Origin: a virus | Taxonomy: Duplodnaviria; Heunggongvirae; Uroviricota; Caudoviricetes | Direction: 5' to 3' (one strand) | IMG/VR virus record: IMGVR_UViG_2675903468_000003 | Coordinates: 1 to 40,979 of that record | Length of the DNA stretch: 40,979 bases | Part shown: positions 1-40,979 of the stretch, in pieces | Numbering within the stretch: the stretch's first letter is position 1 | How the letters are laid out: the number at the start of each line of letters is the position of its first letter | Made by a program: the position numbers and the translations under genes | The notes under the pieces: generated by a model | What the model saw: only the letters and a program-made list of their open reading frames with translations | What the model was told of the DNA's origin: nothing | The model's database searches: none

Positions 1-1158
1 ATGCTCACCGTTAAGCAGATTGAAGCAGCAAAGCCGAAAGAAAAACCATACCGCCTACTCGATGGTAATGGCCTGTACCTTTATGTCCCTGTGTCAGGGA
101 AAAAGGTATGGCAGCTTCGCTACAAGATTGACGGTAAGGAGAAAATCCTGACCGTAGGAAAATATCCGCTAATGACTTTGCAGGAGGCAAGAGATAAAGC
201 ATGGACCGCGAGGAAAGACATCTCGGTTGGCATCGATCCGGTAAAAGCGAAAAAGGCTTCGTCTAACAACAATTCCTTTAGTGCGATTTACAAGGAATGG
301 TACGAGCACAAGAAGCAAGTCTGGTCAGTAGGCTATGCAACTGAACTTGCAAAAATGTTTGATGACGACATTTTACCTATCATCGGCGGCCTTGAAATTC
401 AGGATATTGAGCCGATGCAACTTCTTGAAGTAATCCGCAGATTTGAAGATCGCGGTGCAATGGAGAGAGCCAACAAAGCCCGCAGAAGATGCGGCGAGGT
501 TTTCCGTTACGCTATTGTCACCGGCAGGGCTAAATATAACCCAGCACCTGACCTTGCTGACGCCATGAAGGGATACCGCAAGAAGAACTTCCCGTTTCTT
601 CCTGCAGACCAGATCCCGGCATTCAACAAAGCACTGGCAACATTTTCAGGAAGTATCGTATCGCTCATTGCAACCAAAGTTTTACGCTACACAGCCCTCA
701 GAACAAAAGAACTTCGTTCCATGCTATGGAAGAACGTCGATTTTGAAAACAGGATTATCACTATCGACGCCAGTGTGATGAAGGGACGCAAGATTCATGT
801 GGTCCCGATGTCAGACCAGGTGGTTGAACTTCTCACTACGCTAAGCTCAATCACCAAACCAGTCTCAGAGTTTGTTTTTGCCGGTCGCAACGATAAGAAG
901 AAGCCAATTTGCGAGAACGCTGTACTACTTGTGATCAAACAAATCGGCTATGAAGGTCTGGAAAGCGGTCACGGATTCAGGCATGAATTCAGCACGATTA
1001 TGAACGAGCACGAATGGCCTGCTGACGCTATTGAAGTGCAACTGGCACATGCCAACGGCGGATCTGTGCGTGGGATTTACAACCATGCTCAGTATCTCGA
1101 TAAGCGCAGAGAAATGATGCAGTGGTGGGCGGATTATCTCGATGAGAGGGTGGCATAG
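1..1158 (+). CDS. int: Tyrosine integrase, P4/IntS-like
   Basis: 385 aa. N-terminus MLTVKQIEAAKPKEKPYRLLDGNGLYLYV and C-terminal HGFRHEFSTIMNEHEW...QLAHANGGSVRGIYNHAQY are typical of P4-family integrases; recalled as close to E. coli IntS. Confidence 0.9.
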   Translation: MLTVKQIEAAKPKEKPYRLLDGNGLYLYVPVSGKKVWQLRYKIDGKEKILTVGKYPLMTLQEARDKAWTARKDISVGIDPVKAKKASSNNNSFSAIYKEWYEHKKQVWSVGYATELAKMFDDDILPIIGGLEIQDIEPMQLLEVIRRFEDRGAMERANKARRRCGEVFRYAIVTGRAKYNPAPDLADAMKGYRKKNFPFLPADQIPAFNKALATFSGSIVSLIATKVLRYTALRTKELRSMLWKNVDFENRIITIDASVMKGRKIHVVPMSDQVVELLTTLSSITKPVSEFVFAGRNDKKKPICENAVLLVIKQIGYEGLESGHGFRHEFSTIMNEHEWPADAIEVQLAHANGGSVRGIYNHAQYLDKRREMMQWWADYLDERVA

Positions 1159-1561
1159 CGCCACCTATAAACCGTGCAATAATCAAACTCACATGCGCAT
1201 CGTTGATGATGTATGTGATCACCCCAAACACTGGCGAAGTCACATTGTAGTCACCCGTTGAGTCTGGCATCTCTTCACGCTTACCGTTCTCCTGATTAAC
1301 CAGGTGAGGTTTTGGGTGAATTCGGTAACGCTTTATCCTTAACTCATCACCTATCCTGCAAACAAGCAGATAGCCATCACATGGCTTAAGTGAGCTATCC
1401 ACGACCAGCAAGGCACCATTCTGGATGCCTTCTCGCCAGTATGTTTGCCCTGCTCTCATAAAGTATGTAGATGCTGGATGTTCAACGAATTTTTCATCAA
1501 GCGACATGCTTCGCTCTACGTAGTCTGCTGCTGGTGATGGGAATGCCATGATGAATGCCAT
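1028..1561 (-). CDS. UmuD'-like (S24 LexA/UmuD fold) protein, degenerate; C-terminal extension antisense to int
   Basis: Starts aligned to UmuD about residue 25 (FPSPAADYVE is an exact match; HPASTYF and VFGVI blocks follow), so the RecA-cleavage site is absent. The nucleophile motif GDSM reads GQTY by my alignment. Homology ends near 1180 but the frame stays open to 1028, overlapping the int 3' end. May be a pseudogene. Confidence 0.5.
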   Translation of the reverse strand: MAFIMAFPSPAADYVERSMSLDEKFVEHPASTYFMRAGQTYWREGIQNGALLVVDSSLKPCDGYLLVCRIGDELRIKRYRIHPKPHLVNQENGKREEMPDSTGDYNVTSPVFGVITYIINDAHVSLIIARFIGGAMPPSHRDNPPTTASFLCAYRDTEHGCKSHAQIRRWHVPVALQ

Positions 1562-1566
1562 GCCGA

Positions 1567-1586
1567 TGCTGTTTATACATACAGTA
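1567..1586. promoter_or_regulatory. LexA (SOS) box upstream of the UmuD'-like ORF
   Basis: tgCTGTttatacatACAGta matches the CTGT-N8-ACAG consensus, about 6 nt upstream of the ORF start codon. Confidence 0.6.
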
Positions 1587-1707
1587 TTTATTCATTATGG
1601 ATACAGATCAAGCCCGCCGAAATAGACAGTTACTAACTTCTTGTTTTATTTTAGTATATAGTTATAAGTATGGATATGTACTGAACTCATAGACCGCGTT
1701 GTCGGTT

Positions 1708-2859
1708 ATGGATGTTCTTGATGGTATACTGGTTCTGATAACTATAACTTTGAGGGTTCAGTGCGTGGACAAAGTATTATCGATTCACTACTTACGAGGT
1801 TTGGCGGCACTTGCTGTTGTTGCATTTCATCTTAGACCACTTATTGATAACGTTTATGCACAAAAAAATCTTGGGCAATTACTTTTTTCGCATGGTGATT
1901 TCGGTGTTGATTTATTTTTCATAATAAGTGGTTTTATTATAACGTTAGCTACATCAAATGTGTCTCAAAATTATATTAGTGATTTTATAATAAAAAGGAC
2001 TTTTAGAATATACCCAGTACTAATTATTGGATTGGTTGGTATTTTCTTTCTCATGCCTAATGAGGATTTTTCAAATATTATTCGATCAGCCATACCTTTA
2101 CATTTGGACTACTCTAGGGAAGCGCCATACTTTGGGTATAATTCATTGATAACAGCTTGGACATTAACCTATGAATTATACTTTTACTTCATATTTTTAG
2201 TTGCGATGTTTGTTTCACACAAATATAGAGCTTATATCTGCTCTGCTATTTTGGTGTTACTTGTATTGATATCACAATTATATTTCAATGGTTCTGTCAA
2301 TTTTTCAGGTAATGCTATAGCAAAAATTGATAATTCTTCTTATATGATGGCTTTGATAAAATTCTCATCATCACCGATGTTGCTTGAATTTGTCGTCGGG
2401 ATGATGCTGTATGAGTTTCGAAAGGTTATAATACGCGTACCTTTCGCAAATATAATATCATTTTCATTAGTTGCGTTTGTAATTTGTTCTTTCTTCTCAG
2501 GGTATAAATCATCGCATGGTCCATTGAATTATGGAATTTGGGGGCTTTCATTATTAATAGCGGCATTAGTATATGACTCAAAAAATGGAATAAAAGATAA
2601 TAAGGCATTATCATTTTTAGGCGATATTTCTTATTCGCTTTATATATCGCATGTTCTTGTGATAAAATTCTTTATGCTCCATTTCACAACGTTCCCGTTA
2701 TACTCATCGACATCTGGATTTTCAAAATTCTTATTTTTAATGTTTACATCATTAATTATTTCTTATTTTATGTTTGTTTTTATTGAGAAACCATTTATAA
2801 AATTAGGTAGAAAGGCAATTTCTTCATCATATTTTGTTAAAATGAGAGTCGCAAGCTAA
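1708..2859 (+). CDS. Acyltransferase family 3 integral membrane protein (O-antigen/LPS acyltransferase-like moron)
   Basis: Multi-TM protein with LRGLAALAVVAFH and FGVDLFFIISGF motifs. Visibly AT-rich compared with neighbours. Sits between int and tailspike, where serotype-conversion genes occur in P22/Sf6-type phages. Track ORF begins at a TTG (1699); the first ATG is 1708. Confidence 0.8.
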   Translation: MDVLDGILVLITITLRVQCVDKVLSIHYLRGLAALAVVAFHLRPLIDNVYAQKNLGQLLFSHGDFGVDLFFIISGFIITLATSNVSQNYISDFIIKRTFRIYPVLIIGLVGIFFLMPNEDFSNIIRSAIPLHLDYSREAPYFGYNSLITAWTLTYELYFYFIFLVAMFVSHKYRAYICSAILVLLVLISQLYFNGSVNFSGNAIAKIDNSSYMMALIKFSSSPMLLEFVVGMMLYEFRKVIIRVPFANIISFSLVAFVICSFFSGYKSSHGPLNYGIWGLSLLIAALVYDSKNGIKDNKALSFLGDISYSLYISHVLVIKFFMLHFTTFPLYSSTSGFSKFLFLMFTSLIISYFMFVFIEKPFIKLGRKAISSSYFVKMRVAS

Positions 2860-2910
2860 TGAAGTAATACTTGATGTGCGGCATGTATTGTATACATACC
2901 GCACTTTCAT

Positions 2911-4935
2911 TTAGATTATGCAAACCTCAATCTCTGCCATCGCTGTGTGTGTCGAGCTAATTGCAGCCATGTCAATTGAAACTCGCATACCTCCTGCACC
3001 TGCAGCTGATCGTGATATTGTGAATGAACCGCTACGCCCACCATGATTTTGATGAATAACAACTGGTGTAGATGTTGTCACATTCATAAACTTGATATCA
3101 CATGTTGTCTGATCTCGCCCGTTTGCAGCCACTGTTGGTATGCTAAGCATGTTATATTTCACATAACACTGATGCCCGGCAGGCACAATAAAGAATCCTG
3201 CGTTAGTTACAGTCGTACCGTTAACGCGTGCGCTAATAGTAATCTTTCCATCTTCATGGAACCCATTATAACCAGCCCAGGCTGATGATATTTTAGAGTC
3301 AGGTACTGGCCCAAGAGTTTCACCAGTAGCAGAGTAAGAATTGCTTGAACTGAATATGAATTGACGAGAGTCAAATTCACCAGCACCAGAAGGTGCGACA
3401 ACTTTTAAAACCTCATTCACGGTTTGATTAAAACTGTTTCCTTCGATAAGCAAAGGAAATGCAAATCCTCCAGTCAAAACAGTGGTTGATTTAGAGACTA
3501 AGATAGCTACAGTATTCATTAGGAACCAGTTTCCAGATATGGTTTTTGCACATTCTGATGCCGGGTTTGTTACTGTGGATGGTATCAGGATGGTTAATCC
3601 AACTGGATTTTTTTCAACGGTATTACCAACGAAACTGAGTGTGACATTATAGCCGAACACAGCCCCTTGCACGGTGTTTTCTGATATTGTACATCCATGT
3701 ATTGTCTGGCTTCCGGCGTGGCCGGTTGCGCTTAATATGATACCTGACTTGTTCAGCACGAATTCACATCCAAAAAATCTATTTTGGTCTGAGTAACCAA
3801 AACCTAAACTATTACGATCTATTCTTACACCCACACCACACCATAGGGCACGTACTCCTATGAAATTATTCAGATAAACAGAACCGCGAAGAGTGAATGC
3901 GTGATCAAAATATCTAACATGTATATTTTCGAAAGAACACTCCCTAACATGATAATCTCCACCATTTACTGTTTCATCAACACTGAATGCATATCCAGCC
4001 CAGTCCGTTGATACATTGCTTACCCCTTCTAACATGATGTCCCGGATGACAACTCCGGTTATCCCGTAGGTAAATCTGAAACCGTCATAGGTCGGCACTA
4101 AAACGAAACCGTTAACCCCGACAGGAAATTTTAGACATGGCATTTGGCGAGCAGACACTGCAGATCCGCCATTGCCAGTGATTTTTATTGGTTTGCTGAT
4201 TATCAGTGGTGCTGTAAGATTGTAATATAAAGGTGGCGTTTGTACCGTTAGCGAACCGCCCCATGGGGTTGCATCGATAGCAGACTGAAAACCAGTTGTG
4301 TCATCATCTGTACCATTACCACTGGTGAACCAAACGGTTTTTATCTCATCGCCAATCTGTCGTTTCCATCTTTTTCCAGAAGCATCTACCAGTACAGTCC
4401 CACCGTTATCAGGTGTTGATGTGTCTGAAGCGTCAAGAAAAAACCAACCCTCACCCCCATCATTGTCATGTTCTCTTCCTACGCATTTTATTTGCGTTCC
4501 AGAAACGTTAGATGCCCTTATTTGTTCATAAGTCGCCCCAACAATATAAGACTCACCATCAACTGCTGCTAATTTGTCTATGAATGCTAGCAATGCCTGA
4601 TCAGGGTCATACTTCAGCACATTTGGGAATTTGAACTGCTGTGCACCATACGCATCATATACAGCCATAGAATGGCCTTGCACAGTTACGAATTTGGCAA
4701 TCTGTCCGTTATATACAGGGTAACCAGCGGCGTTAATGATGATTGGCTGCGAAACAGGAACGTGAGAACCGTCTTCATTCTCCACATAAACCTGAATCTG
4801 GTTTTCAGGATTTACCGGGTCAGTGTTAATTTTACCGATATAAATTTTGCCATTGGCAACCGCTTTAAAAGAACGCGCCATAGTGAAAAGTTGCGAAGGC
4901 ATGCTTACCACAACATTTGCGGTGATATCTGACAT
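2911..4935 (-). CDS. Tailspike protein (P22 gp9-like head-binding N-domain plus beta-helix receptor-binding domain)
   Basis: [59 protein letters not shown] matches the P22 tailspike N-terminal domain. Start trimmed from track ORF start 4983 to the MSDITA methionine. Confidence 0.85.
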
Positions 4936-5056
4936 TTCATTGCTCCAGACGAATGATATGATGCAACCATGATGTGATTGCATAACGAAATGGTACTATT
5001 GAGTATTTATCCAGTAGGTTACGATGCCATTCCACCCAACTGGTGAGGCATCAAGG

Positions 5057-5317
5057 ATGTACAGCAAATACGACGAGGCGCAGTTTCACTTGAGACTTCC
5101 GCATGAACTCCACGCGAAAATTAAGCAGCGTGCGAAGATGAATAACAGGTCGCTGAACTCAGAGATAATTGCAGCGATTGAAGAATCATTGGATAAACAA
5201 AGCTCTGCATCAGTTTACATTGACGATGCAGAGCGTATGGCAGAACAACAATCGGATATGGTTAAGAAAATTGTCTTTGATACGCTCAAGAGGCTATATA
5301 AAAAAGACAGTAGCTAA
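5057..5317 (+). CDS. mnt: Mnt-like ribbon-helix-helix repressor (immI remnant)
   Basis: FHLRLPHELHAKIKQRAKMNNRSLNSEIIAAIEESL...AERMAEQQSDMVKKIVFDTLKRLYKK resembles P22 Mnt. Start trimmed to MYSKY. No arc/ant partner is present. Confidence 0.75.
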   Translation: MYSKYDEAQFHLRLPHELHAKIKQRAKMNNRSLNSEIIAAIEESLDKQSSASVYIDDAERMAEQQSDMVKKIVFDTLKRLYKKDSS

Positions 5318-5406
5318 CCATCCGTTACGGAGGATTTATGCAAAGAGATATGCTGAATATTGCGTTCTACATATTTGGTTTTTGCACGTTCCTGGTGTTT
5401 GCGAAG

Positions 5407-7404
5407 CTATTCTGACAACGCATCAGACTTGGCACCCTGAGTAAGGGCGTTAATGGCCTTTTGCGCCTGCTGCATGGCTTTCTCAAACGCTGTTGATCCG
5501 CGTGGGGTGTTTGCCATTCGGAGCATTGCATTTCTGAATAGCTCGCTCTCATAGGCGCGAGTAAGAAGTCCGTAGCTTACTGCTGCGCCAGTTGTCGCCG
5601 GGTTCATTGCCGTCCCATATCCGATAATGAACGGGATGGTTTGCTGCCCTGTTGGTGTTGTTACTGCCGCTTTTGCAGCCTGTTGCGTGGATTGCAGGTA
5701 GTTTTTCAATCCTTTCAGATAAGCGGCTTCCTGACCTTTAAATGTGATGCCAGTCTGGTTTTGCAGGATGTTAAGCTGCCGAAGGAACTGGTCAGGGGAT
5801 CCGCCAGATTTCTCCATCGCCTTTCCAATGATGCCATTGCGCATTTGCGCTCTGCCAACACGACCAACTGAGTTATACAGCGTCTTAATTTCCGATTTGT
5901 TCTTGCTGAATAGCATGTTGTTGACAACTTCCGGCGTCAGGTCGCCTTTCATGAGAACATTCTTCAGCCTGGTATTCTTTAGTTTCGCTGCTTCGTCAGC
6001 GTATACGGCATTGGCCTGCTGATATTTACGGAGAGTATCGTTGCCAAGATTCTGACCAATGGCACCATTGATGTCGTCTGTCATCGCCTTGTAAACTCGC
6101 TGAATGGCAGCATCGGAACGGTTTGGTAACACTGGTCGCTCACCCTTCACGTCCATTCTGAACTGGCTGCGCAGGTCGCTTAATTGCTTCAAATCCAGAT
6201 TTACCGGACCATCAGGACCAGCATTGCGAACAAGCTCATCACGATAGGACTGAAGTTTTGAAATAGTCTCGTTATCAGCAACCTTACCAAGCTTCTGCAG
6301 GTTAGATATTTCTGTATCAATCTGCTGAATTGCTCGCGCAGGCTGAATGTTTACTCCAGCCATAGCATTCTGAACCTGCTCCAGTCGATTACCGGCAGCG
6401 CGACGAATTCCTGATGTTTTCGCTTTAAGGCTGTCAATAATAACCGCTGGATCATACTCACCGAATTTATCAGCAAATCTCTGCACCAACTGGCTTCTCG
6501 CTTCTTGTTGCGTTGCTCTCATTCCGCTTGTGCCAGCCAGAGGGATATTTTCTGCTGTAGTCTGCGCCATTTTTCCGACGCGGGAAGTGGGTTGTAACAG
6601 GTCTGTGGTGTGCAGAGGAACTCCTTCACGCTCTGCAAATCTGATAGCTTGCTGCGCTTCTGGCGCAATAGCACCGCGAACGCCACGATAAGCAGCACCT
6701 AATCCACGTCCAGCAGCGTTAATAGCGCCGCCTGCCAGAACGCCAACACCTAAATCGGTAGCGAGTGCCTCCGCATCATCTTTCATACTGTTTGCAGCAA
6801 GTGATCCAACTGCGTTTTCTGCGAGAAGGCGAGTTGCCCCCTGAGCAATTCGGCCAGCAAGTGTTGGTGCCTGTGTTGCCGCTCTCTCAACGCCAGCAGG
6901 AGTGATGTAAGGCAATGCTTCAGCAAACACCCGGCCCTCTGTCGTTTGTGGAGTCAGCGCGCCTTGCTGAAGGCCAAAATCCTGCTCTAATACCTGCGTT
7001 GTTACTCGTGGCGCTGGTTGATATGTACCATCGCCAATGCCGAGTTTACCGCCAGCCCATGCAGCCGCACTTGTTACAGCATCGGCAACTGATGCAGGTA
7101 TGTTTGCCACGTTCACGCCAGCCTGCACCAGTCCGCGACCAGTCTCTTTTACTGCTTCACCAAGATCAGACATAAATCCGCTTTGCTGTGGTTGTTGCTG
7201 TGCTACTGGTTGTTGTGTCTCCACTGGCCGCACAGATGGCAATGGATAGGCAGCATAGAAAGCTTGCTTAGCCTGCTCTGCATTTTCTCCGGCTTGCGGG
7301 GCCACGACTTCATTGAAGTATTGCTCCTGAGCCTGCGCTTTTTGTTCTGGTGCTAACGCCTGATACTGTGGAGAGGCGATAACATCTTTCCATGCTTTAG
7401 CCAT
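5407..7404 (-). CDS. Ejection/internal protein, P22 gp16-like
   Basis: Size and position match P22 gene order 7-20-16 upstream of the tailspike region. Confidence 0.75.
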   Translation of the reverse strand: MAKAWKDVIASPQYQALAPEQKAQAQEQYFNEVVAPQAGENAEQAKQAFYAAYPLPSVRPVETQQPVAQQQPQQSGFMSDLGEAVKETGRGLVQAGVNVANIPASVADAVTSAAAWAGGKLGIGDGTYQPAPRVTTQVLEQDFGLQQGALTPQTTEGRVFAEALPYITPAGVERAATQAPTLAGRIAQGATRLLAENAVGSLAANSMKDDAEALATDLGVGVLAGGAINAAGRGLGAAYRGVRGAIAPEAQQAIRFAEREGVPLHTTDLLQPTSRVGKMAQTTAENIPLAGTSGMRATQQEARSQLVQRFADKFGEYDPAVIIDSLKAKTSGIRRAAGNRLEQVQNAMAGVNIQPARAIQQIDTEISNLQKLGKVADNETISKLQSYRDELVRNAGPDGPVNLDLKQLSDLRSQFRMDVKGERPVLPNRSDAAIQRVYKAMTDDINGAIGQNLGNDTLRKYQQANAVYADEAAKLKNTRLKNVLMKGDLTPEVVNNMLFSKNKSEIKTLYNSVGRVGRAQMRNGIIGKAMEKSGGSPDQFLRQLNILQNQTGITFKGQEAAYLKGLKNYLQSTQQAAKAAVTTPTGQQTIPFIIGYGTAMNPATTGAAVSYGLLTRAYESELFRNAMLRMANTPRGSTAFEKAMQQAQKAINALTQGAKSDALSE

Positions 7405-8792
7405 TAATCACCCCATAGTGAAGAAAAGTTACTGCTGGCTGCTGGCTGTGATACCTGTGCAGGTTGAGATTGCTGCCGCTGAGATTTACCAACATTAACG
7501 TTATATTGTTGGTTGTAATTGTTGGTGTATTCCTGAATCTCACGAATCGACTGCTGCATAGCCTCCGGGCTTGAATAGTCAACCTGCGGCATCCCCTGAA
7601 AATACATCTTCGCTTCTGCAACGGTGTTAATACCACTGGCACCCATGTCCCTTGCTGCCGCCACACCCTGATTCTGCATTCTGCCCTGAATACGTTGTGC
7701 TGAGTTATATAACTGGCGCTGCTCTTTTCCTGTTAATCGGCTGCGAACATCAGCACCAATTGCTGGATTACCTGCACCGCCTGTCATTCCTGTCATGAAA
7801 TCGAGAGCAGAAGCGTCTGCATTTGCGATCGCGTCGATATCCTTCTTCATGGCATAGTTTTGTGCTGATGCAGACGATGTTGCAGGCGCTGCGATTGAAC
7901 TGGCAGGAACGCGAACCATATTCCCCTCGTTGTCGATGCCTTCGTAGAACGCATTAGCCCCAGCGCCGTGAAGCTTCCCGCCTACCGTTACAGTTCTGCC
8001 ATCTGATAACTGAACTGTACGCTCATCATTCCCAGCGGTTCCTCTTGTTGACGCTCGCTGCATTGCCAAATCCTGCCCGCGTCGCGCAGTAGAAGCAGAT
8101 AAGTCCTGCCCGCGCATCGTGATGTTCTGGCCTCGTGCTGTTAGCGCCTCGCCAGCCTGATTGCTGCGGATTGTCTCTGCAAGTTTTCCGCGATCAATCT
8201 CACGACCAGCCATCTTGTCCTGAACATTGAAGTAATCAATCGGACCAAGAGCAGCCATTCCAAGGTGATCAACAAACTCACCAAATCCTGAGGGATTCTG
8301 CTGATACATCTGAGCAACGTTGTTAGGATCAACACCGACGCGAGTCAGTTCCTTGGCGTTGTTTTGCAGCCATGATTGCATTGCTTCTGGAGACGATGCC
8401 GCAAGACGTGCGCCAGCCGCTAAGGTGCCGATAGAATTACGCTGATCTTCATCAATGAATCCCATGCCTTTACGAACGGATTCAATCTGTTCTGGATATT
8501 GAGTAGCCAACTGACGCAAAGCACCGCGATCACCAGACGCATAAGCATTAGCGTATGCCTGCTGAAATTCTTTCTGCCGCTGAGCCTGCTTTTCCTGCTG
8601 AAACACCCCCGCAATACCTGAAAGGCCTTGCAAAGCAGTCAGCCCAACATTGTTAGCGCCTGAACGCTCAATATCATTGTTCTGCCTGATAAGCTGAAGC
8701 GTATTGCCGATGTCATTTACGCTCGGAGCGTTTGAGTTGACGCCGCCGATACCAGCCAACAATCCGCCGTTTGTTCCTTGCCAAGTAGCCAT
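7404..8792 (-). CDS. Ejection protein, P22 gp20-like
   Basis: 462 aa, between the gp7-like and gp16-like genes; its stop overlaps the next gene's start. Confidence 0.75.
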
Positions 8793-8801
8793 GATTACCC
8801 C

Positions 8802-9494
8802 TTAAAACAACGAGCCAAGCAATCCGATACCAGCACCAATGCCAGCGCCCCAAGGTGTTGATGTTCCCAAAAGGCTGGCAAGACCTGCACCGGCAATCGC
8901 ACCAGACGTTCCGCCACTAATTGCTGTCTGAAGACTTGATGGTTTGTTGGCATTAGCAGCGGCAAGAGCTGCGCTTTGCTGTGCAATGCTGCTCATGTTG
9001 TTGGCGTACGTCTGCCCGGCGTTTGCCTGACCTTGCAGCGCACCAAGCCCAACGTTTGCCAGATTGTTGTAATTGCTCATCTGGCTTGATAACCACGACT
9101 GACCGAGAGTCGGAGCAATCGTAGCCAGTTGATTGCTTGTAGCTGTCGAACCAAGTCCGCCAGTCGCCTCCGCAGCAGCAAGACTCTGGTAACGAGCCTG
9201 AGCTGCAAGGTCTTTATACTGCTGAGAATTGTAATACTGATTAAGTGCCTGCCCCTGACCTTCTAAACTGGAAAGATTCTGAAGCTGGTTAACATACTGC
9301 TCCGCAAGCGGCGTGAACGGAGCAAGGTTTTTCATGATCGTCTGCCACTGCTGATTTTGCAGGTCTGCTGCATACTTCTGAGCTTCTGCGGCATACTTTG
9401 CGCTTTTATCAGAACTGCCACCTTTCCCGCCTTTTTCAGGGCAATAAGGTTCCTCGCCGCGCAGTTTTCTGCCCAGCTTAAATGCATATAACAT
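8802..9494 (-). CDS. Ejection protein, P22 gp7-like
   Basis: 230 aa; N-terminus MLYAFKLGRKLRGEEPYCPEKGGKGGS resembles P22 gp7. Confidence 0.75.
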   Translation of the reverse strand: MLYAFKLGRKLRGEEPYCPEKGGKGGSSDKSAKYAAEAQKYAADLQNQQWQTIMKNLAPFTPLAEQYVNQLQNLSSLEGQGQALNQYYNSQQYKDLAAQARYQSLAAAEATGGLGSTATSNQLATIAPTLGQSWLSSQMSNYNNLANVGLGALQGQANAGQTYANNMSSIAQQSAALAAANANKPSSLQTAISGGTSGAIAGAGLASLLGTSTPWGAGIGAGIGLLGSLF

Positions 9495-9496
9495 GG

Positions 9497-9952
9497 CTAT
9501 CTCCCGTGATTCAGGAAGTCGATTAGTTCTTCGCGTGTGGCGCTGTAAAAAGTCACGTCATCCACGCCTTTGAAGTATTTCTTGATGGTTCCTACACGCT
9601 TAAGGCCAATCATTGCGCAGTACATCTGACCGTGGCGGAATTTGCGTGCAGCGAACGATGTTACGCACTGAACGGTGGTGTTAGTCAGAATGTATCGCCA
9701 GAACGCCAGCCCGATTTCCTTGCTGAAGCCGCGAATCTCTGGCAGGTACATGGCGTGGCAATCGAATGTCTGCGGCTGAATCTCCTGATAGTAAACAATG
9801 CCGCCGAACTGCCCGTGCACGTTCACCTCAAAGTAACGGCATTCAGGCTTGTAGTCGTATCCATCACCGTTGTTGCTCCCGGCAATAATGTCAGGGTGAT
9901 TTCCGACAGCTTCGATCAGGTCGATATTTCGCGTTTGTTTGAATGTAATCAT
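9497..9952 (-). CDS. Head/tail completion protein, P22 gp14-position
   Basis: 151 aa ORF between the tail needle and gp7-like genes. Assigned by synteny only. Confidence 0.55.
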   Translation of the reverse strand: MITFKQTRNIDLIEAVGNHPDIIAGSNNGDGYDYKPECRYFEVNVHGQFGGIVYYQEIQPQTFDCHAMYLPEIRGFSKEIGLAFWRYILTNTTVQCVTSFAARKFRHGQMYCAMIGLKRVGTIKKYFKGVDDVTFYSATREELIDFLNHGR

Positions 9953-10653
9953 CAGTCAATCAACCCATGAGTCCGTAATGCATCTTCCATAGCTTTGATA
10001 CGCTGCCGCGCCTGCTGCAATCCTGTAGCCATAGCCGACACCTCAGACCGTGTGTATGTGGCACTTACCGTGTATGTCTGGTTAGCGTTGAATGAGCCGC
10101 GAAGAGCCGTACCTGTAGCCGCTGTCCACCCTGTCTGACGAGCACCAATAACCTTGGTGCCGCCGACCGAATAGGATGTTGTTACATTGAGGGGGGATGC
10201 CAGCGATTGTGTTGCAGTGGCTGTTTTCGATACATAGTCGTCCTGTAATGCAGAAATGTTGCTCTCAGCAGTCGTAACCCGGCCATCAAGAGCGCTGACG
10301 TCAGCCTGTAAAGTGACTATTTCTCCTTCAGCCGTGGTTAGTCTGACATCCAGCGCTGCAATTGCCGCAGTATTCGCAGCAATACGGATTTCATGGTCGT
10401 CTACGTCGATGCGGAGCTGACGAATTCTTTCTTCGTGATCGACCAGAATCACATCCTGCTCATCGTTCCTGACCTGTGCATCATAAGCGCCCTGTCCGGC
10501 CTCGTTGGCCTTATTCGCCACGTTACCAACATCAGTACCCTGTGCGATAACGTAAAGCAAATACGACTGCGAGAAGATATTGCGTGGAAGGATTGATGTA
10601 TCGAGCCGCGTCGCCTGCACAATAACAGGGGTGTTGAGATTCGAATCAGCCAT
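9952..10653 (-). CDS. Tail needle protein (P22 gp26-like trimeric coiled coil)
   Basis: [43 protein letters not shown]...[11 protein letters not shown]...LRTHGLID closely resembles P22 gp26. Confidence 0.9.
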
Positions 10654-12071
10654 TACTCAATCCTTATCTGGCAGCCTGACAGAGTGACAGGTGACTTCGT
10701 GATAACGCGCAATTTGAAGCCGACATTTTTCCTGATGCGCCCGACTCGCTTCCACAAAACACGTTTGTCATAAACGAACGGTTCATTCTGCTCAATCATC
10801 TGCTCACGCCCGTAATTGATGCCGTCAGTGGTTGCAGAGAGAAAAAGGCGGTCGGCGTACTGAGCAACGCCAGTTGAAGATTCAACTTCAAGGTCGAAAA
10901 CTCTGGCGTTATCCGCTTTGAACAACGGAGTAAACAGCAGGTGTTCCTGTTGCTTGTCGTACTGGCTGCTGATGTCGAATTGCAATTTCCCGGTCACGGA
11001 CTCCAGCTTATCGCCGCACGTTATCTGATTGCCTTCGTAAATGAAGTCGATAGCGCGGTACACATCGTCATACAGACCTGTTTTCAGCACACACCATTGT
11101 GGGCCATTGGCGCTTGAAGATGCGTCGTACACGAGGACGTGACGCGGAAGGTGGATAATCAGCAACTCATGAGCATCAAATCGCAGCGATTCCATCACAC
11201 CATCAGCCAGTTCATCAGCAGTGTAGGTGCGAAGAATTTTCTCAATGCTCGCGCTGGCGATTGGTGATACCTGACCTGATCCGATGATGTATACAGACGG
11301 CGCACCTGTTGCCGGATTGCTGATGAACGCATACGAGTCAGCAAACGGCGTTTTGCAGTAGGTTCCGGCAATGCCTTTCTGCACCATCAGTGATGGCTGG
11401 GCGACATACAAAGCAGCACCAACGGTGGTTGCACCAGTCAGGGAGAAATATTCAATCGTCGATGAACCAAAGCAGACTATGAAGTCTCGCCATGTACCTA
11501 TGCCGATGATGCCGTCAGGCTGCGACTCTGCACGATATTGTGCGCTGTATCGGTCAGGATGCGATTCGTCTTCAAGGTCAGTGATAAACCATGAATCAGT
11601 TCCGTCTTTTGACCACGCATAACGCCCACGTAAGCGCGTAATGTCGCGAACAGAACCTAACTCATACTGAGTAAATCCACTGTCTGCAGGCCAGTTTGAG
11701 ACGGTTTTAACCGTGCCATCATAGCGATACTCGACCAGTTGACCATTAACGCCTACCGCCTGTGATGTCCGACCATGCGCCATTGATACGCGACCACTTC
11801 CGGCAACATCACCGACCTCACTTTCGCCCTTATACAACTTGCTACCACACACTCGATAAACAGCACTCTGCGCCATGTTGTACTCGACGCCGCGCGATAT
11901 ACCGTTCACATCAGAACGTTTGGCAATGCCCGGGAATGAGCGAAGATATCCGCTGCTGTCCAGGATTTCTTTGGGTGTAGCCAGCATATTCACTGGCAGA
12001 TAGTCGATATAGTCGGCGTTTCGAAAGTCTTTGCCGACACCTTTCATAAGCGGAAGTTGCTGAATCGGCAT
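10653..12071 (-). CDS. Tail hub protein, P22 gp10-like
   Basis: 472 aa, syntenic between the gp4-like and gp26-like genes. Confidence 0.8.
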
Positions 12072-12571
12072 TATTCGCTCCCGTTATCGCAAGGTTCCTT
12101 TCGGTGGAAGTAATTCCAACCGTTCCACTTCGCCAACTTGTTACCGCTACCAACAGGCATACGGTTTGGATAACCGGACTTACATTTAGCGGCTTTTGCT
12201 CTGTCCATTGCAGGCAGTTTGACGAGTCGCTCTTTCCCGTATCTGGCAGTGGTTATAAGTTTTGCAGACGCTTCCAGCGCATAATCCGGAGCAATGCGGC
12301 AGGCGAGGTTGAAAATGACGGCATTGATAGCGTTATTTGATAAACCGTGCTCATCGCCCGGATCCGGAGCGACATCTGCATCAGCAAAAATGTAGCCAAC
12401 GTTGATACCAGGTGACGCATCACCGCCAAGCCATTCAGCCATCATCATTTCAAGGTCGTTGACGCCGTCTTCCATAGACTGCGGTTCGACATCGGTTAAC
12501 GTGGCATTTGATGCCACACCGAGCTTACGTAATGCCGCAAGAACCAAATCACCCTTCGTTGTCAGGTTCAT
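12071..12571 (-). CDS. Tail adaptor protein, P22 gp4-like
   Basis: [43 protein letters not shown] and [14 protein letters not shown] resemble P22 gp4. Start trimmed to MNLTTKGD. Confidence 0.85.
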
Positions 12572-13136
12572 CTGCTGCCGCCTTAGGTTTTCTATCAGGC
12601 TTTTTACGCTGTTTTTCTTCTGGCTCTGCAATGGCCGGACGCAAACTCAGGAGTCGCCCAAGAACATCATTTGCTTCATGACCATCCCACTCTTTCCCGA
12701 ACTCAAGCTCAGTACCTTCAGGAAGGAACTCGATTTCTTCAACAGGTAGGTGATAAGTGATTTCGCCTTCTGGAGTGGTGATACCAGCAATGATCCAGCC
12801 ATCCCACTCTTCACCGTCACTGTGTTTGCGAGACCACCACGAAAGCTCAGCGTAAGCATGCATCAGCGATGAGAAGAGGCGCACTCGGTGAGCGTAAAGC
12901 TCGTTAAAAGTGTGATAACCGTCGGACACTTCGCCCATATCAACTGGGGAAGTTTCACCTCCGCCAACACTCCCAATTTGATCACCAACAAGAGGATCAT
13001 CAGGAACATCGTCAGGGTGCTTATACCAGCCATTTGCTAAGTGCACAGCTACATCATCAGGATCAACGGTTTTCGTTTTCAGCTTGCGCCCCCAGATTTT
13101 GGTATCTCCGCCAGCCTGAAAAATCATTACGCTCAT
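12549..13136 (-). CDS. Acidic hypothetical protein between coat and adaptor genes
   Basis: 196 aa from internal Met [10 protein letters not shown], preceded by GGAGA RBS-like sequence. Not part of the canonical P22 5-4 junction as I recall it. Short overlap with the gp4-like start. Confidence 0.55.
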
Positions 13137-13144
13137 TGGTATCT

Positions 13145-13172
13145 CCAATAGAAAAGGGAGCCGAAGCTCCCT
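13145..13172 (-). terminator. Intrinsic terminator-like hairpin after the coat gene
   Basis: GGGAGCTTCGGCTCCC followed by TTTTCTATT on the minus strand, directly after the coat stop codon. Confidence 0.5.
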
Positions 13173-13179
13173 CTGGTTA

Positions 13180-14475
13180 TCACGCGGTCTGGTTAGGCAG
13201 ACCAACACCAATTGCCTCTGGTCGTACAGCACATGCTGAATACCACACAGCAATACGGCACTTACCAGACAGAGTGTTGATATCACCCTGCGTTGCGAAG
13301 ATGCCGTTAACACCAATACCAGGAATGCTGAAGGAGGACGTTTTCATGCCAGCAAACAGTTCATGGGTTACCGGGATCGGCTGAGACAGCAGACGGATTG
13401 AGTCATCAGCCCAGAACACGTTAGCGGTGGTTGTTGCCACGTTCAGAACGTTTACCGGAGTGGTATCAGCAAGAGAGGTGTTTACGTTAGCGTAAGCCTT
13501 CTCTTCTTTTGTCAGTGACGCGTCATCCAGCGCAATCGGCTTCGGCGTGATTTCGATGCGAGTACCATCGATCACACGGGTGATTGAGAAAGTAGCATCA
13601 TCAGTCAGCACGTTCTTCGCCATCTGAGACAGGAATTTCACACCAGTGAAACTGATTTTGTCGCCGCGCTTAAACCCGGTGGTGGAGGATACGGTCACCG
13701 TTGCAACACGGTTGTCGACGTTCTCTTTGTTACCATCGGTATCAAGGGTGTATGCCTGCGGCTTAAACTTCTGCGCACCAGAAACAGTTACACCAGTAGC
13801 GGTTGACTTGGTAACTGCCGGAAGTTTCGGTGAGCGAAGAATTTCATCAAAGCCAGCAATCTGACGCTGAATAGTACCGTTGCGATACGTTTCTTCAGGA
13901 ACGCGCCCGAAGATGTCACCATCTACCAGGTTGCGGCCTGCTTTGCGGTAATCGTCAGGGTTCAGGAAGTAACTGATGCCCATATCGCGGTTTAGCTCAC
14001 GGGAGAACATCAGGCGCTCTGCATCAGACACAAAATCCCAGCCAGACAGGCCAGTAGATGGACCAATTGCGCGGGTATCGTGAACAACAAGCGAGCCCAT
14101 TTCAGTTGCCTGTTTGGCAATTGCTGACTCAATGTTATTCGCCAGTTTTTTGGCGGATGCCTGGATGCGGCGACGGTAAGAACGCTCATCACGCAGGTCA
14201 TCTGCACGAAGCTCGAAGAAATCGTTATCCGGATCGCCCATGTTGCATTTCACGGAGAGTTCCAGAATCCCGGTAGCGTTGCCAGTTAAATCCCAGCCAG
14301 TCTGAGTTGGCGCTTCCTGCTCAACAGGCATCCACACGGTGTTGCTTGAACGCTGCATGGATTCTGCCGGAGGGGTGTATTTTGTCACTTTGGACGCCAT
14401 TGGCGTCAGATTCTGGACGGTTTCGATGATTTCATCCAGAGCATACGTGACCAGTTGACCTTCATTTAATGCCAT
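13180..14475 (-). CDS. Major capsid (coat) protein, P22 gp5-like
   Basis: 431 aa with [20 protein letters not shown]...[20 protein letters not shown]...[14 protein letters not shown], strongly resembling P22 coat. Confidence 0.9.
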
Positions 14476-15386
14476 TATCGAATTCCTTTATTCAGTTGCG
14501 CCTTGAGCTTGCGGTACGTCTCTACATCCCCTTTGTTTGCTGCCGCTTCCATCTGCTTTTCAATCGCAGAGATATTTGCAGCAACAGCGTGTCCCTGAAT
14601 GGGTTCATCAGGTAACGGGGCTTCTGAAACAGACTTGGCTCGAGGCTTGAGAGTTAAACGTTCTGACAGTCGAGTGAGTTCAATCAGCGCGGATTGCCCG
14701 TCCATCGCCAGTAACTGGCGTGTTTTCTCAGGATTAGCACCAAGGTGATACATGAGAGCAGCGGATTTCTCCGGGAAGAGGCGCATGATGTCGGCACCGA
14801 CTGCTGGCGGAACCAGTTGCATGAATGCATCCTCTTTCTCCTGATAGTCAGGGATATTGAGCTTTTCCGCTGCGTCGTAGTGCTTACGGGCTGCCTCGAC
14901 GTATTGCGCTGATTGCTGGGTGAACTCCTGAGTTTTGCGACCCTGCTCGGCGACAGCCTGGCTTCGTGCGTCCATAGCCTTGATCTGCCATTCACTGTTT
15001 GCTTGCTGGAAGGCAGCCAGTGCGCGGCTCTGGTCATAGTCGTACTTAGCCAGTGCATCTTCGGAAAGATAATCGTTAGGGTCTGGTTGTTTTGGTAACT
15101 CAGGGTTCACCCGCAGGTGCTCCGGCAACTCTCCACGCTTAACCGCTTCCATCTGCTGCTCAAGCTCACGCTGGCGTTTGCGTTCGATGCGGCGACGGGC
15201 AAATTCAGCATTAGTTGCCGGGTCTTGTTTTGGTTTCTCATCGTCTTTCAGGACAATCTCGAAGCCTTCTTCCTGACCTGCGTTGTCGTTGGCATTATCG
15301 ACAACTAAGCCATCAGCAGATGCCGCTGCATGATTGCCGGGCAGGGTTAATTCTTCAGAAGCCTGAATGTCGGTGGTTTGGTCCAT
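14475..15386 (-). CDS. Scaffolding protein, P22 gp8-like
   Basis: 303 aa, charged and helical, between portal and coat. Confidence 0.85.
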
Positions 15387-15399
15387 GATTAACTCTCTC

Positions 15400-17568
15400 T
15401 TATTGAGGTGTCTCGGCTACTCCGCCGGAGGGGATTTGAACTTGACGCATAAGATTCGCGAAATCCATGCGTTGTGAATGAGTCTGGTCTGCATCTTTAA
15501 GAAGCAGCTCAGCGTTAGCGCGAGCATCTTTGCTGCGCTGTTGCTGGAATTGACCTACGAGCTTGAGGTACTCACGCAGTTCTGCCTGCTTGTCGAGGTC
15601 CATATTGTTGAAGATTTCTGCAATCTTCGCGGCGTTGAGTTGGTTTTGAGCTTCAACCTTGGCAGCTTCAACCTGAATCTGCGCCTGTTGGTTCTCTGCC
15701 TTGAGCAATTCAGCCTGACCTTGCAGAAGGATACCCTGCGCCTGAATTTGCTCTGCTGATGGCTGCTGCGGCTGCTGTTGCGCCTGTTGCACCATCTCCA
15801 TCTCTTCAGGTGTTTCTGGTTTCTTCAGACCCATCATCACCAGTTGCTTGTTCGCGTACTCTCGCATCATCTCGACGCCTTTACCGTCAAGCAGCGTGAA
15901 GTATTGCAGCATCAGCATCTGGAACTCTGGAGTACCTTGCGGAACCTTAGTGAGCAATTCCTGAATCTCTGCGCGGTTCTGTTCCTTCATGCTCTGGAAG
16001 GATGGCCCAACGTCTGTATAGCACTCATAGCGACCGCGAATGTCGTTGAGTGTGACCACATTACCGGACTGGTAATCTACAACTTGCGCGTAGAGTTGAA
16101 CGTCTTTCTCGCTTCCATCTTCAAGTGTCAGCGTTACATGACGAGGAACGTCATAAATATCGTTGACCATTGAGGCATAAATCTCGCCATCACGTCGCAT
16201 TGCGGTAGCCAGGTTATCCTGAAACACGTATGTCTCAAGATCTGCCCGCATGTTCAGTTGATTGACGGTATCGAAAGCGACCTGAGAGTTTGCCGCCTGC
16301 GCATCCACGCCAAGACTAGCCACCTCTTTCACTGCGTTGGTGGCAGCCTCAAGCATGTAAGCGTTGGCTTGCGGCACTTCAGGGTTTTCCATGTAGGAGA
16401 TTGGACCAATCGGCAGGTCGTTACCGTTTTCATCGGTCCTGTTCTGCAGATAGTACGGATAGTCATCATTTCCACCGTACATGTATTCGTAGCCTTCGAT
16501 TTGCTCAGGGAAGAAGGTCGGTTTCTTCTTCGGTGAACGGGCAACGATATCGGCGTTGAACGACATGATCATGTTACGAAGGCGTTGACCGTCTTTCGTC
16601 AGCCTTACCACTCCTTCGTAGCACTCCTTGTCACCAGCGAATGACCATTCGCCATACACTGGAACGATTGGAATATGCTCTCCGGCTATCTTCTCGCGGT
16701 CTTTCAGTATCTGCGTGCAGGTGATGATCGACTTATACACACGCCGACGCTTCACCTTGCGCTCTGCTACCTTAATGAATCCACGATTAGCCAGGTCGTC
16801 GATGACGTCTTTGATATCCTGCTGGTAATAGCTGACCGGCTCACCTGTCAGCGGGTCGCGGTAGATGAAGACCTTCTCCTTCTTCTCTTCTACCTCGTAA
16901 TACTCAGCGACGTAGACGACATCATTCGACACCCACGGGAATAGCCATGTATCGTTAGGATTCTGGAAAGATGGCAAGGTATCCGGGTCAATACCGTAAT
17001 CCTCTGCGAACTCTTTCCAGCCATTGCGCGACAAGGCGTTAATCACCGTGCAATGCTTAGCGTCGCTCTTATCCATCTGCTTGCTGTTGGCGTCCCATAT
17101 AACGTGTGAGCAAGCTTCATGGATTGGCAGGCGTCGGATTACCTGATTGTTGCTTGTTGGGTCGTTGTCTTCGTACTGCGTGACCAGACGCCATGCACCA
17201 ACGCCGGACTCTATCTGCTCACGAACGCCAACGTTAACGGCAATTTTTGCCGTGTTATGGCGCATATCAGTACGATACATCCCCATCAGCACATCGGCAG
17301 CATCAGGATTAGCTCCGTCTTTTGGTCTGAATAGAACGTCGATAGGGTTCCGGCGCATCTCTGCGACCAGCTTCCTGACCACCGGGCGAACAACATCGAA
17401 TTGTCCGCGATATTGCAGGGTGGTGTAGTTTGATAGCCAGTCATCCCATTGGCTTATGCGACTGAAGTATAAATCGTTAGAAGCTTCTGTTCTCGCCTCG
17501 TCGGAAGACATCCAATCAACATCGAATGCTTGCAGTATCTTATTTAATCGCTCTGCGTTGTCAGTCAT
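15400..17568 (-). CDS. Portal protein, P22 gp1-like
   Basis: 722 aa; [46 protein letters not shown] and later blocks resemble the P22 portal. Confidence 0.9.
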
Positions 17569-17618
17569 AACTTTACCGTGATAAAATCAATGGGACAACT
17601 TCAACAGGAGATTCTATT

Positions 17619-18119
17619 GTGAGCCATCCATCTATAGAAGATATAAGGAAAAATTTCACATACGATGCTGAAACCGGAATTTTGTACGCGGCTAATCGCA
17701 CAAGGAGGACAGACCTTAACGGCAAGCCAGTTGGGTGCCAGCATGGAAACGGATACCTTGATGTAAGGCTTGGTAAAAAACTGTACTACGTGCACAGAAT
17801 TTGTTTTGCGCACTACTATGGTTACTGGCCCGAAGCAGTAGATCACATAAACGGAAACCGTGCTGATAACCGCATCTGTAATCTTAGAGATGCCAATAAG
17901 CAGTTGAACGGACTAAACCGTGGCATGGATTGCGACAATTCAACTGGATACAAAGGAGTTTCCTATCGCAAGGACACAAATAACTACATGTGGCAATTTG
18001 TGGTAGAAGGCAAGAAATACACAAAAAGCGGATTCGCTACAGCATTAGATGCATACAAGCATAAAGTAGCATTTATTAACGCTCTGAATTCCGCTGCCTC
18101 TGAATTTCTCAAGCCGTAA
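17619..18119 (+). CDS. HNH endonuclease with AP2-like DNA-binding domain (free-standing, homing-type)
   Basis: HNH motif VDHINGNRADNRICNLRDAN and GYKGVSYRKDTNNYMWQFVVEGKKYTKSGFATALDAYKHKV. GTG start with AGGAG about 9 nt upstream. Opposite strand to the flanking portal and terminase genes. Confidence 0.8.
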   Translation: MSHPSIEDIRKNFTYDAETGILYAANRTRRTDLNGKPVGCQHGNGYLDVRLGKKLYYVHRICFAHYYGYWPEAVDHINGNRADNRICNLRDANKQLNGLNRGMDCDNSTGYKGVSYRKDTNNYMWQFVVEGKKYTKSGFATALDAYKHKVAFINALNSAASEFLKP

Positions 18120-18128
18120 CAACAGTAT

Positions 18129-19631
18129 CTATCTTGTTGACCGTGCGATGGGCCTGATTGGGGCTGGTATCTTTTTCTCTTTTGGTTTTTTGATGTCGCG
18201 CATCATTTTGGCGAAGCGGCGCATCATGTATGCATAGCGAACGGCTGATAGCACGTCGTCGTTAAGCTTGACGATCTTCCCGTTTTCATCACGGTGATAG
18301 AGGCGAAACTCCTCAAAGAATGGCTCACAGGTGTTGAATACTTTGAAGCGACCATCGAGCATCATGTCGCGCAATTCAGTGATGCCAGGCTCCACCGCGT
18401 TACCGCCATCAGGCCATGTCGCATGCTCCTGCAACATCATAAAACCAGCATCTGCATACTGCCCTTTGAGCTGCTCACCGCCGCCCTTCTCGTGCTGGTT
18501 TCCGTCATGAGGCCATGCTGTTGGCACTTTATGCGCCCATGATTTAACAGCTCCCCATGCCTGAACGGCTGTTTTTTCTTTCGCCTTCCACACGCGTGAA
18601 ACGTAGATTGTGTCTGCGTCCTTATCCCACCAAAGCTGAACCTGCGCCTGCGGGTGATCCCATCCGAAATCCATACCGCCAATTACGTAGAAGTGATCAG
18701 GACACTCGAACGGCTGACACTTAATCGTCTCTTCCGGTATCTGGAAGATTCGACCACTACCCATCGTAGGAATACCGCGAGCTCGAGCCTCTCTCTCATG
18801 CTCTGGATAGGATGCGATGATTTGCTCTTTCTGCTCGTCGGTATAGTGCTCAGCGTCATAGATGGTCATGTTGACCACTTTCTGCGACTTGCTGGGATTC
18901 TTCAGGAACTTGGTAACAACGTCAGACATCCCCATCAGCGGGGTAAACGTCAGGATTGAGAATTGCCCGTATTTGTTGGTACGGGTAAGCCCTTCGCCAT
19001 AAATGCTGTATGGTGGTTCTTCGTCAAACCACACTCCGTGGATTGTGTCACCCTGCCAGCGAGCACGACCTTGCGAGTATGGCTTGAAGTAGCAGATTGA
19101 AATGCCATCTTCAACGCCATCAGCCGTGTGATGCTTAACCAGAAGGTGATCAACAAGGTTCGGAAAGAAAGGAGACTTCTTCCAGCTAATGATGTCCTCT
19201 TTCGGTATGGAGCCGTAGCCAGGCTCATCATTCTCTTCGATACGACCGCACAGGATGCGTTGAGTCGTTTTGGTTACAGTCTCGTTTGTCTCTCCACCAA
19301 TCCAGAAGACAACAGGCTCATAGAAACGCTTACCTTTCCACTCCCCGCCATATTTACCATCAGCCGGATAGCCTTTTGTTCCCGGGTAACGCCCGGTAAG
19401 GTGAAACGCGACTTCAGCAGCACCAGTAAATGACTTACCAAGCTGGTTACCAGCCATAAAACATCGCTCTGGATAGTCATGTCCGGCGTCGATGAACTCA
19501 CGCTGTTTGCTGTATGGCGTAAATTCATATAGCAGGTGTGTGTTCCGGTAGTTCTCTTCTTCTTCGAGTAGTTCGAGCAATTCGATTTGCTCTTCGTCGC
19601 TCAGGTTATCAAGAATCGCGTCCAGTTCCAC
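18129..19631 (-). CDS. Terminase large subunit, P22 gp2-like
   Basis: 500 aa; [37 protein letters not shown] matches the P22 TerL N-terminus. Confidence 0.9.
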
Positions 19632-20097
19632 GGTTGAATAGCTCCTTGATACGAGAGCGCCGCTTATCGCGATCTCCCTTATCAGGTGTCACGTCTTCAA
19701 CTTGCGACTGCTCTTTGAGGCCCAAATCACGGGCGATGATGTTAGCGTTGAGAAGGTCAGCGGCTGCGCCAGAGAATTTCTGGTCGTAGATGACCTGCTC
19801 TGCTCGCGTAACGACTTCAGATAAATCTTCTCGCAGGCGATATGTGCGCCATGTTTCAAGAGTCACATCAATGAACAGAGTGAGGCCTGTAATGGTCATC
19901 GCTCGCATCTTGGCGATAGGTTCTTGTATCACTTCACCCTGATACGAGAACGCCTTCATCTCCCATAGCGGGTTAGCTTCCACCCACTCGAAGTATTCAC
20001 AACAAGCAGCCCACAGCGCCTCAGGCGATTCGAATTTAGGATTTCGCCCATGACTACTGCGGGCCTCCCAAAATCGGTTGCCCTTTGGTGCTGCCAT
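19609..20097 (-). CDS. Terminase small subunit, P22 gp3-like
   Basis: [38 protein letters not shown]... matches P22 gp3. Start trimmed to MAAPKG. Contains the pac sequence. Confidence 0.9.
19803..19830 (-). other. pac site (headful packaging initiation), P22-type
   Basis: Minus strand reads GAAGATTTATCTGAAGTCGTTACGCGAG, the P22 pac sequence as I recall it, at codons about 92-101 of the small-terminase gene. Confidence 0.6.
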
Positions 20098-20120
20098 ATT
20101 CATCTCACTTAGTTGTTATT

Positions 20121-20300
20121 TCAGGTTAAGGACTCTTTCGCGCTTTCAATCAGTGACTGCTTCAGCAATTCGAGTGTGCCAATCGCCTCGCATAAACTGA
20201 TTTCACCATCGTAATCATGGATGACGCTTTCCAGCCTCTCGTATAGCTCTTGAGTAATTGGGAGTTTCTTCTCCTTACCAAGATCAACGACGCTTGTCAT
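20121..20300 (-). CDS. Small hypothetical protein (59 aa)
   Basis: Self-derived ORF MTSVVDLGKEKKLPITQELYERLES... just upstream of the small-terminase gene; weak AGGA RBS. Below the track's length cutoff. Confidence 0.3.
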   Translation of the reverse strand: MTSVVDLGKEKKLPITQELYERLESVIHDYDGEISLCEAIGTLELLKQSLIESAKESLT

Positions 20301-20309
20301 AGAGGATTC

Positions 20310-20597
20310 CTATAATTTTGAATATCCAGACTCAAATACCTCAGCAGGAGAATATGATTCATATCCATCCTCATAGACAACGTAATAGCCTCCAGACATT
20401 GGTCGGTGCTTACAGATATATTCCGCGCTAACATCAAATGCTGCGTATTTCTTATCATCCGGATGAATAATTGCCCCATAACTAGAAGAGCCAGTCTTAC
20501 CAGACTGATCTGGGTTTGGCTTATGTTCTATAGAGCCAATCTTCAGGGCGCGAACTTTTTTGTGGCACTGGTATCTCGGCATTTCTTGTTCAGTCAT
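20310..20597 (-). CDS. Hypothetical protein (95 aa)
   Basis: Track ORF in operon-like series with neighbours; no recognised domain. Confidence 0.5.
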   Translation of the reverse strand: MTEQEMPRYQCHKKVRALKIGSIEHKPNPDQSGKTGSSSYGAIIHPDDKKYAAFDVSAEYICKHRPMSGGYYVVYEDGYESYSPAEVFESGYSKL

Positions 20598-20600
20598 CTC

Positions 20601-20843
20601 TTACACTCCGGTAGTGAACAGGTCTAACGCTTCCTTCGATTTACGCACCGCTTCAAATGTGCGGATCGTGATATCTGAATTAGCGCCGCCTGACTGGAAG
20701 TGAATTTTGAATAGCTCAAGCTTCAGCTCGTCAGTACCAATGAACTGAAATGCTTCCTCTGCGGCTGCGTTCTGGTTCATGACCAGTTTGTAAATCTCTA
20801 ACTGGAATTTCTGTTCTTCAGTCATGGGAATAATCTCTGCCAT
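20601..20843 (-). CDS. Hypothetical protein (80 aa)
   Basis: Track ORF with ACGGAG RBS-like sequence upstream; no recognised domain. Confidence 0.5.
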   Translation of the reverse strand: MAEIIPMTEEQKFQLEIYKLVMNQNAAAEEAFQFIGTDELKLELFKIHFQSGGANSDITIRTFEAVRKSKEALDLFTTGV

Positions 20844-20949
20844 TGTTGGCTCCGTTTATCCGTTAAAAGGGATATCAGTTAAGTTATCCCGTGTAGGGTA
20901 TAAGCCATTATCAAAGCCACTATGTAGGGAATGGCTTTTGTGATGGCAA

Positions 20950-20976
20950 TAAAAAAGGCCGCCTGAGCGACCTTTC
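20950..20976 (-). terminator. Intrinsic terminator-like hairpin downstream of the small DUF551 gene
   Basis: Minus strand GGTCGCTCAGGCGGCC (with a G-U pair) followed by TTTTTTATT. Confidence 0.4.
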
Positions 20977-20990
20977 ATTTTTCATCCGTT

Positions 20991-21206
20991 TTAATCATCT
21001 GGGTAATTAAGAGGCATCCAGTGTGTAACCTTGCTTGCTCCTGAATCGATGAATGCCTTGGTTCTCTGCCAGTAAGAGCCCATACATGATAGTTTGAACA
21101 CGTCACCAGTATCAGTAAGAGCTATAACCTCTTTAGACCACATCCCTTCTTTGCTTTCTGGTAGCCGGTGTTCAACATTGACCCATTGGTTTCCGTTATC
21201 ATCCAT
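20991..21206 (-). CDS. DUF551-like small protein
   Basis: Ends ...SGASKVTHWMPLNYPDD, the characteristic DUF551 C-terminal motif. GAGG RBS before the ATG; start trimmed from the track's GTG. Confidence 0.55.
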   Translation of the reverse strand: MDDNGNQWVNVEHRLPESKEGMWSKEVIALTDTGDVFKLSCMGSYWQRTKAFIDSGASKVTHWMPLNYPDD

Positions 21207-21476
21207 CACAACCTCGTCTAGTTGTTCGCCATAGATTCAGTGGCAGGCGGTGACGAGTCCGCTTTTCGGGTGCTACCCTAGCCACTGCTTGATTCTATCC
21301 GATGTCTTTCCATCAGTCCGCCACCACAAAGAATCTTTTTTGCCATAAGGCTGGAGGTTCATCTTTCAGTGGCTGCCAGTGTTATTTCCCCACTTACTGG
21401 CTTGGGTTGTTTCGCTGTACTGCCGTAACTGGTGGCGCACAGATTTAGTTAAATCCGTTCTCGCCTGAACTATCTT

Positions 21477-21626
21477 TTACATAACCTGCTCGATTTTCCT
21501 GAGAACATCACCGTGTCGCTTGCCGAAGTACTTGGCAATTTTTCTGGATGTGGTAACGACCTCTCCGTTTTTGGCTTGCACCATTTCTCGGAAGTCGAAG
21601 GCTGGAATAACTGAATGATTATTCAT
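21477..21626 (-). pseudogene. Rha-family regulator N-terminal fragment (truncated)
   Basis: MNNHSVIPAFDFREMVQAKNGEVVTTSRKIAKYFGKRHGDVLRKIEQVM then a stop. The motif matches the N-terminal region of phage Rha proteins, but the roughly 200 aa that normally follow are missing. Confidence 0.45.
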
Positions 21627-21768
21627 AGCGTCTTTACCTTTTAGAAAGTGAGCCTGTCTCACAGAAAAGCCGCCCGAGAGAGGTCGCCACCTATAACGGC
21701 ATTTCTCAGGCTCGCTTACTGAAAGGCTCTCGTTAATATGCGCGTGAGATGCGCTGTGAAATTCAGAT

Positions 21769-21795
21769 ATAAAAAGCCCCGCGAATGCGAGGCTA
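21769..21795 (-). terminator. Intrinsic terminator-like hairpin downstream of Rz
   Basis: Minus strand CCTCGCATTCGCGGGG followed by CTTTTTAT. Confidence 0.4.
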
Positions 21796-21968
21796 AATCC
21801 TGGTATTTGTAATGAACTGGCTCTTATCTCAACGCAGCCCCTTACTGCGCGCCAGATACTCAATATCAAGCATCAGCAATGAGATGTTTAATCTGGATTT
21901 ACTCCAGAAGTGATCACCACCCTGTCTACAGAGCCAGATGTGAAGGATGATGAGTAAAATTATCGCTA

Positions 21969-22436
21969 TCATCGAAGGCATTGCGTCCTAATGTATTCCT
22001 GAAGCGTTCTCAGTGCTGTTTGGTCGCGGATAATTCCGTCCCGGATACCGAGAACGTTTCGTCCAGCAACTGGAGAGAGTTCGACGGTGGCATCATTGCC
22101 CATGCCGGAGGCGCTGGAGGTTTCGTCTGAGGATGGCACAGGGCATTTTCCTTTGACGAGCACCCTGCCACCATTATCAAGCTTGCGCCGAAGAGCATCA
22201 TTTTCAGCTTTCGCATCAGCTAACTCCTTCGTGTATTTAGCATCGAGTGCATCAGCATCGCGCTGGCGCTGCTGAATGTCAGTAATGGTGGCGGTCGCCT
22301 GCTTCAGCTCACTGACTTTTTTATCACGCTGTTCTTTGTAGGCGATGGCATTATCACGGTAATGATTAACAGCCCATGACAGGCAGACGATGATGCAGAT
22401 AACCAGAGCGGAGATAATCGCGGTTACTCTGCTCAT
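21969..22436 (-). CDS. Rz: Rz i-spanin
   Basis: [31 protein letters not shown]...[14 protein letters not shown] closely matches lambda Rz. Confidence 0.9.
22010..22216 (-). CDS. Rz1: Rz1 o-spanin lipoprotein, embedded in the +1 frame of Rz
   Basis: [22 protein letters not shown]... lipobox followed by proline-rich PPAPPAW, entirely within Rz. Exact start uncertain. Confidence 0.7.
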
Positions 22437-22909
22437 ACCTCAATCTCTCTGACCGTTCCGCCAGCCTCTTTGAATTTTGCAATCAGGCTGTCAGCCTTAT
22501 GCTCGAACTGACCATAACCAGCGCCCGGCAGTGAAGCCCAGATATTGCTGCAACGGTCGATTGCCTGACGGATATCACCGCGATCAATCATCGGTAAAGC
22601 GCCACGCTCTTTAATCTGCTGCAATGCCACAGCGTCCTGACTTTTCGGAGAGAAATCTTTCAGGCCAAGTTGCTTACGATAGGCATCCCACCAACGGGAA
22701 AGAAGCTGGTAACGTCCGGCTGCTGTTGATTTGAGTTTTGGGTTTAGCGTGACAAGTTTGCGAGGGTGATCGGAGTAATCAGTGAATAGCTCTCCGCCTA
22801 CAATGACGTCATAACCATGATTTCTGGTTTTCTGACGTCCGTTATCAGTTCCCTCTGACCACGCCAGCATATCGAGGAACGCCTTACGTTGATTATTGAT
22901 TTCCACCAT
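22433..22909 (-). CDS. R: Endolysin (lambda R lytic transglycosylase)
   Basis: [61 protein letters not shown]... is near-identical to lambda R as recalled. Confidence 0.92.
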
Positions 22910-23216
22910 CTTCTACTCCGGCTTTTTTAGCAGCGAAGCGTTTGATAAGCGAACCAATCGAGTCAGTACCGATGTAGCCGATGAACACGCTCGTTATATA
23001 AGCGAGATTGCTACTTAATCCGGCGAAGTCGAGAAGGTCACGAATGAACCAGGCGATAATGGCGCACATCGTTGCGTCGATTACTGTTTTTGTAAACGCA
23101 CCGCCATTATATCTTCCGCGAAGGTACGCCATTGCAAACGCAAGGATTGCCCCGATGCCTTGTTCCTTTGCCGCGAGAATGGCAGCTAACAGGTCATGTT
23201 TTTCTGGCATCTTCAT
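22893..23216 (-). CDS. S: Holin/antiholin (lambda S, dual-start MKM)
   Basis: [66 protein letters not shown]... is near-identical to lambda S107. Confidence 0.92.
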
Positions 23217-23574
23217 GTCTTACCCCCAGAAGGGGATCTGTTCAAATTAGGAATTATGGATATGGTCGCTTGAACAAATCCGGGTTACGGTTGATTTGTA
23301 GCGGGTTTGTTCGTGACCGCATTCATGAGCAAATCAGGCGTGGATTGCGCCAACAATACATGCCGCTCATATCACGAAGCCCAGCCATTGATGCTGGGTT
23401 TTCTTTTTTAAAGCGCACTAGACAACCGTATCCACAGAGTGTCAGCAATGAGTTGGTTAGGTCTAGTTCTTGGTGGAAGTACGCTTTAAAAAATGGGCTG
23501 AGGGTTGTAGCCCAAAATACTGAGGGAATGGTAAGGATGAACAACGGTTTTGCTCTGGGTGGATTTGGCTGTGG

Positions 23575-23656
23575 TGGCCGACGCTGATCTCCGGCTTGTA
23601 TACAGGCACCTTGTTCTTCCGAAGCTCTCCTGCGCGCATCAGCCTGCGCATTCACC
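23575..23656 (-). repeat. About 80-bp conserved element, copy A (late-operon leader); partner copy at 32245-32325
   Basis: Roughly 85% identical to 32245-32325 in inverted genomic orientation, so both copies are in the same sense relative to local transcription. See findings. Confidence 0.5.
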
Positions 23657-23764
23657 ACACCGGAAAGAGCACTCAGTTGTACCGGCCAGTTGTGCCACTA
23701 AGAAATGCTTTCGCAGACCGTTAAGCTCTTTGCCAGTTCTTTAATGCTCTTACCTGTTGTGCAG

Positions 23765-23799
23765 AAACAAAAAAGCCCCGAGCTATTAACTCAGGGCTA
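23765..23799 (-). terminator. tR'-like intrinsic terminator of the PR' leader transcript
   Basis: Minus strand AGCCCTGAGTTAATAGCTCGGGGCT followed by TTTTTTGTTTC, downstream of the PR'-like promoter. Confidence 0.6.
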
Positions 23800-24082
23800 T
23801 TAAATAGTTGCTCAGCTCACCCCATCAACTAAGTGACCTTTGATGGGCTACGCTACACGATGTGTTTCATCTCATCTCAGAGACTCATCAGGCGCATTAA
23901 TTGGTCACCCCGGATACCTACTTGCTGAGCGGTGGTATCGTACGCTCTTGCAAACCTCTCAGCTTGCGATGGTTGGAGTACCAGACGATGCGTCGAAGAT
24001 ACCAACTAGGCGGAATCGGTAGTAAGCGCCGCCTCTTTTCATCTCACTACCACAACGAGCGAATTAACCCATCGTTGAGTCA

Positions 24083-24111
24083 AATTTACCCAATTTTATT
24101 CAATAAGTCAA
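24083..24111 (-). promoter_or_regulatory. Late promoter PR' (lambda-type)
   Basis: Minus strand TTGACTTATTGAATAAAATTGGGTAAATT matches the lambda PR' -35/-10 region, immediately downstream of Q. Confidence 0.65.
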
Positions 24112-24153
24112 TATCATGCCGTTAATATGTTGCCATCCGTGGCAATCATGCTG

Positions 24154-24777
24154 CTAACGTGTGACCGCATTCAAAATGTTGTCTGCGATTGACTCTTCTT
24201 TGTGGCATTGCACCACCAGAGCGTCATACAGCGGCTTAACAGTGCGTGACCAGGTGGGTTGGGTAAGGTTGGGGATTAGCATCGTCACAGCGCGATATGC
24301 TGCGCTTGCTGGCATCCTTGAATAGCCGACGCCTTTGCATCTTCCGCACTCTTTCTCGACAACTCTCCCCCACTGCTCTGTTTTTGCTATATCAACCGCA
24401 CGGCCTGTACCGTGGCAATCTCTGCATCTTGCACCAGGCGTCGCGGCACTACGGCAATAATCCGCATAAGCGAATGTTGCGAGCACTTGCAGTACCTTTG
24501 CCTTAGTATTTCCTTCGAGCTTTGCCACACCACGGTATTTCCCCGATACCTTGTGTGCAAATTGCATCAGATAGTTGATAGCCTTTTGTTTGTCGTTCTG
24601 GCTGAGTTCGTGCTTACCACAGAATGCAGCCATTCCGAATCCGGCTTGTGATTGCGCCATCCCCATAGCAGCCATCACATCAGTACCGGAAAGAGAGTCA
24701 GAAGTCGTAGCCCGTGGTGAGTCGCTCATCATCGGGCTTTTTGGCGAATGAAATTTAGCTACGTTTTCGAGTCTCAT
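24154..24777 (-). CDS. Q: Late antiterminator Q (lambda-type)
   Basis: 207 aa, [73 protein letters not shown]..., near-identical to lambda Q as recalled. Confidence 0.92.
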
Positions 24778-25439
24778 GCGCCTTCTCCCTGTACCTGAAT
24801 CAATGTGAGGTTTCCGCAGAACACTGCGCCGGTATCGATATACATCTGGTTGGCAAACTTGAGTGGTTTCACTGCTGGCGTATGACCAAAGATGAACGTG
24901 TCCGCTCCTTTGATTTCTTTCACGATCCCGTCTTGTGAGTTGCTGATTCGTTCTCGGTTCCAGATTACCTGCTGATGATCAACTGGCTTTCCAAACTCGT
25001 ATTCGTCACAAGGATAATCGGCGTGGCAGATGACATATTTTTTACCTTTACTCACCAGTTCGATGATTAACGGAAGTTCATCTGCTTTATGGGCAAGAGC
25101 TTTAGCCAGAATTTCTTTGTCGTAATCGAGATTAAAGAACCAACTACCGCCATTAAGCAGCCAGTGATTAACGTTTCCACGCTCTGATAAGCCATCAATC
25201 ATCATGTGCTCATGGTTTCCACGTACAGCTCTGAACCAGGGGAATGTGATTAATTCCAGACATTCGACGTTCTCTGTACCGCGATCAACCAAATCGCCAA
25301 CCGAGATAAGCAGGTCTTTTTTGGTGTCGAATCCTATCGTCTCCAGTTTTTTCATCAGGTTCGTGTAGCATCCGTGCAGATCGCCAACTACCCAAATATT
25401 TCGGTATTTGCTGCCATCAATTCTTTCGTAATAGCGCAT
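24774..25439 (-). CDS. ninI: Ser/Thr protein phosphatase (lambda NinI-like)
   Basis: [54 protein letters not shown]...GNHE metallophosphatase motifs. Start trimmed to MRYYE. Confidence 0.9.
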
Positions 25440-25623
25440 CTCTTTCACTCCATCCGCGATGAACCATGAGAACGTCGTTGACGATGGCGTGCATTTTCCC
25501 GTCTTTATCATCAACGTATTTTCTTACCGTGCCGCGACTACATTTCAGTCTGCGTGCTACTTCTGTCTGGTTTCCGTATGCTTCAACGAGCATGTCTGGA
25601 ATGGTTTTTACTGAGAACGTCAT
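25417..25623 (-). CDS. ninH: NinH
   Basis: 68 aa, [43 protein letters not shown]..., matches lambda NinH. Confidence 0.85.
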
Positions 25624-26231
25624 GCGGCCTCACTTCTGCTATTTCGCAGGTCTTTGAGTTTCTGTTGGTACTCTGCCTTGATCGCCTTGCACTCTTCGAT
25701 AGTCCAGCGATGGCGGCTATGGTTTGATTCGATTTCGTCTACTGCTTCCTGCCCGATGCGGTTAATCAGTTCGACGCGATACGGAACGAGATTTCCGCTT
25801 TTGTGCTGGTTGCACACCACGCATTGCTTGTGAATATTGCGTTCATCAAATCGGAGTTGAGGTGCCGCAGCAGTTGTCCGGTAATGTCCGGCATCCCACT
25901 GAGCAGACGTGAGCGTTCCGCACGAGATACATGGTAAGTCGCGGTCTCTTTCTCTGATGAAGGCGTTTACGGCTTGTTGGGCTTGTTTAATCCAGTAACT
26001 GCGGGGCTTTAAGGCGAGTTTTCGAATCTTCAGTTTATCTTTCTGTTTCTGCTCCTCTCGTCGTAGTTTCTTCTCTGCTGCTTTTTCCGCTTTTTCGCGT
26101 TCTTTACTTCGTCGTTCGAGTGCTATCTTTGTTCCACACTCTGGAGAGCACCACCACTGATTAGCGAATGCAGGGTGAAACCATTCCCGACATTCACCGT
26201 TTTTACATCGTCTTCGTGCTGGTTTAGCCAT
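25620..26231 (-). CDS. ninG: NinG (Rap-like recombination protein)
   Basis: 203 aa, [41 protein letters not shown]..., matches lambda NinG. Confidence 0.85.
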
Positions 26232-26400
26232 CGTCTTCTTCCTCGTACATTGAGCTATTCGGATCGCTCATCAGTTCTGCGCAGCAGTGCTCACACACGT
26301 GAACTTCCAGCACATGCAGCTTTTGACCGCAATTAGCGCACGTTAAAGCCCGCTCGACGCTTTCTTTCTGGTATTGAATGGATTGGGATGGGCTAAGCAT
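26224..26400 (-). CDS. ninF: NinF
   Basis: Self-derived 58-aa [61 protein letters not shown], matching lambda NinF. Coordinates anchored by overlap with the ninG start and the upstream ORF's stop. Confidence 0.7.
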
Positions 26401-26816
26401 TATTGGATTCTCTGCATCATGAGAAAGACAATCATGGCTGCGCGGAGAGGGTTGTCATCAAGAGTAATATGCTCACCAAAGCTATCAGCCTCCCACCATG
26501 ACACTGCTTTCATGCCAGGGTTTGCTCGCTTGTATGCACATACGCTGATCATGTTTTCCATGATAATCGGCCATGCGTCTGCTGGGTTTGCGCATGGGTT
26601 AAAGGAACCGCGCTCAACTTCTACTTCAACTGCGTCTCCGTTTACAATGTCTCCCTCAAATGAGACAAACACCATATCGCCATTCTCACCTTCTTTGTAA
26701 TCCGGTGATCCGTTATGAATGGCTTCGAATACCGCCACGTTAATTTCAAAATCACTTAACTGTGAATAATCCATTGTCATTTCCTCGCACGATGTCTTAG
26801 CCACCGGATATCCCAC
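26400..26816 (-). CDS. NinX-like hypothetical protein (nin-region replacement)
   Basis: Track ORF in the position lambda uses for ninE; no recognised catalytic motif. Internal Met (MTMDYSQL) is a possible true start. Confidence 0.45.
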
Positions 26817-26919
26817 AGGTGAGCCGTGTAGTTGAAGGTTTTTACGTCAGATTCTTTTGGGATTGGCTTGCGTTTATTTCTGGAGCGTTTCGTTGGAAGG
26901 TATTTGCAGTTTTCACAGA

Positions 26920-27093
26920 TTATGTCGGTGATACTTCGTCGCTGTCTCGCCATACGTCCTCCTTTTCCTGCGGTAGTGGTAAAACTCCTGTTGGTGTTCT
27001 TTCACACCGGAGACACCATCGATTCCAGTAAGGCTGTCCTGGTCGAAAGCGATCGTCTTCCTTTCGCTCTCCACATCGATAACAGTGCTTCAT
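26920..27093 (-). CDS. Small Cys4 zinc-ribbon-like protein (NinD-position)
   Basis: [16 protein letters not shown]...WCLRCERTP carries two CxxC pairs. 57 aa after trimming, matching NinD length. Start overlaps the methyltransferase stop. Confidence 0.5.
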
Positions 27094-27680
27094 GCGATCA
27101 CCATTTTGCATGGTTTAATCGCCATGCCTGGAGCCAGTTCAAAATCGGAGTCGCACTGATTTCCCCACATATCCCACCCGGTCACTTTGTCGCGGCTAAA
27201 TAACTCACAGCGCGGCACGTCGCCAAGCAACTTAGCTAACATGTCTCTTACGATCGGTGGTTTTGCACTGTGCTCCATTCTCGGTGCGGTAAAGTGCTGG
27301 CATATTGAAGCGTCCATTCTCTCAGGTAACCGCCCTCGAACGGCAAACAAGCAATCCTCGCTATTTGCCCGGGTCATATGCCCCATTCCGATCGCACTGT
27401 TGCCTTTGTGCTTATTGGTTTTGTGCCAAGTAAAGCCTTTCATAGTCATCAACCTGAATCCCCACGCCTCAATTACCTTTAGCGCTTCGGCTGGCTGTGT
27501 CGGCACCCACCACATCGCTAACAAGCAAGATTCTGGATCCGCTAAATCCCATACTGGCAGTCGGCAAATGTCCTGAACATTCATAACATCGTATTTATGT
27601 CCAGCACCGCGATTGCCATCGTTGGCTTTGTCGCGATATTGCCAAGGCGGATCTGCGTAAATAAGTTGGTATTTGTTCAT
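27090..27680 (-). CDS. DNA N6-adenine methyltransferase (MT-A70 family, orphan)
   Basis: [15 protein letters not shown]... with the DPPW catalytic motif. No adjacent restriction gene. Sits where lambda has ninC. Confidence 0.8.
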
Positions 27681-28117
27681 TCAGTTTTATCTCCCCATCT
27701 CGCTTTCCACTCCAGAGCCAGTCGCGCTTCGTCTGACCACTTAACGCCATGTTCTGTACCGAATGCCTGTATAAGCTCTAATAGCTCCGCAAATTCGCTT
27801 ACACGCATCCTGCTTGTTGACTGACCTATTACCACAAAGCCATTCCCGGCAAGGTTAGGAACAACGTCTTGCTGCTTTAATGCTGCGGTAAACACACACT
27901 TCCAGCTTTCTGCATCCAGCCAGCGACCATGCCATTCAACCTGACGCGAAACGTCACCAAGGCAAGCCCAAAGCTTCCGATTTTGGTCTAAGCTGCGGTT
28001 GCGTTCCTGAATGGTTACTACGATTGGTTTGGTTGGGTCTGGAAGGATTTGCTGTACTGCGTGAATAGCGTTTTGCTGATGTGCTGGAGATCGAATTTCA
28101 AAGGTTAGTTTTTTCAT
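27677..28117 (-). CDS. ninB: NinB (Orf-family recombination mediator)
   Basis: MKKLTFEIRSPAHQQNAIHAVQQILPDPTKPIVVTIQERNRSLDQNRKLWACLGDV... matches lambda NinB. Start trimmed. Confidence 0.9.
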   Translation of the reverse strand: MKKLTFEIRSPAHQQNAIHAVQQILPDPTKPIVVTIQERNRSLDQNRKLWACLGDVSRQVEWHGRWLDAESWKCVFTAALKQQDVVPNLAGNGFVVIGQSTSRMRVSEFAELLELIQAFGTEHGVKWSDEARLALEWKARWGDKTE

Positions 28118-28139
28118 GACTTCCCTCTCCCCCAAATAA

Positions 28140-28172
28140 AAAGGCCTGCGATTACCAGCAGGCCTGTTATTA
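28140..28172 (-). terminator. tR2-like intrinsic terminator between helicase and ninB
   Basis: Minus strand GGCCTGCtggtaatcGCAGGCC followed by TTTTTATTT. Confidence 0.45.
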
Positions 28173-28193
28173 GCTCAGTGATGTAGATGGTCA

Positions 28194-29630
28194 TCAGAAT
28201 CCTCCCTTCTTCTTGGACTGCGGTTCCTCGCGTTCACGTCGGCGCATTTCAGCAGACTGTTGGTCTGTGTCATAAATAGCGCCATTTGCCTGAATGCAAT
28301 ACACCGTGCCGGTATTGCCATGACGATTGAGACGAAGGATTAGTTCAGTTTCACCAGGTGGAACACTGTCATCAAAAGCGCCTTCCCGATGGATCCCAAC
28401 CCAATAATCGCAATCCTGTTCAATCTGCCCTGTATCTCGTGAGTCACTTGGTAATGGGCGTTTATTGGTTCGGCTTTCCAGTGCGCGGTTAAGCTGCGTC
28501 AGAAGCACAACAACGCAATCAAGCTCTTTGGCAAGGTTCTTCAGTCCTTTGGTGATCTTGCCGTAAGCAAGGTCGTTGCGATCGGCCTTTTCAGCGGTCA
28601 TTAGTGTCAGGTAATCGACCAGAATCATGCCAACGCATCCTTTTTCTCGCTTGATTCGACGGCTTTCGCTGACGATTTGAGCCAGAGATAATCCCGGCGT
28701 GTCGTCGATGTAAAGCAGGTCGATTTCACTCAAGCGATTAGCTGTTTCGATCGCCCTGTTGAAGTCACCATCGTAATCACCCTGATAGCCGTCATCGGCG
28801 TCATTTGTCGCCGGAAGGTAAAAAATATTCGGGTTAACACCTGACTTCTGTCCTACCAGTTTTTCCAGTATCTGGTCACCTGGCATTTCAAGGCTGAACA
28901 TCAGAGCGGGCTTTTTCTCATGAACTGCGCAGTTGATTGCCATCTGGCTGTATAGCGTCGTTTTCCCCATCTTAGGGCGAGCGCCAATGACAAACAGAGA
29001 GCCTTTCACCAGACCTTTCGGTGACAGCATCCTGTCCAGCGATGGGATACCTGTGCTCATTCCTCGTTGTTCGCCTGACGGGTCAAATCGCTTCTCAAGG
29101 TCGCTAACCCAGTCTTCCATGACCTCGCCAAATGAGCGAAGGCCGCGACGAGATCCGGTTTTTGCATGGTCTGTCAGTTGCGTGAAAATCGCCTGAATAG
29201 CTTCGTACTTCTGCGTTGCAGTCATTCCGTTGCGGGAATAGAGCAATTCCGTCGCTTCAGTCATGCGGTTGATGGCGTAGCGTTCCATTGCGGTTTCGCG
29301 AACCTGCATTGCATAGGCAACGATGTTTGCGGCGCTTGGCGTGTTCTTTGCGATCTCAGCGATATAAGCAAAACCGCCAACAGACACCGTTAACGATTTG
29401 CGCTCCAGTTCATCGAAAAGCGTCAGGCCATCTACTGGCTTTTGCTCCCGGTGCATTCTGGTTATTTCTTCGAAAAGGATTTTGTGTGGTCGGCTGTAAA
29501 ATGAATCAGGCTTCAGCATCGCCAGAACTTTCTGGACGCGCTCACTGCTGTCATCATCCAGAAGCAATCCACCAATCACCGCCTGCTCTGCCTCGATGCT
29601 ATGGGGCGGCGCATAAAAATTATCGGTCAT
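28194..29630 (-). CDS. Replicative DNA helicase, DnaB family (P22 gene 12-like)
   Basis: N-terminal PPHSIEAEQAVIGGLLLDD plus Walker-type GARPKMGKT and helicase motifs. Start trimmed to MTDNFY. Confidence 0.9.
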   Translation of the reverse strand: MTDNFYAPPHSIEAEQAVIGGLLLDDDSSERVQKVLAMLKPDSFYSRPHKILFEEITRMHREQKPVDGLTLFDELERKSLTVSVGGFAYIAEIAKNTPSAANIVAYAMQVRETAMERYAINRMTEATELLYSRNGMTATQKYEAIQAIFTQLTDHAKTGSRRGLRSFGEVMEDWVSDLEKRFDPSGEQRGMSTGIPSLDRMLSPKGLVKGSLFVIGARPKMGKTTLYSQMAINCAVHEKKPALMFSLEMPGDQILEKLVGQKSGVNPNIFYLPATNDADDGYQGDYDGDFNRAIETANRLSEIDLLYIDDTPGLSLAQIVSESRRIKREKGCVGMILVDYLTLMTAEKADRNDLAYGKITKGLKNLAKELDCVVVLLTQLNRALESRTNKRPLPSDSRDTGQIEQDCDYWVGIHREGAFDDSVPPGETELILRLNRHGNTGTVYCIQANGAIYDTDQQSAEMRRREREEPQSKKKGGF

Positions 29631-29826
29631 CGTGTTCACCCTCACGAACTTTCAGGTAGGTATTATCGTTAAGCAGGAAATCAAATCCCTTTTTGTGCCA
29701 GACAGTTCCGCGTTGATGGTTTGGGCGCTCTTCGAACATCCATCGGCAATTTTCTCCTACGTAGCTCAAATAATTTCTCCAGTCCTGCATCGTGAACCCA
29801 TGCCCGTCAAGCTGGCGGGTTATCAC
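29620..29826 (-). CDS. Probable C-terminal part of the O-like initiator, in a shifted frame
   Basis: Track ORF with GTG start; my hand translation suggests the frame is open upstream to about 29958, where it would join the O-like N-terminal frame at an A5 run. Not independently verified. Confidence 0.35.
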   Translation of the reverse strand: MITRQLDGHGFTMQDWRNYLSYVGENCRWMFEERPNHQRGTVWHKKGFDFLLNDNTYLKVREGEHDDR

Positions 29827-29873
29827 TCCGGCTTTGCGCCAGAACGTTCGGATCTGGTTTTTACGCTTGTCAT

Positions 29874-30446
29874 TCAGTGCGCGGATTCTTGGCGCTTCAG
29901 GAAGGATTTCGTGGTAAGCATCGACAACATCCTGACAGCTAACGGAAGGTTTTTCTTGTCAGACTTTTTGTCTGCTGTGGCACTCTCTAATACGTCAGTA
30001 TTAGAGATATTATTTATATTATTGTTTATGGACAACCGTTGGACAACCGTTGGACAATCTCCGCTGAGAGCCGCGCCATTACTGGTGTTTGCGTTGGACA
30101 ACCGTTGGACAACCGTTGGACAATTTTTTGCCTGAAAATCGTCATATTTAACGATTGTAAACAGGCTAAATTTCTTCCCCATCGCGCAAATATTAAGCAT
30201 CCCTTTCGACTCAAAAGTCCGTAATAAGCTCCGAACTTTGTTGTCGGGAATGAATGTTTCTCTGACCAGCGACGGGCGTCCAGTTATCATCTGACCGCGA
30301 TCAACAGTTATCGGCCCGATATCCGTATTGACGACAGTAGATTCGTGATTAGCCTTGAGGATTAAGTGAAGCCAAAGATGTACTGCCTGAGAGTCCTTAT
30401 AGAGCCTGCTGTCCATAAACTGGCGGTGTATAGAGACATACCCCAT
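29874..30446 (-). CDS. Replication initiator O-like protein (N-terminal domain, iteron-containing region)
   Basis: AGGAGG RBS then ATG at MGYVSIHRQFM. Winged-helix-like N-domain. Coding sequence includes the tandem iterons, as in lambda O. Frame terminates soon after the AT-rich region. Confidence 0.65.
   Translation of the reverse strand: MGYVSIHRQFMDSRLYKDSQAVHLWLHLILKANHESTVVNTDIGPITVDRGQMITGRPSLVRETFIPDNKVRSLLRTFESKGMLNICAMGKKFSLFTIVKYDDFQAKNCPTVVQRLSNANTSNGAALSGDCPTVVQRLSINNNINNISNTDVLESATADKKSDKKNLPLAVRMLSMLTTKSFLKRQESAH
30035..30125. repeat. Replication origin iterons inside the O-like gene
   Basis: Six or more tandem copies of GTTGGACAACC in two clusters, followed by an AT-rich stretch at about 29960-30030. 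Lambda-like ori architecture. Confidence 0.65.
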
Positions 30447-30495
30447 ACTGGATGCCTCCTGATGTTGTACAGGGTTATGCCTGTAATCAGCTAAC

Positions 30496-30657
30496 TTAAC
30501 GACGCCCATGTTTCACTCCTGCTTTGGCTAGTCTGTAAACACCAACAAGGCGCTCTGCGAACGCCCTGTTATTTGCTGCGGCTACCACTAATCCCTCAGG
30601 TGAATCAGGGTGTCGAATCTCTTCTTTTTCCTGGTATTTCTTACGACGGTTTGTCAT
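30496..30657 (-). CDS. Small basic hypothetical protein (53 aa) between cII and the O-like gene
   Basis: Self-derived ORF MTNRRKKYQEKEEIRHPDSPEGL... with GGAG RBS 7 nt upstream. No counterpart recalled in lambda. Confidence 0.25.
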   Translation of the reverse strand: MTNRRKKYQEKEEIRHPDSPEGLVVAAANNRAFAERLVGVYRLAKAGVKHGRR

Positions 30658-30689
30658 AATTACTCCTGTGGATTGATCCAGTAATGACC

Positions 30690-30983
30690 TCAGAATTCCA
30701 TCTGGATTTGTTCAGAACGCTCGGTTGCCTCCGGGCGTTTTTTATTGGTGAGAATCGAAGCAACTTGTCGTGCCAATCGAGCCATATCGTCGTCGACGAC
30801 GCCCCATTCAAGAACAGCAAGCAGCATTGAGAACTTTGGAATCCAATCCCTCTTCCACCTGCTGATCTGCGACTTATCAACTCCCACAGCTTCCGCTGTC
30901 TTCTCAGTTCCAAGCATTGCGATTTTGTTAAGCAACGCACTCTCGATTCTTAGAGCCTCGTTGCGTTTGTTTGCACGAACCAT
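30690..30983 (-). CDS. cII: CII transcriptional activator (lambda-type)
   Basis: MVRANKRNEALRIESALLNKIAMLGTEKTAEAVGVDKSQISRWKRDWIPKFSMLLAVLEW... matches lambda CII. Start trimmed from the longer track ORF. Confidence 0.9.
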   Translation of the reverse strand: MVRANKRNEALRIESALLNKIAMLGTEKTAEAVGVDKSQISRWKRDWIPKFSMLLAVLEWGVVDDDMARLARQVASILTNKKRPEATERSEQIQMEF

Positions 30984-31041
30984 ATGTAAGTATTTCCTTA
31001 ACAAATAAGAAGTTATGCGCATCAACTTATGCGCGTTGTAT

Positions 31042-31085
31042 TCCCGCATTTCGGCGGGAATGAGGACCATGACTGTTAAAGAGCA
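31042..31085 (-). promoter_or_regulatory. nutR (boxA plus boxB hairpin)
   Basis: Minus strand TGCTCTTTAACA (boxA-like) followed by TCCCGCCGAAATGCGGGA hairpin, just downstream of cro. Confidence 0.5.
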
Positions 31086-31091
31086 ATTTGC

Positions 31092-31277
31092 TTATGCCGC
31101 TTTGCGGTAAGCGCTTTCTTGATACTTCAGGGCGCCAGCTGTAACGACTTCCAGTCGATAGGCGTCTTTCTCTGGGATGACTTCCTTCCACTGAGAGACT
31201 GCTGCGTCGCTAATGCCTAACGCTTTAGCTACAGCACGCTGGGTTCCGAAGTGGTCGATAACATCTTTCTTGTACAT
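31092..31277 (-). CDS. cro: Cro repressor (P22-type)
   Basis: 61 aa, MYKKDVIDHFGTQRAVAKALGISDAAVSQWKEVIPEKDAYRLEVVTAGALKYQESAYRKAA, matches P22 Cro. Confidence 0.85.
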   Translation of the reverse strand: MYKKDVIDHFGTQRAVAKALGISDAAVSQWKEVIPEKDAYRLEVVTAGALKYQESAYRKAA

Positions 31278-31291
31278 AGACTCGCTCCGAA

Positions 31292-31357
31292 ATTAAAGAA
31301 CACTTAAATTATCCACTTAAGGAATCTTAAGTCAAGTTTATTTAAGATGTCTTAACT
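31292..31357. promoter_or_regulatory. OR operator cluster with divergent PR/PRM region
   Basis: Three 18-bp imperfect palindromes of the P22 type (attaaagaacacttaaat, acttaaggaatcttaagt, atttaagatgtcttaact) between cro and the repressor gene. Confidence 0.6.
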
Positions 31358-32008
31358 ATGAAAACTCAATTGATGGGAGAGCGCATTCGCGCTCGGAGAA
31401 AAGAACTCAAGATCAGGCAGGCCGCACTTGGAAAGATGGTCGGCGTGTCTAATGTTGCCATATCTCAGTGGGAACGCTCTGAGACAGAGCCAAATGGAGA
31501 GAATCTTCTCGCCCTGGCTAATGCGTTGAAGTGTTCCCCTGACTATCTGATGAAAGGAGAGGAAAGTCTTTCAAACATTGCCTATCACAGTAGGCATGAT
31601 CCAAGAGGGTCATACCCTCTGATTAGCTGGGTGAGCGCAGGATGCTGGATGGAAGCTGTAGAACCATATCATAAGCGTGCAATAGATAACTGGTACGATA
31701 CAACCGTAGACTGTTCAGAAGATTCGTTTTGGTTGGACGTGAAGGGAGACTCAATGACGGCTCCGGCCGGTCTCAGTATCCCTGAAGGAATGATAATACT
31801 CGTCGATCCTGAAGTAGAGCCGCGTAACGGGAAACTGGTAGTTGCAAAGCTCGAAGGAGAAAACGAGGCAACTTTCAAGAAGTTAGTTATTGATGCAGGC
31901 AGGAAGTTTCTAAAACCACTTAACCCACAATATCCGATGATCGAGATCAACGGAAACTGCAAAATCATCGGCGTAGTTGTCGATGCAAAACTAGCAAACC
32001 TTCCATAA
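31358..32008 (+). CDS. c2: CI-type prophage repressor (P22 C2-like; HTH plus S24 autopeptidase domain)
   Basis: 216 aa, MKTQLMGERIRARRKELKIRQAALGKMVGVSNVAISQWERSETEPNGENL... with C-terminal GDSM and Lys motifs; matches P22 C2. Confidence 0.9.
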   Translation: MKTQLMGERIRARRKELKIRQAALGKMVGVSNVAISQWERSETEPNGENLLALANALKCSPDYLMKGEESLSNIAYHSRHDPRGSYPLISWVSAGCWMEAVEPYHKRAIDNWYDTTVDCSEDSFWLDVKGDSMTAPAGLSIPEGMIILVDPEVEPRNGKLVVAKLEGENEATFKKLVIDAGRKFLKPLNPQYPMIEINGNCKIIGVVVDAKLANLP

Positions 32009-32009
32009 G

Positions 32010-32037
32010 GGGGCATTCGCCCCTTTTTTTATTTCCT
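32010..32037 (+). terminator. Intrinsic terminator after the repressor gene
   Basis: GGGGCATTCGCCCC followed by TTTTTTTATTT. Confidence 0.55.
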
Positions 32038-32049
32038 TTAAAAATCAAA

Positions 32050-32128
32050 TCCAAACTTAAGTTACGAAAGAAAATTTAAGTTTTCTTCAAAAATACTCTT
32101 GACCATTAATTAAAGAGATCTTAAATTT
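32050..32128 (+). promoter_or_regulatory. OL operators and PL promoter
   Basis: TTAAG/CTTAA half-site palindromes (for example ttaaagagatcttaaatt) overlapping a candidate TTGACC -35, 17-nt spacer, TAAATT -10, directed toward the N-like gene. Confidence 0.5.
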
Positions 32129-32172
32129 AAGCCATCAGCAGGACGCTGGTAGCCAAACGGAACAGATTGGCA

Positions 32173-32214
32173 GGCTCTTTAACATTGATGGGATTGTCCC
32201 GCCGAAATGCGGGA
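32173..32214 (+). promoter_or_regulatory. nutL (boxA plus boxB hairpin)
   Basis: GGCTCTTTAACA then TCCCGCCGAAATGCGGGA; the same hairpin as at nutR. Confidence 0.5.
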
Positions 32215-32244
32215 ACCAAAGAGTAGTTGGCTTTGGGATTGGAT

Positions 32245-32325
32245 GAATGCGCAGGCTGATGCGCGCAGGAGAGCTTCGGGAGAACAAGGTGCCTGTAAAT
32301 AAGCCGGAGTTCAGCACCGGCCATC
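32245..32325 (+). repeat. About 80-bp conserved element, copy B (PL leader between nutL and N)
   Basis: Partner of 23575-23656; see findings. Confidence 0.5.
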
Positions 32326-32356
32326 CAATCGCCAAAGTCAATCATCGGAGGTCAAC

Positions 32357-32662
32357 ATGACAGTAGTCATTACATATCTGGCTGACGATAACGCCAGAAA
32401 TCGCCGCAGAGCACGCAGACAGGCTCAACGTGAACAGGCAATGCAAGAGCAGCGATTGGCGCGAAAAATTGCGCTAAAGCTCTCTGGTTGCGTCAGAGCA
32501 GATAAAGCAGCATCACTCGGAAGCCTTCGCTGCAAGAAGGCAGAAGAAGTCGAGCGTAAACAGAACCGTATTTACTACAGCAAGCCACGCAGTGAAATGG
32601 GTGTGACTTGCTCAGGCCGCCAGAAGCAACGCGGAAAATCAATTCCAGCTTATTACGATTGA
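32357..32662 (+). CDS. N: N-like transcription antiterminator
   Basis: N-terminal arginine-rich motif DNARNRRRARRQAQRE. C-terminal YYSKPRSEMGVTCSGRQKQRGKSIP resembles lambda N YSKPGERGITCSGRQKIKGKSIP. Confidence 0.7.
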   Translation: MTVVITYLADDNARNRRRARRQAQREQAMQEQRLARKIALKLSGCVRADKAASLGSLRCKKAEEVERKQNRIYYSKPRSEMGVTCSGRQKQRGKSIPAYYD

Positions 32663-32667
32663 GGTTA

Positions 32668-32805
32668 ATGATGAAGTTCAAATTGAACGATGAAGTTAAA
32701 TGGTCAAGCTCATCAAACGGTGTAACGAAGGTAAAAATCGGGTTTATCGTCGAGGTGATTCCTCCTGGTGTCAACGTAAAAAATTCGAACTTGGCCGTCT
32801 GCTAG
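32668..32805 (+). CDS. Small hypothetical protein, 5' part of a possibly frameshifted gene
   Basis: GAGG RBS then MMKFKLNDEVKWSSSSNGVTKVKIGFIVEVIPPGV...; stops shortly after an A6-7 run. Confidence 0.3.
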   Translation: MMKFKLNDEVKWSSSSNGVTKVKIGFIVEVIPPGVNVKNSNLAVC

Positions 32806-32936
32806 ATGCACCTGGCCTTCCGAGGAAAGAAGAGAGCTATATAGTTTGTGTAGGTCCAAGACCCGGATCTCGTGCCAAGCCAAAATATTACTGGCCGCGA
32901 GTTAATAACCTGCGTCACTTACACGATGACAAATAG
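32700..32936 (+). CDS. Hypothetical ORF overlapping the previous one in another frame, possibly its 3' continuation
   Basis: Track ORF MVKLIKRCNEG...ESYIVCVGPRPGSRAKPKYYWPRVNNLRHLHDDK. No independent RBS seen. Confidence 0.3.
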   Translation: MVKLIKRCNEGKNRVYRRGDSSWCQRKKFELGRLLDAPGLPRKEESYIVCVGPRPGSRAKPKYYWPRVNNLRHLHDDK

Positions 32937-32991
32937 AAGTGAATATCATTTTTTTACTTTTTCTCAGCAAACCACTTATTTGAGGTGAGAT

Positions 32992-33315
32992 ATGGAAGCA
33001 TTAGTAGTAGAGCGAAGCGAGGATGGCTACTGGACGCACCCAGAATACGCCAACCTGTTTGGGGATAGAGAGGCAATTTCAGCTGATGAGTTCAGATCTT
33101 TCTGCAAGCAGCATGGCATTGAATCATCAATTGTTGAAATGGAAAACGACAACAATCAAACGGTAATTGACGCGTATTTTGAAGATGGGAATCCAAACAT
33201 CAGTGGATGGGAGCCAAGCATGCCAGATGGAGAAGGATGGTTTGTCGGTTCGATTCACGATACAGAAGACGGTCCGATCTGCGTTTGGTTCAGAAATGTA
33301 GATAAGGCCGCATAG
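32992..33315 (+). CDS. Acidic hypothetical protein (107 aa)
   Basis: GAGGTGAG RBS; no recognised domain. Confidence 0.5.
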   Translation: MEALVVERSEDGYWTHPEYANLFGDREAISADEFRSFCKQHGIESSIVEMENDNNQTVIDAYFEDGNPNISGWEPSMPDGEGWFVGSIHDTEDGPICVWFRNVDKAA

Positions 33316-33335
33316 TCGGCCTTTATTTTTGGCAT
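33308..33335 (+). terminator. Intrinsic terminator-like hairpin overlapping the stop of the 107-aa ORF
   Basis: GGCCGcatagtCGGCC followed by TTTATTTTT. Confidence 0.45.
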
Positions 33336-33442
33336 AAACAACAGAATAAACACAGCACTGTGTATTCATTCCAATGAGTGAATACACGGAGCAATGTCGC
33401 TCGTAACTAAACAGGAGCCGACTTGTTCTGATTGTTGGAAAT

Positions 33443-33475
33443 CTTCTTTGCCCTCCAGCGTGAGGGCGATTTTTT
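33443..33475 (+). terminator. Intrinsic terminator
   Basis: GCCCTCcagcgtGAGGGC followed by GATTTTTTTT. Confidence 0.5.
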
Positions 33476-33496
33476 TTGACGTAGGAAATATGAAAT

Positions 33497-33808
33497 ATGA
33501 AATTACGTGTCTGGCATATCCCGCAAGTACCTATGAAGCCGTTCATTGTAGAAGTGGCAAGTGTTGAAGAGGGTGTTCGCCTGATGGATGCACTGGCTGA
33601 TTATGATGCCTTTCAGTATGACAACAACATCAAGCATGACTACTGCAATGCTAACGGCCTTGAGATGTGGGATGAGAGCCTTACTGATGAAGATTTATCA
33701 GAGATGGAGCTTACGGATCGCTGGGTAGATTGGTACAGCGAATGCCAATGTTACGACGACCCACGTAAATATATCGAAAGCCTGAAAGAAGAAACCTCAG
33801 CAGCCTGA
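33497..33808 (+). CDS. Acidic hypothetical protein (103 aa)
   Basis: Track ORF directly after the terminator; no recognised domain. Confidence 0.5.
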   Translation: MKLRVWHIPQVPMKPFIVEVASVEEGVRLMDALADYDAFQYDNNIKHDYCNANGLEMWDESLTDEDLSEMELTDRWVDWYSECQCYDDPRKYIESLKEETSAA

Positions 33809-33843
33809 GCGCGGATTTGACGCATACAAATTAAGGAGGATAT

Positions 33844-34812
33844 ATGAGTGAAGTAACAGATTTAGTTGTTATTGAAAAATCAAATGCAATGACTGTATTT
33901 CAGTCTGCCGACCAGATTGAAGAAATCCTTCAAAAGGTTGAACGTGAAGTTATGTCCTTTGTGCCTGATATCACAACGGCAAAGGGCAGAAAGGAGATCG
34001 CTTCTCTGGCGTATAAAGTTGCGCAGACGAAAACATATCTCGATGGTCTTGGCAAAGACCTTGTTGCTGAACTGAAGGAAATTCCAAAGCTAATTGATGC
34101 CAACCGCAAGACAGTGCGTGATCGCCTTGATGAGCTGAAATCCAAGGCACGCCAGCCTCTTACTGATTATGAGGAGGAACAGGCACGGATTAAAGCCGAA
34201 GAAGAAGCTAAGGCAGCAGCTGAAGCTCTCGCAAAGCAAATTGAGTCTGACCATGAAATAGCGATTTTGATGGATCGCGAATTTGACCGCCAAAGAGAAG
34301 AGGCAAGACTCAAAGCGGAGCAGGAAAAGCGAGAGCATGAAGAACGCTTAAAAAGAGAAGCTGAAGAGAAAGCCAGAGCAGAAGCCGAAGCAAAGGCAAA
34401 AGCCGAAATTGAAGCAGCAGCAAGGCGAGAAGCAGAAGCTAAGGCAGCAGCGGAACGTGCAGAGCGTGAACGCATTGAAGCCGAGCAACGAGCACAGCGC
34501 GAAGCAAAAGAGGCAGCAGAACGAGCTGAAAGAGAAAAGCAGGCGGCAATTGAAGCAGAACGCCGAAAAGCACAGGAGGAGGCTGAACGAATCCGGCGCG
34601 AGGCTGAAGCAAAAGAGCAAGCCAGAATAGCAGAAGAAAAAAGAATCAAGGACGAAGAAGAGCGTAGAGCAAAGGATAAAGCTCACCGGAAAGAAGTAAA
34701 TAACAAAATACTTGCTGACCTTATCAAGGTTGGTGCATCAGAAGATGTTGCTAAAAATATCATAACAGCCATCGTAAAAGGCGAAGTATTCGCAACAAAA
34801 ATAACCTACTAA
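33844..34812 (+). CDS. Hypothetical protein with a long E/A/K/R-rich single-helix or coiled-coil region
   Basis: 322 aa: roughly 110-aa N-domain, roughly 170 aa of KAEAEAKAKAEIEAAARREAEAKAAAE-type repeats (TolA-domain-II-like composition), short C-terminal domain. The repetitive DNA produces spurious antisense ORFs. Confidence 0.6.
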   Translation: MSEVTDLVVIEKSNAMTVFQSADQIEEILQKVEREVMSFVPDITTAKGRKEIASLAYKVAQTKTYLDGLGKDLVAELKEIPKLIDANRKTVRDRLDELKSKARQPLTDYEEEQARIKAEEEAKAAAEALAKQIESDHEIAILMDREFDRQREEARLKAEQEKREHEERLKREAEEKARAEAEAKAKAEIEAAARREAEAKAAAERAERERIEAEQRAQREAKEAAERAEREKQAAIEAERRKAQEEAERIRREAEAKEQARIAEEKRIKDEEERRAKDKAHRKEVNNKILADLIKVGASEDVAKNIITAIVKGEVFATKITY

Positions 34813-34836
34813 TAAAACCAACATAAGGAACCACCC

Positions 34837-34968
34837 ATGATTTACGCAATCGCGGGAGGTGCTCGCATGGGTGCCTTCCAACTAAATGAATCTTTACTTG
34901 AACGAATCACCCGTAAATTACGTGACGGATGGAAAAGAGTTGAGGTCTTATTATGCGCAATGAAATAG
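34837..34968 (+). CDS. Small hypothetical protein (about 43 aa)
   Basis: Self-derived ORF with AAGGAA RBS-like sequence. Confidence 0.25.
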   Translation: MIYAIAGGARMGAFQLNESLLERITRKLRDGWKRVEVLLCAMK

Positions 34969-35179
34969 CCATTAATCACCAGATGCTTCGTGCTGCACAG
35001 AACAAAGCAGTAATAGCCCGATTTATTGGTGATTCAAAAATGTGGCTTGAAGCAAATAAAGCGATGAAATCAGCTATCAACCTTCCGTGGTATCGCAGGA
35101 AATGAGTTTCACAGATAACTGGTCAGACGAAGAATTCATTCGTCAGATGAAAGAATTAATCGGTAACGAAGGAGATATT

Positions 35180-35350
35180 CATGTCACTTGCAACCACAGT
35201 GAAGGAGAGCAAGTTACAGAGACGCATGTACACGCAGCAGGCGTTAATGTATCGCCAGAAGGGAGATCGTGAAGGTGTTCGCGTATTTTTAAATGCGGCA
35301 AAGACTGAAGTATTAAATCAGCGTTATTTCCTTGGGCCATGTCCATTCTG
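35180..35350 (+). CDS. Small hypothetical protein (about 56 aa)
   Basis: Self-derived ORF MSLATTVKESKLQRRMYTQQALMYRQKGDREGV... with a strong AAGGAG RBS about 7 nt upstream; overlaps a track ORF in another frame. Confidence 0.3.
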
Positions 35351-35361
35351 AGAACAAACAT

Positions 35362-35967
35362 ATGAGCAAAGAATTTTACGCAAGACTGGCAGCTATTCAG
35401 GAGAATCTGAACGCGCCAAAGAATCAGTACAACTCATTCGGCAAATATAAATACAGAAGCTGCGAAGACATTCTTGAAGGCGTTAAGCCGTTACTGAATG
35501 GCCTGTTTTTATCAATCAGCGATGAAGTTGTGTTGATTGGTGATCGGTATTACGTGAAAGCCACGGCAACTATTACCGATGGTGAAAACAGTCATACGGC
35601 AACCGCTCTTGCACGAGAGGAAGAAAGCAAGAAAGGAATGGATTCTGCACAAGTTACGGGAGCTACAAGCTCTTATGCACGCAAGTATTGCCTCAATGGT
35701 TTATTCGGCATTGATGATGCGAAAGATGCAGATACAGACGAGCATAAACATCAGCAGAACGCAGCAGCAAAGCAATCAAAACCATCACCTACACCTGAAC
35801 AGGTTCTAAAAGCATTCACTGACGCAGCATTGCAGAAAAACACCGTAGAAGAGCTTAAACAGGCGTTCGCCAAAGCGTGGAAGATGCTCGAAGGCACACC
35901 GGAGCAGCACAAAGCGCAGGACGTTTACAACATCAGACGAGACGAATTAGAAGGAGCGGCTGCTTAA
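35362..35967 (+). CDS. erf: Erf-family single-strand annealing recombinase
   Basis: MSKEFYARLAAIQENLNAPKNQYNSFGKYKYRSCEDILEGVKPLLNGLFLSISDEVVLIGDRYYVKATATITDGENSH... matches P22 Erf. Start trimmed to MSKEFY. Confidence 0.85.
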   Translation: MSKEFYARLAAIQENLNAPKNQYNSFGKYKYRSCEDILEGVKPLLNGLFLSISDEVVLIGDRYYVKATATITDGENSHTATALAREEESKKGMDSAQVTGATSSYARKYCLNGLFGIDDAKDADTDEHKHQQNAAAKQSKPSPTPEQVLKAFTDAALQKNTVEELKQAFAKAWKMLEGTPEQHKAQDVYNIRRDELEGAAA

Positions 35968-36350
35968 TGGCACATTCGATTACTGTAAGACTAAACAAGC
36001 CCGCAAGAGAGTTTCAGGCCGGGGAAAATATCGGATTCAACATCCGTGCTGGCGTTCAGTATTACGATCGCCAGACAAAAAAGAAAGAATGGACAAACTA
36101 CAGCGCCGTTGTATTTGCCAAGCCGGGAGCGCAAGCGGATTACTACCGTAGTGTTCTTGTTGAAGGTGGCATTGTGGAAATTACCGGAGAAAACATCAGG
36201 GTTGATGTTTATCAGGGGCAAAATGGTCAATCAATCACTCTTGAATTACTGAATGCAAAGATTGGATTTGCAGCTTCAGGAAATGGCCCGCAGCAGCAAA
36301 GTAGTAACCAGCAGAACACTCCTGTATACGACGATTCCATCCCATTCTGA
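35967..36350 (+). CDS. ssb: Single-stranded DNA-binding protein (short phage SSB)
   Basis: AAGGAG RBS; ends ...TPVYDDSIPF, the acidic DDxIPF tail typical of SSBs. Start ATG overlaps the erf stop. Confidence 0.75.
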   Translation: MAHSITVRLNKPAREFQAGENIGFNIRAGVQYYDRQTKKKEWTNYSAVVFAKPGAQADYYRSVLVEGGIVEITGENIRVDVYQGQNGQSITLELLNAKIGFAASGNGPQQQSSNQQNTPVYDDSIPF

Positions 36351-36373
36351 TTTAGAAAAACAAGGATTTAATT

Positions 36374-36670
36374 ATGCCAGCGCCTCTGTATGGTGCGGAT
36401 GACGCGCGCCGCTGTTCCGGCAATTCCGTATCGGAGGTGCTGGATAAATTCAGAAAAAACTACGATCGAATAATGTCTCTACCGCAGGAAACGAAAGAGG
36501 AAAAGGAATTTCGCCACTGTATATGGCTTGCAGAGAAAGAAGAACGCGAGCGAATTTACCAGACATCAATCCGACCATTCCGCAAAGCCACATATACCCA
36601 CTTCCCTGAATATATCGACCCGCGCCTGCGTAATTACCGCTCACGCTATGGCGCTATCAGTAATGACTGA
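36374..36670 (+). CDS. Hypothetical protein (98 aa)
   Basis: Track ORF with AAGGA RBS; no recognised domain. Confidence 0.5.
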
Positions 36671-36680
36671 GGAATTTACC

Positions 36681-36845
36681 ATGAGAGGACTTGCATACAA
36701 TCCCGGCATTCTTCCGGCAGAAATGATTATTCGCCAACGCGTAAAGCCAATGCCATCGAGAGAGGAATTGCTTAAGAGAAATTCTTTTCCATCAGTGAAT
36801 CAAAACAAATATCTGAATGCGATGTTGCGGAGTGGGAAGAAATGA
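36681..36845 (+). CDS. Small hypothetical protein (54 aa)
   Basis: GAGGA RBS then [25 protein letters not shown]...; internal start of a longer track ORF. Confidence 0.35.
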
Positions 36846-37291
36846 AACAAATGTCACTAATTGAGATGGATGGTTTTCTGAAAGGTAAATGCATCCCAAG
36901 TGATTTAAAGGTTAACGAAACAAACGCTGAATATCTGGTGCGTAAGTTCGGTGAACTTGAATCAAAACTAGAAACGGCGTTGCGTGAGTGTCGTTCTGCT
37001 GGAATCACGATTGATAACCTTGAGGCTAAATGCGCGAAGATGGCTGCTGAAAATACCTCGCTTAAGCAATCTGAGAAGGAATTTAATGACTTTTGTCGTG
37101 AGGAGTTTAGCGAATGGGAAGATGATGTTACTGAAACCCCAGCCACCGACGCATTCCTGGCTGAAGTACGGGCGCAGGGCGTGGAGATGGCTATGGAGCA
37201 TATGCAGTCGAGCGGTTCGTTAACATTTGGAGATTGCTACATATCACTTAACGAGTTCGCCGCAGAGCTTCGCAAAGGAGGCAACCAGTGA
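36842..37291 (+). CDS. Hypothetical protein (149 aa)
   Basis: Track ORF with start/stop overlap to neighbours; no recognised domain. Confidence 0.5.
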
Positions 37292-37734
37292 GCAAGATTG
37301 ATTATCAAAAGCTTCGTGAAATCGCTGAAAAAACAAAAATTGCCGGTGAAGCACCTGTAATGCCTTTCGATCAGCGAATTAATGCGCTTAACGATTTTAT
37401 GAAGCACTTTTCGCCAGATATCGCGCTGGCATTGTTGGATGAACGGGAAAGAAACCAGCAATACATCAAACGCCGCGACCAGGAGAACGAGGATATTGCG
37501 CTTACGGTAGGGAAGTTGCGCGTTGAGCTTGAGGCAGAAAAACAGCGGGCAAAGGATCTGTTTATGGAAAATGCTCGGCTTAAGTCAGGTATAGCCGGTC
37601 TGATACACCTCGGTATTCGATATGCAGATGTTGATGTCATGAAAATTGCTGGAGATGCCCAGCTTTCTACCCCATGCACTGACAGCATCATAAACAGCAT
37701 TGCAACAGGCATTCGCATCAACGGAGGTGAGTAA
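37288..37734 (+). CDS. Ead/Ea22-like early-region protein
   Basis: [24 protein letters not shown]... N-terminus recalled as typical of the Ead/Ea22-like family; coiled-coil middle region. Confidence 0.45.
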   Translation: MSKIDYQKLREIAEKTKIAGEAPVMPFDQRINALNDFMKHFSPDIALALLDERERNQQYIKRRDQENEDIALTVGKLRVELEAEKQRAKDLFMENARLKSGIAGLIHLGIRYADVDVMKIAGDAQLSTPCTDSIINSIATGIRINGGE

Positions 37735-37910
37735 TGCGTGTGGCATGTATCGGCTTGTTACCGTACCCGACTCGTTTTTGGGCTTCTGCGCTAATTGCAA
37801 AGCCACATGTCCTGATGGCTGACAACATCATCCCGGTACCAAAGCGCCGCCATACCGGTATTGCAGCGGCACGACGAGCAGCAAAGAGACGCAGGAGAGC
37901 AAAGCGATGA
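37734..37910 (+). CDS. Small basic hypothetical protein (58 aa)
   Basis: Self-derived ORF with GGAGGTGAG RBS; C-terminus AAARRAAKRRRRAKR. Coordinates anchored by TAATG overlap with the upstream track ORF. Confidence 0.3.
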   Translation: MRVACIGLLPYPTRFWASALIAKPHVLMADNIIPVPKRRHTGIAAARRAAKRRRRAKR

Positions 37911-38083
37911 AAAACCGTAAAGCAAAATTACTTCTTTTATCGCGTTCGACGGGGTACGAGAAGCTACCAATCAGCAATCACAAACGGGCGGTGATCGGCA
38001 TGTTTGGTAGGGTGGTATTCGCATTTAACTATAAACCCACCGCGTCGCGGAACAGACGAGAGAAGGGGTACGCAGTGCGATGA
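37907..38083 (+). CDS. Small basic hypothetical protein (58 aa), paralogous start to the next ORF
   Basis: Self-derived ORF MKNRKAKLLLLSRSTGYEKLPISNHKRAVIGMFG...; ATGA overlap with neighbours. Confidence 0.3.
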   Translation: MKNRKAKLLLLSRSTGYEKLPISNHKRAVIGMFGRVVFAFNYKPTASRNRREKGYAVR

Positions 38084-38271
38084 AAAACCGTAAGGCAAAG
38101 ATGCTGATAGCAAAGCCCGGGCAGCGTATCCGTATCTCAAATCGGCTTGTTATTTACTATAGATATCTGGGTTTTAGGGGGTGTTCCTCTATTCGTTTTT
38201 ACGGTGTCTGGCGAAACAGAAGCGCAGCACAAAACCGCTGGAAAAACCACTTTCGCACTAAAGGAGAGTGA
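38080..38271 (+). CDS. Small basic hypothetical protein (63 aa)
   Basis: Track ORF MKNRKAKMLIAKPGQRIRISNRL...; shares the MKNRKAK start with the preceding ORF. Confidence 0.35.
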   Translation: MKNRKAKMLIAKPGQRIRISNRLVIYYRYLGFRGCSSIRFYGVWRNRSAAQNRWKNHFRTKGE

Positions 38272-38272
38272 T

Positions 38273-39019
38273 ATGACCACTTTCACCGACAAAGAACTGA
38301 TTAAAGAAATCAAAGAGCGTATCAGCAGCCTGGACGTTCGAGACAATATTGAACGCCGGGCTTATGAAATCGCACTGGCATCGCTGGAAGCAGAGCCGGC
38401 GGCGTGGATGCGTGATGACGCAGATGGTCGTGAGTATAACGCTCGCAATGAATTTTCTGGTGGAGGGGGAGGAGTTCCACTCTACGCCACCCCTCCAGCG
38501 CCAGTAGTACCGGAAGAAAAACCAATGCCTAATCCTCTTAGCATGTACGCGGTTGATGCTGTTGCCGCTATTGCAGAGGTGAGAGGCTGGAACGCCTGCC
38601 GCGCTGCCATGCTTCATAGTGCCGAACCTGCAAGTAATCATGAAGAGTTGCCGCTTGATTATCTCCAAGGTCAAAAAGATGGTCTTGAATGGGCTGCGCA
38701 GCTTGCAGAAGCAAATCACCCACAAACTGGCGACTGGATTTACGATGACCCGCTGGAGCTGGCTAAAGCTATCAGAAAAGGTCCTGACATGCCTGAATTC
38801 GATGGACCAACTCCGGTAACTCCGGATGGTTGGATAAGCTGTAGTGAGCGAATGCCGGATAAGTTAATTCCGGTAATGGTCATGTATGAAGACGGTGAGA
38901 TGTGGTCTGCAATGTGGAATGGCAATCGCTGGGATGATGGCACCGAATATCCGGATCCGCACTCAGTTACGCACTGGCGTGAAATGCCAGCAGCGCCGAA
39001 ACAGGAGGTGAAGTCGTGA
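38273..39019 (+). CDS. DUF551-domain protein
   Basis: GGAGAG RBS, start trimmed to MTTFTDKELIKEIK. C-terminal ...GTEYPDPHSVTHWREMPAAP is the DUF551 signature. Confidence 0.6.
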   Translation: MTTFTDKELIKEIKERISSLDVRDNIERRAYEIALASLEAEPAAWMRDDADGREYNARNEFSGGGGGVPLYATPPAPVVPEEKPMPNPLSMYAVDAVAAIAEVRGWNACRAAMLHSAEPASNHEELPLDYLQGQKDGLEWAAQLAEANHPQTGDWIYDDPLELAKAIRKGPDMPEFDGPTPVTPDGWISCSERMPDKLIPVMVMYEDGEMWSAMWNGNRWDDGTEYPDPHSVTHWREMPAAPKQEVKS

Positions 39020-39228
39020 GCAAGCACATCATCAAATATGACTATCGAGAGGGAGTTAAACTTGCAAAGCATGAAATAGAAACGTGGTGCGGACATGCGC
39101 CACAATTTTCAGACTGGTTGTTTCAGGATGCTCAGCACGCGCTGTTGAGCATTGAGCAGGGAACGCTGCTTGTTCCTTGCAAGAATTGTCTGGCAGCAAT
39201 CATCAAAACGGCGCAGGAGGTGAAGTGA
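39016..39228 (+). CDS. Hypothetical protein (70 aa)
   Basis: Track ORF with overlap to neighbours; no recognised domain. Confidence 0.45.
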   Translation: MSKHIIKYDYREGVKLAKHEIETWCGHAPQFSDWLFQDAQHALLSIEQGTLLVPCKNCLAAIIKTAQEVK

Positions 39229-39506
39229 TGGACTCCTTCGCGAAATATACGATCATTGACTGGATAGCATTCCTTCAGGTTTTGCTAATCTGGTTTTATA
39301 TGGCTTACAGGAGTGGACAGTGGATTGTCAGTGAAGCCTGTAGCAAGGGATGGCGTTGGTGGAACCGAAAGAATAAAAAAGCACTGGCATTGGATTCGTT
39401 TTACGAAGCATTCAATCTTAACAGTCTTCAGCCAGGTTCTGTCATTGTAGTCACCACTCAAAGCGGCATGACCATTCAGATTCATAAACCAAAAGAGGAG
39501 AAATGA
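39228..39506 (+). CDS. Hypothetical protein with one predicted TM helix (92 aa)
   Basis: GGAGGTGAAG RBS; hydrophobic segment IIDWIAFLQVLLIWFYMAY. Start trimmed from the track ORF. Confidence 0.45.
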   Translation: MDSFAKYTIIDWIAFLQVLLIWFYMAYRSGQWIVSEACSKGWRWWNRKNKKALALDSFYEAFNLNSLQPGSVIVVTTQSGMTIQIHKPKEEK

Positions 39507-39592
39507 TGTGGCCTATATGTGTTAATTGCGGACGGATGTGCCTATCTGGATGGTGCCGAAAGTGCGACAAATGCACGAAGAAAAGACAATAA
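39503..39592 (+). CDS. Cys-rich micro-ORF (29 aa)
   Basis: Self-derived MMWPICVNCGRMCLSGWCRKCDKCTKKRQ with AAAGAGGAGAA RBS; start overlaps the upstream stop. Confidence 0.25.
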   Translation: MMWPICVNCGRMCLSGWCRKCDKCTKKRQ

Positions 39593-39664
39593 CAATCCTC
39601 GCATTCGCGGGGATTTCTTTTATCTGAACTCGCTACGGCGGGTTTTGTTTTATGGAGATGATAA

Positions 39665-39832
39665 ATGCACTTCCGAGTCACAGGTGAATGGAATGGAGAG
39701 CCATTCGACAGGGTTATCGAAGCAGAGGACATCAACGACTGCTATAACCACTGGATGATATGGGCGCAGATAGCGCATGCAGACGTAACCAATATTCGAA
39801 TTGAAGAACTGAAAGAACACCAAGACGCCTGA
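39665..39832 (+). CDS. Small hypothetical protein (55 aa)
   Basis: Self-derived MHFRVTGEWNGEPFDRVIEAEDINDCYNHWMIWAQIAHADVTNIRIEELKEHQDA with GGAGATG RBS-like sequence; followed by a weak hairpin and T-run. Confidence 0.35.
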   Translation: MHFRVTGEWNGEPFDRVIEAEDINDCYNHWMIWAQIAHADVTNIRIEELKEHQDA

Positions 39833-39850
39833 TGGCGGTTTTTTATTGCC

Positions 39851-39867
39851 TGATTTGCAGGTTCGAT
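39851..39867 (+). other. tRNA-Arg (argW-like) T-arm fragment
   Basis: ATTTGCAGGTTCGATTCC matches the argW segment AATTGCAGGTTCGATTCC (from memory) and then diverges. Not a complete tRNA. Confidence 0.4.
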
Positions 39868-39889
39868 TCCCTATTCGGAGATAGCACTC

Positions 39890-40090
39890 ATGCAACACGA
39901 ACTACAACCTGATTCACTGGTTGATTTGAAATTCATCATGGCCGATACTGGCTTTGGTAAAACCTTCATCTATGACCGGATTAAGTCCGGAGACCTGCCT
40001 AAAGCCAAAGTTATCCACGGGCGAGCACGATGGTTATATCGTGACCATTGTGAATTCAAAAATAAGCTCTTAAGCCGCGCTAATGGGTAA
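39890..40090 (+). CDS. AlpA/Xis-type DNA-binding protein (candidate excisionase)
   Basis: 66 aa MQHELQPDSLVDLKFIMADTGFGKTFIYDRIKSGDLPKAKVIHGRARWLYRDHCEFKNKL; AlpA/Vis-family HTH pattern; last phage-like gene before the att motif. Confidence 0.7.
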   Translation: MQHELQPDSLVDLKFIMADTGFGKTFIYDRIKSGDLPKAKVIHGRARWLYRDHCEFKNKLLSRANG

Positions 40091-40166
40091 AATAGCGGGT
40101 AAAATATTTCTCACATCTAAAAAACACCATTCCAATCAATCCCCTGCCGCCTCAAGTAGATGTCTG

Positions 40167-40180
40167 CAGGGGACACCAGA
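40167..40180 (+). other. Putative attR core (3' end of argW-like tRNA-Arg)
   Basis: TGCAGGGGACACCA equals the acceptor-stem 3' strand plus CCA of argW as recalled. Follows the AlpA-like gene, at the far end from int. Confidence 0.45.
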
Positions 40181-40566
40181 TACCCTTCAAACGAAATCTA
40201 CCTTCACCCCGTAAAAGATGGGTTTGGCAGCACACTTGCCTTATATCTACTCATTTTTACTGCAACAGGTTGAAATCTCAGCACTGTCAGAAAGCGCTGA
40301 TGACTAAACAGCCCTGGGCCGGGCGATGTAACCATCACACAGAATCCTGATAGCGAAATATGGCGTGACTCGATACTTCACTCCGCAATGCATTCCTTGA
40401 TGAATTCGCAGGACCGTGATACACGGGACAGGTCACTGAATGACGACAATGTCCTGGAAATCAGCGAACCGCGCATCTGAAGTACATTTGAGCGACTGTA
40501 CCAGAACATGAATGAGGCGTTTGGATTAGGCGATTATTAGCAGGGCTAAGCATTTTACTATTATTA

Positions 40567-40610
40567 TTTTCCGGTTGAGGGATATAGAGCTATCGACAAC
40601 AACCGGAAAA
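40567..40610. repeat. Perfect 11-bp inverted repeat with about 21-nt spacer
   Basis: TTTTCCGGTTG ... CAACCGGAAAA, immediately beyond the stop of the terminal minus-strand ORF. No U-tract. Confidence 0.4.
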
Positions 40611-40619
40611 AGTTTACGT

Positions 40620-40979
40620 CTATATTGCTGAAGGTACAGGCGTTTCCATAACTATTTGCTCGCGTTTTTTACTCAAGAAGAAAATGCCAAATAGCAACAT
40701 CAGGCAGACAATACCCGAAATTGCGAAGAAAACTGTCTGGTAGCCTGCGTGGTCAAAGAGTATCCCAGTCGGCGTTGAAAGCAGCACAATCCCAAGCGAA
40801 CTGGCAATTTGAAAACCAATCAGAAAGATCGTCGACGACAGGCGCTTATCAAAGTTTGCCACGCTGTATTTGAAGACGGATATGACACAAAGTGGAACCT
40901 CAATGGCATGTAACAACTTCACTAATGAAATAATCCAGGGGTTAACGAACAGCGCGCAGGAAAGGATACGCAACGCCAT
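40620..40979 (-). CDS. LacY-family (oligosaccharide:H+ symporter) permease C-terminal region, probably host flank; possibly partial
   Basis: ...LSTPTGILFDHAGYQTVFFAISGIVCLMLLFGIFFLS resembles the LacY C-terminal TM region. ORF starts at the last base of the window, so the 5' end may lie outside it. Confidence 0.5.
   Translation of the reverse strand: MALRILSCALFVNPWIISLVKLLHAIEVPLCVISVFKYSVANFDKRLSSTIFLIGFQIASSLGIVLLSTPTGILFDHAGYQTVFFAISGIVCLMLLFGIFFLSKKREQIVMETPVPSAI

Follow-up and report, generated by a model that had tools for sequence, protein, structure and literature searches.

LexA-regulated phage homologs of UmuD′ that are truncated from the outset have been known since HumD of phage P1, and a curated NCBI family model exists for them. 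HumD is regarded as an already activated, shorter UmuD (PMC7092418). UmuD of E. coli is a 139-aa precursor with a cleavable N-terminal arm and a Ser60/Lys97 dyad, encoded in an operon with umuC, and its processed form UmuD′ (Protein Data Bank entries: 1UMU, 1I4V, and 1AY9) is a subunit of Pol V. P1 HumD (YP_006569.1, 129 aa) starts at the position equivalent to Gly25 of UmuD, keeps the serine at the Ser60 position and ends with SGEFDDCPVI followed by a normal stop codon. Its gene has an annotated LexA site just upstream (box at -37), resides in an element without umuC and adjoins lxr and phd-doc, with no integrase beside it. The P1 protein reportedly forms dimers, binds both UmuC and filaments of RecA and can take the place of UmuD′ in SOS mutagenesis. 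Further intact members of 128-129 aa with the same tail come from lambdoid and linear-plasmid prophages: gp26 of N15 (LexA box at -32), gp23 of phiKO2, gp28 of HK140 and UmuD of HK639. In HK140 int runs in the same direction as the gene, whose 3′ end is overlapped by a putative attP. In E. coli argW prophages (WP_016245406.1, WP_096324793.1, and WP_063122165.1, as well as the IMG/VR loci L092 and L094) humD is linked to intS in the architecture argW, intS, convergent humD, acyltransferase and tailspike, and is annotated as ‘HumD family translesion DNA polymerase’. The proteins of these prophages have 129 aa and an intact tail, and their genes show a LexA box at -34 or -35, a GGAGG ribosome binding site and a stop codon 0-6 nt from that of int.

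The DNA analysed here (the window, 40,979 nt) shares the architecture of the argW prophages, including the order int, humD, acyltransferase and tailspike, whereas the genes of N15, phiKO2, HK140 and HK639 lie in other genomic neighbourhoods. The humD-like ORF (1028..1561, minus strand, 177 aa) is convergent with int (1..1158, plus strand), as had been stated in the preliminary description, and the two overlap by 131 nt (1028-1158). The int gene encodes an intS-type (Sf6-like) tyrosine integrase with the Pfam domains Phage_integrase, Arm-DNA-bind_3 and Phage_int_M, and its 3′ end is 98% identical to that of Sf6 int. On the other side of humD and divergent from it, a gene for an O-antigen-acetylase-like acyltransferase was found (1699..2859, plus strand, Pfam Acyl_transf_3), for which the promoter scan indicated a promoter-like site at 1623-1652. 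In the relatives argW is located upstream of int. A search of the window for a tRNA fragment gave none, and the excisionase and the host flank were located at its far end. These findings ruled out that attP lies within the ORF, in which case the run-on would differ in the integrated state; in the prophage, int, humD and the acyltransferase gene are thus contiguous. The only match to known RNA families within 900-1800, to a snoRNA (E = 0.33), is attributable to chance. The host element is best read as an Sf6/P22-like prophage at argW of E. coli, in which humD occupies an accessory-gene region flanked by int and the gene for the O-acetyltransferase.

The absence of a umuC partner, also claimed previously, was borne out. 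The 3′ neighbour of the humD-like ORF is the 3′ end of int on the opposite strand and no umuC-type gene forms an operon with it. No Y-family polymerase was detected among eight ORFs scanned against Pfam, which included every ORF of UmuC size (431-500 aa) and which proved to be P22-type phage proteins or to have no Pfam match. The larger ORFs, of 665-722 aa, fall in a stretch that matches structural genes of phage IME10.

Profile searches assigned the ORF to the HumD family. The curated model NF051876 (NCBIfam), of which P1 HumD is the prototype, was matched with 178.3 bits against a cutoff of 120 over profile positions 1-119 of 129, whereas the model for proteins of the UmuD/MucA/RumA type (NF007621) gave 79.4 bits, below its cutoff of 110. 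Pfam Peptidase_S24 (30.9 bits versus a threshold of 23.3) reflects homology of the fold only, and PHROG 811 (‘UmuD-like’) was matched as well. The noted homology to UmuD from the motif FPSPAADYVE onward holds: the alignment with UmuD′ (Protein Data Bank entry: 1i4v, E = 5e-17) covers residues 5/6 to about 122 of the ORF, from G25-FPSPAADYVE on and over the whole length of UmuD′. Identity to P1 HumD is 57.6% over residues 5-122. It is 58-65% to the products from N15, phiKO2, HK140 and HK639, tblastn gave 54-65% to P1 HumD, N15 gp26, phiKO2 gp23 and HK140 gp28, and the identity of the core to HumD of the argW prophages is 63-91%. The HumD/UmuD′-like core (1196..1549, minus strand, 118 codons) runs intact from the family start Met to GVITYIINDA and is complete up to the last residue alignable with UmuD. 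Its dN/dS against relatives is 0.09-0.23, and it departs from only 2 of 37 highly conserved family columns. By its sequence, the ORF is a HumD-family gene encoding a phage UmuD homolog made directly in the UmuD′ form. A decayed fragment of a umuDC operon was ruled out by the short N-terminus, which is typical of the HumD family, and by the score under the cutoff of the UmuD model. The family and the deposited protein KRR61356.1 are already known; the “LexA-controlled noncatalytic UmuD′-like factor” proposed in the preliminary description is therefore apt for the gene family, known as NF051876, but not as a novelty.

Several traits that had been taken for degeneration turned out to be those of the family. 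The start Met occupies the Cys24 position of UmuD, so that the protein lacks both the N-terminal arm and the cleavage site, as had been noted; residue 6 of the ORF stands opposite Gly25 of the UmuD chain 8gmt_B, and 121 of 122 unique relatives have Met in the Cys24 column. Like P1 HumD, the ORF starts at the Gly25-equivalent position, although Ala replaces Gly after the start Met, as in 5 of the 122. The alignment, which included UmuD chains from the PDB, also upheld the replacement of the catalytic serine: Thr occupies the Ser60 position, where P1 HumD has kept Ser, and Lys97 is retained. Among the unique relatives the Ser60 position is held by T in 69, by S in 36 and by other residues in 17, and the Lys97 position by K in 85, R in 23 and M in 10. 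Hence the lack of the arm, of Ser and of umuC does not indicate degeneration; together these absences identify HumD, and annotators should not mark them as signs of decay.

A near-consensus LexA box upstream of the ORF had been reported, and as a sequence motif it holds. The sequence CTGTTTATACATACAG at 1569-1584 is the sole CTGT-N8-ACAG in the 41-kb window. The bare pattern is not significant, with 0.57 matches expected and at least one in 42 of 100 shuffles. However, when 51 LexA boxes preceding related genes were used as a scoring matrix, the predicted 20-mer box TACTGTATGTATAAACAGCA (1567..1586, minus strand) reached 29.7 bits, and the runner-up among the independent sites of the window 9.6 bits. 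The LexA box consensus is TACTGTATATATATACAGTA, and the predicted box matches it at 17 of 20 positions. The distance from the box to the family start codon is 35 nt; the location is the same in relatives, and a box was present at the equivalent position in 72 of 139 related loci. A -10-like hexamer AATACT (1583-1588) overlaps the left arm of the box and is separated by a 17-nt spacer from the -35 hexamer TTGATC (1606-1611), which is conserved in three relatives (L006, L009, and L092). From inspection by eye and from this conservation we infer a putative humD promoter at 1583..1611 (minus strand) that matches the consensus at 8 of 12 positions; a consensus promoter scan called no minus-strand promoter for humD. 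The start region (1547..1561, minus strand) contains two in-frame ATGs, at 1559-1561 and 1547-1549, within a direct repeat of two copies of ATGGCATTC in a 12-nt register. The start used in the family (M-A-F-P-S-P) corresponds to the second of these ATGs, and the 173-aa form annotated at NCBI begins there. No Shine-Dalgarno core was found upstream of the start region: in the alignment the GGAGG of the relatives is replaced, and 128 of 147 relatives have the core. A missing Shine-Dalgarno sequence is no proof of missing translation.

From this anatomy and the literature on P1 HumD we infer how the family would work. LexA would occupy the predicted box overlapping the -10 region and keep humD off; upon DNA damage, active RecA would lead to self-cleavage of LexA and humD would be transcribed. 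The HumD dimer would then join host UmuC in a Pol V-like translesion polymerase, skipping the slow RecA-mediated cleavage of UmuD. As no self-cleavage would be needed, the Ser/Lys dyad would be free to drift, here to Thr/Lys. Presumably the product of the ORF in the window would act, like UmuD′, as a dimer activating UmuC.

The present copy differs from its intact relatives at the 3′ end. DNA alignments against four to five of them revealed a lesion zone (1165..1195, minus strand) with two deletions, one of 4 bp at about 1193-1196 and one of 1 bp at about 1170-1171. Through these deletions the last 10 conserved codons were frameshifted, the conserved tail xGEFDDCPVM and its stop codon were lost, and the ancestral TAG (1165-1167) is now out of frame. 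All 139 intact relatives have 120-135 aa and nearly all end with xGEFDDCPV[MIL]; the ORF 1028..1561 thus lies outside the family length of about 123-130 aa and lacks the tail. Instead, it continues into a frameshift-made extension without homology (1028..1192, minus strand, 55 codons), of which 1028-1158 is antisense to the int 3′ end and which is absent from all 139 intact relatives. The run-on past the end of homology into the antisense of int is therefore real, with its length corrected from about 50 to 55 codons. In this copy the normal stop is lost by frameshift, while intact relatives stop 0-6 nt from the int stop. The run-on into int, being a consequence of the frameshift, is a by-product and not a designed overlap. 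A programmed frameshift restoring the tail was ruled out because the old frame is itself mutated: translated in that frame, the tail remnant reads EFDYCTVY without a stop codon, D->Y and P->T changes having accumulated. In relatives the tail, an acidic element specific to HumD, is kept down to about 40% identity across Enterobacterales, a conservation which implies that it is functional. As compared with P1 HumD, the copy in the window is thus without its tail, stop and Shine-Dalgarno sequence, and as compared with the argW-prophage genes also without a stop codon next to that of int. The earlier suggestion of a decaying captured gene is thus appropriate for the present copy with regard to decay but not to its reasons, which are the 3′ deletions and the lost Shine-Dalgarno sequence.

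Short indels are a common type of error, and a sequencing or assembly fault in a normal 129-aa humD might have produced both the frameshift and the run-on. The identical 177-aa protein was, however, found at argW in two independent Logan assemblies from separate read sets. The 173-aa form is deposited at NCBI (KRR61356.1, E. coli K71) in a cluster that also has JGI/IMG and ENA members. Moreover, the same two deletions occur in E. coli F1267, whose genome is complete, and in an IMG/VR contig; the related loci that carry them include L008 (F1267), L172, L010 and L011. With the lesions recurring in independent assemblies, the probability of an error is practically nil and this explanation was rejected.

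The distribution of the lesions points to their origin. From 1006 to about 1224 the window is identical to the locus L172, and from 900 to 1228 it is 99.7% identical to F1267, while the remainder of humD in both is a decayed remnant; in the window, the core upstream is well preserved (dN/dS about 0.1-0.2). In other prophages, too, the lesions accompany the intS block. To judge from these alignments, the damaged 3′ end is part of the int-linked block; probably it became attached, by recombination within the conserved stretch coding for GVITYIINDA, to a humD that was otherwise intact. The locus thereby illustrates how recombination of prophage modules may fuse a dead 3′ end onto an accessory gene that is itself intact. 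The actual lesion is the frameshift moving with the intS module, and not the absent arm, Ser or umuC; under the automated label ‘DNA polymerase V subunit’ a probable pseudogene goes unnoticed.

Could the frameshifted gene still work as a mimic of UmuD′, its core folding, dimerising and activating host UmuC, with the extension tolerated or conferring a new property? With a complete core and only 2 of 37 conserved positions altered, the junk-tailed protein could still fold and act. The core intact to the end of the UmuD homology, a branch dN/dS of about 0.1-0.2, and the intact LexA box and -35 hexamer are consistent with this. The allele was also seen in several independent samples and has persisted long enough to diversify, as two amino acid differences separate the window protein from another frameshifted one (P0003). 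Against it stand the conservation of the lost tail across Enterobacterales, implying a function, the loss of the Shine-Dalgarno sequence, and the D->Y and P->T changes in the tail remnant, which fit neutral decay. A sister allele (P0004) has suffered a further internal deletion in the core. Moreover, the extension is merely a reverse-strand reading of int and changes where int differs (P0005). A working mimic is consequently unlikely. We consider it probable that the locus is a HumD-family gene of an Sf6/P22-like argW prophage whose present copy was recently disabled, or is at best crippled, having received its 3′ end from the int-linked block. The 4-bp and 1-bp deletions exchanged the tail for 55 nonsense codons through the 3′ end of int, and the Shine-Dalgarno sequence was overwritten. 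The finding is real but ordinary and carries little weight in itself.

The preliminary description had further suggested that the antisense overlap couples SOS induction to int expression. Here the transcript rather than the protein would matter: the LexA-controlled promoter would drive convergent transcription through the int 3′ end and tie the integrase to the SOS response. In intact relatives the two 3′ ends abut at 0-6 nt, and no intrinsic terminator was predicted between the convergent genes or nearby. The promoter/operator is intact despite the damaged coding capacity. Furthermore, int lies at the opposite end of the prophage from the excisionase and would, being far from it, need its own control. 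On the other hand, humD of P1, N15 and HK140 is not convergent with int, and chance suffices to explain an intact operator where the ORF was damaged recently. Examination of the position next to int in related prophages revealed an intact, convergent humD in argW prophages but a scar or nothing in many others; many intS prophages and phages, such as Sf6, HK620 and F1267, have no humD or a short scar only, so that int regulation does not depend on humD. The coupling of SOS and int through the antisense overlap is thus poorly supported, the geometry being all that speaks for it, and such transcript-based control is very improbable. A related idea is that the damaged ORF once was a protein gene and now serves as an antisense unit responding to SOS, its promoter kept for a transcript tuning the integrase; int, lying away from the excisionase and from early-leftward transcription, would then need a control of its own. 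We regard this as very improbable, and prefer the recently disabled HumD-family gene described above. Between the convergent 3′ ends, a hairpin GGTGGC-N5-GCCACC (1150..1166) spans the int stop codon with a fold energy of -12.7 kcal/mol. No U tract adjoins it on either strand and no intrinsic terminator-like site was found within 900-1800; the fold of 1100-1200 in the humD sense gave z = -1.8.

Finally, a difference was observed on the upstream side of humD: many relatives, including some of the argW prophages, carry there an additional 79-aa ORF, itself SOS-controlled.

The ORF of 177 aa on the minus strand (1028..1561) was called mechanically and lies convergent with intS (1..1158, plus strand), an Sf6-type integrase gene (Pfam Phage_integrase, Arm-DNA-bind_3 and Phage_int_M) at whose ATG the window begins. 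Its product scored 178.3 bits with the NCBIfam model NF051876 "HumD family translesion DNA polymerase" (cutoff 120) and 79.4 bits with the UmuD model NF007621, under the cutoff of 110; a PHROG 811 match labels it UmuD-like. On these profiles, the ORF is a member of the HumD family and falls outside the self-cleaving UmuD group. A tblastn search of phage genomes retrieved P1 HumD, N15 gp26, phiKO2 gp23, HK140 gp28 and HK639 UmuD (54-65% identity); among known genes, those nearest to the ORF are P1 HumD and the HumD genes that E. coli prophages carry next to intS. The gene order argW, intS, convergent HumD gene, acyltransferase, tailspike was also found in E. coli chromosomes. Profile score, UmuD'-type start, LexA box and absence of umuC agree with the family, while the conserved tail and the length do not, because of a frameshift.

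The preliminary description had recognized UmuD homology, a replaced catalytic serine and a missing umuC partner, and these sequence-level statements, like its others, hold. The alignment with UmuD' (PDB 1i4v, E = 5e-17) takes in residues 5/6 to about 122 and covers UmuD' from Gly25 on. Alignment to UmuD chains and to the family set revealed Thr at the Ser60 position and a retained Lys97. Chain 8gmt_B carries Ala in place of the first Lys of the VKKL found in other UmuD chains; this column aligns with the Lys of the window ORF, so the Lys97 assignment is secure. Pfam detected no Y-family polymerase in the eight ORFs scanned (0/8), among them all those between 431 and 500 aa in length; the ORFs of 665-722 aa fall in a stretch matching structural genes of phage IME10. 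A survey of genomes and viral contigs gathered 160 further loci, with an intact family set of 139 ORFs of 120-135 aa (122 unique). Among the unique relatives, 121 have the start Met on the UmuD Cys24 position and 117 have Gly on the Gly25 position; HumD family proteins are translated directly as UmuD'. The Ser60 column contains T in 69, S in 36 and other residues in 17 of them, and the Lys97 column K in 85, R in 23, M in 10 and others in 4. The absent arm, the replaced serine and the lack of umuC therefore represent a signature of the HumD family and not decay of the window copy.

The LexA box noticed earlier, at 1569-1584, is the only CTGT-N8-ACAG match in the 41 kb, although the bare pattern has no significance at this window size (0.57 matches expected). 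A position matrix was built from 51 distinct boxes that precede related genes. On it, the 20-mer TACTGTATGTATAAACAGCA (1567-1586, minus strand) scored 29.7 bits, compared with a median of 27.7 for the relatives; the second-best independent site of the window reached 9.6 bits. From the box to the family start codon (the second in-frame ATG, 1547-1549) the distance is 35 nt, a position shared with the relatives: in 72 of the 139 intact-family loci a perfect core was found no more than 200 nt upstream, mostly at -32 to -37, and in another 25 loci at about -275 to -280, ahead of a 79-aa ORF preceding humD. A LexA site is annotated for humD in the P1 record. At the sequence level, the LexA operator of the window copy is shown in sequence, position and conservation. 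A putative minus-strand humD promoter consists of a -35 hexamer TTGATC (1606-1611), conserved in the relatives, a 17-nt spacer and AATACT (1583-1588), which overlaps the left arm of the box; it matches 8 of 12 consensus positions, and the promoter scan made no call there.

Intact relatives all finish with GVITYIINDAR-xGEFDDCPV(M/I/L) followed by a stop; in intS-linked prophages, 0-6 nt separate it from the stop of int. The run-on of the window ORF first described extends 55 codons past the homology, and 131 nt of this extension are antisense to int. When four to five intact relatives (the closest with 90-91% protein identity) were aligned with the window gene at the DNA level, three lesions appeared. 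Two are deletions: one of 4 bp (about 1193-1196) straight after the INDA codons and one of 1 bp (about 1170-1171). Their combined effect is a frameshift that takes away the family tail and leaves the ancestral TAG (1165-1167) out of frame. The tail remnant (1165-1192, minus strand) is also mutated (D to Y and P to T in EFDDCPVM), its old frame reading C-EFDYCTVY-RW... with no stop. The third lesion, at the 5' end, is the loss of the ribosome-binding site: where relatives have GGAGG, the window gene carries ATGGCATTC, a 9-mer, for a second time, and this generates an extra in-frame ATG at 1559-1561. Of 147 relatives, 128 have an SD core, which the window copy lacks. The 118-codon core, in contrast, is well preserved, with departures in 2 of the 37 columns whose conservation is 90% or more (G to A after Met; S to Y in CDGS), a pairwise dN/dS of 0.09-0.23 and a value of about 0.1-0.2 on the window's own branch.

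The lesions are real and are carried along with int. Two independent read-set assemblies encode exactly the same 177-aa product, each at argW. Its 90% cluster has five members, including KRR61356.1 of NCBI ("DNA polymerase V subunit [Escherichia coli K71]"), whose 173 aa begin at the second ATG. A sister allele in this cluster (P0004) shares the frameshifted tail, has a different 5' part and has lost the conserved PASTYFMRAG segment through an internal deletion, a further stage of decay; in another member (P0005) the reading frame enters a different int. E. coli F1267 shows 99.7% identity to window 900-1228 (scar region L008:2780-2830), and an IMG/VR prophage matches the aligned stretch from 1006 to about 1224 without a difference (scar L172:2416-2470), both deletions included in each case; the rest of humD there is only a decayed remnant. 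A 47-nt scar of the humD 3' end (window 1182-1228), unannotated and about 86% identical, stands beside intS in many E. coli genomes without humD, and Sf6 and HK620 share int only to about 1151. Scars and lesion-bearing 3' blocks beside intS suggest, as the simplest reading, that humD was ancestrally linked to the intS module and lost repeatedly. We infer that recombination inside the highly conserved GVITYIINDA-coding stretch fused an intact humD 5' part with a dead 3' end linked to int, the sequence of events being unproven.

In the HumD family, DNA damage would lead to LexA cleavage and release of humD transcription, and HumD, as a dimer, would go on to activate host UmuC, bypassing the RecA-dependent processing required by UmuD, a family-level mode of action drawn from work on P1 (PMC7092418). 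The earlier proposal of a LexA-controlled noncatalytic UmuD'-like factor fits the family; the window copy is frameshifted and has neither tail nor SD. McLenigan et al. reportedly described the mode of action of P1 HumD in 1999 as well. Because of the missing SD, the lost tail and a 55-residue nonsense extension, the window copy probably yields hardly any useful protein, if any; a still-functional frameshifted variant is unlikely. Decay had been suggested before, and frameshift, tail and SD loss bear it out, while arm, serine and umuC do not count towards it. The ORF, real and correctly observed, is best described as a recently disabled, ordinary HumD gene, and both the family and the window protein are already present in public databases. 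Intact convergent HumD genes with a normal stop are kept beside int in E. coli argW prophages.

The remainder of the window is a P22/IME10-like prophage. A TorI-type excisionase (39890-40090) followed by a host MFS-transporter gene (40620-40979) at the right end, and the tRNA-Arg gene argW directly upstream of intS in related E. coli chromosomes, indicate an integrated prophage with integrase and excisionase at opposite ends; int, the ORF and the acyltransferase gene are contiguous in the integrated state, with the attachment site outside the ORF region. This O-antigen acetylase-type acyltransferase gene (1699..2859, plus strand) comes next after the ORF, and a P22-type tailspike gene lies beyond it on the minus strand (ORF list and Pfam). 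Its start is TTG in the mechanical list, with an ATG 9 nt downstream; it was called with 383 aa in one independent assembly and 268 aa in another (L010:2704-3510), and may be variably truncated. A promoter-like site (1623-1652, plus strand) could serve it.

Coupling of SOS induction to int through antisense humD transcription over the int 3' end, also raised in the preliminary description, is very improbable. The geometry would permit it: the int and humD 3' ends abut, the terminator scan predicted no intrinsic terminator between them, and prophage int lies apart from the excisionase; the GC-rich hairpin GGTGGC-N5-GCCACC (1150-1166, -12.7 kcal/mol), which spans the int stop exactly between the genes and is kept in several relatives, has no U tract. 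Yet humD is not convergent with int in other phages and is missing from many intS elements, and the long overlap is a by-product of the frameshift. The int 3' end is 98% identical to that of Sf6.

The conserved C-terminal tail of the family (about 10 residues, xGEFDDCPVM; variants EFDDIPVI, EFDDTPF, EFDDIPL and EFDDNPCM) projects past the end of UmuD' and was seen at L004:1501-1890, L006:2766-3155, L009:2766-3155 and about 130 other loci. It resembles DFDDDIPF, the acidic C-terminal tip through which E. coli SSB docks onto many repair proteins (PMC8162404); that it mimics this tip is speculation. In many relatives the 79-aa ORF stands immediately before humD and overlaps its start (L007:3150-3389, minus strand; L003:2271-2510, HK140 gp27). 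It is absent from the window, has no Pfam match, belongs to PHROG 3893 with the RefSeq label "DNA polymerase V", and may be an SOS-controlled partner of HumD.

Follow-up and report, generated by a model that had tools for sequence, protein, structure and literature searches.

What does a P22/Sf6-like prophage of Escherichia coli gain from a membrane acyltransferase gene that lies between its integrase and its tailspike, and which sugar does the enzyme modify? I analysed a stretch of 40,979 nucleotides, hereafter the window (IMG/VR record IMGVR_UViG_2675903468_000003). With a probability of roughly 0.7, I consider the gene to encode an O-acetyltransferase of lysogenic conversion, by which the glycan that serves the phage itself as receptor, probably the O-antigen, is masked.

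Location and predicted expression of the acyltransferase gene

The window is a P22/Sf6-like E. coli prophage with the following features around the acyltransferase (AT3) gene.

1..1158, plus strand: IntS-type integrase (Pfam), at the prophage end
1028..1549, minus strand: humD/umuD-like gene, between int and the acyltransferase gene
1566..1764, plus strand: AT-rich non-coding leader, 87% identical to that of a lambdoid prophage (L001); 1566 is the blastn boundary
1699..1764, plus strand: in-frame upstream extension (TTG 1699, ATG 1708), not conserved and probably untranslated
1752..1756, plus strand: Shine-Dalgarno sequence GAGGG, 8 nt 5' of GTG 1765, read from the sequence
1765..2859, plus strand: AT3-only acyltransferase (PF01757), 364 aa, with a GTG start conserved in L001, L002 and L003
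2876..2904, no strand assigned: hairpin, then TTTCATTT, a likely shared terminator between the convergent acyltransferase and tailspike genes
2911..4935, minus strand: tailspike, 674 aa; head-binding domain of P22 type, then a beta-helix receptor-binding domain (RBD) of the depolymerase type

In a near-identical locus (L090), the integrase end adjoins yfdC, mlaA and fadL, that is, the argW site; attP/argW has likewise been described for Sf6 and Kapi1 (bioRxiv 10.1101/2021.04.09.439263). The acyltransferase gene has a GC content of 30.7%, against 48.2 ± 2.7% for windows of the same size elsewhere (z = -6.6), and its block is both the strongest GC outlier and the only one below 40% GC in the 41-kb window. 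The initial annotation had described a gene of markedly lower GC than its neighbours, placed between integrase and tailspike in a slot where serotype-converting genes occur, and all of this is borne out: the position is that of the proven oac gene of Sf6, and the convergent pairing with the tailspike is that of oac in phiV10. Among E. coli P22-like prophages, an acyltransferase is annotated between int and tailspike in 13 of the 25 genomes that match best. Its cargo in the window prophage includes the humD-like gene besides the acyltransferase, and no ORFs of gtrA or gtrB size with such domains were seen in 1159-2910, where humD and the AT3 gene are the only genes separating int from the tailspike. 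A gtrABC glucosylation cassette, as in P22, SfV and others, was rejected, there being neither a GtrA flippase nor a GtrB bactoprenol glucosyltransferase beside the AT3 gene. PADLOC matched no defence model, an Rfam scan of 1100-3000 gave nothing above threshold, and the repeats around the gene are short and at chance level, with no insertion-site duplications.

The start of the gene has to be moved from position 1699, where it was originally set, as the TTG at this position merely opens the maximal open reading frame (1699..2859, plus strand). All close homologues, which are 364 aa long, start at the equivalent of GTG 1765; in L001 an in-frame TAA directly precedes this GTG, and the purine-rich Shine-Dalgarno sequence is aligned across all four loci compared. 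Since the upstream humD gene is divergent (minus strand) and there is no co-directional upstream gene, the leader must hold the gene's own promoter; however, promoter-like hexamers are no commoner than chance, and therefore no promoter was assigned. Two regulatory candidates were rejected. The Dam/OxyR phase-variation signature known from upstream of gtr and oafB is absent, with a single GATC between 1562 and 1764, and control by LexA would depend on a lone CTGT-N8-ACAG box (1569-1584) at the start of humD, some 180 nt from GTG 1765, and 42% of shuffled sequences would yield one such match by chance. The hairpin downstream of the gene has a dG of -17.5 kcal/mol (z = -3.2), and compensatory changes in L001, L002 and L092 have preserved its stem. 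Most likely, then, the acyltransferase gene is a transcription unit in its own right, whose Shine-Dalgarno/GTG start and terminator hairpin are conserved and which would be expressed in the lysogen as a 'moron'.

The acyltransferase and its relatives

The encoded protein matches Acyl_transf_3 (PF01757) with E=3e-32 over profile positions 2-324 of 326 (112.4 bits, cut-off 31) and PHROG 3333, 'O-acetyltransferase', with E=1e-64. The window copy is intact and has all residues of the R-X10-H (Arg14/His25 of OafB) and RXXR motifs, which have been defined for AT3 proteins and are essential in OafB and Oac (PMC9833829).

1795..1830, plus strand: R-X10-H motif of the first transmembrane helix (TMH1), codons R11 to H22, acetyl-CoA contact and catalytic His
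1862..1868, plus strand: A7 homopolymer, codons 33-35, frameshift-prone, A6 in L090
1996..2007, plus strand: RXXR motif R78-T-F-R81, on the cytoplasmic face of TMH3 (motif definition PMC9833829)

In 62 homologues H22 and R78 are invariant and R11 and R81 at least 90% conserved, and W132/E137 and E341, which also belong to the motifs essential in OafB and Oac, are likewise conserved. The protein had been called a 12-TM type, which does not hold: the AlphaFold model (pLDDT 91.7, pTM 0.91) shows the standard AT3 core of 10 transmembrane helices (5-26, 46-62, 71-96, 131-150, 155-175, 193-217, 228-245, 256-274, 280-306 and 319-~341), in agreement with hydropathy. The position of RXXR and a K/R-rich C-terminal tail suggest that both termini are cytoplasmic. 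The protein stops 23 residues past TM10 with no 11th helix, Pfam finds no SGNH domain in it, and only positions 12-348 of PHROG 6705, a 647-position O-antigen acetylase profile, align to it; the class of fused AT3-SGNH acetylases (OafA, OafB/GtrC family II, OatA) was rejected on the missing helix and domain. The only significant PDB neighbours of the model are HGSNAT structures (Foldseek probability 1.0), and an HGSNAT-like fold agrees with the TmAT superfamily (PMC12423673). A PDB sequence search gave no match, and no NCBIfam family or equivalog matched.

Near-identity DNA searches with the gene returned nothing from 50,697 phage records and only an 86-bp humD match from 5,426 complete E. coli genomes, distant blastn returned only 65%-identical fragments (in 33 genomes), and an IMG/VR scan returned one 30% relative. 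Species-representative genomes, where the matches listed are mostly distant relatives of at most 41% identity, were left out of the context statistics. In comparison with characterised O-antigen acetylases, as the initial annotation had recommended, OafB scores highest of the characterised enzymes against the family profile (54.6 bits, followed by WecH with 32.3 and Sf6 Oac with 27.7, OpgC showing no significant similarity), but identity to the window protein is at most 31% and the relationship is remote only. As none of the characterised enzymes (Sf6 Oac, phiV10 Oac, OafB, WecH, OpgC) is close, the substrate cannot be assigned from sequence. Non-LPS acyltransferases as best homologues would have spoken against a role in O-antigen modification; the best homologues are instead uncharacterised prophage AT3 genes beside tail-fibre or tailspike genes.

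Against the copies found in other prophages, dN/dS is 0.04-0.08 at dS 0.5-1.5, which points to long-term purifying selection. Nevertheless, the gene is dispensable and not always active, as the copy in L090, a 99.9% identical prophage, has A6 instead of A7 and a truncated reading frame, and as the acyltransferase has been deleted from related E. coli prophages, one of which, at a locus with a diverged RBD, retains the deletion scar. L002 and L091 also have the A7 tract, whereas that of L001 is interrupted; that it might act as an on/off switch for conversion is a weaker addition to the tentative cassette proposal given below.

Co-inheritance with the tailspike receptor-binding domain

The tailspike (PF09008, E=9e-66, and Beta_helix in Pfam) is 100% identical over its 674 aa to an NCBI E. 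coli tailspike, and its coding sequence most likely starts at 4935 and not at 4983. Its AlphaFold model is a beta-helix whose PDB neighbours are phage tailspike depolymerases, a mixture of O-antigen tailspikes and capsule depolymerases of Acinetobacter and Klebsiella phages, so that the glycan cannot be deduced from the fold. The best PHROG for the full-length protein is a 'colanic-acid-degrading tailspike', a label that was discarded, as it is due to the N-terminal head-binding domain and disappears when the receptor-binding part is searched alone. The RBD has no match at 85% nucleotide identity or more in the 5,426 complete E. coli genomes, and IMG/VR holds one 87% copy without an acetylase and three copies at about 55%. 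A genome such as GCA_015675465.1 has the 87% RBD and no acetylase. The gene and the RBD recur together over the following segment.

1566..4560, no strand assigned: exchangeable cassette of leader, acyltransferase, terminator and tailspike RBD (blastn matches L001, L091, L002)

The right boundary of this segment is the junction of the head-binding and receptor-binding domains. A lambdoid prophage (L001) is 89.3% identical over window positions 1566-4291, an epsilon15-like prophage of Citrobacter farmeri (L091) 92.1% over 1765-4560 with no gaps, and C. amalonaticus (L002) 81% over 1765-3486+; prophages of P22-like, lambdoid and epsilon15-like type thus share the segment, in E. coli as well as in Citrobacter. 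Identities of the acyltransferase and the RBD run in parallel, with 94/96% in L091, 91/91% in L001 and 84/89% in L002, and window positions 2365-3700, which cover the convergent 3' ends of both genes, are 99-100% identical to L091. The two proteins carry consecutive NCBI accessions in genomes of E. coli K71 (KRR61357.1/KRR61358.1), a further E. coli (MCV8568557/8) and C. farmeri; genomes with the cassette include C. farmeri GCA_052423515.1 and C. amalonaticus GCA_040164765.1. Protein clusters at 84% identity or more include Pluralibacter (acetylase and partial tailspike) and E. albertii (tailspike only), which is a statement of membership and not of adjacency. Distant homologues also adjoin receptor-binding genes, as in Pseudomonas phage IME307, Salmonella SI8 and E. 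coli MRE162, O111:H2 and TW14425, and 12 of 13 contexts of the family lie beside such a gene. At loci with more diverged RBDs, the acyltransferase gene is absent.

This linkage, read from genome comparison, is the strongest functional evidence for the gene. Because it is inherited with the receptor-binding part of the tailspike, the gene most likely acetylates the surface sugar that the phage uses as receptor. More tentatively, and with the odds rather against it, AT3 and RBD may form a mobile 'recognise-and-mask' cassette, in which AT3 helices 6-10, the terminator and the C-terminal beta-helix would be exchanged together among P22-like, lambdoid and epsilon15-like phages of Escherichia and Citrobacter. 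In that case, there would be a genetic match between the acceptor for which the acetylase is specific and the glycan that the tailspike recognises.

Proposed function and alternatives

The proposal of a lysogenic-conversion acetylase, made originally from the gene's family and position, is now supported in silico by intact motifs, purifying selection, an own transcription unit, a position like that in Sf6 and phiV10 and co-inheritance with the RBD. The protein would be a standalone AT3 O-acetyltransferase, expressed from the prophage as an independent 'moron' unit. By analogy with the family, its ten helices would form a membrane pore, in which R11, R78 and R81 would hold acetyl-CoA entering from the cytoplasm. 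From there H22, close to the periplasmic face, would hand the acetyl group to a hydroxyl of the repeat unit of a surface polysaccharide. This acceptor is most likely the O-antigen or, in wider terms, whichever glycan the phage's own tailspike binds and cleaves. Acetylation is predicted to alter the serotype of the lysogen and to block the phage's own tailspike sterically, as in Sf6, phiV10 and BTP1; superinfection would be prevented, and released virions would not be lost on lysogens. Acetyl as the acyl group, the O-antigen as acceptor, expression in the lysogen and the exclusion phenotype are all predictions in this scheme. As characterised O-antigen acetylases reach 31% identity at most, the block to superinfection is inferred, and so is the choice of substrate among O-antigen, capsule and other glycans.

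The same enzyme and the same partnership could, alternatively, act on some other exopolysaccharide depolymerised by the tailspike, for example a capsule of the K antigen or O-antigen type. There is precedent, as CUS-3 is a P22-like coliphage with a capsule-specific tailspike. Capsule depolymerases are found among the structural neighbours of the tailspike model, and the segment occurs across genera (E. coli, C. farmeri, C. amalonaticus and C. freundii, with Pluralibacter and E. albertii by cluster membership). However, all characterised phage AT3 enzymes beside P22-like or epsilon15-like tailspikes act on the O-antigen (PMC9558356), the colanic acid label is lost with the receptor-binding part alone, and the RBD is rare among E. 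coli genomes, as would be expected of a rare serotype more than of a widespread polysaccharide; I regard a capsular acceptor as unlikely. An acceptor unrelated to the receptor, such as ECA (WecH), periplasmic glucans (OpgC) or peptidoglycan, would make the gene a host fitness trait without masking. E. coli AT3-only enzymes with such roles, WecH and OpgC, are known (PMC9558356), and WecH scores about equal to Sf6 Oac on the family profile. Yet such an acceptor leaves unexplained the co-inheritance with the RBD in three phage types, the near-identical block over both 3' ends and the 12 of 13 contexts beside receptor-binding genes; nor was an NCBIfam equivalog matched or OpgC significantly similar, and I hold it to be quite improbable.

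The gene could also be a mere passenger, decaying or silent and at present without a function in the window prophage, in keeping with the frameshifted copy and the deletion scar described above; very AT-rich DNA is moreover often silenced by H-NS. Against this stand the intact copy in the window with all its motif residues, the low dN/dS and the conservation of Shine-Dalgarno sequence, start codon and terminator, which make such a passenger very improbable indeed.

If masking of the receptor by O-acetylation is correct, lysogens bear an O-acetylated surface polysaccharide that serotyping by gene cluster does not predict, with consequences for the host range of phages and their matching in therapy, for serology and for vaccine epitopes. 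Receptor recognition and masking would travel together, in a block that recurs across three phage genera and in two or more genera of hosts (E. coli, Citrobacter). Partner tailspikes suggest a route to the substrates of many uncharacterised AT3 genes, and if the cassette proposal holds, AT3-RBD pairs could predict receptor glycans and the acetylations that block them.

Comparison with known systems

The phage trick itself is well known; the window gene is a new, uncharacterised example and, taken alone, an ordinary lysogenic-conversion moron. Human HGSNAT, the sole solved fold that matches the model (TM about 0.46), is an acetyl-CoA:alpha-glucosaminide N-acetyltransferase that likewise moves acetyl across a membrane from acetyl-CoA; however, this eukaryotic lysosomal enzyme has 13-15% sequence identity and is a fold analogue rather than a family member. 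Genes annotated as 'ExoZ-like exopolysaccharide production protein' in Pseudomonas phage vB_PaS_IME307 and Salmonella phages SI8/Si3/SF6 are members of one subfamily with the window gene (full-length identity 42% and 29%, family-profile scores 415 and 257 bits, respectively). They are also convergent with a tail gene next to int, though hosts and tail proteins differ and these genes too are uncharacterised.

OafB (GtrC family II) of the Salmonella prophage BTP1 is, like OafA, an AT3-SGNH O-antigen acetylase. It is the top-scoring characterised relative of the AT3 domain (25% identity over 90% of the length) and shares both the R-X10-H and RXXR motifs, gtrC is convergent with the BTP1 tailspike, and OafB/GtrC protects against BTP1 (PMC4413052; PMC9558356). 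It differs in its 11th helix and periplasmic SGNH domain (640 aa), whereas the window protein ends after TM10 at 364 aa, and in the phase-variation signature that the window gene lacks.

Orthology was assessed for OacA (Sf6 Oac) and phiV10 Oac, not for OacB, OacC and OacD, and the window protein shares only the superfamily with these two. The phiV10 enzyme, from a Uetakevirus of E. coli O157:H7, is an O157 antigen acetylase conferring superinfection immunity (annotated as 'acetylates the host O-antigen; functions in superinfection immunity'). It has no significant pairwise similarity to the window protein, whose family profile does not detect it, but it forms the same convergent tailspike/AT3 pair, in phiV10 beside the lysis cassette, and this layout recurs for the 84-94% identical copies of the window gene in Citrobacter epsilon15-like prophages. 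Sf6 Oac is an AT3-only 2-O-acetylase of rhamnose in the O-antigen, which gives seroconversion and immunity to Sf6. The window protein is not its orthologue, as the two align at no more than 31% identity, over 153 aa (E about 1e-6), and in the window the slot contains a humD-like gene as well. However, both are standalone 10-TM AT3 proteins with the RXXR motif, the phage backbone is shared (int is 94-97% identical at the DNA level), and the order of int, own promoter, AT3 gene, terminator and convergent tailspike is the same, with the gene in the slot of oac. As the receptor-binding domain of the Sf6 tailspike differs, a different glycan, or a different position on it, is expected for the window enzyme.

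Results

Gene layout at the prophage end

The window represents the genome of a P22/Sf6-like prophage (Lederbergvirus-type), with structural genes about 95% identical to those of coliphages IME10, APC_JM3.2 and HK620-like phages. A 99.9% identical prophage, L090 (Logan DRR588727), is inserted beside yfdC, mlaA and fadL, a position that fits a putative attachment at argW, as in Sf6, HK620 and Kapi1 (bioRxiv 10.1101/2021.04.09.439263).

Genes at the integrase end of the window (first 5.4 kb)
1..1158, + strand: integrase, IntS-type, at the prophage end
1028..1549, - strand: humD/umuD-like S24 gene (NCBIfam HumD equivalog, 178 bits; likely start ATG 1549)
1699..2859, + strand: acyltransferase, maximal open reading frame
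2911..4935, - strand: tailspike with P22 head-binding domain
5024..5317, + strand: Arc/Mnt-type ribbon-helix-helix gene, 97 aa, divergent from the tailspike

The Arc/Mnt-like gene represents the immI-like region seen in P22-type phages. The maximal tailspike frame begins at 4983, and identical database proteins begin at ATG 4935 (674 aa), where the head-binding domain begins. The slot between integrase and tailspike holds the humD-like gene as well as the acyltransferase, and the sole CTGT-N8-ACAG LexA-type box of the window (1569-1584) lies immediately upstream of the former. The humD-like frame continues for about 50 aa after the HumD profile stops and shares 131 nt with the 3' end of the integrase, so that a rearrangement of its own 3' end is suggested. 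Among complete genomes matching window 1-5400, this slot is a cargo hot spot of IntS-type E. coli P22-like prophages: an annotated acyltransferase occupies it in 13 of the 25 best-matching E. coli genomes, other cargo in these 25 being an SGNH/GDSL hydrolase with HumD, a serine O-acetyltransferase, IS elements and hypothetical genes.

The acyltransferase gene and its product

The initial annotation of an AT-rich acyltransferase-3 (AT3) gene between integrase and tailspike is confirmed: the frame encodes a full-length AT3 protein (PF01757, 112 bits, cut-off 31) matching PHROG 3333 'O-acetyltransferase' (1e-64), while neither an NCBIfam equivalog nor a PADLOC model matches it. Its GC content is 30.7% (GC3 25.8%) against 48.2 ± 2.7% in equal-sized windows elsewhere (z = -6.6), the only stretch below 40% in the 41-kb window, and AT-richness is common to all homologues examined (31-36% GC). 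The gene does not, as had been proposed, extend from 1699; GTG 1765, preceded by the Shine-Dalgarno sequence GAGGG at 8-nt spacing, is the start kept in all close homologues, so that the protein has 364 aa, not 386. In L001, a related prophage locus, an in-frame TAA directly precedes the aligned GTG.

In an alignment with 61 homologues, the residues that define AT3 catalysis are conserved, following motif definitions and mutational evidence from studies of OafB and Oac (PMC9833829).

Conserved AT3 residues of the acyltransferase
R11-X10-H22: helix 1
R78-X-X-R81: start of helix 3
W132/E137
E341

A confident AlphaFold model from this alignment (pLDDT 91.7, pTM 0.91) has a long helix 3-4 loop, a basic C-terminal helix and ten membrane helices, and with hydropathy giving ten as well, the twelve originally assigned must be revised. 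An SGNH domain is absent, which makes this an 'AT3-only' enzyme. No solved AT3 structure is known, and a PDB sequence search with the acyltransferase gave no match. The only meaningful fold matches of the model are cryo-EM structures of human HGSNAT (probability 1.0, TM about 0.46), a transmembrane acetyl-CoA-dependent acetyltransferase; the predicted fold agrees with a TmAT superfamily as proposed (PMC12423673).

Co-inheritance with the tailspike receptor-binding domain

A search of 50,697 phage records and 5,426 complete E. coli genomes found no DNA near-identical to the gene, whose closest relatives are rare. In every case these relatives adjoin a tailspike with a receptor-binding domain (RBD) matching that of the window.

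Closest relatives, identity of acetylase / RBD
L091, epsilon15-like prophage, Citrobacter farmeri: 94% / 96%
L001, lambdoid siphovirus-type prophage next to lepA: 91% / 91%
L002, epsilon15-like prophage, C. amalonaticus: 84% / 89%

Cluster look-ups added E. coli K71, another E. coli, C. farmeri, C. amalonaticus, C. freundii and Pluralibacter, with consecutive acetylase and tailspike accession numbers in the first three. At DNA level the common segment begins at the acetylase leader (1566) or start codon (1765) and ends (4291 or 4560) at the junction of the backbone-specific N-terminal tailspike domain and the RBD. It is a mosaic: 2365-3700, spanning the acetylase 3' half, the hairpin between the genes and the tailspike's C-terminal portion, is 99-100% identical to L091 (GCA_052423515.1), whereas the acetylase 5' half is only 73-85% and the block flanks 73-91% identical; the pattern against L001 is the reverse. 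Judged by these identities, the 1.3-kb block points to a very recent exchange between genera and phage types, with one breakpoint inside the acyltransferase gene. The mosaic patterns thus indicate that recombination repeatedly moves both convergent genes together, across phage genera and between Escherichia and Citrobacter.

Loci with a more diverged RBD lack the acetylase (87% identity in common E. coli P22-like prophages; 78%, 71% and 54% elsewhere). Three E. coli loci with the 87% RBD (L092-L094, e.g. GCA_015675465.1) occupy the same chromosomal site beside yfdC/mlaA without window 1323-2876, and at about 9029-9130 a humD remnant is joined to the final ~12 nt of an acetylase frame of L001 type and to the terminator hairpin. 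This fusion is a deletion scar, indicating that the acetylase gene was deleted from the 87% RBD loci.

Discussion

Proposed function

On the model of OafB and Oac (PMC9833829), acetyl-CoA from the cytoplasm would enter a pore lined by R11, R78 and R81, and H22, near the periplasmic face, would hand the acetyl group on to a hydroxyl of a sugar in the polysaccharide repeat on the periplasmic side. As the enzyme travels with one particular RBD, its acceptor is most likely the glycan bound and cleaved by that partner. If so, acetylation would obstruct the tailspike and result in seroconversion and superinfection exclusion. I put the O-antigen or receptor-masking model at about 0.7; an acceptor unrelated to the receptor appears distinctly improbable beside this co-transfer. 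Modelled as a right-handed beta-helix depolymerase, the tailspike has structural neighbours that are O-antigen-specific (Sf6, CBA120 TSP2, P22, HK620) and others that are capsule-specific (Acinetobacter, Klebsiella K2), so that its fold fits either class of glycan; capsule or another exopolysaccharide as acceptor in an otherwise identical mechanism, which the capsule-specific neighbours favour, is unlikely, though the least so of the alternatives. A PHROG label pointing to colanic acid was discounted, as it derives from the N-terminal tailspike domain only.

That the gene is a silent passenger is hardest to credit. Between cassette copies dN/dS is 0.04-0.08 (dS 0.5-1.5), which indicates strong purifying selection, the Shine-Dalgarno sequence and the GTG start are conserved, and the intergenic hairpin (2876-2904, -17.5 kcal/mol, z = -3.2) has its pairing kept by compensatory substitutions in three other loci. 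The upstream neighbour being divergent, a promoter belonging to the gene itself must lie in 1566-1764, although no candidate there rose above chance in AT-rich DNA. In L090 an A7 tract (1862-1868, codons 33-35), which the Citrobacter copies share and which is interrupted in L001, is reduced to A6, leaving a frameshifted, truncated frame with a 268-aa call; a genuine inactivating mutation, slippage switching and an assembly error are all candidate explanations. Taken with the deletion scar, the truncation marks the acyltransferase as an accessory gene for the phage, which is what one expects of a moron.

Relation to known systems

Comparison of the acyltransferase with characterised enzymes (pairwise identity; family-profile score)
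Sf6 Oac: 31% over 153 aa; 27.7 bits
BTP1 OafB/GtrC: 25%; 54.6 bits
phiV10 Oac: not significant; not detected
E. coli WecH: 33% over 61 aa; 32.3 bits
OpgC: not significant; not detected

By these scores all five are remote, whereas uncharacterised prophage genes reach 257-467 bits with the same profile. Sequence thus places the acyltransferase, itself rare and uncharacterised, in a distinct, uncharacterised AT3 subfamily but does not name its substrate; the genomic context is the more telling evidence. Its best match among sequenced phages is Pseudomonas phage vB_PaS_IME307 (L005, MN096267; Detrevirus) at 42% identity, where the region 4938-8173 shows the int ... acyltransferase arrangement of the window, convergent with a 694-aa tail-associated gene; from this match and arrangement, both subfamily and pairing reach beyond Enterobacteriaceae.

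A receptor-binding gene adjoins the family member in 12 of the 13 contexts examined, including the distant members in IME307, Salmonella phage SI8, E. coli MRE162, O111:H2 and TW14425, and likewise the 55-60% homologues in epsilon15-like prophages. The one context away from a tail gene, L088 (Logan SRR28790988, 3303-6336), holds a tandem pair of AT3 genes, one of them sharing 61% identity with the window protein; the surrounding chromosomal DNA has no recognisable phage genes and is possibly what remains of a prophage.

A phage-borne AT3 O-acetylase beside a tailspike is a well-known kind of element. The most interesting by-product of this analysis is the co-transfer of acetylase and RBD as a mosaic cassette in three types of phage and in two or more host genera, which gives a testable route for matching AT3 enzymes to glycans. 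For the acetylases of Sf6, phiV10 and BTP1, O-antigen modification and protection from the phage's own tailspike are shown or annotated (PMC9558356; PMC4413052). Sf6 has the layout of the window, with int, oac under its own promoter, a terminator and a convergent tailspike, and the tail-fibre/oac pair of phiV10 and the gtrC/tailspike pair of BTP1 are convergent like the window pair. In domain content the window protein resembles Sf6 Oac, which is also AT3-only, and differs from OafA and OafB in having no SGNH domain.

What the first reader, a model, noticed from the sequence alone, without database searches (positions are those of the whole stretch)
17569..18128. Free-standing HNH endonuclease inserted antisense between portal and large-terminase genes
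P22 order is terminase small, terminase large, portal, all contiguous. Here a 166-aa HNH/AP2-type endonuclease gene on the opposite strand fills a roughly 560-bp gap between the large-terminase and portal genes. In a headful (pac) phage this is not needed for cos cleavage, so it behaves like a homing endonuclease or selfish insertion, and transcribing it would collide with late-operon transcription.
Basis: partly seen in the sequence, partly recalled or inferred. Interest (0 to 1): 0.5.

Follow-up and report, generated by a model that had tools for sequence, protein, structure and literature searches.

The report
Homing endonuclease gene between terminase and portal
A selfish, mobile nuclease gene sits backwards between the DNA-packaging and portal genes of this P22-like E. 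coli phage; it is a clear but ordinary example of a known kind, and the same insertion was already reported in Salmonella phage SEN22.

Summary
A 166-codon ORF (17619-18119, + strand) fills a 560-bp gap (17569-18128) between the portal gene (15400-17568) and the large-terminase gene TerL (18129-19631), both on the - strand.

The protein is an I-HmuI-like HNH nuclease with an AP2-like DNA-binding domain. All four active-site residues are conserved.

Close relatives without the gene have the terminase stop codon directly against the portal start codon. Of 215 complete E. coli genomes carrying this junction, only 2 hold the insert.

The mobile unit is larger than the gap, about 689 bp (17452-18140). 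It carries:
- the nuclease gene;
- a conserved sigma-70-type promoter whose -35 element lies in portal codons 2-4;
- a foreign version of the first 39 portal codons, about 41% diverged;
- a rewritten TerL end.

This cassette is far less polymorphic than its flanks. It also occurs unchanged in phages with unrelated terminases. Every close homologue examined lies at this junction, antisense.

The best reading is a free-standing homing endonuclease gene that spreads by cutting empty alleles and being copied in during repair. Cleavage itself was not tested. This is a new member of a known kind, of modest interest.

The parts
17619..18119 (+). Homing endonuclease gene: 166 aa, GTG start, HNH (I-HmuI-like) domain plus a C-terminal AP2-like DNA-binding domain
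17606..17610 (+). Shine-Dalgarno AGGAG, 8 nt upstream of the GTG start
   Evidence: Read directly from the sequence. Purine-rich SD-like motifs lie at the same place in the other lineages.
17558..17587 (+). Sigma-70-type promoter-like element for the endonuclease gene: -35 TTGTCA (17558-17563, inside portal codons 2-4 on the other strand), 18-nt spacer, TG (17579-17580), -10 TAAAAT (17582-17587)
   Evidence: Scan gives 10 of 12 matches plus the TG. The TTG of the -35, the TA..AT of the -10 and the 18-nt spacing are invariant across 8 diverged lineages, while the rest of the spacer varies. Activity was not tested.
17452..17568 (-). Foreign version of the first 39 portal codons, which travels with the endonuclease gene. 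It is the putative cleavage-immune allele and obligatory co-conversion segment.
   Evidence: It carries about 48 mismatches in 117 bp against four empty alleles, compared with 2-3% elsewhere, and its inner edge is sharp. SEN22 versus ST64T shows the same 117-bp block. The block follows the endonuclease gene rather than the rest of portal. In E. coli complete genomes it occurs only where the gene is present.
18129..18140 (-). Rewritten 3' end of the large-terminase gene: ...ARSTR* here versus ...ARRT* in empty alleles. This is the other edge of the cassette.
17588..17600 (.). Conserved motif containing the invariant TGGGA just downstream of the -10. It is one arm of an inverted repeat whose partner is 17439-17451 (portal codons 40-44, QWDDW). 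Function unknown.
   Evidence: The motif is present in all lineages. Covariation is weak and inconsistent.
15400..17568 (-). Portal gene (P22 gp1 type); flanking gene and presumed target of the endonuclease
   Evidence: Pfam P22_portal 9e-163.
18129..19631 (-). Large terminase gene (P22 gp2 type); flanking gene
   Evidence: Pfam Terminase_6N and Terminase_6C.

Best explanation
This is a free-standing homing endonuclease gene of the HNH-AP2 (I-HmuI-like) type. It is carried on a cassette of about 689 bp at the terminase-portal junction of a P22-like temperate phage.

**Proposed mechanism.**
1. The gene is transcribed from its own sigma-70-type promoter, against the direction of the late operon.
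2. When a related phage genome lacking the cassette is in the same cell, by co-infection or superinfection of a lysogen, the enzyme nicks or cuts that genome. The cut falls in or next to the 5' end of the portal gene.
3. Recombinational repair uses the cassette-bearing genome as template. This copies in the endonuclease gene together with the linked first 39 portal codons and the altered terminase end.
4. That linked portal segment is diverged enough to escape recognition, and it also carries the -35 element of the gene's promoter.

**What is shown.** Gene identity and fold; an intact active site; precise presence/absence polymorphism; the cassette boundaries; strict junction specificity; purifying selection; and population signatures of recent horizontal spread.

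**What is inferred.** Promoter activity; the position of the cleavage site; whether the enzyme nicks or cuts both strands; immunity of the linked block; and homing itself.
For: **Enzyme**
- Pfam HNH_3 at 2e-13.
- The only solved-structure sequence match is I-HmuI (1U3E), with D75/H76/N88/N97 on its D74/H75/N87/N96. These residues are invariant in the family.
- Many distant homologues carry Pfam AP2 plus HNH_3.

**Sporadic presence with precise empty sites**
- 2 of 215 E. coli genomes hold the insert.
- Only SEN22 holds it among about 110 phage records.
- Empty alleles read TAA|ATG or TAATG at the junction.

**Cassette structure**
- A sharp 117-bp diverged portal block is seen in two independent lineages.
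- In E. coli the block never occurs without the gene.
- The block follows the gene and not the rest of portal. L002/L022: gene 94%, block 94%, portal 79%. L022/L026: gene 77%, block 76%, portal 95%.

**Recent spread**
- Among 11 carriers, 10 of 689 cassette sites are polymorphic against 249 of 3543 flank sites (Fisher p 2e-10).
- L008 and L009 share a 100% identical block of about 760 bp. Around it, portal is 89-96% identical and the terminases are of different types, about 60% identical.

**Site specificity**
- All 13 close lineages (65-100% identity) sit antisense at this junction, next to at least four terminase types.
- The partner is always a P22-type portal.

**Functional constraint**
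- pN is 0.08-0.22 against saturated pS of 0.75-0.9.
- dN/dS is 0.065 in the only unsaturated pair.

**Promoter**: conserved across 8 lineages.

**Viability and precedent**
- SEN22 is a viable isolated phage, and its authors called the insert a homing endonuclease gene (PMC5261728).
- Intronless homing with co-conversion is established for T4 seg and mob genes (PMC2988022).
Against: - No cleavage, expression or inheritance data exist for this gene or any close relative.
- The low diversity of the cassette has another possible cause. The cassette has no homologue in the majority population, so it cannot recombine with it, while the flanks can. That also gives a polymorphism trough without active homing.
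- Occupancy of only about 1% in E. coli is low for an efficient gene drive.
- No degenerate or pseudogene copies were seen. The classical invade-decay-loss cycle predicts them. Their absence could mean the gene is kept for a benefit to the phage rather than by pure drive.
- Pfam AP2 is below threshold in this protein (E 0.083).
- Antisense placement in a strongly transcribed late operon may keep expression very low, as was argued for T4 segD (PMC2988022).
Confidence: 0.85

Rival explanations
1. The gene is a domesticated exclusion weapon. It is kept because it benefits the phage, not only because it drives. It would be expressed from its host-type promoter in the lysogen or early in infection. 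It would then damage superinfecting or co-infecting P22-like phages that carry the common portal allele, so that the carrier's packaging and portal region dominates the progeny (marker exclusion). Homing would be a by-product.
For: - The conserved sigma-70-type promoter is independent of the late operon.
- Purifying selection is strong, and no decayed copies occur in 13 lineages.
- The lineage is old, with synonymous sites saturated, and it persists at one junction.
- T4 homing endonucleases cause marker exclusion of T2 (PMC2988022).
Against: - Frequency among E. coli P22-like prophages is only about 1%.
- No expression data exist.
- The mechanism is the same as homing, so sequence data cannot separate the two.
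- PADLOC matches only a generic 'homing endonuclease' model, and weakly (E 1e-4).
Confidence: 0.1
2. The gene is a terminase-associated HNH packaging factor, like HK97 gp74, that helps the terminase cut DNA during packaging.
For: - It lies directly next to the large terminase gene.
- HNH proteins are known helpers of cos cleavage in HK97-like phages (discussed in PMC10448857).
Against: - It is absent from about 99% of closely related phages, which package normally.
- It lies on the opposite strand to the packaging operon.
- The small terminase is the P22 gp3 type, and epsilon34 has an annotated pac site.
- The domain type is HNH_3 plus an AP2-like domain, the homing-endonuclease architecture.
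- It occurs beside at least four unrelated terminase types.
Confidence: 0.02
3. The gene is an inactive relic or a re-purposed DNA-binding protein. It no longer cuts DNA, and it either persists passively or acts through its AP2-like domain or its antisense transcript to tune terminase and portal expression.
For: - The insert breaks the terminase-portal stop/start coupling seen in empty alleles.
- The antisense promoter points into the terminase gene.
- A conserved inverted repeat brackets the portal start.
- AP2 domains have repeatedly been re-used as regulators (PMC10448857).
Against: - All four active-site residues are invariant across 66-99% identical relatives, and D75/H76/N88 are invariant in 68 distant homologues.
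- Purifying selection acts over the whole length.
- Sporadic distribution, with identical cassettes in unrelated backgrounds, indicates current mobility.
Confidence: 0.03

Closest known systems
The homing endonuclease gene of Salmonella phage SEN22 (SEN22_3, YP_009191456.1)
   Same: - Same junction (large terminase | gene | portal) and same antisense orientation.
- Same length, 166 aa, with about 69% protein identity.
- Same conserved promoter-like element.
- Same 117-bp diverged portal block relative to its nearest empty relative, ST64T.
[quoted passage not shown]
   Different: - It is a distinct allele: about 67-70% nucleotide identity, with saturated synonymous sites.
- It sits in a Salmonella phage, and its portal block is only 58% identical to the one here.
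- In SEN22 the terminase end is untouched, whereas here the last codons are rewritten.
I-HmuI (PDB 1U3E), the intron-encoded HNH homing endonuclease of Bacillus phage SPO1
   Same: - The active-site residues D/H/N/N are conserved.
- From background knowledge, I-HmuI nicks one strand. That makes nick-initiated homing a live possibility here.
   Different: - I-HmuI is encoded inside a group I intron in a DNA polymerase gene. This gene is free-standing and intergenic, and no intron RNA was detected.
- I-HmuI's C-terminal DNA-binding modules differ from the AP2-like domain here.
HNH-AP2 homing endonucleases of phages, cyanobacteria and protists, including the IPA-HNH genes of Vibrio phage ICP1
   Same: - Both have an N-terminal HNH and a C-terminal AP2-type DNA-binding domain.
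- Both tend to sit next to essential structural or packaging genes, at boundaries of genetic exchange (PMC10448857).
   Different: - The ICP1 genes have HNH domains too diverged for the HNH_3 profile. This one is a clear HNH_3 member.
- The AP2 domain here is below the Pfam threshold.
Free-standing homing endonuclease genes of phage T4 (seg and mob genes), especially segD
   Same: - Both are intergenic insertions between essential genes.
- Mobility is by cleavage of the empty allele and co-conversion of flanking markers, sometimes from a cleavage site at a distance (SegG).
- segD is likewise antisense, between capsid genes 23 and 24 (PMC2988022).
   Different: - T4 genes are almost all co-oriented with their neighbours, and many have no promoter of their own. 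segD has no identifiable promoter.
- This gene has a conserved host-type promoter partly embedded in the neighbouring portal codons, and it lives in a temperate phage.
HK97 gp74-type terminase-associated HNH proteins
   Same: Both are HNH-superfamily nucleases encoded next to terminase genes.
   Different: - Those proteins are conserved parts of cos-phage packaging modules. They are co-oriented, lie upstream of the small terminase gene, and are single-domain.
- This gene is sporadic, antisense, two-domain, and in a phage with a P22 gp3-type small terminase (PMC10448857).

Membership tests
HNH / His-Me finger endonucleases, Pfam HNH_3 (I-HmuI-like) | Sequence match to the HNH_3 profile above the curated threshold | tested here: met
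   50.1 bits against a cutoff of 24.8, E 2e-13, aa 56-98. All 11 close family members match.
HNH / His-Me finger endonucleases, Pfam HNH_3 (I-HmuI-like) | Catalytic and metal-binding residues present (I-HmuI D74, H75, N87, N96) | tested here: met
   D75, H76, N88 and N97 align to them. All four are invariant in the close family. D75, H76 and N88 are invariant, and N97 at least 90% conserved, in 68 homologues.
HNH / His-Me finger endonucleases, Pfam HNH_3 (I-HmuI-like) | Beta-beta-alpha-metal fold | tested here: met
   [not shown]
HNH / His-Me finger endonucleases, Pfam HNH_3 (I-HmuI-like) | Metal-dependent DNA nicking or cleavage activity | not testable with these tools
   Needs purified protein and a DNA substrate.
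HNH-AP2 homing endonucleases | C-terminal AP2 DNA-binding domain | tested here: inconclusive
   [not shown]
Free-standing homing endonuclease gene (functional class) | Sporadic presence or absence at one precise site among close relatives, with intact flanking genes | tested here: met
   2 of 215 E. coli genomes and 1 phage among about 110 records carry it. Empty alleles have the terminase stop abutting the portal start.
Free-standing homing endonuclease gene (functional class) | Linked alteration of flanking sequence (co-conversion tract or immune target allele) | tested here: met
   A 117-bp portal block is about 41% diverged, with a sharp edge, in two independent lineages. In E. coli it is found only together with the gene. 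It tracks the gene rather than the rest of portal.
Free-standing homing endonuclease gene (functional class) | Evidence of horizontal spread between genomes | tested here: met
   Polymorphism is 10/689 in the cassette against 249/3543 in the flanks, p 2e-10. An identical cassette sits in phages with different terminase types. A passive explanation is not fully excluded.
Free-standing homing endonuclease gene (functional class) | Site-specific cleavage of the empty allele, and resistance of the occupied allele | not testable with these tools
   Biochemical assay needed.
Free-standing homing endonuclease gene (functional class) | Super-Mendelian inheritance in mixed infection, dependent on the active site | not testable with these tools
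   Phage crosses needed.
Terminase-associated HNH packaging factor (HK97 gp74 type) | Conserved component of the packaging module across the phage group | tested here: not met
   Absent from about 99% of close relatives.
Terminase-associated HNH packaging factor (HK97 gp74 type) | Co-oriented with, and upstream of, the terminase genes in a cos phage | tested here: not met
   It lies on the opposite strand and downstream of TerL. TerS is the P22 gp3 type, and a pac site is annotated in the relative epsilon34.
Intron- or intein-encoded homing endonuclease | Embedded in a self-splicing intron or intein within a host gene | tested here: not met
   It is intergenic, and both flanking ORFs are complete. 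No Rfam family matches at E up to 1 in 17200-18500.

The most novel reading that the evidence does not exclude
The cassette may be a self-contained gene drive plus exclusion module adapted to temperate phages. On this reading:
- It is expressed constitutively from its host-type promoter in the lysogen.
- It cuts the conserved 5' portal region of incoming P22-like phages.
- It carries its own immune allele of an essential gene, with its promoter's -35 element written into portal codons 2-4.
- The conserved TGGGA inverted repeat with portal codons 40-44 has one of two roles. It could be an operator copy of the homing site, giving autorepression as in I-TevI. Or it could form a long-range helix in the late mRNA that restores portal translation after terminase-portal coupling is broken.
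Probability: 0.15. Interest if true: 0.55.

Novelty: new member of a known kind. Interest (0 to 1): 0.3.

Why it matters
**What makes it useful.** It is a clean natural example of intronless homing in a temperate, genetically tractable phage group (P22-like). Several things needed for experiments already exist:
- abundant empty alleles;
- several diverged alleles of the same element at one site;
- a sharply defined linked "immunity" segment in an essential gene.

That makes it a convenient system for testing three questions:
1. How do homing endonucleases shape mosaic boundaries in temperate phages?
2. Are such genes expressed from prophages?
3. How does an antisense selfish gene coexist with a long antiterminated late operon?

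**For annotation.** It shows that an HNH gene beside a terminase should not automatically be read as a packaging factor.

**Limits.** It does not overturn anything. Homing endonuclease genes next to packaging and structural genes are well documented, and this very junction was noted in SEN22.

Tried and rejected
**Rejected readings**
- Packaging-helper HNH. The gene is sporadic, antisense, of the wrong domain type, and sits next to at least four terminase types.
- Intron or intein context. The insert is intergenic, and Rfam finds nothing.
- Defence-system membership. PADLOC gives only a weak generic 'homing endonuclease' hit, and NCBIfam gives none.

**Features that did not hold up**
- The upstream conserved ATG (17590) as the true start. 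In SEN22 and S. houtenae it is in frame, giving 175 aa. Here it is out of frame by 2 nt, and it ends in a TGA that overlaps the GTG start. The conserved TGGGA is therefore not conserved as coding sequence.
- An RNA helix between the region upstream of the portal start and portal codons 40-44. Pairing potential of 6-14 bp exists in every lineage. Covariation, however, is inconsistent: L036 and L041 give C-A, and L022 gives A-C. I leave it unexplained.
- The terminator-like hairpin on the late strand inside the gene (17797-17781). It is at the chance level for the region, and by eye it is not conserved in SEN22.

**Searches that gave little**
- The genome-contig scan for relatives found nothing confirmable.
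- dN/dS could be computed for only one pair, because synonymous sites are saturated in all the others.
- A direct repeat CACGG at the two cassette edges is too short to interpret.
- Casjens & Grose 2016 could not be read.

Full report
**1. What is there**

The window is a P22-like (Lederbergvirus-type) E. coli phage or prophage genome. Its closest deposited relative is phage IME10. It begins with an integrase gene.

The late operon runs on the - strand:
- small terminase TerS, 19609-20103 (Pfam GP3_package);
- large terminase TerL, 18129-19631 (Terminase_6N/6C);
- portal, 15400-17568 (P22_portal, E 9e-163);
- scaffold, 14475-15386, and coat, 13180-14475.

Between TerL and portal lies a gap of exactly 560 bp, 17569-18128. 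It holds one + strand ORF, 17619-18119: GTG start, 166 aa, with AGGAG 8 nt upstream. GC content falls from about 0.51 to 0.42-0.45 across the gap, and AT skew changes sign.

**2. What the protein is**

- Pfam HNH_3 matches at 50.1 bits against a cutoff of 24.8. PHROG_99, 'HNH endonuclease', matches at E 5e-50.
- The only solved structure found by sequence is the homing endonuclease I-HmuI (1U3E). In that alignment D75, H76, N88 and N97 fall on I-HmuI D74, H75, N87 and N96.
- All four residues are invariant among the eleven close family members. In 68 homologues down to about 30% identity, D75, H76 and N88 are invariant and N97 is at least 90% conserved.
- An AlphaFold2 model built on that alignment is confident, with mean pLDDT 93.5 and pTM 0.82.
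- The Pfam AP2 profile is only sub-threshold in this protein (E 0.083, aa 109-141). Many distant homologues do carry PF00847 together with PF13392.

So 'HNH/AP2-type' is right by fold and family context. The HNH-plus-AP2 combination is a recognised homing-endonuclease architecture (PMC10448857).

**3. Presence and absence**

In IME10, Dewey, and prophages in E. coli E9 and a DH5alpha-labelled genome, the flanks are 97-99% identical to the window. There the TerL stop codon directly abuts the portal ATG (TAA|ATG). In P22-type Salmonella phages (ST64T, epsilon34) the two overlap as TAATG.

| Collection | Records with the junction | Records with the insert |
|---|---|---|
| 5,426 complete E. coli genomes | 215 genomes | 2 (98% identical) |
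| 50,697 phage records | about 110 | one phage only, SEN22 (two records) |

SEN22 carries a 69%-identical homologue at the same place and in the same orientation. [quoted passage not shown] SEN22 is a viable isolate, so the insertion is compatible with phage growth.

**4. The mobile unit is bigger than the gap**

I aligned the window to four empty alleles.
- Background divergence is 2-3%.
- A sharply bounded block, 17452-17568, is the exception. These are the first 117 bp (39 codons) of portal, and about 48 positions differ, many of them spaced 3 nt apart.
- The last 12 bp of TerL, 18129-18140, also differ. The protein ends ...ARSTR* instead of ...ARRT*.

SEN22 compared with ST64T shows the same thing. 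The diverged block is again exactly the first 117 bp of portal, and there are no changes on the TerL side. In complete E. coli genomes, the block plus intergenic sequence occurs only in the two genomes that carry the gene.

Across lineages the block follows the endonuclease gene rather than the rest of portal:

| Pair | Gene identity | Block identity | Rest of portal |
|---|---|---|---|
| L002 vs L022 | 94% | 94% | 79% |
| L022 vs L026 | 77% | 76% | 95% |

There are exceptions, for example L011 vs L026, which show that recombination also occurs between gene and block. The cassette is therefore about 689 bp, 17452-18140.

**5. Signatures of spread**

- Among eleven carriers of the E. coli-type allele (the window, two genomes and eight IMG/VR contigs), 10 of 689 cassette sites are polymorphic. 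In the adjoining portal and TerL sequence the figure is 249 of 3543 (Fisher p 1.9e-10). The trough runs from about 17420 to 18210.
- In a different allele lineage, L008 (Obesumbacterium proteus assembly, Sf6-type terminase) and L009 (metagenome, P22-type terminase) share a 100% identical stretch. It covers about 150 bp of portal, the intergenic region, the gene and about 60 bp of TerL. Around it, portal is 89-96% identical and TerL only about 60%.

Both patterns are what recent movement of one cassette into diverged genomes would produce. There is a caveat. A region with no homologue in the majority population cannot pick up its polymorphisms by recombination, so part of the trough could arise passively.

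**6. Site specificity and age**

All 13 distinct close lineages I could place (65-100% protein identity) sit between TerL and a P22-type portal, and all are antisense. They come from E. coli, Salmonella diarizonae and houtenae, Obesumbacterium, and metagenomes. The neighbouring terminases are of at least four types: P22 gp3/gp2 type, Sf6 type, a Terminase_2 small subunit, and a large subunit with no Pfam match.

Two distant homologues (47% and 37% identity) also lie between a terminase and a P22-family portal, but in the sense orientation (L032, L033). The constant partner is the portal, not the terminase. That points to a target in the portal 5' region.

Synonymous sites between alleles are saturated (pS 0.75-0.9) while pN is 0.08-0.22. 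The one unsaturated pair gives dN/dS of 0.065. The gene is therefore old, intact and under purifying selection. I found no decayed copies.

**7. Expression signals**

A sigma-70-type promoter-like element lies on the + strand:
- -35 TTGTCA, 17558-17563;
- an 18-nt spacer;
- TG at 17579-17580;
- -10 TAAAAT, 17582-17587.

It scores 10 of 12 matches plus the extended -10. The -35 lies inside portal codons 2-4 on the other strand.

Across eight diverged lineages the invariant positions are the TTG of the -35, the portal start codon, CGT, the TA..AT of the -10, and a TGGGA 4 nt downstream. The 18-nt spacing is also fixed, while the rest of the region varies. This supports an autonomous promoter, and it gives a functional reason for the portal 5' end to travel with the gene.

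Activity is untested. So are the timing of expression and any collision with late transcription. In T4, all homing endonuclease genes but one are co-oriented with their neighbours. The exception is segD, which sits antisense between capsid genes and has no recognisable promoter (PMC2988022). Antisense placement therefore has precedent. A conserved promoter of the gene's own is the difference here.

**8. Mechanism proposed, and how sure**

The most likely mechanism is intronless homing (confidence about 0.85).
1. The enzyme recognises the common allele in or next to the first ~40 portal codons and nicks or cuts it.
2. Repair from the cassette-bearing genome copies in the gene and the obligatorily linked segment.
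3. The diverged block and rewritten TerL end make the carrier resistant.

The identical inner edge of the block in two lineages lies at the start of the conserved QWDDW-coding sequence. This fits the block being the minimal segment that must always be co-converted, running from the insertion point to the recognition or cleavage site.

All six empty alleles I read begin portal with ATGGCCGAC (MAD...). All occupied alleles differ there (MTD, MDN, MEN, MDF). These are candidate target features only.

I-HmuI is a nicking enzyme (background knowledge), so nick-initiated homing is possible. The exclusion-weapon reading (rival 1) uses the same chemistry and cannot be separated from homing with sequence data.

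**9. Comparison, novelty and score**

The gene passes every membership test I could run for HNH_3/I-HmuI-like nucleases and for the functional class 'free-standing homing endonuclease gene'. The biochemical and genetic tests cannot be run here. It fails the tests for a packaging HNH and for an intron-encoded gene.

It is a new allele of an element already noticed in SEN22, so I rate it 'new member of a known kind'. Four descriptive points were not found in the papers read:
- the 689-bp cassette structure, with the embedded promoter and linked portal codons;
- the strict portal-junction specificity across terminase types;
- the roughly 1% occupancy;
- the diversity trough.

These are useful but not surprising to a specialist. 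Interest: 0.3.

Noticed in passing
window 17439-17451 and 17588-17600; also L002, L008, L011, L022, L026, L027, L034, L036-L042: An inverted repeat brackets the diverged portal block and the endonuclease promoter. One arm is portal codons 40-44 (QWDDW). The other lies just downstream of the -10 and holds the invariant TGGGA. In the late transcript the arms could pair over 6-14 bp in every lineage (13 bp here), enclosing the portal ribosome-binding site and start codon. Covariation is inconsistent, so both function and level (RNA helix, DNA operator, or relic) are unknown.
   Followed up: partly
L005 1-175 (E. coli 19451123, WP_029403254.1) and L011 296-844; window 14475 for comparison: Some relatives carry a second antisense HNH_3 gene between the scaffold and coat genes. 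It is 31% identical to this one and has the same HNH plus AP2-like layout. The window lacks it: scaffold (14475-15386) and coat (13180-14475) abut.
   Followed up: partly
L032 3411-3887 and L033 1624-2094: Two distant HNH_3 homologues (47% and 37% identity) also lie between a large terminase (Terminase_6 or Terminase_3 type) and a P22-family portal gene, but in the sense orientation. The portal-proximal junction looks like a recurrent landing site for this nuclease family.
   Followed up: partly
L008 vs L009, about 4500-4560; TerL C-termini: The last ~17 residues of TerL (KEKK[A/I]PAPIR...) are shared between otherwise unrelated TerL types. The L008/L009 recombination breakpoint falls there. 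This conserved tail next to the portal gene may itself be an exchange boundary.
   Followed up: no
window 17590-17622: A 10-codon mini-ORF (ATGGGACAACTTCAACAGGAGATTCTATTGTGA) starts at the conserved ATG, and its TGA stop overlaps the GTG start of the endonuclease gene. In SEN22 and S. houtenae the same ATG is in frame with the gene and gives a 175-aa product. Here a 2-nt difference puts it out of frame.
   Followed up: partly
window 17781-17797 (- strand): A terminator-like hairpin followed by a T run (CTGTGCACGTAGTACAG TTTTTTACCA) lies on the late-operon strand inside the antisense gene. It is at the chance level for the region, and by eye it is not conserved in SEN22.
   Followed up: partly
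window 12549-13316 (- strand): An ORF with a WDGH domain (Pfam PF25311, E 2e-39) lies between the coat gene and the gp4 tail-accessory gene. It looks like an extra gene in the late operon.
   Followed up: no
window 21477-21869 (- strand): In this 130-aa ORF only the last 24 residues match the start of the Rha regulator profile, and the match is below the Pfam threshold. Relatives have full-length Rha genes in this region, so this may be a truncated or disrupted copy.
   Followed up: no
L007 5803-6288 (NZ_CP026085.1, labelled E. coli DH5alpha): A GIY-YIG nuclease gene lies upstream of the packaging genes in this empty-junction prophage, so it may be another homing-type nuclease at a different site. 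Separately, two records labelled DH5alpha carry a P22-like prophage, which is unexpected for that laboratory strain.
   Followed up: no

Follow-up and report, generated by a model that had tools for sequence, protein, structure and literature searches.

Why does a phage genome carry the same small element twice, in the leaders of two different operons? The question is raised by a stretch of 40,979 nt of Caudoviricetes DNA, the whole of which was analysed and which we call the window. An element of about 80 nt had been noted there in two inverted copies, and it is real: the top inverted repeat of the window has arms at 23575–23667 and 32231–32323, of 93 nt and 87% complementary (repeat search; a pairwise alignment agrees). 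The runner-up inverted pairs have just 26–34 nt, at 70–81%. The setting of both copies is that of a lambdoid or P22-like prophage, with the following features. The element is called X, and a second module found next to one of its copies is called Y.

24154–24777, minus strand: Q antiterminator (PF03589)
24083–24111, minus strand: PR'-like late promoter, TTGACT-17-TAAATT, downstream of Q
23764–23798, minus strand: tR'-like intrinsic terminator, 11-bp stem and T run, upstream of Y and X in the late transcript
23655–23761, minus strand: module Y, CACAACAGGTAAGAGCATT, cargo, AGTGCTCTTTCCGGTGTGG, abutting copy A of X
23567–23661, minus strand: X copy A, late leader
23488–23513, minus strand: second terminator-like hairpin, GGGCU..AGCCC and U6, 9-nt loop, about 55 nt downstream of copy A (read from the sequence)
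22893–23216, minus strand: holin S (PF05106)
31358–32008, plus strand: repressor, S24/HTH
32099–32127, plus strand: PL-like promoter, TTGACC-17-TAAATT
32174–32213, plus strand: putative nutL-like site, from alignment with lambda nutL, with boxA GCTCTTTAA at 32174–32182 and a boxB-like hairpin CCCGCCGAAATGCGGG at 32198–32213
32231–32337, plus strand: X copy B, PL leader
32347–32351, plus strand: Shine-Dalgarno sequence GGAGG of the N-type gene
32357–32662, plus strand: N-type antiterminator gene, arginine-rich, ATG at 32357

On the minus strand, the late leader has about 300 nt between the PR'-like promoter and the intrinsic terminator. A homologue of the N-type gene carries the annotation N in phage Gally, and 10–20 nt separate the end of X from the Shine-Dalgarno sequence of this gene. 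Since the late genes are on the minus strand and the PL genes on the plus strand, both copies are sense to their transcripts; the gene map bears out what the initial annotation had proposed on this point. The antisense ORFs have a peptide in common because the DNA is shared.

Two terminator-like hairpins bracket copy A. According to the annotation of HK620, the downstream one is the late terminator tQ and the upstream one is part of qut. The downstream hairpin (23488–23513, minus strand) has a counterpart at 1641–1667 of another locus, L001. Elsewhere in the window, the sole match at the Rfam gathering score is an int-alpA RNA (RF02996) at 21226–21288 on the minus strand, which scores 44.2 bits where the gathering threshold is 35.8. 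An iteron-like 11-mer, TGGACAACCGT, is present six times, in two clusters at 30029–30135 within the replication gene region, where it probably marks the replication origin. Imperfect GAAGC(A/T)AA(A/G)GC... repeats at 34198–34642 correspond to an Ala/Glu/Lys-rich stretch inside the ORF at 33844–34812.

What are the two copies as RNA? When the sense strand is folded with RNAfold, both form an identical four-way junction, a cloverleaf, which had been missed in the initial annotation. Its arms are, in order, an outer stem (P1), a hairpin (P2), a middle or payload arm, and a second hairpin (P4) which adjoins the 3' strand of P1. P2 has the sequence GCGCA-GGCUGA-UGCGC and P4 is GCCGG-AGAUCAGCA-CCGGC, with a 9-nt loop; the middle arm of the window copies is closed by CAGG/CCUG. 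The parts of each copy are as follows.

23661–23654, minus strand: copy A, 5' strand of P1, followed by the conserved G at 23653
23653–23633, minus strand: copy A, 5' module GAATGCGCAGGCTGATGCGCG (P2)
23632–23596, minus strand: copy A, payload arm
23595–23576, minus strand: copy A, 3' module GCCGGAGATCAGCGTCGGCC (P4, with a G-U closing pair)
23575–23567, minus strand: copy A, 3' strand of P1, then CCA
32231–32236, plus strand: copy B, outer extension CTTTGG
32237–32244, plus strand: copy B, 5' strand of P1, GATTGGAT
32245–32265, plus strand: copy B, 5' module (P2)
32266–32302, plus strand: copy B, payload arm
32303–32322, plus strand: copy B, 3' module GCCGGAGTTCAGCACCGGCC (P4)
32323–32330, plus strand: copy B, 3' strand of P1, ATCCAATC
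32331–32337, plus strand: copy B, bulged G at 32331, then CCAAAG at 32332–32337

The flanking stems were said to differ between the copies but to stay complementary, and so they do. In copy A, UGUGGU(G) pairs with (C)ACCACA, and GG with CC beyond a bulge: 7 bp, the bulge and 2 more pairs. In copy B, GAUUGGAU(G) pairs with (C)AUCCAAUC and CUUUGG with CCAAAG, which adds up to 15 bp with one bulge, besides a possible 5-bp stack. The G-U pair that had been pointed out in the otherwise kept inner GCCGG/CCGGC hairpin is seen in copy A. The thermodynamic z-scores of the copies are unremarkable (-0.4 and -1.8), so that the case for structure rests on comparative data.

These data come from an alignment of 103 distinct members of X in which the arm was replaced by AAAA, so it covers P1, P2 and P4 only. 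Paired cells reach 92.7% (80.7% in shuffles), and the score for covariation, 0.311, compares with 0.093 in shuffles (none of 500 reaches 0.311) and 0.04–0.11 in slid controls. All of these figures come from members that were collected with exact matches to one or the other module, many of them interrelated. P1, a stem of 7–9 bp, closes on an invariant G-C pair and has 105 distinct sequences among 204 unique members, nearly always complementary. Its six inner variable pairs (alignment columns 4–9) each show 5–6 Watson-Crick or wobble pair types and are 89–99% paired; the next pair outward (column 3) is 69% paired. P2 and P4 have double compensatory changes in two pairs each (GAGCA/UGCUC, GCGUA/UACGC, GCUGG/CCAGC, GCAGG/CCUGC). 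The covariance-aware folding that had been proposed as a check gives the same answer, as RNAalifold independently predicts P1, P2 and P4. On the sense strand, G.U pairs outnumber A.C pairs by 45 to 14, so the folding strand is the one that is sense to the transcripts. The fold of X is under selection, and the very strong covariation of the outer stem throughout the family upholds the earlier claim that selection acts on RNA structure and not on the antisense ORFs.

The hairpins behave differently from P1. The stem sequences of P2 and P4 are almost invariant across Alpha-, Beta- and Gammaproteobacterial hosts, a conservation which is somewhat overstated by this choice of seeds and by the removal of the cargo. 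The near invariance points to a sequence-specific conserved partner, and a generic tRNA-mimic model leaves it unexplained. The loop GCUGA of P2 and the loop UCAGC of P4 are complementary in 99.4% of cells, with variation of the G-U kind only. The loops are nearly invariant and no loop-loop covariation was found in the 103-member alignment; their complementarity suggests an elbow-like (kissing) contact between the two hairpins.

How widespread is X? With the 106-nt PL copy as a BLAST query, an 80-nt core is found at 93–95% identity in the late leader of HK620; HK633, Escherichia phage swi2 and several siphophages of Klebsiella have it too. The same ends enclose a longer and different middle in Gally, IME10 and Stx2c phages. 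We then used each conserved end on its own to scan IMG/VR, and the 5' 21-mer to scan GTDB genomes. The 323 loci fetched contain 276 full instances. The consensus of the 5' module is GAAUGCGCAGGCUGAUGCGCG, that of the 3' module is (A/U)GCCGGAGAUCAGC(A/G)CCGGCC, and the element is closed by the complement of the 5' strand of P1. Whole elements range from 65 to 206 nt: the middle is hypervariable in length and sequence, while the modules are fixed.

In the GTDB scan, the genomes with the exact 5' 21-mer are from Gamma-, Beta- and Alphaproteobacteria, apart from a few others. A query with both modules matches 263 isolated phage genomes, from phages of Klebsiella (67), Pseudomonas (62), Escherichia (56) and also Burkholderia, Erwinia and Aeromonas; P1, P7, PY54, HK620 and Stx phages are among the carriers. 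Of 5426 complete E. coli genomes, 1313 are matched by this query; 737 of the 1796 E. coli places are on plasmids, including records of the size of P1 (about 90–112 kb). A common intergenic repeat scattered at unrelated sites had been named as the finding that would speak against a special element. We looked for it and this is not the case, all the E. coli sites inspected being prophage leaders. Nor does X have the character of the intergenic repeats of E. coli (REP/BIME, ERIC/IRU, BoxC, RSA) or of MITEs, with their fixed terminal repeats: many of its places are on plasmids, and its terminal stems vary and covary.

X matches no family in Rfam 15, whether the whole window is searched at the gathering score or both loci at E-values up to 10. 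Weak Rfam fragments of rydB and mir-3064 are noise. What X has in common with rydB of K-12 (L325, 2714–2781) is only GCCGGAGAUAAGCGCCGG, an 18-nt P4-like hairpin with one loop change; by our own estimate a genome should contain about 0.2 matches of this kind, and the likeness is probably a coincidence. None of the matches listed has an RNA annotation under it, and neither Rfam nor the searchable literature, examined by topic and with the module sequences, describes X. X may be among the unnamed candidates of large catalogues, such as the 2023 catalogue of 10,006 candidate viral RNAs. The view that it is no known repeat and no described element thus holds for E. coli repeats and for Rfam; as to described elements, the N-leader hairpin of lambda is a positional analogue, discussed below.

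Where the initial annotation tied the element to the two antiterminated leaders of lambda- and P22-like phages, the family turns out to be much wider. X is also found in virulent T1-like, N4-like and Ackermannviridae phages, in tRNA arrays, and as stand-alone genes with their own -10 box and terminator. It frequently lies 5–35 nt ahead of a ribosome-binding site, or directly ahead of a terminator. Of 229 instances, 30 have tRNA genes within 600 nt, and 40 of the 42 tRNAs near X are co-oriented with it, often at spacings of 12–17 nt, as in a tRNA array. X precedes tRNA-Met in phage swi2 and lies inside a 2-kb non-coding tRNA region in an N4-like phage. The family is widespread among phages of Proteobacteria, and its members are tRNA-shaped RNA modules, with a conserved frame and a swappable middle arm, which have no annotation as RNA in the records inspected.

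The resemblance to tRNA is one of shape. In both copies and throughout the family, X has the arm order of the tRNA cloverleaf, a match of topology only. No unpaired base separates P1 (7–9 bp) from P4 (5 bp), so that a stack of about 12–14 bp is possible; the acceptor/T stack of tRNA has 12 bp. An N-CC tail follows P1 in 61 of 166 sequence groups (37%, against a background of 7.5%), and both window copies end in G-CCA. The full N-CCA tail is present in 24 of 166 (14%, against 2.1%), an enrichment which comes in part from related lambdoid lineages where CCAAAG also pairs with CUUUGG. On the other hand, X does not have the canonical GG of the D loop or UUCRA of the T loop (its loops are GGCUGA and AGAUCAGCA), the loop of P4 has 9 nt and P1 is not fixed at 7. 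ARAGORN finds no tRNA or tmRNA gene anywhere in the window, and the Rfam tRNA model (RF00005) does not match X at E-values up to 10. X behaves as a tRNA-shaped scaffold; it is not a tRNA.

A closer connection with tRNA is provided by the arm. The payload arm of the window has the form CAGGA-N-AGCUUCG-NN-AGAACAAGGUG-CCUG. It is found in 12 distinct X frames and also in five distinct canonical tRNA frames, in Agtrevirus and N4-like phages, at the position of the anticodon arm. X and the tRNA frame are thus interchangeable carriers of one arm. Frames of this kind with a 30-nt arm, from Ackermannviridae and N4-like phages, are located at L003 578–666, L331 377–465, L330 about 381–465, and in L339. 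Their acceptor, D and T arms are normal, and those of Agtrevirus and L339 have an ACCA end. They are annotated as tRNA-Pro or left unannotated, and ARAGORN calls them 'tRNA-???'.

Module Y, which abuts copy A, has a long conserved stem of 12–18 bp whose 3' strand overlaps the start of P1 of X. Its general form is CACAACAGGTAAGAGCATT, 35–80 nt of cargo, and AGTGCTCTT(T/A)CCGTTGTGG, and it is associated with tRNA arrays. The fetched loci contain 68 unique copies of Y, 26 of them followed by X within 8–11 nt (it is found in L001, L004, L006, L052, L053, L075 and others). Several Y cargos contain a canonical T arm (GGGTTCGAATCCC), and Y matches no Rfam family. In the inspected record of phage P1, an unannotated Y-X pair lies directly after tRNA-Asn and tRNA-Thr and before tciA (L323, 2001–2137); P1-size plasmids make up many of the E. 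coli matches of X. Another RNA, Proteo-phage-1 (RF03044, 76.8 bits), shares its strand with X in L057 (3205–3282, minus strand) and L240, where it lies upstream at a distance of 120–190 nt. We have rejected it as a general partner of X, as it is a neighbour in only two of about 330 loci.

What would such a scaffold do in a leader? In the reading which we tentatively favour, and which we rate as nearly probable, X mimics a tRNA and serves as both scaffold and processing module, excised by host nucleases from leader transcripts. X would be transcribed within the PL and late operons. In the cloverleaf, P2, with its stem of 5 bp, has the position of the D arm, the payload that of the anticodon arm, and P4 that of the T arm, from which it can stack directly on P1. 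RNase P and 3' trimming may then act at the acceptor-like P1, and RNase III may cut the extended stem of about 15 bp of the PL copy. Excision would sever the nut-bearing leader from the ribosome-binding site of N, as the RNase III hairpin does there in lambda, and it would release a stable small RNA displaying the payload arm. We infer the identity of the nucleases, the accumulation of this RNA and the action of its payload. A bolder version is possible, if rather doubtful: X would be an undescribed class of phage tRNA-mimic scaffolds, nature's version of the engineered 'tRNA scaffold', whose invariant P2/P4 core engages a conserved host machine and whose arms, interchangeable with the anticodon arm of real phage tRNAs, are payloads that act in trans, for example as decoys for defence nucleases directed at tRNA, lambdoid phages having co-opted it as a processing element of the N and late leaders.

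The variability of the arm leads to a related explanation, in which X is a carrier for a trans-acting payload, for example a decoy for a tRNA-targeting defence nuclease or a regulator, the conserved frame does no more than stabilise and present it, and leader processing is incidental. Besides the hypervariable arm of elements of 65–206 nt, some arm types, few in number, are met again with unrelated P1 stems, in different hosts and genome contexts, and the arm of the window is carried by both X and canonical tRNA frames. Stand-alone X genes with a -10 box and terminator, and the presence of X in virulent phages, also speak for it. As for targets, the window contains no cis-antisense site of more than 10 nt, only chance 9–10-mers, and the arm is no more similar to rRNA than chance allows: its matches of 8–11 nt with the 3' domain of 16S and 23S rRNA are equalled by 18–51% of shuffles. 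Moreover, this explanation overlaps with the scaffold-processing reading and does not exclude it. We consider it rather unlikely. A protein-coding ORF has been rejected, as the arm varies in length and has unrelated sequences between the fixed modules.

A simpler proposal comes from the position of copy B, which lies between nutL and the ribosome-binding site of N, exactly where lambda has its RNase III hairpin. The correspondence is clearest in E. coli prophages with a lambda-type nutL and lambda N (locus L008), where X with its P1 stands exactly in place of the lambda sequence GTGTGTG...CACACAC, between flanks, AGCAGAAGGCTTTGGG and CACCAAAGCTAACTGACAGGAG, which are identical in L008 and lambda. 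The lambda sequence is the N-leader hairpin processed by RNase III. Cleavage of this hairpin reportedly relieves the repression of N translation by N and NutL, uncoupling NutL from N translation (Kameyama 1991; Wilson 2002). X might then be a plain RNase III hairpin of this type, with the outer stem as the only functional part and the interior as decoration. The 15 bp and one bulge of the PL copy and the neighbouring Y stem of 12–18 bp speak for it, an RNase III site of this type being expected to offer about two turns of dsRNA, but the P1 of most members, with 7–9 bp, is too short for the enzyme. Besides, the interior hairpins are the most conserved part of X, and the tRNA-array contexts and stand-alone genes would be left unexplained. 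This proposal is improbable.

An invariant core with free stems, tolerant of large insertions, is also what a self-cleaving ribozyme might look like, or a sensor RNA for a ligand or protein built on P2, P4 and the junction. The frequent location 5–35 nt before a ribosome-binding site or just ahead of a terminator, and an exact 21-mer kept across distant Proteobacteria, would fit such an RNA. Known small ribozymes, moreover, cluster near phage tRNAs. But X matches no known ribozyme or riboswitch family, its sequence-invariant stems are atypical of riboswitches, and the exchange of arms with ordinary tRNA frames argues that the frame is equivalent to a tRNA. A new ribozyme or sensor has little probability in our opinion.

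Could the function be at the DNA level? X is scattered in many phage genomes at module junctions, as one would expect of a MITE-like mobile insertion, or of a site at which mosaic segments recombine or are linked, and its modules could serve as crossover points for the exchange of cargo. The terminal stems, however, vary and covary, unlike transposase-bound inverted repeats. G.U pairs are tolerated on one strand only, orientation is constant with respect to tRNA genes and transcription, and neither target-site duplications nor an associated transposase were seen. A DNA element is very improbable.

We can now return to the two leaders. X is found at the PL-leader position in 21-type, mEp460-type and Stx2 phages, and at the Q-holin position in HK620, O26 prophages and a Pseudomonas phage. 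Each position has its own lineage: PL-lineage copies have GGGAG, UAAAUAA and AGUUCAGCA, late-lineage copies have GGAAG, UAUACAA and AGAUCAGCG. The cargo type of the window is rarely present twice in a genome, as 254 E. coli records have 262 places with it. The pair in the window is therefore a mosaic coincidence of two locus-specific lineages, and the pairing of leaders is not a conserved design. A put-like RNA acting in cis on RNA polymerase, close to what that annotation implied, would account for X in both antiterminated operons of the window and in Q-holin leaders of distant phages, but it is hardly credible, since the window already has nutL and N as well as Q and a qut region, the two leader positions assort independently, and X has other settings as well, namely the tRNA units of virulent phages and stand-alone genes that end in a terminator.

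X, which is small, modular and highly conserved, is carried without annotation by hundreds of sequenced phages, among them P1, HK620 and Stx phages, and by roughly one in four complete genomes of E. coli. If it is processed as proposed, lambdoid phages would uncouple nutL from N by interchangeable cassettes, either an RNase III hairpin or X, and phage tRNA arrays would have a second layer of non-canonical members: X, Y and the tRNA frames whose arm has 30 nt. The arms that these three carriers exchange could provide a pool of small RNAs which act against the host or its defences.

Several known systems may be compared with X. Like tRNA mimics such as the tRNA-like domain of tmRNA, the Y RNA YrlA and the engineered 'tRNA scaffolds', it has a cloverleaf, a coaxial stack and an insertion at the anticodon position, and it shares with tRNAs and their mimics the N-CC(A) tail and residence in phage tRNA arrays. 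It differs from them in that its elbow would consist of five Watson-Crick loop-loop pairs, and in that the tRNA and tmRNA models miss it. C4 antisense RNA of P1 and P7 (RF01695) is a small structured RNA in an operon leader, released by RNase P. X is embedded in operon leaders in the same way; unlike C4, it has no Rfam match, and no cis target sites for its arm were found in the window. Hammerhead and HDV-like 'theta' ribozymes flanking phage tRNAs have the same neighbourhood and the same pattern of conserved core and variable stems, but X matches no ribozyme family. Proteo-phage-1 (RF03044) is, like X, an orphan RNA motif of Proteobacterial phages; its sequence and structure are different and it is absent from the window. 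The Pas sRNAs of prophage late regions (PasA, PasC and PasD) are related to STnc100 and bear a 3' intrinsic terminator with a U tract, and have been rejected as relatives since X does not have one of its own and has no STnc100 match.

The nearest parallels concern position. The N-leader hairpin of lambda and X have in common their place and a long-range outer stem of GU-rich and CA-rich strands. Only the flanks align: the interior of the lambda hairpin is unrelated, without the two invariant hairpins and the cloverleaf, and X, unlike the lambda hairpin, occurs far outside N leaders. In phage P22, small-RNA sequencing (2026) has detected abundant stable RNAs whose ends lie at 16 nt from gene 24 and 48 nt from gene 13, upstream in each case (PMC13397905). 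Gene 24 is N and gene 13 is the holin gene, so these RNAs, P22B and P22E, occupy the same two leader positions as X. The end of P22B, ACCAAAGCC, resembles the sequence that flanks copy B on its 3' side (PMC13397905). Their sequences are not X and do not contain its conserved modules; they do show that leader-derived RNAs accumulate at these two sites in a related phage (PMC13397905). In summary, we place X among the structured RNAs that resemble tRNA; lambda provides a known analogue of its position.

Follow-up and report, generated by a model that had tools for sequence, protein, structure and literature searches.

A replication initiator gene that encloses its own putative origin appears as two reading frames in the deposited sequence of a P22-like prophage, which raises the question of whether the gene is broken in the bacterium, is expressed through a change of frame, or has been split by an error in the sequence. 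The prophage was analysed as one stretch of 40,979 nucleotides (IMG/VR record IMGVR_UViG_2675903468_000003, positions 1 to 40,979), referred to here as the window, and the site concerned lies in its early-right operon, on the minus strand.

Organization of the early-right operon

The initiator reading frame follows cro and cII and stands directly before the helicase gene (Table 1), which is the operon position of the HK022/Sf6-type O genes, and, as in those genes, the iterons and an A+T-rich stretch lie within the coding region. The N-terminal frame, ORF1, encodes 186 native residues followed by a 25-residue out-of-frame tail. We take its start, 30509, from the annotation of the equivalent position in relatives; a preliminary description of this DNA placed the split and its position correctly but began the frame at 30446, which is an internal ATG (Met22). 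The stop that it had put at about 29874 is the TGA found by machine translation, and the iterons it had noted in this frame are real 11-bp repeats.

Table 1. Features of the early-right operon and the interrupted initiator gene (window coordinates).
Feature	Position	Strand	Remarks
cro	31277-31092	-	followed by cII homologue, 53-aa ORF, O-like ORF and DnaB-like helicase gene
Small 53-aa ORF	30496-30657	-	HK97 gp53 / Sf6 gp42 homologue; shares 14 nt with initiator start
ORF1, N-terminal part of O-like initiator	29874-30509	-	211 aa; TGA 29876-29874
Ori iteron cluster 1	30091-30123	-	three 11-bp units TTGTCCAACG(G/C)
Ori iteron cluster 2	30029-30057	-	2.6 units of the same 11-bp repeat TTGTCCAACG(G/C)
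A+T-rich stretch	29975-30024		GC 0.30; adjoins iterons
Lesion site	29950-29954		A5 on coding (minus) strand, T5 on plus; A6 in all relatives
Second frame, initiator C-terminal 110 residues	29620-29958	-	112 open codons
DnaB-like replicative helicase gene	28194-29630	-	478 aa, intact; PF00772 DnaB, PF03796 DnaB_C

The second frame had been proposed from a hand translation, with which the machine translation agrees. It is bounded by a TGA just before it (29961-29959) and a TAA at its end (29622-29620), and there is no start codon near its beginning, the first being a GTG at 29826. Its end overlaps the helicase gene by 11 nt (helicase ATG 29630-29628), and GAGG is located 8-9 nt upstream of the helicase ATG. 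The helicase has the same length as those of HK75, Sf6, and IME10. Scanning the window for Rfam families and tRNAs gave nothing relevant at the lesion site.

The repeat that forms the two iteron clusters inside ORF1 is the 11-bp sequence TTGTCCAACGG, and the stretch equivalent to cluster 2 carries the label of a putative rep_origin in the Sf6 record. By analogy with the lambda ori, the adjacent A+T-rich stretch is presumed to be the unwinding region. In lambda O the N-terminal part binds DNA and the C-terminal part brings in the helicase machinery, and the window gene shares the logic of lambda O and ori-lambda in that the initiator gene holds its own origin, with iterons and then an A+T-rich region. 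The window initiator is unlike lambda O in having no detectable match to Pfam Phage_rep_O and in having as its partner a phage-encoded DnaB-like helicase (P22 gp12 type) rather than lambda P, and its iterons, 11-bp units in two clusters, are unlike those of ori-lambda. Its close relatives are the O genes of HK022 (gp54), HK75, IME10, and Sf6 (gp43), all of PHROG 345, which have about 99% DNA identity to it, occupy the same site between cII and a small ORF and the DnaB-like helicase gene, and contain the same in-gene iterons. These genes have a run of six A residues where the window has five, and it is the A5 that gives two frames in the deposited sequence.

Relationship of the two reading frames

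ORF1 and the second frame share positions 29958 to 29874, where the sole homopolymer is the A5 of GACAAGAAAAACC, the run at which the frames had been suggested to meet. Profile comparisons place the two products end to end on the same family: in PHROG 345 (replication initiation O-like), ORF1 aligns to profile positions 1-197 (E=2e-31) and the second frame to positions 196-292 (E=3e-46). The second frame is, on this sequence evidence, not a chance open frame, and the two frames are pieces of one gene, in keeping with the earlier view of the second frame as a C-terminal continuation ending at the helicase start. The family name for the initiator comes from PHROGs only among the three collections searched (Pfam, NCBIfam, and PHROGs); searches of Pfam and NCBIfam with the two pieces and with the intact protein of HK75 yielded no significant family, and a PDB sequence search with the intact protein gave no match.

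A megablast search of phage records returned matches of about 99% identity to IME10, HK75, HK629, Sf6, and others, and in each of these 1001 bases of the window pair with 1002 bases of the record. In HK75, Sf6, and IME10 the gene is a single 891-nt CDS encoding 296 aa with which both window frames are collinear. The DNA alignment with these three has one gap only, inside the A-run (A6 in theirs, A5 in the window). When one A is added back, a 296-aa protein results that carries two substitutions when compared with the O protein of HK75, of Sf6, or of IME10; it contains no further stops, and its C-terminal part differs from the relatives by at most one residue. The uninterrupted frame of about 296 codons that characterizes HK022/Sf6-type O is absent from the deposited sequence, in which one A is missing, but we judge this interruption to be an artefact, for the reasons given below, and still assign the gene to HK022/Sf6-type O (PHROG 345).

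Distribution of the A5 form

To place the shorter run among relatives, indels were tallied keyed to the homopolymer, since BLAST gap placement differs between strands. The run is shorter in the window than in 124 of 124 fetched related loci, all of which have A6. With a 71-nt query centred on the A5, none of 397 places in 366 complete E. coli genomes and none of 72 phage records reached 99% identity, and in the best matches the 71 bases align to 72, corresponding to A6. An exact 36-mer containing the A5 was found nowhere in IMG/VR, GTDB (one genome per species), or JGI metagenome contigs, and the 37-mer with A6 matched at least 120 IMG/VR contigs. Altogether A5 occurs in none of more than 590 related copies, which identifies it as a lesion of a single-ORF gene, and the comparison indicates that a single ORF is the ancestral state of the initiator. 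The preliminary description had allowed for a two-ORF arrangement in intact relatives too; none of these copies has one by way of an A5.

The exact 211-aa product, in the cluster listing, is present on a single Logan contig (run SRR2070769), and the A5 allele was not found in any other genome or run. Many short C-terminal proteins in the cluster were considered as possible further splits and set aside: their sources label them 'partial', they are mostly on short contigs, and they look like contig-end fragments. Separately, a 40-aa query meant to reveal other carriers of the out-of-frame tail in a collection of 5.8 billion proteins returned no candidates, and the word index and 90% clustering of that collection apparently hinder detection.

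This distribution bears directly on the idea that the two frames are joined by recoding, with a ribosomal -1 shift on G AAA AAC, or slippage by RNA polymerase, setting the ratio of full-length to truncated initiator. The sequence at the junction has some features that would suit such an event: a -1 shift after AAG AAA restores exactly the wild-type peptide DKKKPS, lysine AAA codons are known to be shift-prone in E. coli (as in the A AAA AAG of dnaX), and, were the A5 real, some spontaneous shifting at a low level would be plausible. Like the dnaX -1 frameshift site, the window has a lysine-codon A-run at the frame junction, but it is not conserved, its heptamer is non-canonical, and it has no stimulators, so that it does not qualify as a site of that kind. 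Read in the zero frame, AAG AAA AAC gives G AAA AAC, which is not a canonical X XXY YYZ heptamer. The predicted fold of positions 29860-29975 (116 nt) has z = -0.94, with 34 of 200 shuffled sequences folding as well, and by eye there is no Shine-Dalgarno-like (GGAGG-like) element upstream. A run of five A residues is also known to be too short for efficient transcriptional slippage. Most telling is that the 124 fetched relatives and all database copies have the gene in one frame with A6 and that there is no conserved two-frame arrangement. The lack of such an arrangement in any relative effectively refutes recoding as judged from sequence comparison, and we regard it as having almost no chance of being correct.

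Source assembly and sequencing platform

Miscalling of homopolymer length is the characteristic error of pyrosequencing on the 454 platform. Over 13,437 nt the window shows 100% identity to contig JTFF01000001.1 of assembly GCA_001441345.1, and the helicase product is found on that contig only; the O interval of JTFF01000001.1 has no protein on record. The accession JTFF00000000 belongs to E. coli K71, which was isolated from a cow shed and falls in phylogroup B1 and ST58 (PMC4725725, Table 1). Roche 454 GS FLX Titanium sequencing and de novo assembly in Newbler 2.6 are the methods given for the strain, and the paper names no other platform; the assembly is thus from a homopolymer-error-prone platform only (PMC4556653). 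The change at the O run is a one-base homopolymer indel private to this assembly.

Private indels elsewhere in the K71 contig

We compared about 59 kb of the K71 contig, comprising the window and its flanks, with all available relatives, and scored as private any indel at which K71 differs from every relative. Four private indels were found. Each removes one base from a run of 6 or 7, and in the same 59 kb there is neither a private gain nor a private indel at a site other than a homopolymer. In addition to A6 to A5 in O (124/124 related loci), there is a T7 to T6 change just outside mlaA (6/6 relatives, the closest otherwise 1 SNP in 10 kb away), a T7 to T6 change in cscB, giving 192 + 253 aa versus a single gene of about 415 aa elsewhere (3/3 relatives), and an A7 to A6 change in emrY, giving 91 + 419 aa versus 512 aa (10/10 relatives, one of which is otherwise 1 SNP in 3.3 kb from K71). 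Three of the four break genes (O, cscB, and emrY), and both cscB and emrY are conserved host genes; similar private homopolymer losses are thus present outside the prophage gene at the mlaA-proximal site, in cscB, and in emrY. Within the window the O run is the sole private indel in the 32.7 kb covered by three or more relatives.

The combination of a 454-only platform with like private losses in neighbouring conserved host genes makes a sequencing error the likeliest explanation. We conclude that the split is very probably a homopolymer undercall in the 454/Newbler draft of K71, with the DNA of the strain unchanged, and infer that the fault at the A-run lies in the reads and not in the DNA. 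Sequencing or assembly error, inactivating mutation, and slippage had been offered in the preliminary description without ranking; the 454 draft and the nearby undercalls favour the first, and slippage fails on the A6 present in all relatives. If the split is an undercall, the initiator would be an ordinary HK022/Sf6-type lambdoid O of 296 aa, with an N-terminal part lying over the ori iterons, which it presumably binds, and a C-terminal part preceding the DnaB-like helicase gene, to which it is probably translationally coupled. The loss of one A from an A6 run in the deposited sequence would make this initiator look split, and in reality it would be intact in the prophage, with nothing unusual at the lesion site.

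The main competing explanation is a real and very recent 1-nt slippage deletion in the A6 run, possibly in a mutator background, which we consider unlikely but by a clear distance the more credible of the alternatives to an undercall. Homopolymers are known as sites where indels readily arise in nature and prophage genes frequently become inactive, and the second frame has no usable start near its beginning, such that the split would abolish the function of the gene. Real homopolymer frameshifts could also build up in a strain deficient in mismatch repair, and this counts against an artefact. Nonetheless, the sequencing platform and, within 59 kb, three further private undercalls, of which two lie in conserved host genes, make an artefact more economical, and no other genome or run was found to carry the allele, the exact 211-aa product being confined to one contig.

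A second assembly, evidently of the same strain

Three Logan contigs of run SRR2070769 together cover about 29 kb of the deposited contig and differ from it at five sites, none of them a substitution. The run is evidently of the same strain as K71, and we infer that it represents the same 454 reads and hence the same platform. Each of the five is an undercall of a homopolymer in the Logan contigs: T6 to T5 in the helicase gene, and T6 to T5, T5 to T4, A6 to A5, and A6 to A5 at the other sites. This homopolymer-only disagreement between the assemblies indicates that the reads are noisy or ambiguous at exactly such runs. The Newbler run is the longer one at each of the five discordant sites, and at the two sites checked the relatives agree with Newbler.

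At the O run the Newbler consensus and the independent k-mer Logan assembly both give A5. The A5 is thus probably the majority call in the reads, and this agreement of two different assemblers counts against an artefact and in favour of a real deletion. Both assemblies also give the private T6 near mlaA, and agreement between assemblers is therefore no proof of a call. The lesion is like known 454/Newbler undercalls in being a private one-base loss in a run of six or more, with the cscB and emrY splits nearby, and in the homopolymer-only disagreement with a second assembly, a likeness seen at the level of the assemblies.

State of the rest of the prophage

We examined whether other parts of the prophage are damaged. 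Lengths are normal relative to those in relatives for the integrase, tailspike, ejection proteins, tail needle, gp10, gp4, coat, scaffold, portal, and both terminase subunits, and for the lysis genes, antiterminator, nin genes, and helicase. The 112 codons downstream of the shift contain no further damage. A generally degraded or cryptic prophage was considered and rejected on the basis of the normal gene lengths, the lack of any other private indel in 32.7 kb, and the open downstream codons. The gene itself is pristine but for the one base, which speaks for an undercall, and the pattern as a whole fits either an artefact or a very recent event and not a long-dead gene; the absence of any other lesion in the prophage, and of secondary decay across the 112 codons, counts against a real deletion.

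Consequences of the alternative readings

If the deletion is real, then by analogy with lambda O the 211-aa product would keep the N-terminal origin-binding part and would lose the C-terminal part, which is presumed to bring in the helicase and which the second frame could not supply by itself, its first start being the GTG at 29826. Termination 244 nt before the helicase start would be expected to abolish any translational coupling. Such a prophage would be replication-defective in the manner of lambda O-minus: inducible and able to excise, but giving almost no burst unless a related phage supplies O. It would be an ordinary frameshifted prophage pseudogene, a familiar kind of lesion that does not bear on open questions.

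A more elaborate possibility also starts from a real A5 and proposes that the truncated initiator occupies the iterons of infecting phages that share its ori specificity and blocks their replication, as a form of dominant-negative exclusion, with rare -1 slippage on AAG AAA AAC perhaps giving enough full-length O for occasional induction. We consider this highly improbable. A homopolymer undercall remains the preferred reading, under which a description of the prophage as replication-defective from the deposited sequence would probably have been misled by 454 homopolymer errors, and counts of pseudogenes in K71 (O, cscB, and emrY) probably likewise.

A second record with a divided O gene is that of Escherichia phage ECP1 (NC_049926.1), in which the same gene is annotated as two CDS as a result of a single-base indel, an extra C. 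The record names E. coli MG1655 as the host, and ECP1 presumably replicates. The ECP1 split differs from that in the window in being located in the N-terminal part and in being an insertion (C to CC) rather than a deletion.

Split genes and homopolymer runs in K71 and related genomes

Two host genes in the flank to the right of the prophage are split in K71, cscB being called as two pieces of 192 and 253 aa and emrY as pieces of 91 and 419 aa, compared with 512 aa elsewhere. Each split results from loss of one base in a T7 or A7 run, and both losses are private to K71. The cscB and emrY splits are probably assembly errors, and pseudogene calls in the K71 genome should therefore be handled with care.

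The O gene is also interrupted in the RefSeq record of phage ECP1 (NC_049926.1; host given as E. coli MG1655), where it is annotated as two CDS, 79-333 and 326-907. This split is caused by an extra C (C to CC) that is not present in the window or in phages HK75 and Sf6, and it is likely to be a further case of an essential gene interrupted by a sequencing error. An intergenic T7 run lies a short way downstream of the cI-like repressor gene; of 14 relatives, 12 have T8 here and two have T7. The shorter form is not private to K71, and it could reflect either natural variation or another undercall.

Many public assemblies contain proteins of 35-158 aa that the source records label 'DNA replication protein, partial'. 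They match the C terminus of proteins in this O family and are mostly encoded on short contigs, a pattern suggesting that breaks within the O gene are frequent in short-read assemblies, plausibly at the ori iterons.

Coordinates of features in the window, in the ECP1 O region (L157) and in the right host flank of K71 (L159, a stretch of contig JTFF01000001.1)
Feature	Position	Strand	Context
Integrase gene	1-1158		begins at base 1
HNH endonuclease ORF (PF13392), 166 aa	17619-18119	+	head module
int-alpA RNA motif (RF02996), 44.2 bits	21226-21288	-	between lysis and packaging genes
~88-bp segment, one copy	23572-23657		between Q-like antiterminator and holin gene
ECP1 extra C	L157 about 315-320 (equivalent to window about 30208)		O gene
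cI-like repressor gene	31358-32008		
T7 run	32024-32030		downstream of repressor gene
~88-bp segment, other copy	32240-32327		between repressor and leftward early genes; overlaps 72-aa ORF (32127-32345)
torI-type excisionase gene	39890-40090		far end of window
cscB fragment	40620-40979		next to excisionase gene
cscB and emrY runs	L159:12975-12980 and L159:19447-19452		host flank right of window; private 1-base loss in each

Prophage ends and other features

Given the positions of the integrase and torI-type excisionase genes, the two occupy opposite ends of the prophage, an arrangement also seen in KplE1/CPS-53. The host flanks, with fadL, mlaA and yfdC to the left and csc, dsdA and emrKY to the right, both fit the KplE1/CPS-53 region.

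The HNH ORF, on the opposite strand, is flanked by the genes for the large terminase and the portal protein, and looks like a homing-endonuclease insertion in the P22-type head module. Several relatives also have this ORF, and some have additional ones following the scaffold gene or gp10.

The int-alpA motif is the window's sole match to Rfam that exceeds the gathering score. The two copies of the ~88-bp segment are 91% identical, inverted and ~8.6 kb apart.

Follow-up and report, generated by a model that had tools for sequence, protein, structure and literature searches.

[quoted passage not shown] The proteins described from this region, including Orf60a, Orf63, Orf61, Orf73, Ea8.5 and Ea22, belong to the same niche as those discussed here and are likewise small, non-essential and early (PMC8614690). 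No sequence relationship exists between them and the family treated below, and the characterized ones are devoid of its MKNRKAK...AAQNRWKNH motifs.

A further precedent is provided by phage phiV10, in which an Ead/Ea22 gene is followed, in the same order, by p49, p50 and p51. The GenBank note to this phage states that p51 resembles both p50 and p08 of VT2-Sa, by which the paralogy was already recorded. In 933W, a family copy is located directly after the Ea22-like gene L0069. The whole stretch of DNA analyzed here, termed the window (IMG/VR record IMGVR_UViG_2675903468_000003, 40,979 nt), carries three small open reading frames, ORF1, ORF2 and ORF3, which show no difference in kind from these examples of phrog_1380 and phrog_13831 (phiV10 p49, p50 and p51, and VT2-Sa p08). 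The family is already catalogued in PHROGs, among the hypothetical proteins of GenBank and in the phiV10 notes, and is therefore not new in kind; what characterizes the window is the combination of an internal copy of the ORF2 type with a terminal copy of the ORF3 type, a specific pairing that is also found in other E. coli prophages.

The explanation that we favor, and which we regard as probable with appreciable room for doubt, is that the three ORFs are real, coupled early genes, each encoding a very basic protein of about 60 aa, that ORF2 and ORF3 are phrog_1380 paralogues, and that the family is shuffled by cassette recombination. ORF1, ORF2 and ORF3 would accordingly be translationally coupled, and the marks of the family are MKNRKAK at the N-terminus, [IV]SN[RH] in a predicted strand at the centre and AAQNR(W)KNH in a predicted helix at the C-terminus.

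Genomic setting of the locus

Profile searches locate ORF1-3 between erf-ssb-abc2 and xis, and all of the genes listed next are on the plus strand. A cI-like S24 repressor gene (31358-32008) and an N-like antiterminator gene (32357-32662; phrog_271, 2.5e-36) are followed by the genes of the ERF recombinase (35332-35967), the SSB (35877-36350) and the P22 Abc2 anti-RecBCD protein (36374-36670). An ea-type gene (36842-37291; phrog_614) and an Ead/Ea22-like gene (37288..37734; Pfam PF13935, 1.9e-22) precede ORF1, and a gene with a DUF551 domain (38273..39019; Pfam PF04448, 1.3e-17) comes after ORF3, followed by two more small genes (39016-39506) and an excisionase-like (Xis-like) ORF (39890-40090). 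This gene content places the ORFs in the early-left (pL) operon, which is N-antiterminated, of an E. coli prophage of the P22/lambda type. The segment between the recombination genes and xis is non-essential and accessory, and the ORF1-3 block is the counterpart of the lambda/Stx-phage exo-xis region. Delayed-early expression of the three genes would be achieved through their coupling.

The scan for promoter-like sites found none near ORF1-3. In the terminator scan, two strong tandem terminator-like hairpins were found at 39594-39645, between the last of the small ea-type genes and the excisionase-like ORF, and the part of the window from 33000 to 40979 contains 22 terminator-like sites against 8.7 expected. 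A further terminator-like hairpin lies inside ORF3 (38175-38191, plus strand), where TAGGGGGTGTTCCTCTA is followed by TTCGTTTTTA within an insert specific to the ORF3 type, GFRGCSSIRFYG; this weak hairpin has 7 pairs (3 GC), is located in a segment absent from the other subfamilies and may be due to chance. The sole match of the window above an Rfam gathering threshold is an int-alpA RNA (RF02996; 21226-21288, minus strand; 44.2 bits, E 4.6e-06), which points to a separate integrase/alpA element of the P4 type, situated about 10 kb to the left of the prophage immunity region.

Related DNA is strongly mosaic: parts of the locus recur in hundreds of E. coli genomes and phages, and the whole 538-bp stretch of the three ORFs occurs in only 2 of 5,426 complete E. 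coli genomes. In phiV10 and E. coli UTME-8, the same block is placed after the replication genes; the UTME-8 locus (NZ_CP157115) is 99.6% identical to that of the window.

Three coupled genes for very basic proteins

The three chained ORFs of 58-63 aa, joined by TAATG and ATGA, which had been pointed out in an earlier note on this DNA, are present in both the sequence and the ORF list. ORF1 (37734-37910, 58 aa), ORF2 (37907-38083, 58 aa) and ORF3 (38080-38271, 63 aa) are all encoded on the plus strand and start with ATG. The last A of the stop codon TAA of the Ead/Ea22-like gene (37732-37734) is the first base of the ORF1 ATG (TAATG), an ATGA overlap is found at both the ORF1/ORF2 and the ORF2/ORF3 junctions, and the ATG of the DUF551 gene at 38273 lies one base past the ORF3 stop. 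Since tight stop/start packing is normal in phage operons, the chaining itself is not unusual. Moreover, the ATGA overlap is inherent in the way family members begin: within ATGAAA, the +1 frame reads TGA, so that any preceding gene in that frame stops there.

As Shine-Dalgarno sequences, GGAGG (37723..37727), read from the sequence, is positioned 6 nt before the ATG of ORF1, and AGGAG (37893..37897), in the ORF1 tail, 9 nt before that of ORF2. ORF3 is preceded by a weak purine-rich Shine-Dalgarno-like element, GAGAAGGGG (38060..38068), which lies in the ORF2 tail and is part of a copy-to-copy junction conserved as (g)aa(a/g)gggtacgcagt..gATG. Upstream of first family copies, the sequence cAGGAGarcaaarcgATG is kept in many loci, and the final codons of ORF3, AAAGGAGAG (38260-38268), constitute the Shine-Dalgarno sequence of the next gene.

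The basic nature that had been noticed for the three products is borne out by their isoelectric points (12.0, 11.6 and 11.8 for ORF1, ORF2 and ORF3, respectively) and by net charges of +14, +13 and +16. The N-terminal half of ORF1 is hydrophobic and its tail is rich in Arg and Lys (AAARRAAKRRRRAKR). ORF2 and ORF3 have GRAVY values of -0.60 and -0.86, respectively, and neither of them contains a transmembrane-like segment.

Family membership and paralogy

ORF1 matches phrog_13831 over its full length (4e-41; residues 1-58 on profile positions 1-58). Both ORF2 and ORF3 match phrog_1380, a profile of 62 positions, likewise over their full length (5.8e-23, residues 1-58 on positions 1-60, and 5.5e-13, residues 1-63 on positions 1-62, respectively). 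Three motifs are common to the two proteins in the family alignments, namely MKNRKAK followed by a hydrophobic residue, [IV]SN[RH], and [ST]A[AS][QR]NR preceding a basic tail, and the relatedness that had been suspected between ORF2 and ORF3 is thus real. The residues M1, N3, R4, K5, A6, L9, N21, G31, N52 and R53 are invariant in the alignments of 13 (A2) and 25 (A3) sequences; in the wider alignment of 42 sequences (A4) none is strictly invariant, and N3, R4, K5, A6, L9, N21 and R53 are kept at 90% or more.

ORF2 and ORF3 both start with ATGAAAAACCGTAA(A/G)GCAAA. Their near-identity over the first 20 nt, reported earlier, was confirmed, since this 20-mer occurs at those two sites of the window only; the shared start ATGAAAAACCGTAARGCAAA is present exactly twice in the 41-kb window, compared with 0 expected from 100 shuffles. 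In the repeat search, the likeness reached 8 nt further upstream, giving a repeat of 28 nt with 25/28 identity between its copies at 37899..37926 and 38072..38099. The earlier note had taken this repeat as the mark of a local duplication, and as a recent event such a duplication is ruled out: the overall identity of the two proteins is about 27%, BLASTP aligns their first 10 residues only, and the shared 20-28 nt turned out to be the start/junction of every family member, including singletons elsewhere. On the basis of the three motifs, which are shared despite this low identity, ORF2 and ORF3 are paralogues of one narrow family, phrog_1380, that diverged anciently.

No matches to Pfam, NCBIfam or PADLOC were obtained for ORF1, ORF2 or ORF3, and the Pfam search of the 42 members together with the longer members P0097, P0085, P0092 and P0098 gave nothing above noise. 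NdhS (E=0.06) and DUF7279 (E=0.003, 2 members) fell under their cut-offs and were rejected. The tail of ORF1 (37860-37907; AAARRAAKRRRRAKR and stop) loosely resembles the tails of internal phrog_1380 copies (SAAQNRRKKGYAVR and stop), both ending on an ATGA junction, and the C-terminal 25 residues of ORF1 match phrog_8108 (4.3e-06). ORF1 may thus share an ancestral tail/junction module with the phrog_1380 family.

Arrays, tails and recombination

The organization of the family was examined in 84 loci (80 from IMG/VR, three from GenBank/RefSeq and the window itself), which contain 122 family copies as 48 singles, 34 pairs and 2 triples. In multi-copy arrays, the copies invariably share one strand, run head to tail and overlap as ATGA. 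In about 43 of the 84 loci, the gene immediately before the first phrog_1380 copy is ORF1-like, which makes ORF1 (phrog_13831) a frequent but optional leader gene; in the other loci, the first copy is preceded by a different gene that has the same ...cAGGAGarcaaarcgATG leader at its end, or by an intergenic spacer.

The C-terminus of a copy depends on its place in the array. The tail ...NRR(K/E)KGYAVR is found in 37 of the 38 copies that precede another copy, and ...NRWKNH-LRTKGE in 83 of the 84 last or only copies, and either tail is possible within one subfamily. In the window, ORF2 is of the internal-copy type (...NRREKGYAVR) and ORF3 of the terminal-copy type (...AAQNRWKNHFRTKGE). In one pair, L081@2501 and L028@2322, the identity is 96% over nt 1-150 and falls to 30% beyond, with the break inside the conserved AAQNR codons. 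It is from such breakpoints within the AAQNR motif that assembly of the arrays by recombination is deduced. In addition, the tails carry the purine-rich Shine-Dalgarno sequence of the next gene, either as AAAGGAGAG-TGA-n-ATG or as GAAGAAAGGG...ATGA, and the position after the last copy is taken by at least 10 unrelated genes, with an offset that is nearly always 2 nt.

Taken from these alignments, the conserved ends appear to serve simultaneously as protein motifs, as translation signals and as sites of homologous recombination, which explains why the first 20 nt of ORF2 and ORF3 are almost the same. The 5' cassette end would comprise the ribosome-binding site (RBS) plus ATGAAAAACCGTAA, and the 3' end GCNGCNCARAACMG. 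Recombination at these ends would stack one to three copies head to tail and swap the last ~8 codons, which would double as the RBS of whatever gene comes next.

Lambdoid mosaicism is known for conserved boundary or linker sequences at gene junctions. The family ends share with these that short conserved ends coincide with breakpoints and join different neighbors; they are unlike them in that selection also operates at the amino acid level and in that they include a start codon, an RBS and protein motifs. The locus represents a clean case of cassette-style mosaicism, in which C-terminal codons are exchanged along with the RBS of the neighbor.

Predicted fold and possible function

An AlphaFold2 model built from the 42 diverse members was of moderate confidence (pLDDT 76.7, pTM 0.50). 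In ORF3, it places helices at residues 4-10 and 49-62 and strands at 15-18, 23-30 and 38-45, and this moderate-confidence fold would be an alpha-beta3-alpha mini-domain, for which the searches gave no significant relative in structure or in sequence. Three-stranded-sheet-plus-helix DNA-binding domains such as the AP2/ERF and the tyrosine integrase arm-type domains offer a structural comparison; at the level of sequence, no Pfam match to an AP2 or integrase arm-type domain was found in the 42 members, and hhalign against the arm-binding N-domain of lambda Int returned a probability of 0.13%. The AQ..WK motif is presumably reminiscent of lambda-N-type arginine-rich RNA-binding peptides; the N-like antiterminator of this prophage is encoded separately, at 32357-32662. 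The sole sequence-profile match in the PDB was the PRONE domain of plant RopGEF (E=0.5), which was judged to be due to chance because PRONE is all-helical. A motif-by-motif likeness of the A4 alignment to the PRONE N-terminus of PDB 2ntx_A (MMKDRFAKLLL...LSN...QARWKK) is considered chance as well.

Profile searches assigned no function by homology, and homology and fold searches yielded no nucleic-acid-binding family or fold. From their charge, size, sheet-plus-helix layout and niche, the likeliest mode of action, proposed only tentatively, would be that of early accessory modulators that bind nucleic acid. As alpha-beta3-alpha proteins with charges of +13 to +16, they may act in this way like the small modulators of the exo-xis region.

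The main alternative is that the proteins are real and do not bind nucleic acid, acting instead on the host as protein-binding or inhibitory effectors; they could inhibit growth, act on membranes or modulate proteins to which they bind, in the manner of lambda Kil, cIII or Orf63, and their positive charge would serve another target. Small proteins that modulate the host by various mechanisms are known from this region (PMC8614690), and both the hydrophobic N-terminal half of ORF1 and the want of a nucleic-acid-binding match would suit such a role. We nevertheless hold it to be rather doubtful: with about 60 residues, the proteins carry a net charge of +13 to +16 that extends to both ends of the chain, as is most typical of proteins binding nucleic acid or the ribosome, ORF2 and ORF3 have no membrane-spanning character, and PADLOC profiles of anti-phage defence components gave no match.

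Evidence that the ORFs are coding

That ORF2 and ORF3 encode proteins at all has to be weighed against a second alternative, according to which they are non-functional, being decaying or non-coding filler between the Ead/Ea22 and DUF551 genes whose ends are DNA-level mosaic boundaries for recombination. Several observations fit it. PGAP annotates no CDS there in many genomes, the conserved ends clearly serve as recombination breakpoints, and neighboring genes are often annotated as truncated pseudogenes; the DUF551 gene, for instance, is a truncated pseudogene for PGAP in L001 and L002, and is intact (248 aa) in the window. Moreover, the interiors are near random between subfamilies, with a nucleotide identity of 0.3-0.45.

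The codons, in contrast, speak against filler. The conserved residues are kept through switches between AGY and TCN codons for Ser and between CGN and AGR codons for Arg: the motif serines are encoded by AGC/AGT as well as TCA/TCG/TCT, the motif arginines by CGC, AGA and AGG, and the central glycine by all four codons. Between subfamilies, the conserved columns have an amino acid identity of 0.83-1.00 as against a nucleotide identity of 0.43-0.67. Within subfamilies, the minimum numbers of changes at the three codon positions are 41/32/95 (chi-square p=1e-9), counted on an alignment free of protein-alignment bias, and the ratio pN/pS in the ORF (+0) frame is 0.36 overall, on pair counts that ignore phylogeny. 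It amounts to 0.25 in the ORF3 type, 0.08 in the ORF2 type and 0.27 in subfamily C, and ranges from 0.08 to 0.27 in four subfamilies; the ORF3 type, with changes of 7/7/24, displays the same third-position excess. Subfamily B, the largest with 24 unique sequences, is weakly constrained, as deduced from its changes of 13/8/12, without a third-position excess, and its pN/pS of 0.51.

The reading frame itself is preserved. An ATG start is found in 119 of the 122 copies and a length of 58-63 aa in about 93% of them (113/122). The ORF frame is the only one free of stops in all subfamilies, other frames being interrupted in nearly all of them and giving pN/pS values of about 0.5-1.7 overall, and the same three motifs recur in the Salmonella and Klebsiella members. 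For ORF1, all 27 unique variants are intact, indels occur only as multiples of 3, and the changes of 7/14/23 again show an excess at the third position. Unlike chance ORFs, the ORFs show purifying selection in their frame, in tests without correction for phylogeny, together with conservation across homologues, more weakly so for subfamily B, and the filler reading appears decidedly unlikely. The earlier note had chosen conservation as the point at which its proposal could fail, and in the relatives the ORFs are conserved as ORFs; its view of them as genuine, tightly coupled coding sequences of a prophage early region is supported.

A structured non-coding RNA or an antisense gene as the conserved unit is most improbable, for, although the minus strand contains three chained ORFs (37791-37970, 37964-38140 and 38137-38346) and the antisense -1 frame ranks second from the bottom in pN/pS (0.54), the low ratio is the usual echo of the wobble positions of the sense strand, those frames contain stops in most subfamilies, the neighboring genes are all on the plus strand with Shine-Dalgarno sequences before the plus-strand starts, Rfam has no match in the region at the gathering threshold or at E<=10, and folding is no better than that of shuffled sequences on either strand (z -1.24 and +0.27). 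The minus-strand ORFs, of 59, 58 and 69 aa and with a 4-nt overlap in one pair that mirrors the plus strand, were judged spurious on account of the stops in homologues, and the RNA reading was rejected on the Rfam and folding results.

Distribution and annotation status

The phrog_1380 family is narrow, comprising 50 clusters, nearly all of 55-100 aa, in a profile search of 1.84 billion representative proteins. By tblastn, it was found in 137 of 50,697 phage records; most of these belong to Stx-converting phages and other temperate phages of Escherichia, and a few to Salmonella phages. Members are also present in E. marmotae and Klebsiella, and E. coli genomes contain roughly 500 copies. The scan of genome contigs with a 63-aa query gave 118 pattern matches, 0 of which were confirmed by tblastn; this is probably a limit of sensitivity of so short a query, since the search of viral contigs gave 281 relatives.

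Proteins identical to those of ORF1, ORF2 and ORF3 are already public as 'hypothetical protein', and the one identical to ORF2 occurs on 95 public contigs. RefSeq annotates ORF1 as WP_001261533.1 and leaves the ORF2-ORF3 stretch without a CDS in many genomes. 933W, VT2-Sakai and about 70 other Stx-converting phages carry the family, for the most part without annotation, and many of the LC6160xx and LC7441xx Stx-phage records have no feature at the family copy. The 933W copy (L003, 2153-2341) is unannotated, and the annotated L0068 (2271-2558 of the locus) probably has a wrongly extended N-terminus, as its start falls inside this copy in a different frame.

Since the reading frame remains open across the 3' end of the preceding gene, gene callers have often given family members an upstream extension. 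The database proteins P0029, P0043 and P0020 (90-103 aa) are of this kind and are probably mis-started rather than true fusions; one such over-extended product is labelled 'ead/Ea22-like family protein', with a PF13935 match. At the other end, the +2 frame is open from a TTG at 38147 into the DUF551 gene (38147-39019, plus strand), and in P0070 (222 aa) the N-terminus of ORF3 is fused to the DUF551 frame, which implies a 1-nt indel or a sequencing error in some genome. The supplements of two small-ORF studies (the Sakai small-gene Ribo-seq and the Enterobacteriaceae microproteome) contain no occurrence of the family, and the searched literature has no mention of MKNRKAK, phrog_1380, PhiV10p50 or VT2-Sap08.

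Significance

The direct importance of these genes is small, as they are typical uncharacterized accessory phage genes. Their modest interest arises from their under-annotation in RefSeq and Stx-phage records, from the junction-dependent switching of their tails and from their occurrence in the exo-xis region of Stx phages, which are of medical relevance. Many Stx-phage records and RefSeq/PGAP miss or mis-start these genes, and the codon evidence justifies their annotation.

A more far-reaching reading, which we think unlikely, is that phrog_1380 and ORF1 form an unrecognized class of alpha-beta3-alpha nucleic-acid-binding proteins, made early from pL, that tune the lysis-lysogeny decision or host expression. 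If it were true, the family would be an overlooked player in the induction of Stx prophages, given that it is present and mostly unannotated in the Stx-converting phages, and its cassette-like ends would let phages vary both copy number and specificity. The more limited proposal of nucleic-acid binding, if true, would provide further candidates in the exo-xis region, which is poorly understood and has an influence on the induction of Stx prophages.

Follow-up and report, generated by a model that had tools for sequence, protein, structure and literature searches.

The argW-linked recombination module

The window analyzed here is a stretch of viral DNA of 40,979 nucleotides. It opens with an integrase gene and ends, beyond an excisionase gene and a tRNA-derived core, in bacterial sequence. 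The features concerned are the following, with coordinates counted from the first nucleotide.

1..1158, plus strand: intS, tyrosine integrase, 382/384 residues identical to K-12 IntS
39824..39845, plus strand: short GC hairpin followed by a T-run, closing the early-left genes, read from the sequence
39846..39858, plus strand: TTGC-N5-TTGC, the cII-binding site of predicted promoter pI in the HK620 record
39855..39870, plus strand: T-arm piece TTGCAGGTTCGATTCC, argW positions 46-61; member of the family box CAGGTTCGATTYCC
39873..39880, plus strand: second half-site, degenerate ATTCG, 12 bp after the first
39890..40090, plus strand: torI, recombination directionality factor (excisionase) of 66 aa, 66/66 identical to K-12 TorI
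40085-40093 and 40097-40105, plus strand: two direct GGGTAAAAT repeats, putative IntS arm-type sites of the P arm
40164..40178, plus strand: attR core CTGCAGGGGACACCA, displaced argW 3' end; pawZ in K-12
40179..40619, no strand: bacterial right flank (B' side), adjoining argW in 1415 unoccupied genomes
40620..40979, minus strand: 3' portion of cscB, an MFS transporter for sucrose or oligosaccharides, from annotations under matches

Window position 1 is the intS ATG, and the encoded integrase contains the Pfam domains Arm-DNA-bind_3, Phage_int_M and Phage_integrase. The distance from the end of argW to the intS ATG is 161 nt in related genomes; attL and argW are predicted to lie just upstream of position 1. 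After intS, the interval 1160-3000 holds an S24 peptidase/HumD-like ORF on the minus strand and an acyltransferase-like ORF (1699-2859). Among 5426 complete E. coli genomes, none matched window 1-3000 over at least 80% of its length; the best match was 90.8% identical over 1-1585. This interval looks like an uncommon cargo or O-antigen-modification module.

At the other end of the prophage, torI is the last gene before the attR core, with 73 bp between its stop codon and the core, and identical genes carry the RefSeq name torI. The 66-aa product gave no Pfam match, and its assignment rests on identity to the characterized K-12 protein, the recombination directionality factor of prophage KplE1/CPS-53 (PMC2951348). 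A preliminary description of this DNA had taken the gene for alpA-like and proposed, in one of two readings, that it encodes the excisionase, which the 66/66 identity to K-12 TorI bears out. The GGGTAAAAT repeats at its 3' end are kept in 24/24 genome loci and in viral loci, and the same word occurs inverted ahead of intS in HK620 and Sf6. A functional attR of 135 bp, used for in vitro excision, starts at the torI 3' end (PMC3509656), and the attR primers of that study flank the GGGTAAAAT stretch. Their repeat structure suggests that they serve as IntS arm-type sites. The torI stop codon (40088-40090) falls within the first repeat; the last codons of TorI (..NG*) would be constrained by this putative DNA-binding site. 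Across genera, the terminal Gly hardly varies.

The published KplE1 core is a duplicated 16-nt sequence, CTGCAGGGGACACCAT (PMC2951348), which the window core matches in 15/16 bases. In its CTGCAGGGGACACCA(T) form the core is the argW 3' end and sits at the prophage-chromosome junction. In the HK620 and Sf6 records CTGCAGGGGACACCAT lies between the torI homologue and int and carries the annotation of attP core; the earlier claim of an attachment site agrees with the match of 40164-40178 to this core. Strand exchange is predicted from symmetry to occur in TGCAGGG (40165-40171), bracketed by the imperfect inverted repeats GATGTC and GACACC. Excision dependent on TorI and IntS has been demonstrated on KplE1 and HK620 substrates in published work.

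In the best account of this locus, the phage attP, which maps between torI and intS, was recombined by IntS into the argW 3' end. The tRNA gene was thereby restored at attL, immediately before window position 1, and the displaced argW end of 15 nt stayed behind as attR core (40164-40178). The phage's own excisionase gene is torI, last before the core, with the putative IntS arm-type sites around its stop. Nothing in the acceptor piece, torI or the end of the prophage is new to biology, and the module is among the best-characterized non-lambda recombination modules. Panis et al. (2007) reportedly described the KplE1 module with IntS, TorI and attL/attR at argW, and the HK620 and Sf6 attP regions are said to have been treated by Clark (2001) and Casjens (2004).

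argW pieces and the prophage boundary

With argW of K-12 MG1655 as reference (GTCCTCTTAGTTAAATGGATATAACGAGCCCCTCCTAAGGGCTAATTGCAGGTTCGATTCCTGCAGGGGACACCA), TTGCAGGTTCGATTCC at 39855-39870 matched argW 46-61 exactly and CTGCAGGGGACACCA at 40164-40178 matched argW 61-75 exactly, both on the plus strand. The two pieces lie 293 bp apart and tile argW 46-75 in tRNA order, with one base, C61, common to both. Exact argW matches of 16 and 15 nt are expected by chance about 0.001 and 0.005 times in the window, and therefore these matches are not chance. The preliminary description had recognized two consecutive, non-overlapping pieces of the argW 3' end and had worried that the true tRNA sequence might make them vanish. 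Alignment to MG1655 argW keeps both; they are consecutive, but share C61. The strings were rightly read with positions 2-3 bases off: an 18-mer, ATTTGCAGGTTCGATTCC, placed at 39851-39867 is at 39853-39870, its first two bases not belonging to argW, and a 14-mer placed at 40167-40180 is at 40165-40178. As had been said, only one credible gene, torI (39890-40090), lies between the pieces. Looking for both motifs as direct repeats in attL, a check proposed at the time, is uninformative because attL has the whole of argW and both are repeats by construction. ARAGORN found no tRNA gene anywhere in the window, as expected for fragments, and the T-arm piece lacks the 3' half of the T stem after 39870. 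We rejected a tRNA or functional tRNA fragment at this piece, given no ARAGORN call and no T-arm hairpin conserved across relatives.

A synthetic empty site was assembled by joining the 100 nt that precede argW, the tRNA gene and window 40179-40478. Of 5426 complete E. coli genomes, 1415 contain this construct as a single uninterrupted match of 99.8% identity (yfdC-argW joined to 40179 onward). Direct fusion of argW to 40179 onward in these genomes means that the insert ends exactly at 40178. Both torI and the T-arm piece belong to the insert, left of 40178. Of two readings offered earlier, the one that ended the prophage at the acceptor piece holds, with the exact end at 40178 (1415/5426 empty sites) rather than 40180.

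The other reading had the P22-like prophage stop at the T-arm piece, with torI and the acceptor piece left over from an earlier integrant in argW whose core was a different one. It is refuted by the absence of torI from the empty sites, and we regard it as highly improbable. The GenBank record of CUS-3 speaks for it, placing the att cores on the T-arm 16-mer and stopping there. Yet strain S88 has torI and then dsdC after the point matching the CUS-3 end, the CUS-3 attL is merely argW followed by an HK620-type P' arm, and the empty sites contain neither torI nor the T-arm piece. The complete genome records of HK620 and Sf6 include torI, and K-12 KplE1 has the same layout of T-arm piece, torI and core. 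A scan of IMG/VR for GGTTCGATTCCTGCAGGGGACACCA, a contiguous T-arm-to-CCA block, returned no partial block; all of the loci returned (120/120) were full-length argW. There is therefore no evidence of an element using a T-loop core, none being found among these 120 viral loci. The T-arm piece was likewise rejected as a second att site or boundary: torI and the P arm lie to its right in the HK620 and Sf6 genomes and are absent from empty sites.

KplE1 (CPS-53) of K-12 has the identical TorI, an IntS at 99% identity, the same core, a P arm with two copies of GGGTAAAAT at the torI stop, the same T-arm box upstream of torI and the same torI-core order. It is, however, a 10-kb remnant, whereas the window module lies within a full-length P22-like prophage. 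A T follows CCA in KplE1 and the repeat is 16 nt; in the window this base is G (csc-type flank) and the repeat is 15 nt. The attL side of the module here lies outside the window. The K-12 attR copy is annotated as the pseudo-tRNA pawZ. Of such displaced tRNA 3' ends at attR, the piece at 40164-40178 is an exact example; the piece at 39855-39870 is not, and travels inside the phage.

Across 39600-40300 the window is 96-98% identical to the P22-like phages Sf6, HK620, CUS-3 and N7 over the stretches in common. In HK620 (AF335538) and Sf6 (AF547987) the torI homologue (hkaC and gene 18, respectively), attP core and int follow one another without interruption. Where 39600-40178 is matched, identity is 97-98%, and the box is annotated as promoter pI with a cII site. 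The comparison with Sf6-like attP advised earlier confirms that the T-arm piece belongs to this contiguous order in both records. They represent the circular phage form (attP), whereas the window shows attR, the integrated form, in which the core is followed by bacterial flank.

CUS-3 (CP000711) has the same 16-mer (TTGCAGGTTCGATTCC), upstream genes and integrase region. Its record labels the 16-mer 'attL core' and 'attR core' (L001/L002) and stops there, without torI, the P arm or the functional core. Comparison with the window puts the functional core 293 bp further right and torI within the prophage. In E. coli S88, a K1 strain with a CUS-3-like prophage (L032), torI lies at 2707-2907, after the equivalent of the CUS-3 end, and is followed by dsdC. 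The CUS-3 record thus appears to have picked the wrong one of two direct repeats of 15-16 bp. This misplacement omits the excisionase gene and could mislead prophage-boundary tools; across public records the T-arm box is annotated in conflicting ways. A separate record, ON470594 ('Escherichia phage vB_EcoP-683R2', L030), carries cscB, cscK, cscA and cscR beyond the attR core. With chromosomal sucrose genes in a 'complete phage genome', the ends of that record overshoot the prophage.

The gene at the right edge of the window, cscB, is a chromosomal neighbour of argW in csc-positive strains. The sole match of 40179-40640 in blastn against other loci was another E. coli locus. The first ~40 nt of the flank (40179-40215) have weak similarity to P' arms preceding a 404-aa integrase in other genera (L128 and L136). 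In L128 (IMG/VR) a 404-aa P4-type integrase directly follows a KplE1-type attR core, and L194 (IMG/VR) has another P' arm with GTTCG sites after the attR core. Many unrelated P' arms begin directly after CCA. The csc locus may sit on a decayed second argW island. The right flank as a remnant of such an island was set aside as suggestive only, with a single E. coli locus from blastn and a short, weak alignment. Across the loci compared, tandem arrays occur at argW-type tRNA genes in other genera. The T-arm piece in the window is probably not a scar of second integration, and there is no hidden tandem-integration story here. A possible history of this kind, which the preliminary description had seen marked by the piece, has no evidence in it; the piece travels inside the phage genome. 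The main result is a clean-up, by which the finding maps onto a known module.

The T-arm box in the torI leader

The hairpin and T-run at 39824-39845, within which the ORF at 39665-39832 has its stop codon, bound the conserved torI module on the left. With its short stem, the hairpin fell below the threshold of the scan. In the TTGC-N5-TTGC element that follows, the second TTGC is bases 1-4 of the T-arm piece, and homology to the lambda ea8.5-pI region stops at this word (~39858). The first TTGC reads TTAC in K-12 and many E. coli variants; the second is unconserved in other genera. The T-arm piece contains GTTCG at 39861-39865, 29 nt ahead of the torI ATG. The Shine-Dalgarno sequence GGAG (39877-39880) overlaps the degenerate ATTCG half-site. 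Over the ribosome-binding site, this half-site reads ATTCGGAG in the window and GTTCGGAG, GTCCGGAG or ATCGGAG in relatives.

In K-12 KplE1, HK620 and 80 IMG/VR loci, torI is preceded by TGATTTGCAGGTTCGATTCCCTATTCGGAGATAGCACTCATG, and the box is identical in K-12 KplE1, HK620 and CUS-3. The 80 IMG/VR loci fall into three upstream contexts, each with a small hairpin and T-run and then ATTGCCTGATTTGCAGG; found behind three different contexts, the box is therefore part of the torI module. These 80 E. coli loci are near-identical, with divergence too low to gauge constraint on the box. Homologues of torI with 58-100% identity (one truncated copy, 52%) were collected from 24 Enterobacterales genomes and IMG/VR, and their 76 distinct protein/upstream combinations were reduced to 35 non-redundant modules. 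CAGGTTCGATTYCC was present, between differing flanks, in most non-redundant modules of the clade whose TorI starts MQH..LQPDSLVD (at least 74% identity). Outside E. coli, box-bearing modules occur in Enterobacter, Serratia, Citrobacter, Pantoea sp. and Edwardsiella (TorI 74-88% identity). The GTTCG of the box lies at -29 ± 1 from the ATG in 12/17 occurrences and at -26 or -42 in the rest, mostly tandem copies. Two perfect copies stand 16 bp apart in L131 and L132; L134 has two copies, L128 two that are 13 bp apart and L010 three units at 12-13 bp. The box is missing from about half of the 35 non-redundant modules, including the whole Pantoea-type clade (at most 70% identity).

On this comparison, the T-arm piece is best described as a conserved leader box, neither an att site nor a prophage boundary. 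The box looks selected, being kept in diverged modules despite changes in the flanks. It had been called a relic in the P arm, a name that is half right at best: in diverged modules the box is conserved, fixed in position and sometimes tandem.

Several further observations were made in these searches. In L021 (Arsenophonus nasoniae) a lambda-type cII box, TTGCGTGAGATTTGCGTGTAATTG, 60 nt upstream of the torI homologue replaces the T-arm-like box, and different left neighbours evidently give one module different control elements. Two contigs, the 'Actinomycetes bacterium' MAG L011 and the 'Parachlamydiaceae bacterium' MAG L028, have torI modules of enterobacterial type (85-92% identity) and are probably mis-binned or contaminant. 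Within the early region of the window, TTGTCGGTTCGATTCA at 33242-33257, which includes GGTTCGATTC, differs from the T-arm piece at 3 positions; this is probably coincidental, as 0.35 such matches are expected by chance.

Candidate roles of the box

We put the overall reading, that the region is the attR of a P22-like prophage with the KplE1/HK620/Sf6 recombination module in argW and that the box is an operator candidate in the torI leader, at a probability of about 0.85. The assignment of attR, torI and the boundary is shown, with very little doubt. Of the roles considered for the box, a TorI operator is the most likely, and we favor it tentatively, at slightly under even odds.

The attL of KplE1 has five TorI sites with the cores GTTCG, GATCG and GTCCG, and TorI represses PintS, an effect abolished by mutation of I3-I5 (PMC2951348). 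The authors of that study termed PtorI 'non-characterized' (PMC2951348). At the published coordinates, sites I1-I5 read as 8-mers CAGTTCGC, CAGTCCGC, CAGTTCGT, TGGTTCGC and CAGATCGT, with the common form YRG(T/A)(T/C)CGY (PMC2951348). The array of TorI sites in the P' arm is kept in HK620, Sf6, L129 and the distant L166 and L170; the HK620 and Sf6 P' arms have five TorI-type sites each. Upstream of torI, TorI pentamers occur at 0.66 per 50 nt vs 0.13 for background in the same loci, a comparison in which the modules are related and independence is overstated. All are on the plus strand and none on the minus strand. In L129, L130 and L133 the sequence upstream of torI contains CAGTTCG and/or CAGTCCG, the I1 and I2 site types, within CAGTTCGA and/or CAGTCCGG. 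The direct repeats are phased, with the second half-site at +12 in the window and periods of 12-16 bp in L010, L128, L131, L132 and L134. A fixed position, direct repeats with roughly helical spacing and the directionality factor's own word together suggest a TorI operator ahead of torI.

The box 8-mer, AGGTTCGA, has the GTTCG core, but its positions 1 and 8 are unlike those of all five published sites, and the conserved ATTYC extension has no counterpart in the P' arm, where the sites are GTTCGC or GTTCGT. A scan of 39500-40300 found no sigma-70-like promoter, and a sigma-70 promoter at the box was rejected. The 135-bp attR without the box still excises in vitro (PMC3509656), which fits a regulatory role or no role equally. 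As an operator, the box would bind TorI in the gene's own leader and provide autoregulation, and its 3' half, ATTYCC, could also pair with the Shine-Dalgarno sequence. P2 Cox, 186 Apl and P4 Vis, small directionality factors of the winged-helix or HTH type that also serve as repressors, bind direct-repeat arrays at an att arm and a promoter, and in this way excision is coupled to transcription control. TorI resembles Cox, Apl and Vis in that it, too, represses a promoter (PintS; PMC2951348). It differs from Cox and Apl in not being homologous to them, and binding to its own leader is something that we only infer.

The box might instead be an inert fossil, a tRNA-derived scrap that some ancient event (aberrant excision, tandem integration or rearrangement of attP) deposited in the P arm and that has since travelled with torI to no present purpose. 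It is identical to the attB tRNA at 16/16 positions, in the same orientation and in exact tiling with the core, and the match stops in scar-like fashion at C61, just before the predicted overlap TGCAGGG. The family consensus, however, covers only 13 of these 16 bases, the other three being two T's in the lambdoid TTGC word and an E. coli-specific G. Tandem arrays of different elements do occur at argW-type tRNA genes in other genera. The 120 viral loci yielded no element whose identity block runs from T-arm to CCA. The box is also dispensable, being missing in many modules and unneeded for in vitro excision; where it is present, it persists in diverged modules with changed flanks, at a fixed distance from the ATG and with tandem duplication in several lineages. 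We consider a fossil unlikely. Less likely again is a role in a cII/C1-dependent integration promoter, pI, with TTGC-N5-TTGC as the activator site and a start at or after the torI ribosome-binding site, such that Int but not TorI would be made during lysogenisation. The logic parallels that of lambda pI. This role agrees with the HK620 and Sf6 annotations, with lambda ea8.5-pI homology that reaches the second TTGC and with the lambda-type TTGCGTGTAATTG box ahead of the Arsenophonus torI homologue. It accounts for TTGC but not for the conserved AGGTTCGATTCC. The spacing is N5 vs N6 in the lambda cII site, TTAC stands in place of the first TTGC in K-12 and in many variants of E. coli, the second is lost in other genera while GGTTCGATTYC is kept, and no -10/-35 match was found.

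The box could also act at the RNA level, with ATTYCC:GGAGAT pairing that dampens torI translation, or as an attB-type core half-site, TTCGATTCC, bound by IntS. These were given the least weight of the roles considered and appear improbable. RNAalifold predicted the ATTYCC:GGAGAT hairpin in 9/9 diverged leaders, and the T variant of the box gives a perfect stem; the hairpin is nonetheless weak (-3.5 kcal/mol), its covariation term is about zero and no tRNA-like T-arm hairpin is conserved. IntS binding would fit the identity of TTCGATTCC to the argW sequence left of the predicted overlap region and the presence of TTCGATGTA at the matching attP position of relatives, but direct repeats at 12-16 bp misfit a recombinase core, which needs inverted half-sites around the overlap. 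An RNA mimic of the T-arm was rejected on folding the nine diverged leaders, which gave only the weak anti-Shine-Dalgarno stem without covariation. Possibly, a weak hairpin masking the ribosome-binding site overlaps a TorI operator.

A further question is why the family box equals argW 49-61 (13/16 matching bases are consensus). The box may descend from the tRNA T-arm and have been co-opted later, or the word preferred by TorI may simply be T-loop-like. Every module found has an argW-type tRNA with one and the same T-loop as its target, which makes the two possibilities inseparable. We raise, as an unlikely idea, that excisionases of the TorI family read the T-loop word of the target tRNA, GGTTCGATTCC; the box would then be an autoregulatory operator descended from or mimicking the argW T-arm, and the T-arm in argW (attL/attB) would be a sixth TorI site. 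Distances from the T-loop GTTCG to the five known TorI sites in K-12 attL are 31, 51, 94, 104 and 114 bp, all within ~1.5 bp of whole helical turns. Successive intervals from the T-loop to I1 and onward are 31, 20, 43, 10 and 10 bp, each within about 1 bp of whole turns. This helical phasing with the TorI sites is only suggestive. If the idea is true, the excisionase could read the tRNA gene directly when promoting excision or blocking re-integration.

Whether the widespread argW prophages leave the chromosome is decided by torI. The conserved, position-fixed and sometimes tandem GTTCG box in its leader is a concrete candidate for autoregulation, and a modest new lead.

Follow-up and report, generated by a model that had tools for sequence, protein, structure and literature searches.

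Published Rho-dependent 3' ends in E. coli carry a stable stem-loop without a U-rich tail, followed by a mild excess of C over G downstream, and such 3'-end structures protect against PNPase and RNase II (PMC6061677). Intercistronic protective hairpins that bring about differential decay within an operon are likewise established, e.g., in malE-malF (PMC5927463). Within the csc gene cluster, the described inverted repeats are the operators of the LacI-family protein CscR, which are contiguous 12-bp palindromes of the sequence GTTAACGTTAAC in the cscK-cscA promoter region (PMC11251922). The insertion of csc between argW and dsdX was also already known (PMC3032704; PMC11251922).

We analyzed an inverted repeat near the end of a stretch of 40,979 nucleotides (referred to as the window, meaning the whole stretch at its full length). 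We propose that this repeat is the DNA image of a 3'-UTR stem-loop in the cscKB (fructokinase and sucrose permease) mRNA, a minus-strand transcript. Like the Rho-dependent 3' ends, the hairpin following cscB is stable, is near the stop codon, and has neither a U-rich tail nor an upstream A-tract. However, it is bipartite, with a long apical region and a total length of 44 nt. The published ends were mapped in K-12, which is without csc; that of cscB is predicted here from sequence. The resemblance to malE-malF comes from Citrobacter amalonaticus, in which the hairpin is between two same-strand genes and directly after the upstream one. The malE-malF element consists of multicopy REP sequences, while the cscB hairpin is unique to cscB. 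Intrinsic terminators that follow cscB in other bacteria, such as Raoultella, share the position and have a stem-loop of similar energy, but the cscB hairpin has no U-tract, has an A-run after the stem on both strands, and has a long apical region. Finally, the CscR operators are inverted repeats inside the same gene cluster. The half-sites of the cscB element are unrelated to them, are 22 to 26 nt apart, and are at a gene 3' end. Searching the literature for a cscB terminator, hairpin, or 3'-UTR RNA, we found no description, and likewise no Term-seq or 3' RACE data with and without bicyclomycin from a csc+ strain. The cscB hairpin is an undescribed but ordinary instance of a well-known class.

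Position of the inverted repeat beyond the prophage

A repeat search and a direct string search both returned the perfect 11-bp inverted repeat reported in the original prediction, with arms TTTTCCGGTTG (40567-40577) and CAACCGGAAAA (40600-40610) that are 100% complementary. The spacer had been counted as 21 nt; this was wrong, and the spacer is the 22-nt sequence AGGGATATAGAGCTATCGACAA (40578-40599). The minus-strand ORF at 40620..40979 stops with TAG at 40622-40620, and the repeat begins 9 nt past this stop. Its placement after a permease ORF was thus correct. The features of this region, in the direction of cscB transcription, are as follows.

40620..40979, minus strand: 3' end of cscB, the last 119 codons of the sucrose:H+ symporter gene, which runs beyond the window edge
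40611..40622, minus strand: cscB TAG (40622-40620), a second in-frame TAA (40616-40614), and a short linker
40600..40610, minus strand: 5' arm of the outer stem, which reads UUUUCCGGUUG in the mRNA
40578..40599, minus strand: 22-nt spacer, predicted by folding to hold a 5x3 internal loop, an inner stem of 4 to 5 bp, and a variable apical loop
40581-40584 (GATA) with 40591-40594 (TATC), minus strand: inner stem, predicted by folding and invariant across homologues
40567..40577, minus strand: 3' arm of the outer stem, which reads CAACCGGAAAA on the cscB-sense strand and TTTTCCGGTTG on the plus strand
40552..40566, minus strand: last ~15 nt homologous to C. amalonaticus, corresponding to the linker and first codons (ATGCCAAAAT) of a methyl-accepting chemotaxis protein (MCP)-like gene
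40463..40566, minus strand: candidate rut region, untranslated and C-over-G-rich as judged from C/G in 78-nt windows

The tandem in-frame stops that close cscB read TAG ACG TAA (window 40614-40622, minus strand). In C. amalonaticus S646, the first of these is the sense codon GAA, and the conserved TAA serves as the stop.

Taken alone, the repeat is not beyond chance expectation. Dinucleotide-preserving shuffles of the window contained on average 0.57 perfect 11-bp inverted repeats with spacers of up to 40 nt, and 37% of the shuffles had at least one; the real window has two. The case for the repeat being real therefore rests on its position and conservation and not on repeat statistics. The other perfect 11-bp short-spacer inverted repeat of the window, GTATAATTCAT, is at 2136-2146 and 2171-2181 with a 24-nt spacer.

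To place the prophage boundary, we aligned the window with K-12, with the prophage-free csc+ strain KFu023, and with strains carrying other argW islands. The plus-strand gene at 39890-40090, torI, encodes the excisionase of a prophage of the KplE1/CPS-53 type. An argW-derived att core, CTGCAGGGGACACCA, is found at 40164-40178, 74 nt past torI, and K-12 homology stops there. This core is the equivalent of the K-12 “pawZ” pseudo-tRNA and marks the true prophage/host junction. The repeat is ~390 bp beyond the core and so is outside the prophage and in host flank, as had been proposed. Positions 40179-40619 are common to all csc+ strains aligned, whatever is integrated at argW. A prophage or att feature was ruled out, as the hairpin is also present in KFu023 (L005), in which argW is prophage free, and in strains with other islands. 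The csc regulon at this locus comprises cscB-cscK, cscA, and cscR, adjoining truncated dsdX and dsdA.

Between the att core and the repeat, positions 40322-40523 hold a ~200-bp internal fragment of a CP4-type-island DUF4942 gene, which is 73 to 76% identical to positions ~243 to 445 of intact 846-nt genes. RefSeq annotates a short ORF at 40388-40480, which in other strains reaches 40540, as “DUF4942 domain-containing protein.” Every csc+ E. coli has the fragment between argW and csc, which implies that csc was joined to a decayed CP4-like island. We also considered whether the hairpin might be part of the DUF4942 gene, with the two genes having convergent 3' ends. This was rejected, since the DUF4942 piece is an internal fragment; in addition, the Citrobacter hairpin stays with cscB where there is no DUF4942.

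A tRNA scan of the window returned none, an Rfam search of 39500-40979 at permissive E values gave no overlap with the repeat, and a promoter/terminator consensus scan called no terminator at the repeat. The scan gave a single weak promoter-like match (plus strand, 40537-40564, 9/12), which is expected by chance and lacks conservation in Citrobacter.

Distribution, conservation, and predicted fold

The original prediction had named absence from homologous loci as one finding that would speak against it. We searched 5426 complete E. coli genomes, 2645 of which contained the cscB 3' end. The hairpin segment (73 nt) was present in 2641 of these 2645 genomes, and it occurred at 2642 places in the 2641 genomes, i.e., as a single copy. 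The repeat is thus in essentially all homologous loci. Pattern scans of metagenome and viral contigs gave 113 true copies, all with the cscB stop context. The same scans gave 126 other loci with unrelated spacers of scattered lengths, which is the chance level for 18 fixed bases in contig collections this large.

Three C. amalonaticus genomes (L011 to L013; CscB 91 to 92% identical) have the same stem-loop after the cscB stop. Homology between E. coli and C. amalonaticus ends ~15 nt past the hairpin, and the DNA beyond is unrelated. In C. amalonaticus, a 370-amino-acid MCP-like gene (e.g., L013 4310-5422) has its ATG 5 nt past the stem and is followed by a convergent fbp, which suggests that the donor lineage paired sucrose catabolism with a chemoreceptor gene. 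The linker and first codons are retained in degenerate form in E. coli (ATAATAATAccAAAAT versus ATAACAATGCCAAAAT). This retained homology indicates that a C. amalonaticus-like arrangement gave rise to the E. coli csc module, whose end is near 40552. The cscB-side edge of the E. coli module is thereby fixed at ~15 nt past the hairpin, with a module of C. amalonaticus-like origin joined to the internal DUF4942 fragment beside argW. Straight after the hairpin (40552-40566), the cscB-sense strand reads TAA TAA TAG TAA, four stops in the same frame. This run is AT rich and probably just what is left, after mutation, of the linker and start codon in the Citrobacter-type order.

A further downstream flank was found in E. 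coli SCPM-O-B-8794 (CscB 95%), in which a ~130-nt deletion abuts the hairpin exactly. We rejected an independent insertion for this strain, as the argW context is the same, with a deletion. The hairpin is therefore kept by cscB with three downstream flanks: that of the main E. coli group, that of SCPM-O-B-8794, and the C. amalonaticus MCP-like gene. Judged from these comparisons, the hairpin belongs to cscB and not to another neighbor. In Escherichia sp. MOD1-EC7003 (L009 4282-4341), the end of an IS66-family element (GTAACCGGCTCATTTAAACCG...) is in the apical loop, and the arms are separated. Because a natural isolate carries this insertion, the element is not indispensable.

We then compared nine distinct sequences, made up of six E. 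coli lineages and three from Citrobacter. Of the cscB coding columns, 27% were variable. Divergence was very high over the last ~40 coding nt, where the final two 22-column blocks ahead of the hairpin contained 15 and 10 variable columns. In the arms, 2 of 22 columns varied, both in the outermost pair, and the inner 10 bp had no variable column (0/20). The spacer varied at 14 of 27 columns, while the inner GATA/TATC stem was invariant. Citrobacter has a 3-nt insertion in the apical loop, giving a spacer of 25 to 26 nt compared to 22 nt in E. coli (22 to 26 nt overall). Paired and unpaired columns differed significantly (Fisher P = 1.5e-6). Were the arms to vary at the coding rate, ≤2 variable columns among 22 would have a probability of 0.04; for the spacer rate, the probability would be 3e-5.

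RNAalifold predicted a bipartite hairpin of 15 pairs. The 44-nt hairpin folds at -16.6 kcal/mol, and the natural variants all fold at -15 to -19 kcal/mol on either strand. In its 101-nt context, the fold had z scores of -2.5 (cscB strand) and -1.55 (opposite strand). With G-C pairs at 5 of 11 positions, the outer stem is only moderately strong. The two outermost-pair variants point to opposite strands, giving U.G on the sense strand (S646) or U.G on the antisense strand (NCCP 13963). We looked for compensatory base changes across the nine sequences and found none, all pairs being invariant. The RNA structure is consequently supported by the placement of variation and not by covariation. The 5' half of the element (GTAAACTTTTTCCGGTTGTTGTCGATAG) shows more conservation than would be needed for a simple hairpin, a hint that some further or other constraint acts on it.

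The hairpin as a candidate 3' end of the cscKB message

With slightly more confidence than doubt, we read the repeat as a 3'-UTR stem-loop that protects or defines the cscKB mRNA 3' end after Rho-dependent termination. From its sequence, position, single copy, linkage to cscB, conservation pattern, and predicted fold, we infer a transcript end at the hairpin, its dependence on Rho, and a stabilizing effect. The RNA would form a 10- to 11-bp outer stem, a small internal loop, a 4- to 5-bp inner stem, and an apical loop that varies; its predicted folding energy is about -16 to -19 kcal/mol. The hairpin alone is probably no terminator because it has no U-tract. In E. coli, RNA polymerase would read on into untranslated, C-rich and G-poor pseudogene DNA, where Rho would terminate transcription. 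PNPase and RNase II, acting 3' to 5', would then trim the transcript back to the hairpin base and leave a defined, stable 3' end on the message. In what is likely the ancestral (Citrobacter-type) order, the element would be an intercistronic protective hairpin between cscB and the chemoreceptor-like gene, and it would also sequester the ribosome-binding region of the downstream gene.

On the cscB strand, C/G was 1.82 and 1.57 in the first two 78-nt windows past the hairpin and ≤1.1 further on. The DNA downstream of the hairpin is thus C-over-G-rich in the manner of a rut site, a property that is mild and nonspecific. As for a protective stem-loop, the structure is stable, is 9 nt past the stop, and has no U-rich sequence after it.

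More distant csc loci lack the hairpin sequence and have other stem-loops in the same slot after cscB. Canonical terminators are found there in Raoultella (GGCAATGTC...GACATTGCC and then TTTTTCTTT) and in contigs L021 and L019, and U-tract-less hairpins are found in Pluralibacter, Rosenbergiella, and C. freundii. That other stem-loops and terminators occupy this slot implies that it is functionally a transcript-end position. In the C. freundii csc locus (L268 2760-2810; cscB 61% identical), the stem-loop, GACAGGGCC...GGCCCUGUC, is strong and unrelated to that of E. coli; it has a C-rich tail, no U-tract, and a context z score of -4.9. It is a candidate Rho-type 3' end in its own right.

For basic biology, the weight of a 3'-end hairpin at cscB is small, as it would be a typical U-tract-less 3' stem-loop on a horizontally acquired sugar operon. 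The csc cassette is, though, widely transplanted for sucrose-based bioproduction. Constructs cut at the cscB stop lose the conserved 3' element, and the stability of the permease mRNA might be affected.

Competing explanations for the repeat

The element may instead have evolved as a regulator of the Citrobacter chemoreceptor-like gene, acting by sequestration of the ribosome-binding site or by translational coupling, and persist in E. coli as a leftover with little function. We consider this unlikely. The C. amalonaticus ATG is 5 nt past the stem, the only purine-rich bases resembling a Shine-Dalgarno sequence (GGAAAA) are inside the 3' arm, and the ~15 nt of homology into the start of the MCP-like gene is kept in E. 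coli, all of which would fit such an origin. However, the stems are invariant across E. coli lineages despite substitutions in the loop and flank and despite deletions, including the ~130-nt one that stops at the hairpin. The invariant stems suggest continued constraint in E. coli, an argument that is weak because divergence within E. coli is small.

It is similarly unlikely, in our estimation, that the hairpin is itself a noncanonical, U-tract-less terminator of cscKB, perhaps with help from NusA/NusG or pausing. In favor of this, the hairpin is both stable and conserved, and its position matches that of the canonical terminators after cscB in Raoultella and contigs L021 and L019. E. coli RNA polymerase needs a U-tract for efficient intrinsic termination, though, and the original prediction had judged a simple terminator unlikely on this ground. 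We agree, as there is no U-tract on either strand and the terminator scan calls nothing at the hairpin. Past the stem come UAAUAAUAGUAAAAUG on the sense strand and AGUUUACGUC on the antisense strand. On either strand, the GC core has the U-run on its 5' side and the A-run on its 3' side, which is opposite to the polarity of a terminator. Intrinsic terminators have a G+C-rich stem and a loop of 3 to 8 nt, whereas this stem has G-C pairs at 5 of 11 positions and encloses 22 nt, including the long apical region. Moreover, the C. amalonaticus gene starting 5 nt past the stem has no room for its own promoter, which argues for read-through.

Quite improbable is a double-stranded DNA dyad in the host flank, bound by a dimeric regulator or a nucleoid protein. 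This is the part of the original prediction that gained no support: its host flank location, its position after the permease, and the missing U-tract all stand, but the proposed protein-binding palindrome is not supported. Two perfectly conserved 10- to 11-bp half-sites and the unusual conservation of the element's 5' half would suit a dyad. Against it, the spacing of the half-sites shifts by 3 to 4 bp between E. coli (22 nt) and Citrobacter (25 to 26 nt), or about one-third of a helical turn, and the invariant inner GATA/TATC stem is unexplained by a dyad site. All variation is apical, the stems are invariant, and the spacer changes in length, which is the signature of a hairpin and not of a dyad with fixed geometry. 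The location is a gene 3' end with no conserved promoter nearby, and the half-site occurs nowhere else in the csc cluster or the window; scanning the 12.9-kb csc locus, we found only one match with 1 mismatch, inside dsdA. A CscR operator in particular was rejected by sequence comparison. We located the two CscR operators, GTTAACGTTAAC, at L001 8860-8871 and 8924-8935, in agreement with the published operator identity (PMC11251922, citing Jahreis et al. 2002). The half-sites of the cscB element are unlike these (PMC11251922), their spacing is wrong for such an operator, and they are at a 3' end.

We would give comparably little credence to two wider readings, in which the repeat is a dedicated cis-regulatory RNA element of csc or a structure-specific breakpoint that defines the edge of the transferred csc module. 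In the cis-regulatory version, the invariant 5' half, GUAAACUUUUUCCGGUUGUUGUCGAUAG, could be bound by a specific factor, tuning permease mRNA levels. In the ancestral Citrobacter-type arrangement, the hairpin might couple sucrose catabolism to the adjacent chemoreceptor by masking its ribosome-binding site.

Very improbable is a mobile feature at the DNA level, whether a REP-like element, the terminal inverted repeats of a miniature transposon, or a site of recombination that set the limit of the horizontally transferred csc module. Homology of the csc module ends 0 to 15 nt past the hairpin in three contexts, and one isolate carries the IS66-family element in the loop, both of which would suit such a feature. 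The element is nevertheless strictly single copy (2642 places in 2641 genomes) and is never away from cscB in the 113 metagenome and viral instances. No matching repeat was found at the far end of the csc cluster, and a target-site duplication is missing, since ...ATTATTA on one flank is not repeated directly by AGTTTAC... on the other. It matched no Rfam or known repeat family. REP/BIME, ERIC, and MITE elements and a transposon end were all rejected on the single copy, the lack of dispersed copies, and the missing target-site duplication.

A chance palindrome without function is the least probable reading of all. By chance, ~0.6 repeats of this type would be found per window, with one or more in 37% of shuffles; yet between E. 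coli and Citrobacter, the stems do not change where the flanking coding and loop positions do.
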